62,801 nucleotides of DNA from Chara braunii. Its lineage: Eukaryota > Plantae > Charophyceae. The stretch covers positions 5,258,040 to 5,320,840 of the forward strand of contig BFEA01000010.1 of NCBI GenBank assembly GCA_003427395.1, read 5' to 3'. Position numbers and translations under genes: made by a program. The notes under the pieces were generated by a model that was not told the DNA's origin, made no database searches, and was given only the letters and a program-made list of their open reading frames with translations. This document shows, piece by piece, positions 1 to 62,801 of this stretch; within the stretch, counting starts at the first letter, position 1; every line of letters starts with the position of its first letter.

Positions 1-12169: not shown

Positions 12170-15100
12170 TTTGGAACTGTTCTCTTACTTGGATGGTTGA
12201 CCTTTCCTTCCTCTCTTTGAGGTCACTGTAAGGATCAGATCAGGGTCTTTGAAGATGAATTTACGAAGTCTTGACCCTGATACCATGTCATGAACCCTGG
12301 ATCCATCAATCTTTGAAATCTCATAGACTTTGCCTTCTGCTTCTCCTGTGATTCTATAAGGACAAAGTCATCTAGGCTCCAATCGTTTAGACCCCCGAGT
12401 CTCAAGAGAACTATCAAACAGGAGGACAACGTCGTCAACTTTCAGTTTTTCTTTTCTTATATATATTTTCTTGTTCCGTTTCTCTTGATCTGATAATCTG
12501 TTGGATGACATTCTCTCTGCAGCATCCATCACTGCTTGATCAACTTCTAATATTTGTCTCATTCTGATCCGGAGGAGCTCTGGAATAGAATAGTCTCTGT
12601 CACTCTCGTGACTTGACCATGTCTTGACTATGTTCTCAATAGGCAAAGTAGCATACCGACCATACTACAAAGTGAATGGAGCATAGCCAGTAATCCTCTT
12701 GACAGTTATGTTGTCAGCATAAACAGCAACTCTTAATATTTTTAGCCAGTTATTGAGATTTCTTTCACACCATTTGGCCAATGAATCTTTCAAGGTTTTG
12801 TGACCTCTCTCGACTGGCGCATTCGCCTGAGGATGATAGGTAGTTACATATCGAATTATAATACCCAGTCTGAGAGTGGTTCTTCTTACAGTCTCATTTC
12901 TGTTCAAAACAAATTTTACTTTACAATGAAGAAATTCTAGTAGCTTTTAGTTTTTTGGGTTTTATTTTATTTAGTCAAAAAACTTTTGGCGAAACTTTCA
13001 AGGCTACTTTTGAAGCAAGAAGCGAATCTGTTGTTTCGGAATTACAACAACTCGTGAGTTCTCAAGAGGCTCTGCTGTTAGAGTTCTTGAAATAACATGA
13101 ATTACGTAGTATTAGTTTGCGTTCAAGTACGCAAATGATCGGAGAATCATGTATAAATGATATGATTACACGCTGCCCACCAAATTGCAAACAAACCGTG
13201 CAAGCAGTCTTATGTCAACAAATGGAACAAAAGTTGAATTCCGATCCTCTGTCTGAGATAAATTCTCTGATGAAGGGATACCTGAGATAGATTTCCTCTA
13301 TCCAGTCAGCCACTTGCTCGACTGTCTTTCTCCTCAGAGCCTTTGCCTCAACATAGTCTTTCATGTTCAATATGTATCTCATCCCTCCCTTGCCTAAGGG
13401 CATGGTGATGAGATCCAAATAAACTTTGCTGCCCGGTTCTACCAAAATAGTAGGAAATAAAGGTTCAATCATCCTTGTAGTAGACCTCTTCTGACATAAC
13501 ACACATGACTTACAACATCTGTAGATTATGTCCCTCATGTCAGACCAGAAGTAAAGTTTAACTGTCTTAGAGTAGGTTGCTTCAGCAGCTCTATGACCAC
13601 CAGCAACCCCCTCATGTATAACAATTATTATTTCCAGTTGTCTCTCCTTGCCACATACTCTTAGTGGAGGCAGTCCTCCCTTGCGATCCACAAAGAGGTG
13701 GTCTCGCTTAAGTCTGAACTTTTTCCTTAAATTATTGCAATGATATTCCTTCAAGTGCTCTTTCTCCATTTTCTTTCTAATCCCTTGGTAAATTTCATCG
13801 TACTCTTCAAAGATGAATGATATTTCTTCCTCTTTCTTTTCACCTTCTTCTTCTTCTTTCTTTGAGCCTGAACTTTCTTCTGTTTCAAGGGCTGCTACGA
13901 CCGCAACATTAATCTTTGCATACCAGTCATTCTGTTCTTCCTCTTCCTTCTTTTTGAGAATTGATTCATAGACATAAGCACCAGGGATTTCTCCCCAGCA
14001 GTCTCTTTCTTCAGGCCATACACTCCACTTATAGCCTTATAGGAGCTTGGTACTTCATAATCTTCATCATCTTTCTCATCTAGAAAATTATCAACATAAG
14101 AAGATTCTTCAATAGTTCTTTTAATATTTTTTTCTTCTTCATCTTTCCTCCATTCGATTTGACTTAGGCCATCTGCCCTGTTCTTCTCAGTTGGAATCTT
14201 TTCCAAGACAAAATCAAAAGTTCAAATGAAGGTTATCCATCTTCTCACTGTTGGATCTACTTGTTGGTGTTTCTTAATTGCAGCAATCAGATGCATCAGT
14301 TCTCAAAGTAAATCTCCTTCCAAGGACGTAGTGTCTGAAGCATCTGAGACAATGGATAATAACCAGTAGCTCTTTCCTGAACTGGGTGTAGCCTCTTTCT
14401 GTGGAGTTGAGAGTCCTGCTCTCAAACCTCAAAGGTATTTCCCTACTATTCTCATCTTTCTGTATGAGTACACCCCTAAGAGCTACTGGTCCTCCATCTG
14501 CCTCAATGATGAAGGGTCTTCCTTCTTCATCGTCATAGTAGGGCACTCCTAACACAACACCACCATCTTTTAATTTTTCTTGTAGGGTCTCTGCAGCAGT
14601 CTGCCTTTTCTCAGTCGAAGATAAATCATCTCCTTGTCTCACCATTTCTCTCAGAGGCTCTGCAAGAGTAACAAAATGAGGTATGAAAATCCTTTAGAAC
14701 CCACAGACACCCAAGAAGCTCATGACATCTGTCACCCGCTTGAGGGGCAGAGGCCAGTTCAAAATTTTGTCTATTGTCTTGGGGTCTGGGCTCCTACCAT
14801 TGGAGAAACATCCGAAACCCAGAATGGTGATCTCTGCTTGGAAGAGAAGCGACTTTGGTCCACAGGCAGTCAGATTATACTTTTGAAGTCTCTCTAGGAC
14901 TAGCTTCACACCTTCAACATGCTTTCAGACAAACTTCATGACACCATCCCTAACCAAAGCCTCATCTCTTATCATAGGTCCTTTCACAAGATTATCATCG
15001 ATATAGAGACTGGTTATCTCATGTGAGATATCCTACATGACTTTGATCATATCCCTTTGAACCACTGCCACACCATTAGTCCAACCTTGAGGCATCACGC

Positions 15101-16210
15101 ACATCTGAATGAGGCTCATTGGCGTGTGCATGACAGTTATTGGTCGGCTAGTGGGTTCAATGAGAAACTGATCATAGCCAGAATATAAATCAATTAAAGA
15201 ATAAATGCATCGACCAGCAAAAGATTCAGAAACGAGATCAGCATTAGGGAGGCTACCTGCATCACGTACCGTTACTGAGTTGAGCTTCTGAAGATTCTGT
15301 ATCCATCTTAATCCACCCCCTGGTTTCCAAAAGCAAAACCAGTGGTTAGCATACGGTCCATCAGGAGGTTCAGCAACATTAGATGCAATCTTCTTGTCAA
15401 GGTACTTTACCACTTCTGCCTCTTCTTTCAGGGCATACTTGGTTGGTCTGTCATTCCATGTGATGTGATCAAATGTCCAAATTTTTGTCATCTTAATCAT
15501 ATCCACATCCAACCACCTTCTTTCTTTATCATTAAAAGAGAATGCACCATCGAACTCTTGACACACCTTGAAGATATATTCCTTCTATTTAGGCAGAATA
15601 AATTGATCAGAGCCTATCTTCATCGTGTCAAACTTTTTCCTGGTGACTCTATTCCCAAATTTTGCAGACTCCCTTAATGCTTTGACAATTCTTCTTTCCT
15701 TTTCCAATGCCTCGTCATAATCCTTTTCTACCAGGACTGCCACTGGGGTCTTGTTCACCCCTTTGCATGATTAATGTAGATCGTTAAATAACCACAACCC
15801 ATGGTTGCAAATTTCATCTTGCATCCAGACAAGATCCTGTTAACCCGACTAGGAAAAACCGATCCCAAGTAATTAACTTTCATTCTCTTCTTCTCAATTA
15901 ATTTCTTCAATTTCTCTCTCAACTTGGGTGTTAGTGTCATTGCCTTCTTGAAGGACAATGCCCCCTCTGTTTCCTCCAACATCTTAGTAATTACATCAGT
16001 AATTACAGTTTCATCCTCTAATTCACTCTTGAGTAAAAACTTTTTCTTCTTCCCTTGCTCATTTCTCTTTGTTAAGGGTTCGGGTTTTTTGTCATCAAGG
16101 ATTTCAATCAGAGCCTCCTCGGCCTTCCTTCTTTTCTTTTCCTCTATCATTTGAGGGGTTAAATGTGCATGAACATTCCTCACTTCCCCAATCACCGAGT
16201 CCCGTTCCAT
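12170..16210 (-). pseudogene. pol: RT, RNase H, integrase; many stops and frameshifts; protease apparently deleted
   Basis: DLYSGYDQ, MPQGWTNG, YIDD (~15000); EADGGPVAL..KELL..RTD; HHCC zinc finger; SDRGSEF, YHPQANAPVER; LGPY motif. No D(S/T)G found between 15755 and RT. Confidence 0.93.
12903..13236 (+). pseudogene. atp4: Mitochondrial atp4 fragment inserted in the integrase core
   Basis: [38 protein letters not shown]; its removal restores SDRGSEFRNETVRR in frame. Confidence 0.85.
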
Positions 16211-16216
16211 AACAAG

Positions 16217-17596
16217 TTATGGTGGTAAGTCACCTTCAAATGAAATCATGTTAGCCGAATAAGTAGACTTGTTAGGAGAAAGTACTGCCAACTGAGAGAA
16301 AATTTGAGGAGTCAAATACTCTCCTAACGAAGGCACAACTGGAATAATTTCATCAGTCACGTCCTCCACCAAAGAGAAAGACTGTAGAGGCAACTCAATC
16401 AATGTAAATGAATCATCAGGTTCTTGTACGAGTTCCTTAGGCAGTTCGCCTACGAATGTATGTACATTCACATTAGCCTTTCTTTTCTTCTTTTTCTTCA
16501 TATTTTCATCATGCTTAAGGACAAGAATTCGCATACCTCCAGTATGTTTGGGATCTAATTTGTTCCATGAACTGTCACAAACATGTTCTATTGCATCCTT
16601 CTTTGTCACCCCACTCTTCACATCTTCTTCCAGTGGCTTACAGTAAGTGGTAGTATGACCTCCTTCACCACAATAATAGCAGACAAATTTCTTCTTTTGT
16701 CGCTCGTCGTACTTTCTTCCCTTTCTGTTCTCTTTTTCACCATTCCCTCCATTATTCCTGGATCTGGAGGAATCCCCTCTTTTACCATAGTCGTCATCAT
16801 CGTCATCATCCTCATTAGCATCACTTTCTGTCTTTTTCTTTCCTTTCTCATCCACAACATGATTGGCAGGCATATAGTTGGTCATAACCCTTTGAATAAT
16901 ATTCTCAACATTCAGATTATTTCCTCTGCATAGATCATTCTCTGTCTCCCAGTCCTTAGCCAACGTACTGATCTGATCCAGTGACCACTTCTTGTGAGAG
17001 ACCATAGGCAAGGTTCTGGCAATTGCAACCATTTCATCCCATCTGAGAGGGTAATGTTGAGCCTGATTGAGGACTGCCTGCCTTTCAGTGTCTGTGAAAT
17101 TAGTCAGAAATATATGGCATATCTGGGCTTCATCCAAATATGACATTCTTCTTGCTGTTCGGATAAAATTCTTGAGAAAAACATTGAAAGTGTCATACTT
17201 AGCTCTTCTGATGTTGAGTAAATCCTTGGCTGTAGTTGGAACCGAGTCTTTCTCAAATTCTCTTTTTATTCTTTCCTTGATCTCTTCCCATGTAGTGGCC
17301 CCTTCCATCAACTCTAGAACAACCAACGTCAATTCAGTGTCACAGTAAAACAAAAGGTGCTTAAGTCATTGTTTGTCTATCCAACCATAACTGAGCCCAA
17401 ATAATTCTTATTCATCCAATAAATCATTCACTTGAGACCCTCTGAAACATGCAATCCTCGCATCTGGTCTCTGTGCTCTTGCAATATAAGATCCTCATTT
17501 TCTGGTGTCAACTCTTTCTACTAGTTCCCGTATGACACGTACCAGAGCCTCCTCATTAGTCCCTGCAGAAGAACCCGGTCTCCCTCGTCCCGCCAT
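16217..17596 (-). pseudogene. gag with CCHC zinc knuckle; stops in the N-terminal part
   Basis: CYYCGEGGHTTTYC; frame extends through stops to an ATG at 17596 (MAGRGRPG...). Confidence 0.88.
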
Positions 17597-17665
17597 CTTG
17601 ACCATAGACTCTCCTTGATACTCTTTCCTCTCTCTGTCACTTTCGTCCTCCCTTTCTCTTATTTT

Positions 17666-17932
17666 TCAATCTCTCACCCTTCTTGCTAGAGATACAGGTT
17701 CATTACTTTCTTCCCTTGTTTGTTGTATTCCTTAAGAATTTCGCATATAGAGCGTATAGGCAATAATAGACTGGGTAGTGATCAGGGGCAACGCAACCCT
17801 TCTCAGTCTTCCAATACAGTCCTCAATCAACTCTCTTTCAACATCCTTGCTCAGTCTTCTGTTATACCCTCTCACAGTTCCCCGAATCATAAAATATCGA
17901 GTCAAGTCTATAATCTCATAATCAAATTGCAT
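17666..17932 (-). pseudogene. Accessory ORF F (family 2), one internal stop
   Basis: ...RRVALPLITTQSIIAYTLYMRNS*GIQQTREESNEPVSLARRVRD. Confidence 0.62.
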
Positions 17933-17935
17933 AGC

Positions 17936-18226
17936 TTATGATCTGGTGTTAATCCTTCTAGCAAGAGAGACTCGTTCCTTGAAAGAGTGATATGATATTC
18001 TCTCAGGAGCTCCCTCTTTTACTACCTTCAATAGGTAGCTAATCTCAATCTGGTCAGTCACAACTCTCAACGCAGAGTCTCTCATACAATCAAGGAAGGG
18101 TTATAAGAACTCAATCTCATTCAAGGTAGAGAGGTTTCTGTCAGGAATCCGAAGAGTCCATTCTGTCTTGACTATTCTTCCTTCCAGCATAATCCCAAAT
18201 GTTAGCTGTTCAACCAAGCTGGGCAT
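17936..18226 (-). pseudogene. Accessory ORF E (family 2), one internal stop
   Basis: Manual translation: MPSLVEQ...EFL*PFLDCMRDSALRVVTDQIEISYLLKV...ERVSLARRINTRS. Confidence 0.62.
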
Positions 18227-18228
18227 TG

Positions 18229-18723
18229 TTAACCATCATAGGCAACATCTGAAAGATAGATCTCAGGTTGGACATAATCAGGGATCTCGAACCTGTGTTC
18301 AAAGATACTCAGAAGCAGAGATTTTATCAACACAATAGAGTCTTCCTCTCTGGCTCTACCTACCTCAGCAATAGTCTCCAGCAGAGGCATCCAATCTCTC
18401 CTGTCTTCAAATCCATCAACAATTGAGAACTCAGGGAGCCTCTCAAATTCTCTTACTCCCACTCCCCATGTCACTTTTCTTCTTAACTTTTCTATCGACT
18501 CTTTTGTTCGTTAGACACCAATATACGCCCTTTTTAAATACTCAAAATAGTTAGTTTCCTCCTCTAGACAGGCTAGAGAATAAACTCTCACGTCCAGACT
18601 GTCAGAGTTCATGAATTTAACCACTGGAACATGAAACGTTATATGTCCTCTCCCGCGAGTCTCATGCCTTAGGATTACAAAGGGATTATCATACCCTGTC
18701 ACCTCATAAAGTTTGCCCCTCAT
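18229..18723 (-). pseudogene. Accessory ORF D (family 1), one internal stop at 18511
   Basis: KFMNSDSLDVRVY...GV*RTKESIEKLRRKVTWG...DWMPLL, all in one frame. Confidence 0.68.
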
Positions 18724-18737
18724 AGTAGTTATCCTCG

Positions 18738-19232
18738 CTACTGAGAGTATTCTTCTTGGACCCTCTTCACTTTCCATACAAAATCTACCATGACTGACCA
18801 ATTATCCTTGGAAAACATAAGTCCCTCGATTAGTGGTGATGGTATCCCCAAAAAGGGTCTGACATATGTGCTCCAAAAAAAATTATTTCCTTCTCGTTCA
18901 AGTCTTATCTTTTCGTCATGCACTACGTCTGAAGCCCTTTGCCAACATCGACCTTTTCTACCCTCTTCAAACCTATGTTGTGGTACGTAGATCCTAACAT
19001 CAAACTCATCAATGTTGATAAAATAGCAAGTGAGAACATACATGCCATCAAGTTCCCACTCCTGATTTTTCAGGGCTTCATACCTCACAATCTCATAGGG
19101 AATCACAACTCTCCTCGTTATAGAATTAAGGGAATCAAGCAGTTTATCATAACCCTCTCTACTCAGTTTTCTATACCATCTCTCCGACATAAACCAGGAT
19201 TTCACCTTTAGAGGTACATATAACTGACTCAT
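18738..19232 (-). CDS. Accessory ORF C (family 1)
   Basis: LNSITRRVVIPYEIVRY..LTCYF..DVRIYVP..RCW..EKIRLEREG..NW; clear paralog of ORF B. Confidence 0.75.
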   Translation of the reverse strand: MSQLYVPLKVKSWFMSERWYRKLSREGYDKLLDSLNSITRRVVIPYEIVRYEALKNQEWELDGMYVLTCYFINIDEFDVRIYVPQHRFEEGRKGRCWQRASDVVHDEKIRLEREGNNFFWSTYVRPFLGIPSPLIEGLMFSKDNWSVMVDFVWKVKRVQEEYSQ

Positions 19233-19240
19233 TTGCGCTC

Positions 19241-19720
19241 TCAACCTCTTCCTCTCATCTTCAATGCAAGTTTGATCACGGCCGCCCAATTGTTCCTTGA
19301 CAGACTGTTACCAGGTAAAGGAGGAGTTGGGAACCCTTCAAAGACTGCAAACCGAGTAGACCCAATAAAACTCTTATTCTCCCTCTCAAGCCTTTTTTTT
19401 TCTCTCAACACAACCTCTTCAGCGAATCCCCAACATCTCTCATACATAGCCTCAGCACTTCTCTCTTTAGGGACATAGATCCTCACATCATAGGTATCCA
19501 GATCGGTAAAGTAGAATGTCAGAATGCAGAGTCGTTCCTGTTCCCATCCGCTCTCGACCATGTTATACTTGACGACCTCATACAGGAACACTTCTTTCTT
19601 ACTTAGAGCATTCAACGGTTTTATGAGTCTTTCAACCTTTTCATTGCTCGGACTTGAACCTCTGCCAAATTCTGACCTTCGCTGTTCGATTTCCTCTGCC
19701 GAGATTTCCTTCGTTTTCAT
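19241..19720 (-). CDS. Accessory ORF B (family 1), 159 aa
   Basis: LNALSKKEVFLYEVVKY..LTFYF..DVRIYVP..RCW..EKKRLEREN..PTPPLP..NW. Confidence 0.75.
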   Translation of the reverse strand: MKTKEISAEEIEQRRSEFGRGSSPSNEKVERLIKPLNALSKKEVFLYEVVKYNMVESGWEQERLCILTFYFTDLDTYDVRIYVPKERSAEAMYERCWGFAEEVVLREKKRLERENKSFIGSTRFAVFEGFPTPPLPGNSLSRNNWAAVIKLALKMRGRG

Positions 19721-19730
19721 GACAATACAT

Positions 19731-21493
19731 CTATTTCTCCCACTTTAGTACCATGTTGATGATTGGTAACCAGTCGTTCCCGTCATAATAGTTGTTAGGA
19801 ATATGAGGAATAGAAATTGTCTCATACGTTACATGCATTAATCCCCATTTCACTCTCTTCTTCTGTTTGATTAGGTCTGCCTTCTCATCATAAAGAGATT
19901 GGATCGCAATTCCCCATAACCTGTGTGTCTATTCAATGGGCAACGGGAAAGTTTCAACTCCGTTGTACCCATTGAATAGCCCCCGGGGCCCTGTTGAATT
20001 CCCGTTGAATAGTACAACGGGCCCCCCGTTGAATATTGTTCAACGGGGAGGGTGCATTGGGCCTCGGACACGACGTTGGACGCACGTGAACCAAAAAAAA
20101 ATCATCCTGTTGAATCCCCGTTGAATCCCCGTTGAATCCCCGTTGAATCCCGTTGAATCCCGTTGAATCCCCGTTGAATCCCGTCGAATCACCGTTGAAT
20201 CCCATTGAAAAAAAGAAAAAAAGGACGTCGTCCAAAAATTCCGGAAAAAAACTATGTTATGCAGAAAAATAAACTGAACAACGTTTGCCCCAGGGTCACA
20301 TCAAAACTCTTCACCAAAATTAAAANNNNNNNNNNNNNNNNNNNNNNNNNNNNNNNNNNNNNNNNNNNNNNNNNNNNNNNNNNNNNNNNNNNNNNNNNNN
20401 NNNNNNNNNNNNNNNNNNNNNNNNNNNNNNNNNNNNNNNNNNNNNNNNNNNNNNNNNNNNNNNNNNNNNNNNNNNNNNNNNNNNNNNNNNNNNNNNNNNN
20501 NNNNNNNNNNNNNNNNNNNNNNNNNNNNNNNNNNNNNNNNNNNNNNNNNNNNNNNNNNNNNNNNNNNNNNNNNNNNNNNNNNNNNNNNNNNNNNNNNNNN
20601 NNNNNNNNNNNNNNNNNNNNNNNNNNNNNNNNNNNNNNNNNNNNNNNNNNNNNNNNNNNNNNNNNNNNNNNNNNNNNNNNNNNNNNNNNNNNNNNNNNNN
20701 NNNNNNNNNNNNNNNNNNNNNNNNNNNNNNNNNNNNNNNNNNNNNNNNNNNNNNNNNNNNNNNNNNNNNNNNNNNNNNNNNNNNNNNNNNNNNNNNNNNN
20801 NNNNNNNNNNNNNNNNNNNNNNNNNNNNNNNNNNNNNNNNNNNNNNNNNNNNNNNNNNNNNNNNNNNNNNNNNNNNNNNNNNNNNNNNNNNNNNNNNNNN
20901 NNNNNNNNNNNNNNNNNNNNNNNNNNNNNNAATCTATCTGTTTTGAGTCTGGTTTTGTTTTTGATTTTTTAAAAATAAGTTTAATGCTAAAAAAATAAAA
21001 ATAAAAATATCAGGATGTAGAAAGCAAAAACATATACACCCCCATATTTTTTATTTTTTTTTCCACTTATGTTTTGCATGCAAAAAAAAAAATCCGCGGG
21101 CCGAGTTGTACCTCGTTCAACTCGGTTCAACGTGGAGTTGAAATGGGAGTTGAACGGGAGTTGAACCGTTCAACTCAAAACCCCTGTTGAATCCGATTTT
21201 GGACACATATCCCATAACTAGTTAACGGCTTCACCGTCGTCACAGTCTCCCTTATTGATATAAGGATGGATATCATAGATATCCTCCTCCAAGAAGCAAG
21301 CCAATACTGCACTGATGGCCGAATTGCCAGAACGGTAGACCCAACAATGTTCATACTGATAAGGTGATATTCCTTTAATAGTTACTTTCGATAGTTCTTT
21401 TAATGCATTAGTAGTTAGCCTTCTTGATAAAGTCTCTGATCTCTTGACCTTTTATTTTCCCTTCTTAGTGTTCCAAAGACATAATAGGCTCAT
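19731..21493 (-). pseudogene. Accessory ORF A (family 1), split by the 19921-21210 insertion, two stops
   Basis: Excising the insertion and one TSD copy joins PYQYEHCW..DIHPYINKG..AVN*LW to GIAIQSLYDEKADL..KRVKWG..IPHIPNN..NDWLPII in frame. Confidence 0.72.
19921..21210. mobile_element. hAT-like DNA element, no transposase seen (contains an N gap)
   Basis: Perfect 8-bp TSD CCCATAAC (19913-19920, 21211-21218); degenerate TIR CTGTGTGTC / GACACATAT; dense subterminal GTTGAA/TTCAAC repeats. Confidence 0.8.
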
Positions 21494-21745
21494 GAGGCAT
21501 ACCTAAGATCAAGCCTGATTCTCTTCAACTGTAGTATCAATCTCCTTCTTCGATCCAATGTGGTACCCCACACAAGGAAACATAAGATTCAGTTAGCAAT
21601 TAGGTTTTCCAAGAGAATAATGACTCAAGAAAGATTGCAAAATCAGTTTGAAAAATTCAGGAATTGTCAACAGTTCTCAAGGCCTAATCAAAGCTCAAAA
21701 CTATTTGCAGACCCAGGTTCGTTCCGGACACGAAAAATTTTCATG

Positions 21746-21763
21746 TCCCCGGCAACGGCGTTA
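21746..21763 (-). promoter_or_regulatory. Primer binding site complementary to the tRNA-Asp(GUC) 3' end
   Basis: Plus strand TCCCCGGCAACGGCGTTA vs plant tRNA-Asp end TCCCCGGCAACGGCGCCA (two C>T changes); 4 nt from the 5' LTR. Confidence 0.88.
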
Positions 21764-22252
21764 TTTTTGTCGCACTTTTTTTAGTCGGGCCCCTTCGGGC
21801 GACCAGAAAGTCAACAGGCTGTCACGCAGGATTTAATTGATATTTGCAATACATAAAATAAATTAAATAAAACAAATACCTTCCTGTTGTGTGCGTCCGG
21901 CTACGAGCGAGATCCTTCAATTGCGGTCTTCGCCGATCCCCGGTCTTAGGAATCTTTAATTGTGATTAGGAACAGCAATGATGATGCAAATAATAAAATC
22001 AAATTAAATATGCTATGTGTGTATCAAGATGCCAATTCAGAGGATTGAGAAATGCGACATAATCAGCAAGGAAATACAATCACCAGACAATGCCAGAAAA
22101 GAAAATCAAGGTTGGCTGACTCAAGGTAAGGACAAGGTGAATGAGGGAAGAATGAGAACTCGTAATAGTCTCAGAAAGTATACATGAAAGAGAGCATGGT
22201 CAACACTAATCTCGAGTCCTCACTCATCCCTCTGGGTCACACTCACAATCTC

Positions 22253-22909
22253 TCATTTGGTTGTTTGTTCCTTGTGCTTTCGACCATGTCTCCGTACTCT
22301 CTGAGGTTGTGGTATCTGTATGTAGAGCCACCTGAAGCCTTCAAGCTCAGAACACTTCCATCCAAGTTCTATGATACGGAAATCAACCGTAGCACAAAAC
22401 TCCTCCCATAGTGTGGGAAGATATGGTTGAGAGAAAATCCCTCGTCTGAGATGCGGGAACTCGGACGGCTCTGTTACTACCTCGTAATCAATCACTGCTG
22501 GAGAGATATACCTCTTGGCCAGATCAATTAGGTCACCCCAGTGAGAACCGTCTATCAGAGTAAACGGTATCGGAGGTCTGGGATAGTCTGAGTACAGCTT
22601 TGGTCCGAAGCTGGGAATCAGCTTAGTACCCCCCTCATCAAGCTCCTTTTCTCTCTCCTCAAGATACATGACTGCCACAGTCCAGACTGAGTCAAAGTGC
22701 TCATGAGTCTCCTTCCCCCTCTTTACATAGGGTCTCAAGTCATGAACGGTGCCACCGACGAAACTGGTGAGGATGACGAAGATTGACAGATCTCCCTTCT
22801 TGAAACTGACTGCACTGACATATTGGTATTGGACAGCGTCTTTGAGTGCGATCTGGTTTAGATTGGCCAATACTGACCCAATGACTGTAAATGACTGAAT
22901 TGTACTCAT
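22253..22909 (-). CDS. 5' LTR copy of the family 1 accessory protein (218 aa)
   Basis: Counterpart of 595-1203; 16 aa longer because the other copy has CAG>TAG. Confidence 0.7.
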   Translation of the reverse strand: MSTIQSFTVIGSVLANLNQIALKDAVQYQYVSAVSFKKGDLSIFVILTSFVGGTVHDLRPYVKRGKETHEHFDSVWTVAVMYLEEREKELDEGGTKLIPSFGPKLYSDYPRPPIPFTLIDGSHWGDLIDLAKRYISPAVIDYEVVTEPSEFPHLRRGIFSQPYLPTLWEEFCATVDFRIIELGWKCSELEGFRWLYIQIPQPQRVRRHGRKHKEQTTK

Positions 22910-23146
22910 GTATGATAACTACTGCCCCTTTGACCTTCTCAGGTTCACTAGACTGTCTCAGTGATCGTGACTGAGTTGATTGCAGCTCGCGTTCTGATAG
23001 TGTACTGTGTTTCTGATTAAAGCCAGCTCATCCTCAAATCCCTAATGATAAGACGTAGCTTGTCCCACGACTATCTCACTCATCTCTCCTAGCTTACTTT
23101 TACCGATCGTTTATAGGTTCCTTTTGAAGTGCGTGACCAGATTCCT

Positions 23147-23401
23147 TCACTGTTCATCATCAATAACCCTTCTTGCCTGCTCAACTAACCCTGCGACTAA
23201 GAGGGTGCTCTGTAATTCCTTATCTGATCCATGGATGTAGAAGGTGTACTCAACAAATTCCTGGTCCTTCACTAGCACTAAAGCCTGTTCCATCATAAGT
23301 TTTAAGTAGTAATGGTGGTCTCGGGCCACACTTTCTTCCCAGCCTTCGGTCACATCGTGGTGCGGAGTGCAAGTCACCCTCAATACGTCCTCACCCCCCA
23401 T
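23147..23401 (-). CDS. 5' LTR copy of the family 2 accessory protein (84 aa)
   Basis: Counterpart of 1441-1695. Confidence 0.62.
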   Translation of the reverse strand: MGGEDVLRVTCTPHHDVTEGWEESVARDHHYYLKLMMEQALVLVKDQEFVEYTFYIHGSDKELQSTLLVAGLVEQARRVIDDEQ

Positions 23402-37487: not shown

Positions 37488-37528
<41 letters not shown>

Positions 37529-37650
37529 AAAAAAAAAAGAGAAAGGGAGAGAGAGAGACACTGGGAACCTCCCCAAGATAGGGAAGGGTATTACATGAAG
37601 TGTCACAACTCGCAATGTATATAGGTATGGGTATTACAACTCGCAAAGTG

Positions 37651-37757
<107 letters not shown>

Positions 37758-37879
37758 TACTCACACACTCACTCGTACGTTCATCTACACTTCAACGATT
37801 AGGATGACCGTATAACAACAAAAACATCTACTTTCGTGCACGTGGACGAAGCTGCGTGTTATCTGAAGGATCGCAACGC

Positions 37880-38610
37880 CTCAGTCGAAAACCTCGTGGG
37901 TTTGTATCCGACGATCATTCATGCATCGCCCTCTCGAACTGATCTGGCAACTGTGTAGCACACCGAACATGTTCGGAGCTTTTCCGAACGACCGAACATG
38001 TTCGGGTGTTCGGCTGAACACCACCCGAACATGTTCGGTCAAACATATTAAAAAAAAAAAAAAAAAAAACTTCTTTCTGGTTTTTGATTTTTCACTTGAG
38101 TTTGGTTCCGAATTTGACCATACCTCCAAGGCAAAAATTGCCTGTACTATTATTTTACATAACATATATTTTTTTCAGATTTTTTGGAGAACTTTGTTTT
38201 TTTTTATAGTATTTTTATGTTCGTGTTCGGAGAGTTTAGGTGTTCGTTCGCGTTCGGTCCCGAACGTTCGGGTTCCGTCACCGAAACCGAACACAATGCT
38301 ACACAGTCTGGCAATTTCTGTCTGAACACCATGAAACCGCACCTCCGAGAAAAAGCAACATATCCCTTGAAGTGATTCTGCTTTGGATGAATATTGTCAC
38401 GACCAATAAGCAAATTCATGCATTCTTCCAGCTCATCCTCAAGACCAATATAAACCACTACCTCTTCCAAAGGTGCAGCCGTCGTTGGTCACCGACTCCT
38501 TATCTCCTCGGCCGTCAACTCTTCATCTCGAAACGGATCAATATTTGTGTCATTTCCATACACAACTGCTTTGGCTCGCACGCCTTTCATGTGTCGTCGA
38601 CGATCCATGT
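37880..38610 (-). pseudogene. KolX-like ORF convergent with the transposase, split by a MITE
   Basis: After MITE removal reads KGYVAFSRRCGFMVFRQKLPDQFERAMHE*SSDTNPRGF; resembles the Y..F...G....R..IP......IR.......GF end of KolX / P2X7 C-terminal domain proteins. Confidence 0.45.
37951..38306. mobile_element. MITE with 8-bp TSD
   Basis: Perfect TIR CTGTGTAGCA / TGCTACACAG; perfect TSD TCTGGCAA; subterminal CCGAAC repeats. Confidence 0.9.
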
Positions 38611-39527
38611 TATGGAACAGATGAAGTATATTATCTGTTTTTTTCTTTTTTTTACATAAATCTACACAACAAAGTACATTCAACAAGTGCTTGAGAATAA
38701 GACCCCAAACAACGCACAACAAAAACGTATACAATCCAACAGAGAGAGTTAAAACCGACTCATTGTTACTTAGTACTTACCATTGTATATATATATACTT
38801 ATCATGCGTTACCTTCTTCGTACAAGCAATGAAACCAGCCGACCACAAAAATGTGTAGCATCACCGGCGATGTACGGCGGACATATCCATACACTTCACA
38901 TGGCGTCATTACGCAGAGTTCTACGATGACTCTCGAGTATTGTGCTGAGAAGCGGATGCACGATTTCAAATAACTCATCTCCCTGTCTTGCATGAAAAAC
39001 ACATGTCGAAAAGTATGACGTACTTTTCCTAAGTACGATACGTATGTGTGTGATCGAATTTCGAAAAATAGTAAATCTCTGTCATGAAAAACACTGCAAT
39101 TTCACCGTCAACCACTATGATGTAGTGCTTCGTGTCCAGTCTATCCCGCCAATTGAAAGTGGAGAATTCACCAGGAGCATCAACTCTGACCGGTAAATGA
39201 GGAAATAGTAGTCCACTGAGCGATTGTCTGGTAAGCGCACACTGCGCGACAATCTGATGATTTTGGATGTCGTATCCGATGAATATGCAATCTTCCTGCA
39301 AAAGTATATATATATATATCAGCCTCCTGATCAGTCGGTGAAACTCCGACGAAACAGTTTGTCACAGCCCCTCGTTTGTTGTCCTCTTCTCTCTCTCTGC
39401 CTACGGTTTACCGGGCAGTTTTGTTTGTGACAATATATATATATATATACGAAACAGTTTGTCACAGCCCCTCGTTTGTTGTCCTCTTCTCTCTCTCTGC
39501 CTATGGTTTCCCGGGTAGTTCTTGTGA

Positions 39528-39580
<53 letters not shown>

Positions 39581-40250
39581 AAGAGAGAGAGAGGGAGAGA
39601 CGAAATGGGAAAACAAATCAATAAATACATGCGTTATTTATAGCCGTAAAGGTAAACGAACCTCACATATGTTGTACCGTATCGCCATCGTGACCACACT
39701 TCAATTATTACAAAATGAGAGTGCATTTTTCGATGTGACTGAACGTTTTGACGTTTGTGGTGATGCAACATTGTTATCACATAAGGTTTGTTAAGACGCT
39801 GAAGCCTTTGTTGTGCTCCCTGTCGGGTAGCGACCACATACGGGGCAACGACCCTCGCTGTCGCACCCCGCATTTCCCGTGACAGAGATAGGTTTTTTCA
39901 TATATGGACCGTCGTTATATGGTCGAATTACATTTGGCGCTTGGGTTTTGTAATGCTGAAGTGCATTTTACCTATCCTATAGATGTTGTTCGTGTACCCC
40001 TATTTTTTCACGCACTGGTTGCAACTTCGTCGTTGTGCTCCGGACGAGTTCCTTAGCTGCATGCAACCATTTGCTAGCTATTTCGATATTCTTGACAACA
40101 TCTTGTATAACTGGTCTTACATCGTTCAAGTGTTTCTCGTTCGATATGTCCGTACACACTGAACTCCAGGATGTCAGACAAATTGTTGATACCGTACGGT
40201 GGTTGCGAGAATATATAACGCCACGTGAAACAATGTTATGGATCCCACAA

Positions 40251-40286
<36 letters not shown>

Positions 40287-40351
40287 CTATCTATCTATCT
40301 ATCTATATATATATATATGCAACTATACATACTGTCTCATTCATCCAATTG

Positions 40352-40916
40352 TTATGCATCAGGGAAGCCGATATTCCAAAAATCAGGCGGTGTTGACGGT
40401 CTGCGTTGGTTCTCGTTATGTCGTGAACATTCTTGAACAATATCATGTCGGTTTTTTTCGTGCATACCCAACGCGTCACGGAAATGTTTGCACTCGTAAC
40501 ATTGATGGCCCTTTAGGAACTCTTTGTCTTTTTTCTTCCTACATGTCCAAATGTTTTTAGGTTCTATAGCATTTTTGTGTTTTGATATGTTTTGTACCTT
40601 ACAATTATCTGTATTACTTTGTGGCTGAGTTTTTTTGTCCTTCGATCTGTTGTTGTCATTGTCTGGTAAGCCATCACCGAACTCGTGATCGTAAACAATG
40701 ATGCTTTTGTAGTTCGACCTGCACGCTCTCGCATGCTCTTGAAAACCGGAAAACGGAAGCAAGGGATGTAGTTGTTTTTTTTTCACGATTGTTCAGAACC
40801 ACAGAGTGCATATCAATCTCTGTAACCATGTTTGGCTTTCGCAGTAAAGCAAGTTCCGCATCGGTATCACGCAGACTTGCGACAACTACCTCCATTGATT
40901 TGTCGACTTTGCGCAA
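40352..40916 (-). pseudogene. Sae2/CtIP/COM1 C-terminal domain protein, frameshift in an A-run near 40780
   Basis: RKKKDKEFLKGHQCYEC...QECSRHN...PSTPPDFWNIGFP (CxxC, S-R-H, TP..FW hallmarks); possible coiled-coil segment upstream. Confidence 0.78.
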
Positions 40917-42215
40917 ACTCTCATTAACGGCGCTAGCCTCCTCCGAATATTGCTATTCGCGGTGCTTTGTGCAGCGAACTTCATGATCAAACACTTCTGC
41001 ACATTGCGAACCGAAATTTTATGTGTTACAATACGAGCATTGGACCTTTTAAATATATGTCGTTGTACTTATGTTATTTGCACAATTGTTTATACAAATT
41101 GCAAGGGTTTTCATTCACGACAACATATATGGTATTCATAGGTCGATTAGTTTACTGGTTGATTTATTTCTTGATTCGTCCGATAATTCGATTGATTGAT
41201 TGGTCCCATAGTCCGATTCATCGATTGGATGATTGATTGATCGATTGATTGATTGATTGGTTGATTGATTGATTGGTTGATTGACTAACAGATTGATTGA
41301 TTCATTGACCAGTCGAATGATTGATGGATTGACTGACAAATTGATTGATTGATTGATTGATTGACTGACGAATTGAGTAACTGATTGATTGAATGATTGA
41401 TCGATTTATCGACTTTGTGACGGGGAGGTAGTCGTGAACTTCAACATCCTCGATCGGTATGCATGTCGTAAGTCGAATGTGATTTATTTGATTGATGGTG
41501 TGTGTGTATGTGTGTGTATGTGTGTGTGACTGTGTCACATGTCACACGACCTCCTTAGAATCACTGTCGTTCTTGTGTGATCGTGTTGGTGGGTTGATGG
41601 GTCAATTGATTAACTGGTTGGTTGACTGATTGACTCATTTATTGATTCACTTAATAACTAACTGATGGACTGGTTGATTGCTTGATTGCTTGATTTTTTG
41701 ATTGATTGATTGATATACTGACTGACTAAATGAACGACTGTTTGACTGATTGATTGATTGATTGGTTGGTTGATTGACCGACTGACTGACTTTCTAACTG
41801 ACTGATGGACTAACTGACTGGTTGATTAATTGATCGATTGATTGATTGATTGATTGATTGAGTGATTGATTGAGTGATTGAGTGATTGAGTGATTGAGTG
41901 ATTGATTGAGTGATTGATTGATTGACCGACTGATGGACTGACCGACTGATGGACTGACTGACTGACTGACTGGCTGATTGATTGACCGACTAATGGATTG
42001 ATTGATTGATTGATCGAGTGGTTGATTGATTGACTGACTGACTGATTAATCGATTGATTGATTGATTGATTGACTGACTGACTGATGAATTGATTGATTG
42101 ATTGATCGAGTGATTGATTGATTGATTGATTGAATAATTGATTGATTAATTGATTGATTGATTGACTGACCGATGGACTGACTTATCGATTGAGTGATTG
42201 ATTGACCGACTAATG

Positions 42216-42262
<47 letters not shown>

Positions 42263-42370
42263 CGAGTAATTGATTGATTGACTGATTGATTGATTAATTG
42301 ATTGATTGATTGATTGATTGATTCACTTGCTGACTGATGGATTGATTGATTGATTGATTGATTGACTCGC

Positions 42371-42411
<41 letters not shown>

Positions 42412-43594
42412 TCAAACGGATTTTTTCCTTTGCAGCCACAGAAGCAGATCCCAGGGCTCGATCCCTAAACTACACCTTACGTGTGTACAGTATTAAGTAG
42501 ACCCCTGTGTGTGTTTGAACCCGCGACCTGTGTTTTGGTAGTCGATTGTGTGCATCATGGGCCCGCTGGAAAATGGCAGATCAGCGATTTGCGGAAGTAT
42601 GAATCAAGAGGCAGTCATTCGTTCGTTTCTTGCATGAGCCATGTGGAAGCGCCGCCAGGCGTCTTGTACGAGGTGGTCTGCATAAGCCCGAGGTTGAAGT
42701 GGGCTGAAGGAAAATAGAGTTTCCATGTCTTGTACGGGGTCAGGTGGCCATAGCCGCTGTAGCCAGAGATAGGTGTTAGTCAGAGTGTGCGTGTGCATGC
42801 ATGTTACATATGATATGTGAGTGAGACATCCAGGGAGATCCAGTGACAAGGACGTGTGACGGTTTTGTGGACAAAGTGTCGGGTTAAGGATGTATGAGCG
42901 CTCAGGCGCCATAGCTAGTTGGAAGGGAGTTTGCAATTGAACTGTGTTCTCAATTTTAATATCTCTGAACTTGTTTGGGCGCACATCGCCTGATGATGAT
43001 TGACACTTATTTACACATATACAAATTAAAGAAGAAAGCAAGTCTGATTGCAGATTGATTGATTGACTAACTAACTGATGGACTAACTACTTGACTGACT
43101 GATTGACTGATTGATTGACTGACTGATTGACTGAGTTACTAACTGATTGATTGACCGACTGATGGATTGATTGTTTGAGTGATTGATTGATTGACTGACT
43201 GATTGATTGATTGACTGATTGATTGATTGACTGATTGATTGTTTGACCGATTGATTGATTGGTTGAATGCTCGATGGATTGGTTGATTATAGACTGATTG
43301 ATTGTTCGATTGGTTGACTAATTGATTGATTGAATGACTGGTTGACTTACTGATTAATTGATTGACTGACTGATTGATTGATTGTGTGTGTTACCTCCTT
43401 CATCATATGAGTGTAGTTCATTGATTGATTGATTGACTGATTGATTGATTGATTGAATGATTGATTCATTGATTGATTGATTGATTGATTGATATATTTA
43501 TTGATTGATTGCTCGATAGGTTGATTGAGTGGGGGATCATCTATTGCTTGATTGATTGATTGATTGATTGATTGACTTATTGATTGATTGTTTG

Positions 43595-43653
<59 letters not shown>

Positions 43654-43708
43654 CGTTGGTTGATTGATTGATTGATTGATTGAAGTGTGTGTGTGTGTGT
43701 TTGTGTGT

Positions 43709-43750
<42 letters not shown>

Positions 43751-44129
43751 TTCCTCCTTCCTGCTGTGTGTGTGCGTGTGTTTGACTAATTGATTGTTTG
43801 ATTGATTGACTGATTGATTGATTGATTGAGTGACTAATTGACTGACTGATTGATTGACTGACTAATTGATTGACTGATTGATTGGTTGATTGATTGATTG
43901 ATTGATTGACTGATTGATTGATTGACTGACTGATTGAGTAATTGATTGATTGATTGGTTGACTGACTCCTTATCTGATTGATTATAGACTGATTGATTGT
44001 CTGACTGACTTACAGATTGAAGGATAGACTGACTGATTGACTTATTGATTGATTGATTGATTACTTAATTGATTGATTGATTGTGTGTTTGTGTGTGTGT
44101 GTATGTGTGTTTGTGTGTGTGTGTGTGTT

Positions 44130-44446
44130 TGTGTGTGTGTGTTTCCTCCTTCATGAGGTGTGTGTGCGTGTGTTTGATTGATTGATTGATTTCTCAGACT
44201 TACCGCTGTTTTTGTCAAGGGTTTGGACCGACGGTTTGATACGAATTATAAGGTTGGTGTGAGTAAAGTCGACCGCTTTTCTCTCTCAGGGGTATCGCTA
44301 AGTCTGAGAGATGTGGTGAGTCCTTATCCATCAGACAAATGCATCCAGGACAGACTTTCGAGGTTCAACCTCCAGATGAGTCGGTGAAAGATCAGGATAA
44401 CACTGGTACAGTCATGTTTTTTTTTCCAGTGTATAGTGAATATGCC

Positions 44447-44487
<41 letters not shown>

Positions 44488-44550
44488 CAATCAATCTATC
44501 AATCAATCGACCAGCCAATCAATCAACCAACCAATCAATCAATCATTTCG

Positions 44551-44584
<34 letters not shown>

Positions 44585-44679
44585 GATTGATTGGATGTTC
44601 AACTAGTTGTTTGATTGATTGATTGATTGATTGATGGATTGATTGATTAACTACCTGATTGATTGACTGATTGATTGCC

Positions 44680-44726
<47 letters not shown>

Positions 44727-44995
44727 CTGATTGATTGATTGACTGACTGACTGACTGACTGACTAGTTGTATGTCATATTCGCTACATAAAAATATAAAT
44801 AATGAAAAAAAATAAAAATCAATCAGTCAAAAAGAACTTCGTGTGTTTCATAGATTGATTGATCGATTGACTGACTGATTGATAGATGGACTGACTGATT
44901 GACTGATTGACTGATTGACTGATTGATTGATTGATTGATTGATTAATTGATTGATTGTTTGGTTGATTAATTGACTGGCCATGGAGACATGTTGG

Positions 44996-45045
<50 letters not shown>

Positions 45046-45525
45046 GAGAGAGAGGGCGAGAGAGATGATTTATTGATTTATTGATAGTGTGTGTGTGTGT
45101 TTCCTCCTTCCTGCTGTGTGTGTGTGTGTGTTTGATTGATTGATTGATTTCACAGACTTACCACCGTTCTTGTCAGGGGTTTGGACCGACAGTCTGACAC
45201 GAATTGCAAGGTTGGTGTGAGTAAAGTCAACCGTTTTTTTCTGTCAGGGGCATCGCTCACTCTGAGCGATGTGGTGAATCCTTATCCATCAATCAAATGC
45301 ATCCATGTCAGACTGTCGGGGTTCAACTTCCTGATGAGTCGGTGAAAGATCAGGATAACGCCAGTACAGTCATGTTGTTTTTTCTAATGTATAGCGAATA
45401 TAACAACACATAAACACACATGTTCAATCAATCAATCAATCAGCCAACCAATCAATCAACCAACCAATCAGTCAATCAATCAATCAATCAATCAATCAAT
45501 AGATTAACTGAATGCTTAGCTGGCA

Positions 45526-45562
<37 letters not shown>

Positions 45563-45591
45563 CTGACTGATTGATTGACTGATTGACTGTC

Positions 45592-45636
<45 letters not shown>

Positions 45637-45798
45637 GACTGACTGATTGAAAGACTGACTGACTGACTGACTGGTTGTGTGTCATATTCGCTACACAAAA
45701 AACATAAATAATGAAGAAAAAAAATTCAGTCAGTCGACAAGAACTTCGGGTGTTTCATCGATTCATTTATCGATTGACTGACTCATCGATAGATTGAC

Positions 45799-45837
<39 letters not shown>

Positions 45838-45882
45838 CTGATTGATTGATTCATTGATTGACTTACCATGGAGACATGTTGG

Positions 45883-45923
<41 letters not shown>

Positions 45924-45990
45924 ACACACAGATGGTTGATTGATTGATTGATTGATTGTGTGTGTGTGTGCGTGTGCGTGTGTCACATGT
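44130..45990 (+). repeat. Two ~0.9-0.95 kb satellite units; third unit at ~61075-61960
   Basis: Same order of unique blocks: TTCCTCCTTC, a ~250-bp ACTTACC...AGTCATG block, CATGG..A.ATGTTGGG. Confidence 0.82.
45309..45360 (+). ncRNA. Degenerate type III hammerhead ribozyme (further copies 39323-39361, 44351-44400, 61324-61378)
   Basis: CAGACTG-TC-GGGG TTCAA CTTC-CTGATGA-GTCGG TGAAA; the 3' half CCGAC-GAAA-CAGT is preserved in the 39323 copy. No single copy is intact. Confidence 0.6.
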
Positions 45991-46288
45991 GTGTATGTGT
46001 GTGTGTTATAAAACAAATTGCAAAGCAATTGCACAACCTGGCCTAACCAGGAACAGTATTGAAAAAAACATATCACTCATAGTCACAAACAAGCATAGCA
46101 TCTTGCTAGAGTATCGCTTGGGTCACCTTCGTACACCTACTGCCATAGCTCACCTTCTTTTATTACCCAGCATACCTCGAGATAGGAAAGAAGGGGATTG
46201 GTAGAGGAGTGGAGGGGGGGGGGGCGAGAGAGGGAAAGGTAGATGTAAGAGAACCTTCTTCGGCAGGACCGATCTCCGGAGGGTGGCG

Positions 46289-46341
46289 CATCCCTGAAGC
46301 GCTTTTCGCCGTTTGCGCCAAACGGCTCATCAGAGGGTATG
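46289..46341 (-). ncRNA. Minimal type I hammerhead ribozyme, intact core
   Basis: CCCT-CTGATGA-GCCGTTTG GCG CAAACGGC-GAAA-A GCGC T-TC-AGGG; palindromic stem/loop III AAGCGCTT. Confidence 0.88.
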
Positions 46342-48536
46342 ATGGGCTACGTCCTTTAGGTGGCCTTCTATATCGACTGATCCGATCACCAGTGCAGTAG
46401 GGGCGACCTTCGTAGCTCTTAGGAGGGAGTGGACGGTATGTGTATGGAGGGGGTGAGGGTGTCAGAGGAAGTGGAGGTCCGCTTGTAGATCTGGGTGGCA
46501 TTCTACATCTTCTGGACCGATTACCAGAGGAGGGGGGGAAACCCATGTAGCGTTTAGAGAGTGGATAGTGAGCCGAGGGGAGGGTGGGCGGGCATAGACG
46601 AAGGTTGAGGGCTATTTTTGGGAGTGGGGCATATTTTAAATCAGGGTTGTAGGAGAGGGTGTCAGTAGGTATGAAAGGTTTGGGATGGGGGGTTGAGGGT
46701 AGGTGGGCGATCATACCACGTGCACGTTGATTTCTGCGTCTGTGACTTGTCCGTCTGTTGCAGAGGCCATGGTGGACATTGTTGGAGGATTGCGGAGCTC
46801 TGATACACTGAGTCGATGTTGTTCTGCGTGGTGCAAAGCCACGGCTGCACCTTGGTCATGTGTGTGTCCGAGGCTTGCCTTGCTTGCCAGCAACGACGTA
46901 TGCAGCAGAAGGAAGGAGCTTGCGCTAGCGTTACAGTACTTGGCGCAGTCTGATATCTCCAGACTGTGCTACTGATGTCTATGAACATACCGGTTCCGTG
47001 GGAGTTTGTCAAGACATCGGTATGCCGTTCGAGTGAGGAGGAACTAGGTGTCCTCCTGTGTATTTATGCAGTTGGTGTATGCTGCACCAGTGTACGGCTA
47101 GTTGTTGGGGAGTAGCGTGCGCTATGTGCAGTGTCTACACGTTTTCTTGTAGTTGCATTACTCCTGTACCTTTTAGCAGGCTGAGGTTTTTTTTTTTGGG
47201 GGGGGCGGGTGCGCTATTGGTTGCTTGTGTGGTGCGATGGGCGCCATATTTGGCCGTGTGGGTATGGGGGTTTATGATTTATTTTTTTGGGTGGGGGTAG
47301 CGCTCATCTCTATCCGTGTATTCCTGTTGTTCTGGGGGGAAGGCTAATCATGAATTCTTTTTTGTAGGGTGTAGCAGACCATCTGTGCGTTGTGGCTTGG
47401 CGGGGGGATCTTTTTTGGTCTGTCCGTAGCGATTATGCTCTTTTTTTTAATTAAAAAAATTGAAGGAGTTTTTTGTTTTTTTTGTTCTGGTTATGGCAGT
47501 GCTTGCATGGTTTCTGTCTTGCGTTAGCGCCAGCTCGTGCTTGTGCTTTGTTTTTCTTGGGTTACTTGTCGTTTTCGCAACTTTGTCTTTTACTCTTTTC
47601 TTTTTGAGGGGGCGACTTAGTTCATGTTTTCCGGTTCAGTCTCGGTGTAGTTGACTGTGGACGTTTTTTTTTGTTACTGGTTCCTGTTGCTTTAGTTGCT
47701 TTAGGCCTGTGTATGGTTTTATAGGGGGGTTCTCTCTTTTTTGGGGTGTTTTTTTTTTTGTTTTTTTTTTTGGTGGTGGTGCATAATGTTCTATTGGGGG
47801 GGTTTGGTATTTATGCAAGGGTTTCCGTGGGGTGTGTGTATGTGTGTGTGTGTATCGTGGCTCGTTTTTTTTTATTGGGGGGTAGTGTTTTGGTGGGGAT
47901 GTTTGCGTGTGCTATTTACCATGGTTTTATGGCTCCGTTTTTTCGGTTTTCGATTGGTCTTTGCTTTTTGTGTTTGTCATTTAGTAGGCGAGGTGGTCCG
48001 TGCTGAGTGGGTTTATTGGCGTTTCGTGGTTTTGTCATTTTTGTTTTCTTTTTTGTTTTCATGCTGACGGTGTGCTTTTCATATTTTCTTTGGCTTTTAG
48101 TAAGGTATTGTATTTCTGTGGTAGTGCTCTGCTTGTACGGGTTTTATTGGGGGGGGTAGGGTTTTTTTCTTTGTTTTTTTTTGCGTTTATTTTTTGGTGG
48201 TGGAATTATGGGTGTGTATTAGGTAGTTGTAGTGCTCTGCTTGTACGGGTTAGTAAGTTGGTATTTTCTGTATCGTATATCTTGTTGTTTTGTCTAGATG
48301 ACCTGTAGGGGTTTGTATGCTGTGGTGCTTCCTAATGTATCTGGTCCATATGTTTACTAGTATGTGTTAGATAGTTAAAACTTTATTATTTTTTATGTGT
48401 GTTTTTTATATATATATAAATAAATAGTAGGTGTTTGTGTCCCTCCCACTTTCCCACGTGATGGGGGGCCGGAGGGGGCAGGTGTACGGATGACGACCCT
48501 GCCCCTTCCGAGGCGCCGCCATCCGTACCAGATTAT

Positions 48537-48569
<33 letters not shown>

Positions 48570-48667
48570 ATTTATATATATATATATATAATAGTAACCT
48601 ACACACACGACACTCGGAATAATTCTCTGGTATGTTTCAAGGTGGTCTGGGGGTCACATGTGAAGGG

Positions 48668-50122
48668 TTAGTAGGTAGTGGTGTTAACGAGGACGTTTTC
48701 GACTATCCCAATGCATTTGTGTGGGTTAAATCCATTATGTTTCATTTTTTGTATTACATCGATTAAGTCTTTTGCTGCTTGTAATGGGTGTGATGTGTCT
48801 GTCATGATGTTTATAGCCTGTGGGATAAGTATCTTAAGTGATTGCAAGATGGATCTTTTCGAGTCAAATTTAAGGAATCTATTGATGAAGAAGTTGATTT
48901 TTTTTCTTTTGTCATATTTTCTTGTCTCGAATGTGCCAGTTGTGTGGTCAGTGATAGTGAGTGTTGTGCTCAATAAATTACACTTGGTCCCTGTATATTG
49001 GTTGTTCTGTAGGGTGGTTTCTGTTGTCGGTTCGTTGAGTGTCACAAAGTTGAGTGGGTATAGGTAGTACTTACTTCTTTTACTTTTAACTTTCGGGGTG
49101 ACGAATTCCTTGATTCTGGATTATTGATACTGTTGAGATCGTCAAAGTATCTGAATGTGTGCTGGAATAGGGGAAGCAGATGGAGGTTGGAAGTTAGTCG
49201 TAGTTTTTTCGTGAATTTGTATTCGTAGTGAAAGAAGTAGATGTTGCACCACATTGGTGAACAGCTTAGGCCCATTGGTATTCCGAGGATTTGTTTCCAT
49301 GTAGCACCACCAAGTATTGTGTATGCATTTTTTATGAGTCAGTTATTCATCTTTTGGATGTCGTTTGCGGTGAGTACTGTGGTGTTGGTTAGTCTGATTG
49401 AGGTACATGTTGCATCAATATGGAGGTCTTGGTTCTTTTCTTTGATGATGCAGCCAATGCCGGCGTTTCTGCCGTATACTTTTCTTGCTTCTTTGAAGGC
49501 GAGATCGATGAAGAATTGATGGTTGTTGGCAGGCCATCTTCTGATTCATCTGTTGGGATTGTTTCATAGAATCTAGTGATGTCAGCAGAGTAGAGGTTAT
49601 GAATATATGTAGCTAAATTGTAGATATAGACCGATACTGAGTCAACTATCCACCAGAAAGACACTTTAACGCCATATTCTTGTTCTGTTAGTCGTGTAAG
49701 ATCCCCGCAGTGTTTTTTTACTGTTAGTGTTAGTTTGCTGAGTATAGTTGCGCATATGTCTGCTAGTGGTGAGAAAATGACGTCAGAGGCATTGGTTAGC
49801 CATCAAAACGAGTTTTTATGTTTTTTGTAGGTTGCCATGAGGTAGGGCAGTTCCGTGTTTTTTATGGGAACGAATGGGAACAGTGTTTCTATTTGGTATT
49901 TTAGTATTCTGATTAGATCGGGCATAGTACATCGCAGGGGGTGAAATCGTTCTCAGTGAGTCTTCTTAGGGCTAGGTATCTTATGAAGTTGATGCAGGTA
50001 AAAGTGGGTGTATTGGGTGTCAGCTCCAGCATGGCGGAGTTTTTACGGGAGGTTATCATATATGTGATGAAGGTACATGAGGATGTTCCGGATGCATACG
50101 TCGGCTCGGGTGAGGATATCAT
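48668..50122 (-). pseudogene. Penelope-like reverse transcriptase, frameshifted
   Basis: YSADITRFYETIP, WKQILGIPMGLSCSPMWCNIY, FRYFDDL, KYDKR. Confidence 0.85.
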
Positions 50123-50414
50123 TGAGTCGATGGTTCGTTTGGTGACTTCCGCGGTGTTGCATGAGCATGGTGACTTTTTATTTTCGATAGTGGAGTAGGA
50201 GGCTATCTTAGATCCTCCATTGGTGGGCCGTGCATATATGCGCGGCGATCTTCAATAGACATGTGGATCTAGAGTCGCTTGTGCGTATCATTCTTGTTGT
50301 TTGGTAGAGAACCGGGTTTCTATGTGCACGTGTGTGGTGAGGGGGACAAAGTCACCTCATGGTGTATATACCTTCATGGTTTAGTGGTGGTGATTTTTAG
50401 TTTTCGTTAGCATT

Positions 50415-50469
<55 letters not shown>

Positions 50470-51599
50470 GATTTCTTGTCCGGGATCGTTTTTAATAAAA
50501 TTTTGTTTCGATCTTATCTCTGTTGGTCTGAAGATGAGTCATGGTGCTCAGTATGATTTTTCTTCTGTCAAGTATATGCGTCATATTTGTATTGGTCGTT
50601 TTTCGGTGGTAGTTTTGTAGGGTGGTTCACCGATGGTTTGCTAGTGGGTGTAATTCGTGTGTGCTTATTTGTTTTAGTCTACATATCATTCGTGGTGGTG
50701 CGCTTAATCATGAGCTGAGTATGCAGGAGTTTACTTTGGGTCGCCCGTATCAGTCCTTCGTTTGTCTCTATTAAGAATGGTAGTTTGCGGTCATGTTTTC
50801 ATTGCTCCTAGTAATTTGTTGGTGATTTCATGGTTCTGGGTGTGTTAATTTGAATATGTGATTGGGATAGTGTTATTCATATATCCTTTTTTTTTGGGGG
50901 GGGGCGCCAGTTGGCTGGTATCCCTTCCTTTTCTTTGTGTCGTAGCTGCGTATTTTTGTATACAGTGTGATTAAATCTTTGTTTTTTTTCTAAATCTACG
51001 GTTTGATATTTTTTGGGTTTTTTTTTTTTGTGCTTGTTAAATCAATAAGGTTGGGGTAAGACCACGTCATCTTTTGTTATGTCGTTGCTATGTTGGTTTT
51101 GTGTTTAGACATTTTGGTCAGGTTGATTTTATCTTTATATTGGTGGTGCAGTGGTTTTTGCGTTATGGGGGTGGTTCTTGTGGTGTGGATCTATGTTTGT
51201 GTGGATTGGTGAAGGTGGGCTAACCTGTTAGGTGTGTGAGGTTATGTTGTTTCAAACGAGCTCGGGCTCCAATCTAGTTATTTGGTCAGGGATTGTGTAA
51301 AAAAAAGTTTTTCAAGTGTGTTGCGTAAGGTCTAATGGTTAGTAAAAGTGGGATTTACTACTAATTATCCGTAGGGAGGCTGGTGTCTATTCGAAATGGT
51401 GTTATTACAAATTTTCGAGTTCATATCAGCGGGCTAGATATATTTTCAATTGTTGTTTATGTGCTAATGGTTAGATATATTGATGTGCTCCGAAGGTCTG
51501 GGGATCAAGGGAATGTTTAATTGTAACCTGAGGAGTTACGAGAACAACGTGCATACTTAATATAAGACCCAAATGTTGGATTGTATTACTGGGTTATCG

Positions 51600-52125
51600 A
51601 GCGAGGGTATCATGTCGGGGGTATTTTTATTGGTTGCTTGGTCGTGGTTCATGGTATTTCGAGTATTTCCTATATACATAGTAGTAGACGAATCAAAAGA
51701 TACGAATTCACGAAACAATTTGGGAAGAGGCAGCCGACAAACCATCAATTAAAACATTATCGATGGCTAAATCGTTTGTTCAGGCGACTCCTATTATCCG
51801 CAACAATATATAATATCAACTTTCATCATTCTAAAAAGCAATAACAAAATTCAAGTTTCTCATTCGTTTCCCAGTGCCTTACTTTTTTTTGAAAAGAGGT
51901 TTATTTACAGCGAGGGTATTTTTATTAGTTGTCAGGTCGTGGCCCAGGGTGTTGCGAGTATATCATATGTTGAAGGTAGCCGACGAATCAAAAGATAAGA
52001 ATTTACAAACAACTCGGAGAGAAAGAACCTCTTAATCATCAATTAACACATAATCTATGAAAAAGTCGATCACTCAAAACAGTTCCTATTACTCGCAACG
52101 ACATATAGTATCAACTTTCGTCTTA
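51600..52125. repeat. Diverged ~310-bp tandem duplication
   Basis: GCGAGGGTAT, GACGAATCAAAAGATA, CATCAATTAA and TATCAACTTTC each occur twice, in the same order. Confidence 0.7.
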
Positions 52126-53254
52126 TGCATCTCAATCTCACGGTTCAAGCTCTTCAGAAATTCATTTAGAGACTCAAGCTAAGCTTGTTTTAATGCGGTT
52201 ACGAGAGTGGATAATTTAGGAGGAAGTGGTGATAGTAGCCAGGGCGATGTATTTTTAGCACATGCCTGTGGCGGGTTATTATAGTGTGTAAGTTTGTATG
52301 CAGGGGGATCTTGTGTGTGCATAGTGAACTGAAGGAGTGGTAGTTGGTTTATATCTACATGTCATTGCGTGGCTTTATGTAAGACGATTTTAGTAGTGTT
52401 TTTCGTGTTATGGTCATATTTTGAAGAGTTGGTGGCGGTTCACAGGTGGATGGGTGAAATTAATAGTATGTGGCTGCACGTATCGTGTGTGTGTGTTTTT
52501 GTGGGGGATGAAGTTTTATATGTGTGTGACGGTAAGCAAGGATCATAGTGCATTGTATAGGGACGTTTTAGGTACTGTGGTTTATGCGGGCCAAGTAGTA
52601 ATGGGTGAGCTCTTCGGATAGGATGAGGGGAGGTGGGTTGGGGTGGGGGTGAGGTATTAGTATATTGCGATTGGTGTGAGTTTATAAATGTTTGTTTACA
52701 TGAGTATATATGGGTGCTTGGTTGACTGGGGCGGAGGAGGGGGTGGTGGTGGGAAAGTCGACTGATTGTAGTGCGTTGTGGTTGGGCTAAGGAGTTTTAT
52801 CAAGAGTGCGTTAGCATTTCAGTTGTGTATCCCAGGGTCTACCACGATAAGCTAGCAAATTTTAGCAAGTTATGTCGAGTGCGTAGCTATTTCATACGTA
52901 CTGTAAGGTGGGGAGTCTACCCTCACAATTGTATCAAGGCTCAATAGCCAGTGTGTGTGTTATAAAACAAATTGCAAAGCAATTGCAATACCTGGCCTAG
53001 CCTAGAACATTATTGAAAAAAACATATCACTCATGGTCACAAACAAGCATAGCATCTTGCTAGAGTATCGTGTGGGTCACCTTCGTACACCTACTGCCAA
53101 AGCTCGCCTTCTTTTATTACCCAGCATACCTGGAGATAGGAAAGAGGGGGACTGGTAGAGGACTGGAGGGGGGACGGGGAGAGAGAGAGAGAGGTAGATG
53201 TAAGAGAACCTTCTTCAGCAGGACCGATCTCCAGACCGAGGAAGGAGGGTGGCG

Positions 53255-53307
53255 CATCCCTGAAGTGTTTTTCGCCGTTTGCGCCAAACGGCTATTCAGA
53301 GGGTATG
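53255..53307 (-). ncRNA. Mutated copy of the type I hammerhead
   Basis: Stems I and II intact, core CTGAATA, loop III ACAC. Confidence 0.7.
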
Positions 53308-55249
53308 ATGGGCTACGTCCTTTAGGTGGCCTGCTACATCGACTGGTCCGATCACCAGTGGAGTAGGGGTGACCCTCGTAGCTCTTAGGAAGGAATGGAC
53401 AGTATGTGTATGGAGGGGGTGAGGGTGTGAGAGGAAGTGGAGGTCCGCTTGTAGATCTGGGTGGCCTTCTACATCTTCTGGACCAATTACTAGAGGAGTG
53501 GGGGCGACCCATGTAGCGTTTTGGTGGGAGAAAATGGATAGTGAGCCGAGGGGAGGGTGGGCGGGCATAGACGAAGGTTAAGGGTTATTTTTGGGAGTGG
53601 GGCATATTTTAAATCAGGGTTGCAGGAGAGGGTGTCAGTAGGTATGAAAGGTTTGGGGTTGGGGGTTGAGGGTAGGTGGGCGATCATTACCGCTGTCGGC
53701 GCGAATACCCTTACAAGGGTATCCGCCCTGGTTTTTGCAGATGGCAGAAGATGTGGGTTTGGTTAAAATAAGCCGTGCAAGGCGTGACCTCGTCCGGGAC
53801 CCGCCTGGGCTAAGCTAGGAGGTGTGTGGGCGCGCAGTTTTAAGGCGAGCGTGTAATTTTTTTTGTTTGAGTGGGCCGCCGGTCTAGTCGACCGATCCGG
53901 ACCGTGCCATGGGTTTGATTAAGGGATATAAGTTCGTTTTTTTGGTTGGCGCGCGCGACCGACGGTAGGATTGGCGCACGGGGTGGCGCGCGGGGGCAAC
54001 CATGGCGCGGTCTGGGTAAGCCGGCGCGGCTGCCTAGTGATGGCATGCCGGTTGTAGGGCCTAGGCTGTTTTTCCCAGGCCTAGGCACCACGTGGCACCA
54101 CTTCATATTGGAATCCGCGCCTAGTTGTTCCAAGCTGGGACATAGCCCTATAGGTCACGGTGTTGGACTACTGCTATGGAGGTTTGGGGATCGAGGCCGG
54201 TAGGCAGCCGCGCGGGAGCACTGGAGCAGCGGAAGGCTAAGGGGTTGAGGGTCCTGCAGGACTATCCCCCTTTTGTTTTGTCGGGGGAGTCTGGTCGTAG
54301 GCCCCGCCCCTTGGCACTAAGCCAGTCCCTCCCCCTCCTGACAGTATCTCGGGATGCTTGGGTTGGATTTGTTTTTTTTATTTTTATTGTTTTTCCAGGT
54401 TTTTGATGGCCCCGTTTCTGTTTGAGGACCCGACGCTGGCCCGCGGCCGCAACCCCCGCCGGCAGACCGGGAGTAAGGAGGCCGAGAGGCCTTTGGCGCC
54501 GCCACGGGGCATTACCCCGGCCGGAGTCCTTCGGGACTTTTGTAACGGTACGGAGAAGATCTGCACAGCCCCAGCGCCAGGGTGGGGCACGAAGAATCGG
54601 AAGGAACCCGAATGCAGACTGCACGGGGTACGCCCAGGCAAGAGGGGCCAAGGGGTGGGCGGATTGCCCCACGACCACAGTCGCCCGGCGGCGCCTGTTG
54701 CAGTAGCAAACAGGCGCCGACTGGTGTAAAGTCCTCCGGGACGTCTGGCAAAATTGGAACGACACAAAGGAGATTAGCGCGGCCCCGCGCGCGACCGATA
54801 CGCATAAATTTGGAGGGGGGGGGGCAGCGCCGGTTGTTAGTCGGTGCTTCGTATCGGTGACACTGTGGTCGGGACGGAGCGGTGCGGAGTGGCGTACGAG
54901 GTAGGGGTGATTGGCGGTGGGGACGACAGGATAGTGAGCTCGGCGCAGCAGTGGCGTAGATCAGAGGCAAGCAGTGGGGATAGGTGCAACGCACGGCTCG
55001 AGACGACGGGTGCGGCTACAGTGGTCGGGCGCAGAGCTGGCGATAGCGGGGCGACGGTGGGGGCGGGAGCCCGGTGAGGTGTAGGCGGGGGCGAAAGTGG
55101 ACAGTGGGGAGGAGACTGTGCAGAGGAACGGGCTATAGAAGGGAGTGCACCCGGACGCCATCTGCGTCCGGATTCATTCACAGATGGATCTGGGGAAGGT
55201 TGGGAGGAAGACAGTATTGTGTGCAGTTTGATTGGGTCGTTAAGGCTGG

Positions 55250-56190
55250 GAGGTCCCCATAAGTTTGGGGAAGCCCAACGCTTTGTTTATTTTGGTTTTG
55301 CATGGAGCAATCAGGCCGCTCTATAAGTTTAGGTAGCCTGAATGATCTGGAGGCTAGGAGGCCCCCATAAGTTTGGGGAGACCCGGTGATGTGAATTGCG
55401 TGGAGGGTCAGGACGCTCTATAAGTTTAGGTGACCTGACTGCTCTGACTTGTGAGGGTGATTGTGGATGATTTTCAGGGACCCAGGACGCTCTATAAGTT
55501 TAGGTATCTTGAGGCGCCTTGTTTATCTGGGAGTTCGTTCTGTTTGTTTGGTTCTGAACGAGGGGGGGTCTGAACCGCTCTATAAGTTTAGGTGGTTCAA
55601 CCCTTCTTCTGTTTTGTTCTGAGGGAGTAATTCTGGTAGGGGCAGGCCGCTCTATAAGTTTAGGTAGCCTGGCCCGCTGCCTTGTACAGACTGGATCAGA
55701 GAGGAACGAACCTGGCAGAGGATCAGACCGCTCTATAAGTTTAGGTAGACCGACCCAGTGCCTCGCACATATTGGATCCCAATGATTATAATTTGGTTAT
55801 ATTATATTACTATGTTATTAAGAACAGGCTAGTCAGGCCGCTCTATAAGTTTAGGTAGCCTTGCTATAGCTTATTATAACTGAAGAGAGTATAATCAAGA
55901 GATATAACTGAAGGTAAAATCTGGGCAGATTGAGCAATGTTCTACGTTGAGCGGCTCAGCCCTATGTCCACTTTGAAGATTAAGTTCAGAGAGATATATA
56001 CAACTTGGTTACTTAAACAGTTCAGGGCGACTAGAGTGGTCTAGTCATATGCCCAAAGAAGAGAGAAGTAGTTGTGCCTTCTGTTTTGTGTATATTTGGC
56101 TAAGTCAGATGCGCGCTATAAGTTTAGGTGATCTGACTTTAGGCCTGGCTAAGTTGGGCTCGCTCTGTAAGTTCAGGTGACCTGACCTAT
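55250..56190 (+). repeat. Array of 11 hairpins with invariant TAAGTT loop
   Basis: Loops at 55260, 55324, 55368, 55421, 55495, 55583, 55655, 55736, 55846, 56119 and 56168; stems co-vary. Confidence 0.85.
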
Positions 56191-56474
56191 GCCTTATGTA
56201 AGTTGGGCATAAAGGGGTAACTTACAGAAGGAGCCTGAACTATTGGTTGCTAAAGAGCTTGGGGTTGGTGAGAGTACTTACCTTTGTGGTTTGACCTGCA
56301 TATGGCTGAGTGAGATTACTACTTGGTCTGGGTTTCATGTTGACAGGTAGTTGCTTTAGAGGCTCGCCACGTGCTAGAGCGATAGGAGTAAGTTCAATTC
56401 TTGCATTTTTTGAGTTGGTTTTATCTTGCTTAGACTAATTCTTGTATTTTCTGGGACTCTTTGTTATACTTGGA

Positions 56475-57055
56475 CTTGTATAAATTTTCGTAAGTTATTG
56501 TCTCTACGGGAAGCGCTGCCGAAATTTCTACGAGTTCAAGGAGTTAGTCAAATTTTGACATGTCAAAGTTTAACTTGTCTTTTCTTTACATATGACTTAG
56601 TAAAATCTGGGAAGTCTCCTTTTCTAAAGGGAGTGCTGCTCAAATTTTTACTAATTCCGGGAGTTAGATAAAATTGGACTTTAAGAGGTCAAAGTTAGTC
56701 TTAAGTTCTGAACTTAGCTTTATATAAATTTTGGGAGATCACTTTTCTAGAGGGAGTGTTGCCGAAATTTCTGAAGAGCTAAAGAGTTAGTCAGATTTTG
56801 TTTAAGTTGGACTCAAGTTGTCTTTTCGAGTTCAAATCTGACTTAGTATAAATCTGGAGAGTCTCCCTTTCTAAAGGGAATGCTGCCAAAATTTTTACTA
56901 ATTCAGGGAATTAAACAAAATTTGACTTTCTAGAGTTACAAATTATTTCTGCATTTCATAATGGAGCGTATATAAATTCTGGAAAGACACTTTTCCTACG
57001 GGAAGCGCTGCCGAAATTTTCTCAGTTTTAAAGGAGATAGAATATATTTTGACAG
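56475..57055. repeat. ~123-bp tandem repeat, 5 diverged units with alternating A/B pattern
   Basis: Units start ~56479, 56600, 56723, 56847 and 56971; odd units share TGCCGAAATTT, even units share CTAAAGGGA.TGCTGC..AAATTTTTACTAATT. Confidence 0.75.
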
Positions 57056-60000
57056 GTGGCGACTCTGGCGATCCACCCTGAATAGGGGAGATTCTGCCAT
57101 TGGCCTACCTTTGCTTTGGGCACTGGCTAGAGGTAGACTTGGATTAGTTGGCAGACAACTTGAGTAAGGATGTGCTATGGAGGTCCATCCCCCATATGCT
57201 GATGATTTAACTTGGGCATTGACCTGTCTTATGGCACAGGCCTTCTCGGACGTTTGATTCAGGACTTGGACTAGTTTCATCTCGATCCTATAAGGATCGT
57301 CTTCTGTTATCGCTGATAACAGGTCGGTTGTCGATCTGTCGGTCTACGAATCAATTCCAACTCACTCTTCATACCCAATCTAAAAGGCTTTAGCCCTGGT
57401 GACTTTATTGTTTGTTAAGGGTTTCACCCAGACTTTTATTGAATGGTCATTTGACAAAGGTACTGAGTATTTAATTATGGTTGGTTGGACAGGAGGTTGG
57501 GGCTTGCATGGCTAAAGCAAGGGGTATGAGTACGGAGATTGTTTGGGGTTGACTCCGTGTAGTGCGTGTTTTGTTGTTCGATTCTTGATGTGATTGCAGG
57601 TATGTCCTGTGACTCGGATTTTGAATTTGGATTGCCTGCGATCCCATATATATACATATGGTTGTGAGGAGTCCCACTGTGCCTGTGAGAAGTGATCGTT
57701 GGAGCTCTATCTCCCTTATGCGTGTATGCTTGGGTGTACCTATGGTGGGTGTTCGCGAGGCCTAAAGGACCCCGCGTTTAAAACCTGCTTAAAGGTTAAG
57801 ACTGAGAGGCATAGGGAATACCTTTCCTTTTGCTTGTTTGCTTCTTGGGGGTTTCTTAGTCGGATGTTAGCCTTGGGCCGAGATTCAAGGTACTTGTCCA
57901 GGACATCCCTATCCCTAGACTCTGTAGGGGAAGAGCTTCCCCTCGCGCAGAGCCTATCTGCACTGGCCGTCGAGACACCTAACCCTGAAGGCGGAAATGT
58001 CGCGAGGGCCGAACGGCATGTCCTTCAGGCGTTCAATATCGTGAGGGGTGACCCCTCGCGATATATTCTTTCAGCCATTCAATATCGCGAGGCCGGAGCC
58101 GCCATCACCGCACATGACTAGCATCATCGGTCGGTACAGGATTGGCCTGCGGCCGCGCGACTTTATATTGAAGTTCTGCATGCGACGCTTCGCCACCCTG
58201 GCTTCTAAAGGTTATGGGACCAAAGGATTTATATGTGTGCACGACTGTCCAACAGTGATATAAGCCGCGGTAGCAACCAAAAGAGAAACGGGGATACCCG
58301 AATCGTGATTTTTTTGAGGACAGGGGGGGGGGCCTTCGGCCTACTCTTGCTTTTTAAGATTTGTATAGTTGGACGTTGTAGTCCGTGGCAGCCGTCAAAG
58401 TCAAACCCCTTGACTTCCGACCAGGCCTGGAGTAGGACTCATCCCCAGGGCCGCGAGAAACGACTGCCACCACATGTACGAACCTGTGTACCACCCGCTC
58501 TGCATAAGGTGCAGAAGAGGGTGTGTGGTCTCCAACCGCGCATGACGGTTGTCCAGCTTCGAAAGATTGACCCTCAAGGCGCGTGTCAGCCGACACTTGA
58601 GTGTCGAATGCGACCCTCGAGATTAACGAGGACCGCATGAGTATGTGTACTACATGGTACGCCATAAGTGCGACTGCTTGCGTACGTTTGGATTGCTAGT
58701 CGGTATGAGTAGGCCCTGCGTCCGCGCAGTTTTATACTAAGTCTCGCGCACGACGCCCATTTGACTTCCGCATCGAAAAGTTATGGGTTGGCTACCGAGG
58801 GGCTAGGAGCGTTGTCGCGTTGTTTGTGTTGTGTCGTGTTGTATGTGTGTGTGTGTTTTATTTTTGTGTTTGTAAAGTGGTGTGCTTGTGGTGTGTGGGA
58901 TGCGCTCTAGTCGACCGACGTCGAGCCGCGCTTGGGACTTCAGCCCCCCAAGATGTCGGTTCCCGTGCGGGCCCGACAGGCGTATTACCGCGCGTGCCCC
59001 CTATGCTACAGCGATCGAGAAACGCCCTCGGCTGGTCCACCTCTGCGATTGCAACTGATTAGCTTTCGTACTGTGAACTGGAAGCTCGGCGGGGATACGC
59101 CCACCGAAGGGAGGTGACACCTCCCGTAAGGTGGAGGTAAGTTGTGCCTCGCGTAGGCCCTATCTTGTCGTAGGGGCTCGCGAGAGGTATGGCTGGCGCA
59201 CTCGGCCGGAGCGGCCTAAGGAACTCCTTTTGCGTGTTCGTAATGAGGTCGGTCCAACTCCTGCGTGACACGACCGAGAGGGTCCCACGCTGCCACATGC
59301 GGTGCCGGACCGATGCGCTCGACAGCGTGCACGTTGATTTCTGCGTTCGTGACTTGTCCGTCTGTTGCAGAGGCCATGACGGGCATCGTTGGAGGATTGC
59401 GGAGCTCTGATACACTGCAGTCGAAGTTGTTCTGCGTGGTGCAAAGCCAAGGGTGCACCTTGGTCATGTTGTGTGTCCGAGGCTTGCCTTGCTTGCCAGC
59501 AGCGGCGTATGCAGCAGAAGGAAGGAGCTTGCGCTAGCGTTACAGTACTTGGCGCAGTCTGATATCTCCAGGCTGTGCTACTGATGTCTGTGAGCATGTC
59601 GGTTCCGTGGGAGCTTGTCAAGGCATCGGTATGCCGTTCGAGTGAGGAGGAACTAGGTGTCCTCGTGTGTATTTATGTAGTTGGTGTATGCCGCATCAAT
59701 GTAGGACTAGTCGTTGGGGAGTAGCGTGCGCTATGTGCAGTGTCTATACGTCTTCTTGTAGTTGCATTACTCTTGTAACTTTTAGTAAGCTGAGTTTTTT
59801 TTTGAGGGGGGGGGGGTGCGCTATTGGTTGCATGTGTGGTGCGATGGGCACCATATTTGGCCGTGTGGGTGTGGGGGTTTATGGTTTATTTTTTTGGGTG
59901 GGGCTAACCGTGTATTTCTGTTGTTCTGGGGGGAAGGCTAATCATGAATTCTTTTTTGTAGGGTGTAGCAGACCATCTGTGCGTTGTGGCTTGGCGGGGG

Positions 60001-60443
60001 ATTTTTTTTTGTTTGTCCGTAGCGATTGTGTTTTTTTTTTTAATTAAAAAAGTTGAAGGAGTTTTTTGTTTTCTTGTTTTGGTTATGGCAGTGCTTGCAT
60101 GGTTTTTGTCTTGCGTTAGCGTCAGCTCATGCTTGTGCTTTGTTTTTCTTGGGTTACTTGTCGTTTTCGCAACTTTGTCTTTTACTCTTTTCTTTTTGAG
60201 GGGGCGACTTTGTCCGTGTTTTCCGATTCAGTCTCGGTGTAGTTGACTGTTGACGTTTTTTTTGGTTACTAGTTCTTGTTCCTTTAGTTACTTTAGGCCT
60301 GTGTATGTTTTTACAGGGGGGTTCTCTCTTTTTTGGGTTTTTTTTTTTTTTTTNNNNNNNNNNNNNNNNNNNNNNNNNNNNNNNNNNNNNNNNNNNNNNN
60401 NNNNNNNNNNNNNNNNNNNNNNNNNNNNNNNNNNNNNNNNNNN

Positions 60444-60502
<59 letters not shown>

Positions 60503-61078
60503 ATGGCTCTTTTTTTATTGGGGGGTTGTGTTTTAGCGAGGATGTTTGCGCGTGCTATTTACCATGGTTTTATGGCTCCGTTTTCCCGGTTTTAGATTGG
60601 TCTTTGCTTTCTGTGTTTGTCGTTCAGTAGGCGAGGTGGTCCGTGCTGAGTGGGCTTATTGGCGTTTCGTGGTTTTGTCGGTTTTTTTTTTTTTTTTTTT
60701 TTCCATGCTGACAGTGTTCTTTTCACATTTTCTTTGGCTTTTAGTAAGGTATTGTATTTCGGTGGTAGTGTTCTGCTTGTACGGGTTTTATTGGGGGGGG
60801 TTNTTTTTTTTTTTTTGATTTTTTTTTGTTTTTTTTTTTGTGGTGGAATTATGTATGTGTATTAGGTAGTTGTAGTGCTCTGCTTGTACGGGTTAGTAAG
60901 TTGGTATTTTCTGTATCGTATATCTTATTGTTTTGTCTAGATGACCTGTATGGGTTTGTATGCTGTGGTGCTTCCTAATGTATCTGGTCCATATGTTTGC
61001 TAGTATGTATTAGATAGTTAAAACTTTATTATTTTGTATGTGTTATATATATATATAAATAAATAGTAGGTGTGTATG

Positions 61079-61117
<39 letters not shown>

Positions 61118-61499
61118 TTCCTCCTTCCTCCTGTGTGTGTGCGTGTATTTGATTGATTGATTGATTTTTCATACTTACCACCGTTCTTGTCAGGGGTTTG
61201 GACCGCCAGTCTGATACAAATTGCAAGGTTGGTGTGAGTAAAGTCGACCGCTTTTCTCTCAGGGGTATTGCTAACTTTGGGCGTGATGCTATATCCTTAT
61301 CCATCAGTCAAATGCATCCATGCCAGACTTTCGGGGTTCAACTTCCTGATGAGTCGGTGAAAGTTCGACTAAATAGTCAAGTATAGTCATGCTTTTTTTA
61401 ATAGTGTATATTGAATATGATAACACACACACACACACACGAAATAAAAAACGTCAAAAATTTGATAGTTTTTTCATTTTGACAACCGATCAATCAACG

Positions 61500-61531
<32 letters not shown>

Positions 61532-61553
61532 GATTGATATCATGCTCGACTGG

Positions 61554-61587
<34 letters not shown>

Positions 61588-61664
61588 AATTGATTGATTG
61601 ATTTATTGATTGACTACCTGATTGATTGACTGATTGATTGAGTGACCGATTGACTGATTGATTA

Positions 61665-61703
<39 letters not shown>

Positions 61704-61801
61704 AATTGATTGATTGATTGATTGATTGACTGATTGATTGATTGATTGACTGACTGACTGACTGACTAACGTAATGAAAGACTGGTTAACTGACTGACTG
61801 G

Positions 61802-61851
<50 letters not shown>

Positions 61852-62801
61852 CATGGAAATATGTTGGGACACACACACACACACACACACACAAACACCA
61901 CACACACACACACACCACACACACACACACATAGAGAGAGAGAGAGTGTCGAGATTGATTGATTGATTAATTAATACATTTATAAATTGATAGAGTGATC
62001 ACATAGCGCCTCCACATTACATAAAAAAGTCAGAGATCTACAGTCGTCGCAAATGGCTATTGCGCACAACGCCCACAAATAGAGTGAATACGAAAATATA
62101 AGCTCTGTCCACATCATCATCCTTCTGGTAAACACAATTGTAGATACGGATCACCATTGATATCCACCACACACACACTCACACATTCCGAGACCAGCTA
62201 AGGTAACTCACATGGCAGCAATGACTGCCATCTCTCTTAACTTATGGCTAACACACAGCGATGCACAATTCAAATTGGTACATGCTGACTACGATAGGTA
62301 GACCCCGAACTGGGGATTGCTAACTAAGCTACATAGGAGTGCAATCTGGAGACTTCGTACGGACAATCTTGTAGGATTACCATAGCATGTCCATAGTGGG
62401 AAAAAAAAAGTCAATTACACGGCCATAGCCCCGAAGTCGGCGCGTTCTGTTGTGTTCGTATTTAAACATGTTAACCGAAAAAAAAAATTCACAACATGAC
62501 AAACAAGTACAAAGAAATGAAAGAAGAGGGAAATTTAGGAGTTTAAGTTTTTACAAGATCTTGAAGAAGAAGACAAAAATGAAAAAGAAGAAGAGGAAAG
62601 AGAGTCGAGAAGAAGGGAAAAACACCAACGATCGTAAACCCTAAACAATGATGATGAGTACGACGTACGCATCATCATCATCGTCGTTACCCACCCCCTC
62701 CCGCGCCACCTTCAACCCCTTCGTCATCAGAGGTCGGCCACAAATGGTTAACAGGTACCCCCACTTTTTACCCCTAGGGTAACCTTCACCAGCCTCAGAA
62801 G

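Follow-up and report, generated by a model that had tools for sequence, protein, structure and literature searches.

An eight-ORF array of two paralogous families upstream of gag in a large Ty3/Gypsy element of Chara braunii

LTR retrotransposons are usually viewed as needing little besides gag and pol, and the extra open reading frames (ORFs) described in plant elements number one or two per element and mostly lie after pol. Retroviral genes located inside LTRs include MMTV sag and HIV nef. Large Gypsy elements specific to Chara were reportedly described by Nishiyama in the 2018 Chara genome paper. The Ogre/Athila/Retand (OTA) elements are very large and non-chromovirus-like, with multi-kb LTRs and extra ORFs that have no assigned function (PMC6317226, PMC6431247, PMC7264820); Ogre carries one or two such ORFs (PMC6431247). 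In the Caulimoviridae, the capsid and RT genes are preceded by several small ORFs separated by gaps of a few nucleotides (PMC5902531). A protein of an LTR element that is none of gag, pol or env is encoded by Cer1, whose CERV exports genomic RNA (PMC10309623).

The window analysed here, a 62,801-nucleotide stretch of the C. braunii contig BFEA01000010.1 within which all positions are given, contained a decayed Ty3/Gypsy LTR element of 28.5 kb on the minus strand, with LTRs at 63–6784 and 21768–28572. Its core features were:

21768–28572, minus strand: 5′ LTR of ~6.8 kb, TG...CA, 91% identical to 63–6784 over 6815 columns (self-BLAST)
21745–21763, minus strand: putative primer binding site (PBS), recognised from the sequence, just inside the LTR end
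16217–17605, minus strand: gag, with its ATG at 17605, three internal stops and a visible CCHC zinc knuckle
12180–16210, minus strand: decayed pol (RVT_1, RT_RNaseH, Integrase_H2C2, rve_3), with RT, RNase H and integrase in Gypsy order
7600–9900, no strand assigned: mitochondrion-like fragments forming a mosaic in the 3′ internal region, with an SSU rRNA match at 7901–8290
63–6784, minus strand: 3′ LTR, with a purine tract before it (~6795–6803)

The two TG...CA LTRs, the PBS, which we take to be similar to the tRNA-Asp type, the polypurine tract and the order of gag, RT, RNase H and integrase placed the element in Ty3/Gypsy. The mitochondrion-like fragments include translations presumably related to nad6, rps4 and ccmF. 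Pfam analysis matched gag to PF03732 below the cut-off (E = 0.0013) and detected no protease domain in the decayed pol. No chromodomain followed the integrase in three frames, to position 12100, so the element does not classify as a chromovirus. The second, archaeal-type RNase H that distinguishes Ogre was not seen between RNase H and integrase (Pfam, three pol frames), where a very diverged domain could escape in so decayed a copy. PF10536, PF03078 and PF04195, domains that mark only 16–57% of OTA members, were also absent. The element flanks, GCGG and GCGA, fit a 4-bp NCGN target duplication with one mismatch; NCGN is the target site of Phygy, a non-chromovirus Gypsy of Physcomitrella (PMC6317226), although Phygy elements are short and without extra ORFs.

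The element differed from OTA members in carrying eight small ORFs, in two paralogous families, two of them inside the LTR:

23147–23401, minus strand: ORF U, 84 aa, in the LTR, third member of the E/F family; copy at 1441–1695
22253–22909, minus strand: ORF L, 218 aa, in the LTR, fifth member of the A–D family; copy at 595–1203 (202 aa)
21493–19731, minus strand: ORF A, interrupted; 5′ piece 21219–21493 with two in-frame stops, 3′ piece 19731–19920
19921–21210, no strand assigned: nested non-autonomous insertion interrupting ORF A, with a 605-nt assembly gap
19241–19720, minus strand: ORF B, 159 aa, intact
18738–19232, minus strand: ORF C, 164 aa, intact
18229–18723, minus strand: ORF D, 164 aa, one internal stop
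17936–18226, minus strand: ORF E, 96 aa, one internal stop
17666–17932, minus strand: ORF F, 88 aa, one internal stop

A first-pass annotation of this DNA had reported six consecutive ORFs, A to F, oriented like gag-pol, and these were recovered with stop-to-ATG gaps (A|B to E|F) of exactly 10, 8, 14, 2 and 3 nt; the gap from F to gag was 60 nt. The array is not, as had been thought, confined to the interval between PBS and gag, as it begins in the LTR with U (family II) and L (family I), continues with A, B, C and D (I) and E and F (II), and is followed by gag. U and L were open in both LTR copies, and the spacing was wider at U–L (237 nt) and L–A (~760 nt, an interval that includes the LTR end and PBS). 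The single stops previously read through in D, E and F are present, and to these must be added the two in A. The splitting of A by a transposon was corroborated, since the insertion lies between 8-bp target duplications (19913–19920 and 21211–21218) and contigs joining 19911 to 21213 represent copies with the empty site. We consider it very probable that the element had this eight-gene, two-family architecture upstream of gag.

The proposed paralogy of A–D held for most pairs. Against 1000 shuffles, B–C (z = 42; ~38–39% protein identity), A(3′)–B (z = 13), C–D (z = 10) and A(3′)–D (z = 9) were strong, B–D (z = 4.4) and A(5′)–C (z = 5.2) were weaker and A(5′)–D was at background (z = 0.4); A–D were significantly alike. 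E and F formed the second family as claimed (z = 8), and hhalign found no similarity between the two families (probability 0.15%). L matched family I (tblastn E ~1e-6; z = 14.8 with B and 14.2 with A). U scored 11.2 bits against the E/F profile, above a shuffle maximum of 8.1 (4767 of 5000 shuffles scored), and the E/F motif occurred only at U (both LTRs), E and F. A tree of family I (12 rows, excluding A, which is split in two pieces) was mostly unresolved, with strong values on 2/9 inner branches.

Identity between B and C by codon position was 0.60/0.65/0.42, with 6/18 fourfold sites identical, and the same order recurred in E–F, C–D and A–L. Contigs from genomic runs X1 and X4 covered every cassette bin at summed depths of 208–7118, against ~7–20 for single contigs; the cassette is present in many genomic copies. 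At the internal stop of D, 111.3/143.6 (X1) and 50.4/50.4 (X4) differed, so that most other copies are without it. Internal stops numbered 8, against ~5.8 expected from LTR divergence. Among 12 listed of 43 indels, those in E and D formed compensating pairs, and the non-triplet ones fell in the F–gag spacer, leader, insert and LTR. These patterns show past coding constraint on the duplicated array. Variants between copies were read from 40 listed of 2156, the junction stops and ATGs being those of this copy, and the ones setting it apart were mostly nonsynonymous.

This last pattern is what decay predicts, and it would suit an array that is captured, mostly relic cargo, once coding elsewhere and now unused by the element. 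The element did capture DNA, as its mitochondrion-like fragments demonstrate, and transcript evidence was lacking: RNA reads of runs X5 and X6 were few, mostly <95% alike and from both strands (41 and 49 over the cassette bins), and they followed DNA depth (Spearman 0.88). Yet the copies keep the frames, whole frames and shared motifs persist in paralogs that have diverged to 20–39%, L has an excess of synonymous differences, and no cellular, bacterial or viral donor was found among 1.84 billion representatives, PHROGs, NCBIfam or IMG/VR. We therefore regard relic cargo as very unlikely.

The two LTR copies of L differed by 22 synonymous and 23 nonsynonymous changes, the former exceeding the 12.1–14.5 expected (p = 0.0006–0.003); the excess for U was not significant (p = 0.05–0.27). 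The excess in L is odd, as neutral decay is expected of two LTRs.

Relatives of family I were stand-alone short proteins on metagenome contigs and one C. braunii gene model. B was related to P0011 (54%) and GBG64722.1 (66% over 57%). Six family I proteins of 81–161 aa came from ENA contigs, and 4/6 ended 12–16 residues past the conserved Trp, as do A, B and C. P0015, one of 7 HMM matches, was dropped as spurious, being a 1318-aa repeat protein (E 5e-5). Word-based protein searches kept 1/7993 candidates for longer family I proteins and confirmed 0/54 near the length of C and 0/193 for the E/F alignment, leaving no stand-alone E/F relative; none of the pattern matches in JGI metagenomes (189 + 147) or IMG/VR (110) was confirmed. 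Pfam gave no match to a described retrotransposon ORF family and returned nothing for A–F, L, U or their relatives. PHROGs, NCBIfam and PDB sequences gave nothing significant, with one sub-threshold match to VraH. A bacterial-operon origin was rejected, as no prokaryotic relative was found.

In PDB and BFVD, Foldseek found nothing that matched the AlphaFold2 model of B (pLDDT 72, pTM 0.66) at E ≤ 0.001 (best Z 5–6). Similarity of family I to the gelsolin fold was weak (Z 5.2–6.0, rmsd 3.7–3.8, 77–78 aligned), as were the Atlas matches of P0014 to the EEP nuclease fold (TM 0.52–0.59, all under the tool's bar); the Atlas held no usable match for C, and the model of E was poor (pLDDT 61, pTM 0.41; best Z 5.3). 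No transmembrane segment was found among A–F and L (top 19-residue hydropathy 1.29). An env-like ORF was ruled out on this ground and because the ORFs precede gag rather than follow pol. Small soluble alpha/beta proteins are the predicted products; having no known catalytic motif or membrane segment, they would most likely be binding adaptors acting on element RNA or host factors. The first-pass annotation suggested a host-conflict role such as anti-silencing. Duplication with strong divergence would fit such a conflict, and domains of other retrotransposons have been proposed to counter silencing (PMC6338049), but neither motif, family nor fold ties these proteins to any suppressor; that they are silencing suppressors or chromatin-targeting factors, rather than adaptors for RNA export, packaging or translation, seems to us rather unlikely.

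A single fused polyprotein had been named as a finding that would overturn the array. From A to E there is no such read-through frame, as the reading frame changes at A|B, B|C, C|D and D|E, all but one of the five junctions. A common frame runs through E, F and gag, with the 60-nt spacer open, and because of this the separation of these three is something that we infer. E and F might instead be tandem N-terminal Gag domains of an E-F-spacer-Gag polyprotein, with stops due to decay and only family I forming a gene array. The same frame does hold five other decay stops, and the lack of a stand-alone E/F relative would suit this. However, in E, F and the two copies of U the terminal stop falls at a homologous place, 3–6 residues past the ARR motif; U stands alone in the LTR; and +2 and -1 indels in the F–gag spacer are common to 4–5 contigs. 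Tandem Gag domains are thus highly improbable.

The remaining question is how gag would be reached. The ~70 upstream AUGs would block a scanning ribosome on full-length RNA, so gag needs a non-canonical route. Leaky scanning of the RTBV/badnavirus type was ruled out, as internal AUGs, unlike in RTBV, are abundant (71 ATG in 2596 nt against 58 expected). The explanation that we prefer, with a probability of roughly 45%, is that the eight ORFs would be separate accessory genes, arisen by tandem duplication within the element and translated by sequential reinitiation from an LTR-driven RNA. A ribosome would terminate and restart nearby at the next ORF, as on caulimovirus pregenomic RNA, possibly with help from a product of the element itself. 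A paralog begins at each junction ATG, and the chance of an ATG ≤14 nt from a stop is ~0.34 per junction and 0.005 for all five. Gaps of 2–14 nt, kept through duplications old enough for silent-site saturation, fit termination and restart nearby. At the gag-pol boundary, too, a stop is followed by an in-frame ATG 6 nt on (16217/16210), so short gaps can have other origins. TGGGA, which we take to be the 18S-pairing TURBS motif of caliciviruses, was found ≤100 nt upstream of 1/9 starts only and 5 times in the cassette against 3.9 expected, which does not indicate TURBS. Junction hairpins were not consistent, a fold z of -2 being reached in 1/18 junction windows. All five gaps lie inside the 20-nt window given for viral reinitiation (PMC10275272).

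The eight could also be real genes with a separate spliced or subgenomic mRNA for each, the tight spacing being a by-product of compact duplication. That is the standard eukaryotic route, shared by retroviral accessory genes and by CERV, which is made from a spliced Cer1 mRNA (PMC10309623). YAG lies ≤30 nt from 6/9 starts, and U and L lie too far from the adjacent ORFs to be reached by reinitiation and might be expressed from an LTR promoter or the 3′ LTR. Against this, no YAG occurs within 30 nt of the starts of C, gag and U, the 50-mers upstream of C, D, gag and L are purine-rich and U-poor (T fraction 0.10–0.20), none of the 15 joints listed of 362 had RNA support, at low depth, and five gaps all ≤14 nt are left unexplained. 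Separate mRNAs are, in our estimate, somewhat unlikely. CERV and the retroviral accessory genes are moreover single genes with spliced mRNAs and no paralog array, and no sequence similarity was found.

For sequential reinitiation, the nearer comparison is with the Caulimoviridae. The "prokaryote-like operon" of the first-pass annotation is better replaced by caulimovirus-like packing, for which there is a plant retroelement precedent (PMC5902531): here too consecutive long ORFs have stop and start a few nucleotides apart. CaMV ORFs I–III are spaced by one nt, and the transactivator TAV acts there without need for a cis element; TAV-like activity is, according to PMC5902531, not known outside the family. 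The present element differs in having LTRs and an integrase, in the paralogy of its small ORFs and in lacking any match to the movement protein or TAV families. Calicivirus reinitiation proceeds at 3–20% per event (PMC10275272), so with six or more such events hardly any Gag would be made unless a transactivator helped. Neither family nor fold comparison matched any of the products to TAV, though they may include an unrelated analogue. It is quite unlikely, in our judgement, that a charophyte Gypsy lineage independently evolved a caulimovirus-like polycistronic genome in which serial reinitiation is activated by one of eight paralog-derived products, belonging to two new families and partly encoded in the LTR; if true, LTR retrotransposons would have their first translation system of this type, and TAV-like activity its first case outside the Caulimoviridae.

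The element is of a known kind, an LTR element with extra ORFs, and is unusual in their number, paralogy, packing and LTR location. No paper listed by our literature search describes such an array; REXdb supplements and Repbase entries may also bear on its novelty. The REXdb survey considered extra ORFs of at least 250 codons only and would thus miss ORFs of 84–218 codons; if the architecture alone holds, such length cut-offs hide arrays of this type. The array offers two protein families that have no known relatives, along with natural junctions at which reinitiation after long ORFs could be tested in the green lineage, and it poses a testable problem, how Gag is produced when six or more ORFs precede it on the RNA. 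An eight-gene, two-family array grown by duplication and spilled into the LTR would amount to an accessory expansion like that of complex viruses.

The first-pass annotation had described six ORFs, A to F, between the PBS and gag of a Ty3/Gypsy LTR retrotransposon. These were confirmed, with stop-to-ATG gaps of 10, 8, 14, 2 and 3 nt and a division into two families (I, A to D; II, E and F) which hhalign showed to be unrelated to each other. The chance of five such short gaps is ~0.005, before adding that every ATG opens a paralog. An insertion of 1290 nt, bearing an 8-bp target duplication, splits ORF A, which additionally contains two stops. The count of six was too low, as two more members, U and L, had been missed in the LTR.

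Features of the array and its LTRs
21768-28572 and 63-6784, minus strand: LTRs (~6.8 kb each), 91% alignment
23401-23147, minus strand: ORF U, family II
22909-22253, minus strand: ORF L, family I
21493-19731, 19720-19241, 19232-18738 and 18723-18229, minus strand: ORFs A, B, C and D, family I
18226-17936 and 17932-17666, minus strand: ORFs E and F, family II
17605, minus strand: gag ATG

ORF L was found as a tblastn match of A and B to the LTR; it is open in both LTRs and is similar to B (z=14.8) and A (z=14.2), but not to D (z=1.1). ORF U, 237 nt upstream of L, scored 11.2 bits against the family II profile versus a shuffled maximum of 8.1. Across all six frames, the window has the family II motif at four places: E, F, U and the 3′ LTR copy of U. 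Pairwise support for U was modest (z=2.1-5.7). The array thus begins with U and L, continues with A to F in alphabetical order and ends at gag.

The element is 28.5 kb long and on the minus strand. Its LTRs have TG...CA termini and differ by substitutions at 7.6%, spread evenly along their length; the flanks are GCGG and GCGA. The 4-bp target site (59-62 and 28573-28576) is of the NCGN type, like that of Phygy elements (passages of PMC6317226). The order gag, RT, RNase H, integrase is that of Gypsy elements, and this coding region is broken by several stops and frameshifts; Pfam analysis of the pol frames revealed no chromodomain and no second RNase H, and no protease domain was detected in the element. 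At 16217-16210 the gag stop is followed 6 nt on by an in-frame ATG that opens a lysine-rich ORF, either decay or a genuine gag-pol junction. The 3′ internal region (7600-9900) is a mosaic of mitochondrion-like fragments, that is, organellar DNA inside an LTR element, with an SSU rRNA match (7901-8290) and pieces which we take to be nad6-, rps4-, rps7- and ccmF-like. Elsewhere in the window, fragments at 29058-29671 and 33051-33482 presumably resemble a Helitron PIF1-type helicase, and those at 48668-49802 may be Penelope/RT-like. The window also has a second long direct repeat (46861-47160 and 59470-59769; 94%, 12.6 kb apart), with more related copies near 46163-46855 and 53117-53584, which is possibly another repeat element.

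Contigs from two genomic runs, which may have supplied the data for this assembly, covered every cassette bin at a summed depth of 208-7118 with up to ~65 contigs per site, so the element family is multi-copy. Contigs joining 19911 to 21213 represent copies without the nested insertion. That insertion (19921-21210) is high-copy and non-autonomous; its terminal repeats are imperfect, and tandem repeats of 9-10 nt (GTTGAATCCCC-like) lie close to both ends. At the internal stop of D, most contig depth differs. Among the 12 indels shown of 43, the six inside E and D form pairs that restore the frame, and the non-triplet ones lie outside ORFs. Within 21768-24200, related DNA reached a summed depth of 2,700-81,000 over the inner 1.1 kb of the LTR and was scarce (about 100-225) above 22875; relatives therefore have the L-containing end in common, not the upstream LTR.

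The fused polyprotein that the first-pass annotation had named as the alternative does not hold for A to E. The A|B, B|C, C|D and D|E junctions are out of frame, so a polyprotein would need four frameshifts, each placed exactly on a domain boundary. A fused E-F-Gag protein is a live rival, as E, F and gag share a single frame and the 60-nt spacer before gag is open; against it, the stops of E, F and both copies of U come 3-6 residues past the ARR motif, and +2 and -1 spacer indels are common to several contigs.

Codon-position identity in paralog pairs followed the order second > first > third (B-C 0.60/0.65/0.42, fourfold sites identical 6/18), with first and second equal in B-L, a pattern somewhat favoured by protein-guided alignment. 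Between the LTRs, L (22253-22909 versus 595-1203) showed 22 synonymous and 23 nonsynonymous differences, the former against 12-14.5 expected (p=0.0006-0.003); the result for U was not significant. The excess in L was unexpected, since LTRs identical at insertion should decay neutrally. Gene conversion from another copy of the family may explain it, as may chance, and as a sign of coding constraint it is suggestive. A to F and gag contain 8 internal stops, where LTR divergence predicts ~5.8, a count that fits decay of this copy.

No sequence match for the cassette proteins was found in Pfam, PHROGs, NCBIfam or PDB. A profile of B, C and D, searched against 1.84 billion representatives, found seven: five short ENA proteins, a Chara braunii gene model and one repeat protein, the last judged spurious. 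A sixth ENA protein came from a cluster look-up. The ENA proteins lie on contigs of 509-667 nt, and where they stop could simply be where the contig stops; P0011 is B-like (54%) and P0016 is nearest A and L. The gene model, the only named relative, has a B-like stretch fused to gag/RT sequence, the sole fused form seen, and was read as an annotation artefact; it makes Chara braunii or a near relative the probable host. For family II, a word-based protein search with the E/F alignment gave no relatives outside the window, and the structure model was poor. The AlphaFold2 model of B (pLDDT 72, pTM 0.66) runs from a first helix through a three-stranded meander, then a long helix and a strand, to a last helix. 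Fold searches scored at the level of common arrangements only, including gelsolin fold matches (Z 5-6); EEP nucleases recurred, all sub-threshold, and the invariant F, D, R, Y and W are presumably unlike the EEP active site. Hydropathy of A-F and L indicated no transmembrane segment. The proteins are inferred only to be small soluble binding proteins.

Plain or leaky scanning to gag was ruled out, as 71 AUGs in the 2.6 kb upstream (nested insertion removed) put gag out of reach; RTBV-type leaky scanning requires AUG-free ORFs (passages of PMC5902531). Reinitiation, to which we give a probability of about 0.45, would have the ribosome terminate and restart at a nearby ATG, ORF after ORF. The gaps lie within the 20 nt that separate stop and start in viral reinitiation (passages of PMC10275272), so the spacing fits. 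CaMV reinitiation needs a transactivator and no cis element (passages of PMC5902531). Against reinitiation, no recurring TURBS motif or hairpin was found at the junctions, U and L are loosely spaced, and many rounds without an activator would give a low yield. The main rival, separate mRNAs made by splicing or as subgenomic RNAs, is somewhat less probable; acceptor-like context is poor at several starts. RNA reads from two runs were sparse, divergent and unstranded, with depth tracking DNA depth, and so were not taken as cassette expression.

Plant Gypsy elements are well known to carry extra ORFs, as a rule one or two of them and for the most part downstream of pol (PMC7264820, PMC6431247 and PMC5408684). 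The broadest survey of extra ORFs set a 250-codon minimum, which places all eight ORFs of this array outside it (passages of PMC6317226). No account of such an array was found in the literature searched, the Chara genome paper and Repbase being outside that search. Gypsy is the dominant LTR class of C. braunii (passages of bioRxiv 835561). It is improbable that the cassette forms a self-activated polycistronic translation system; the array architecture is real and apparently undescribed, with two new protein families.
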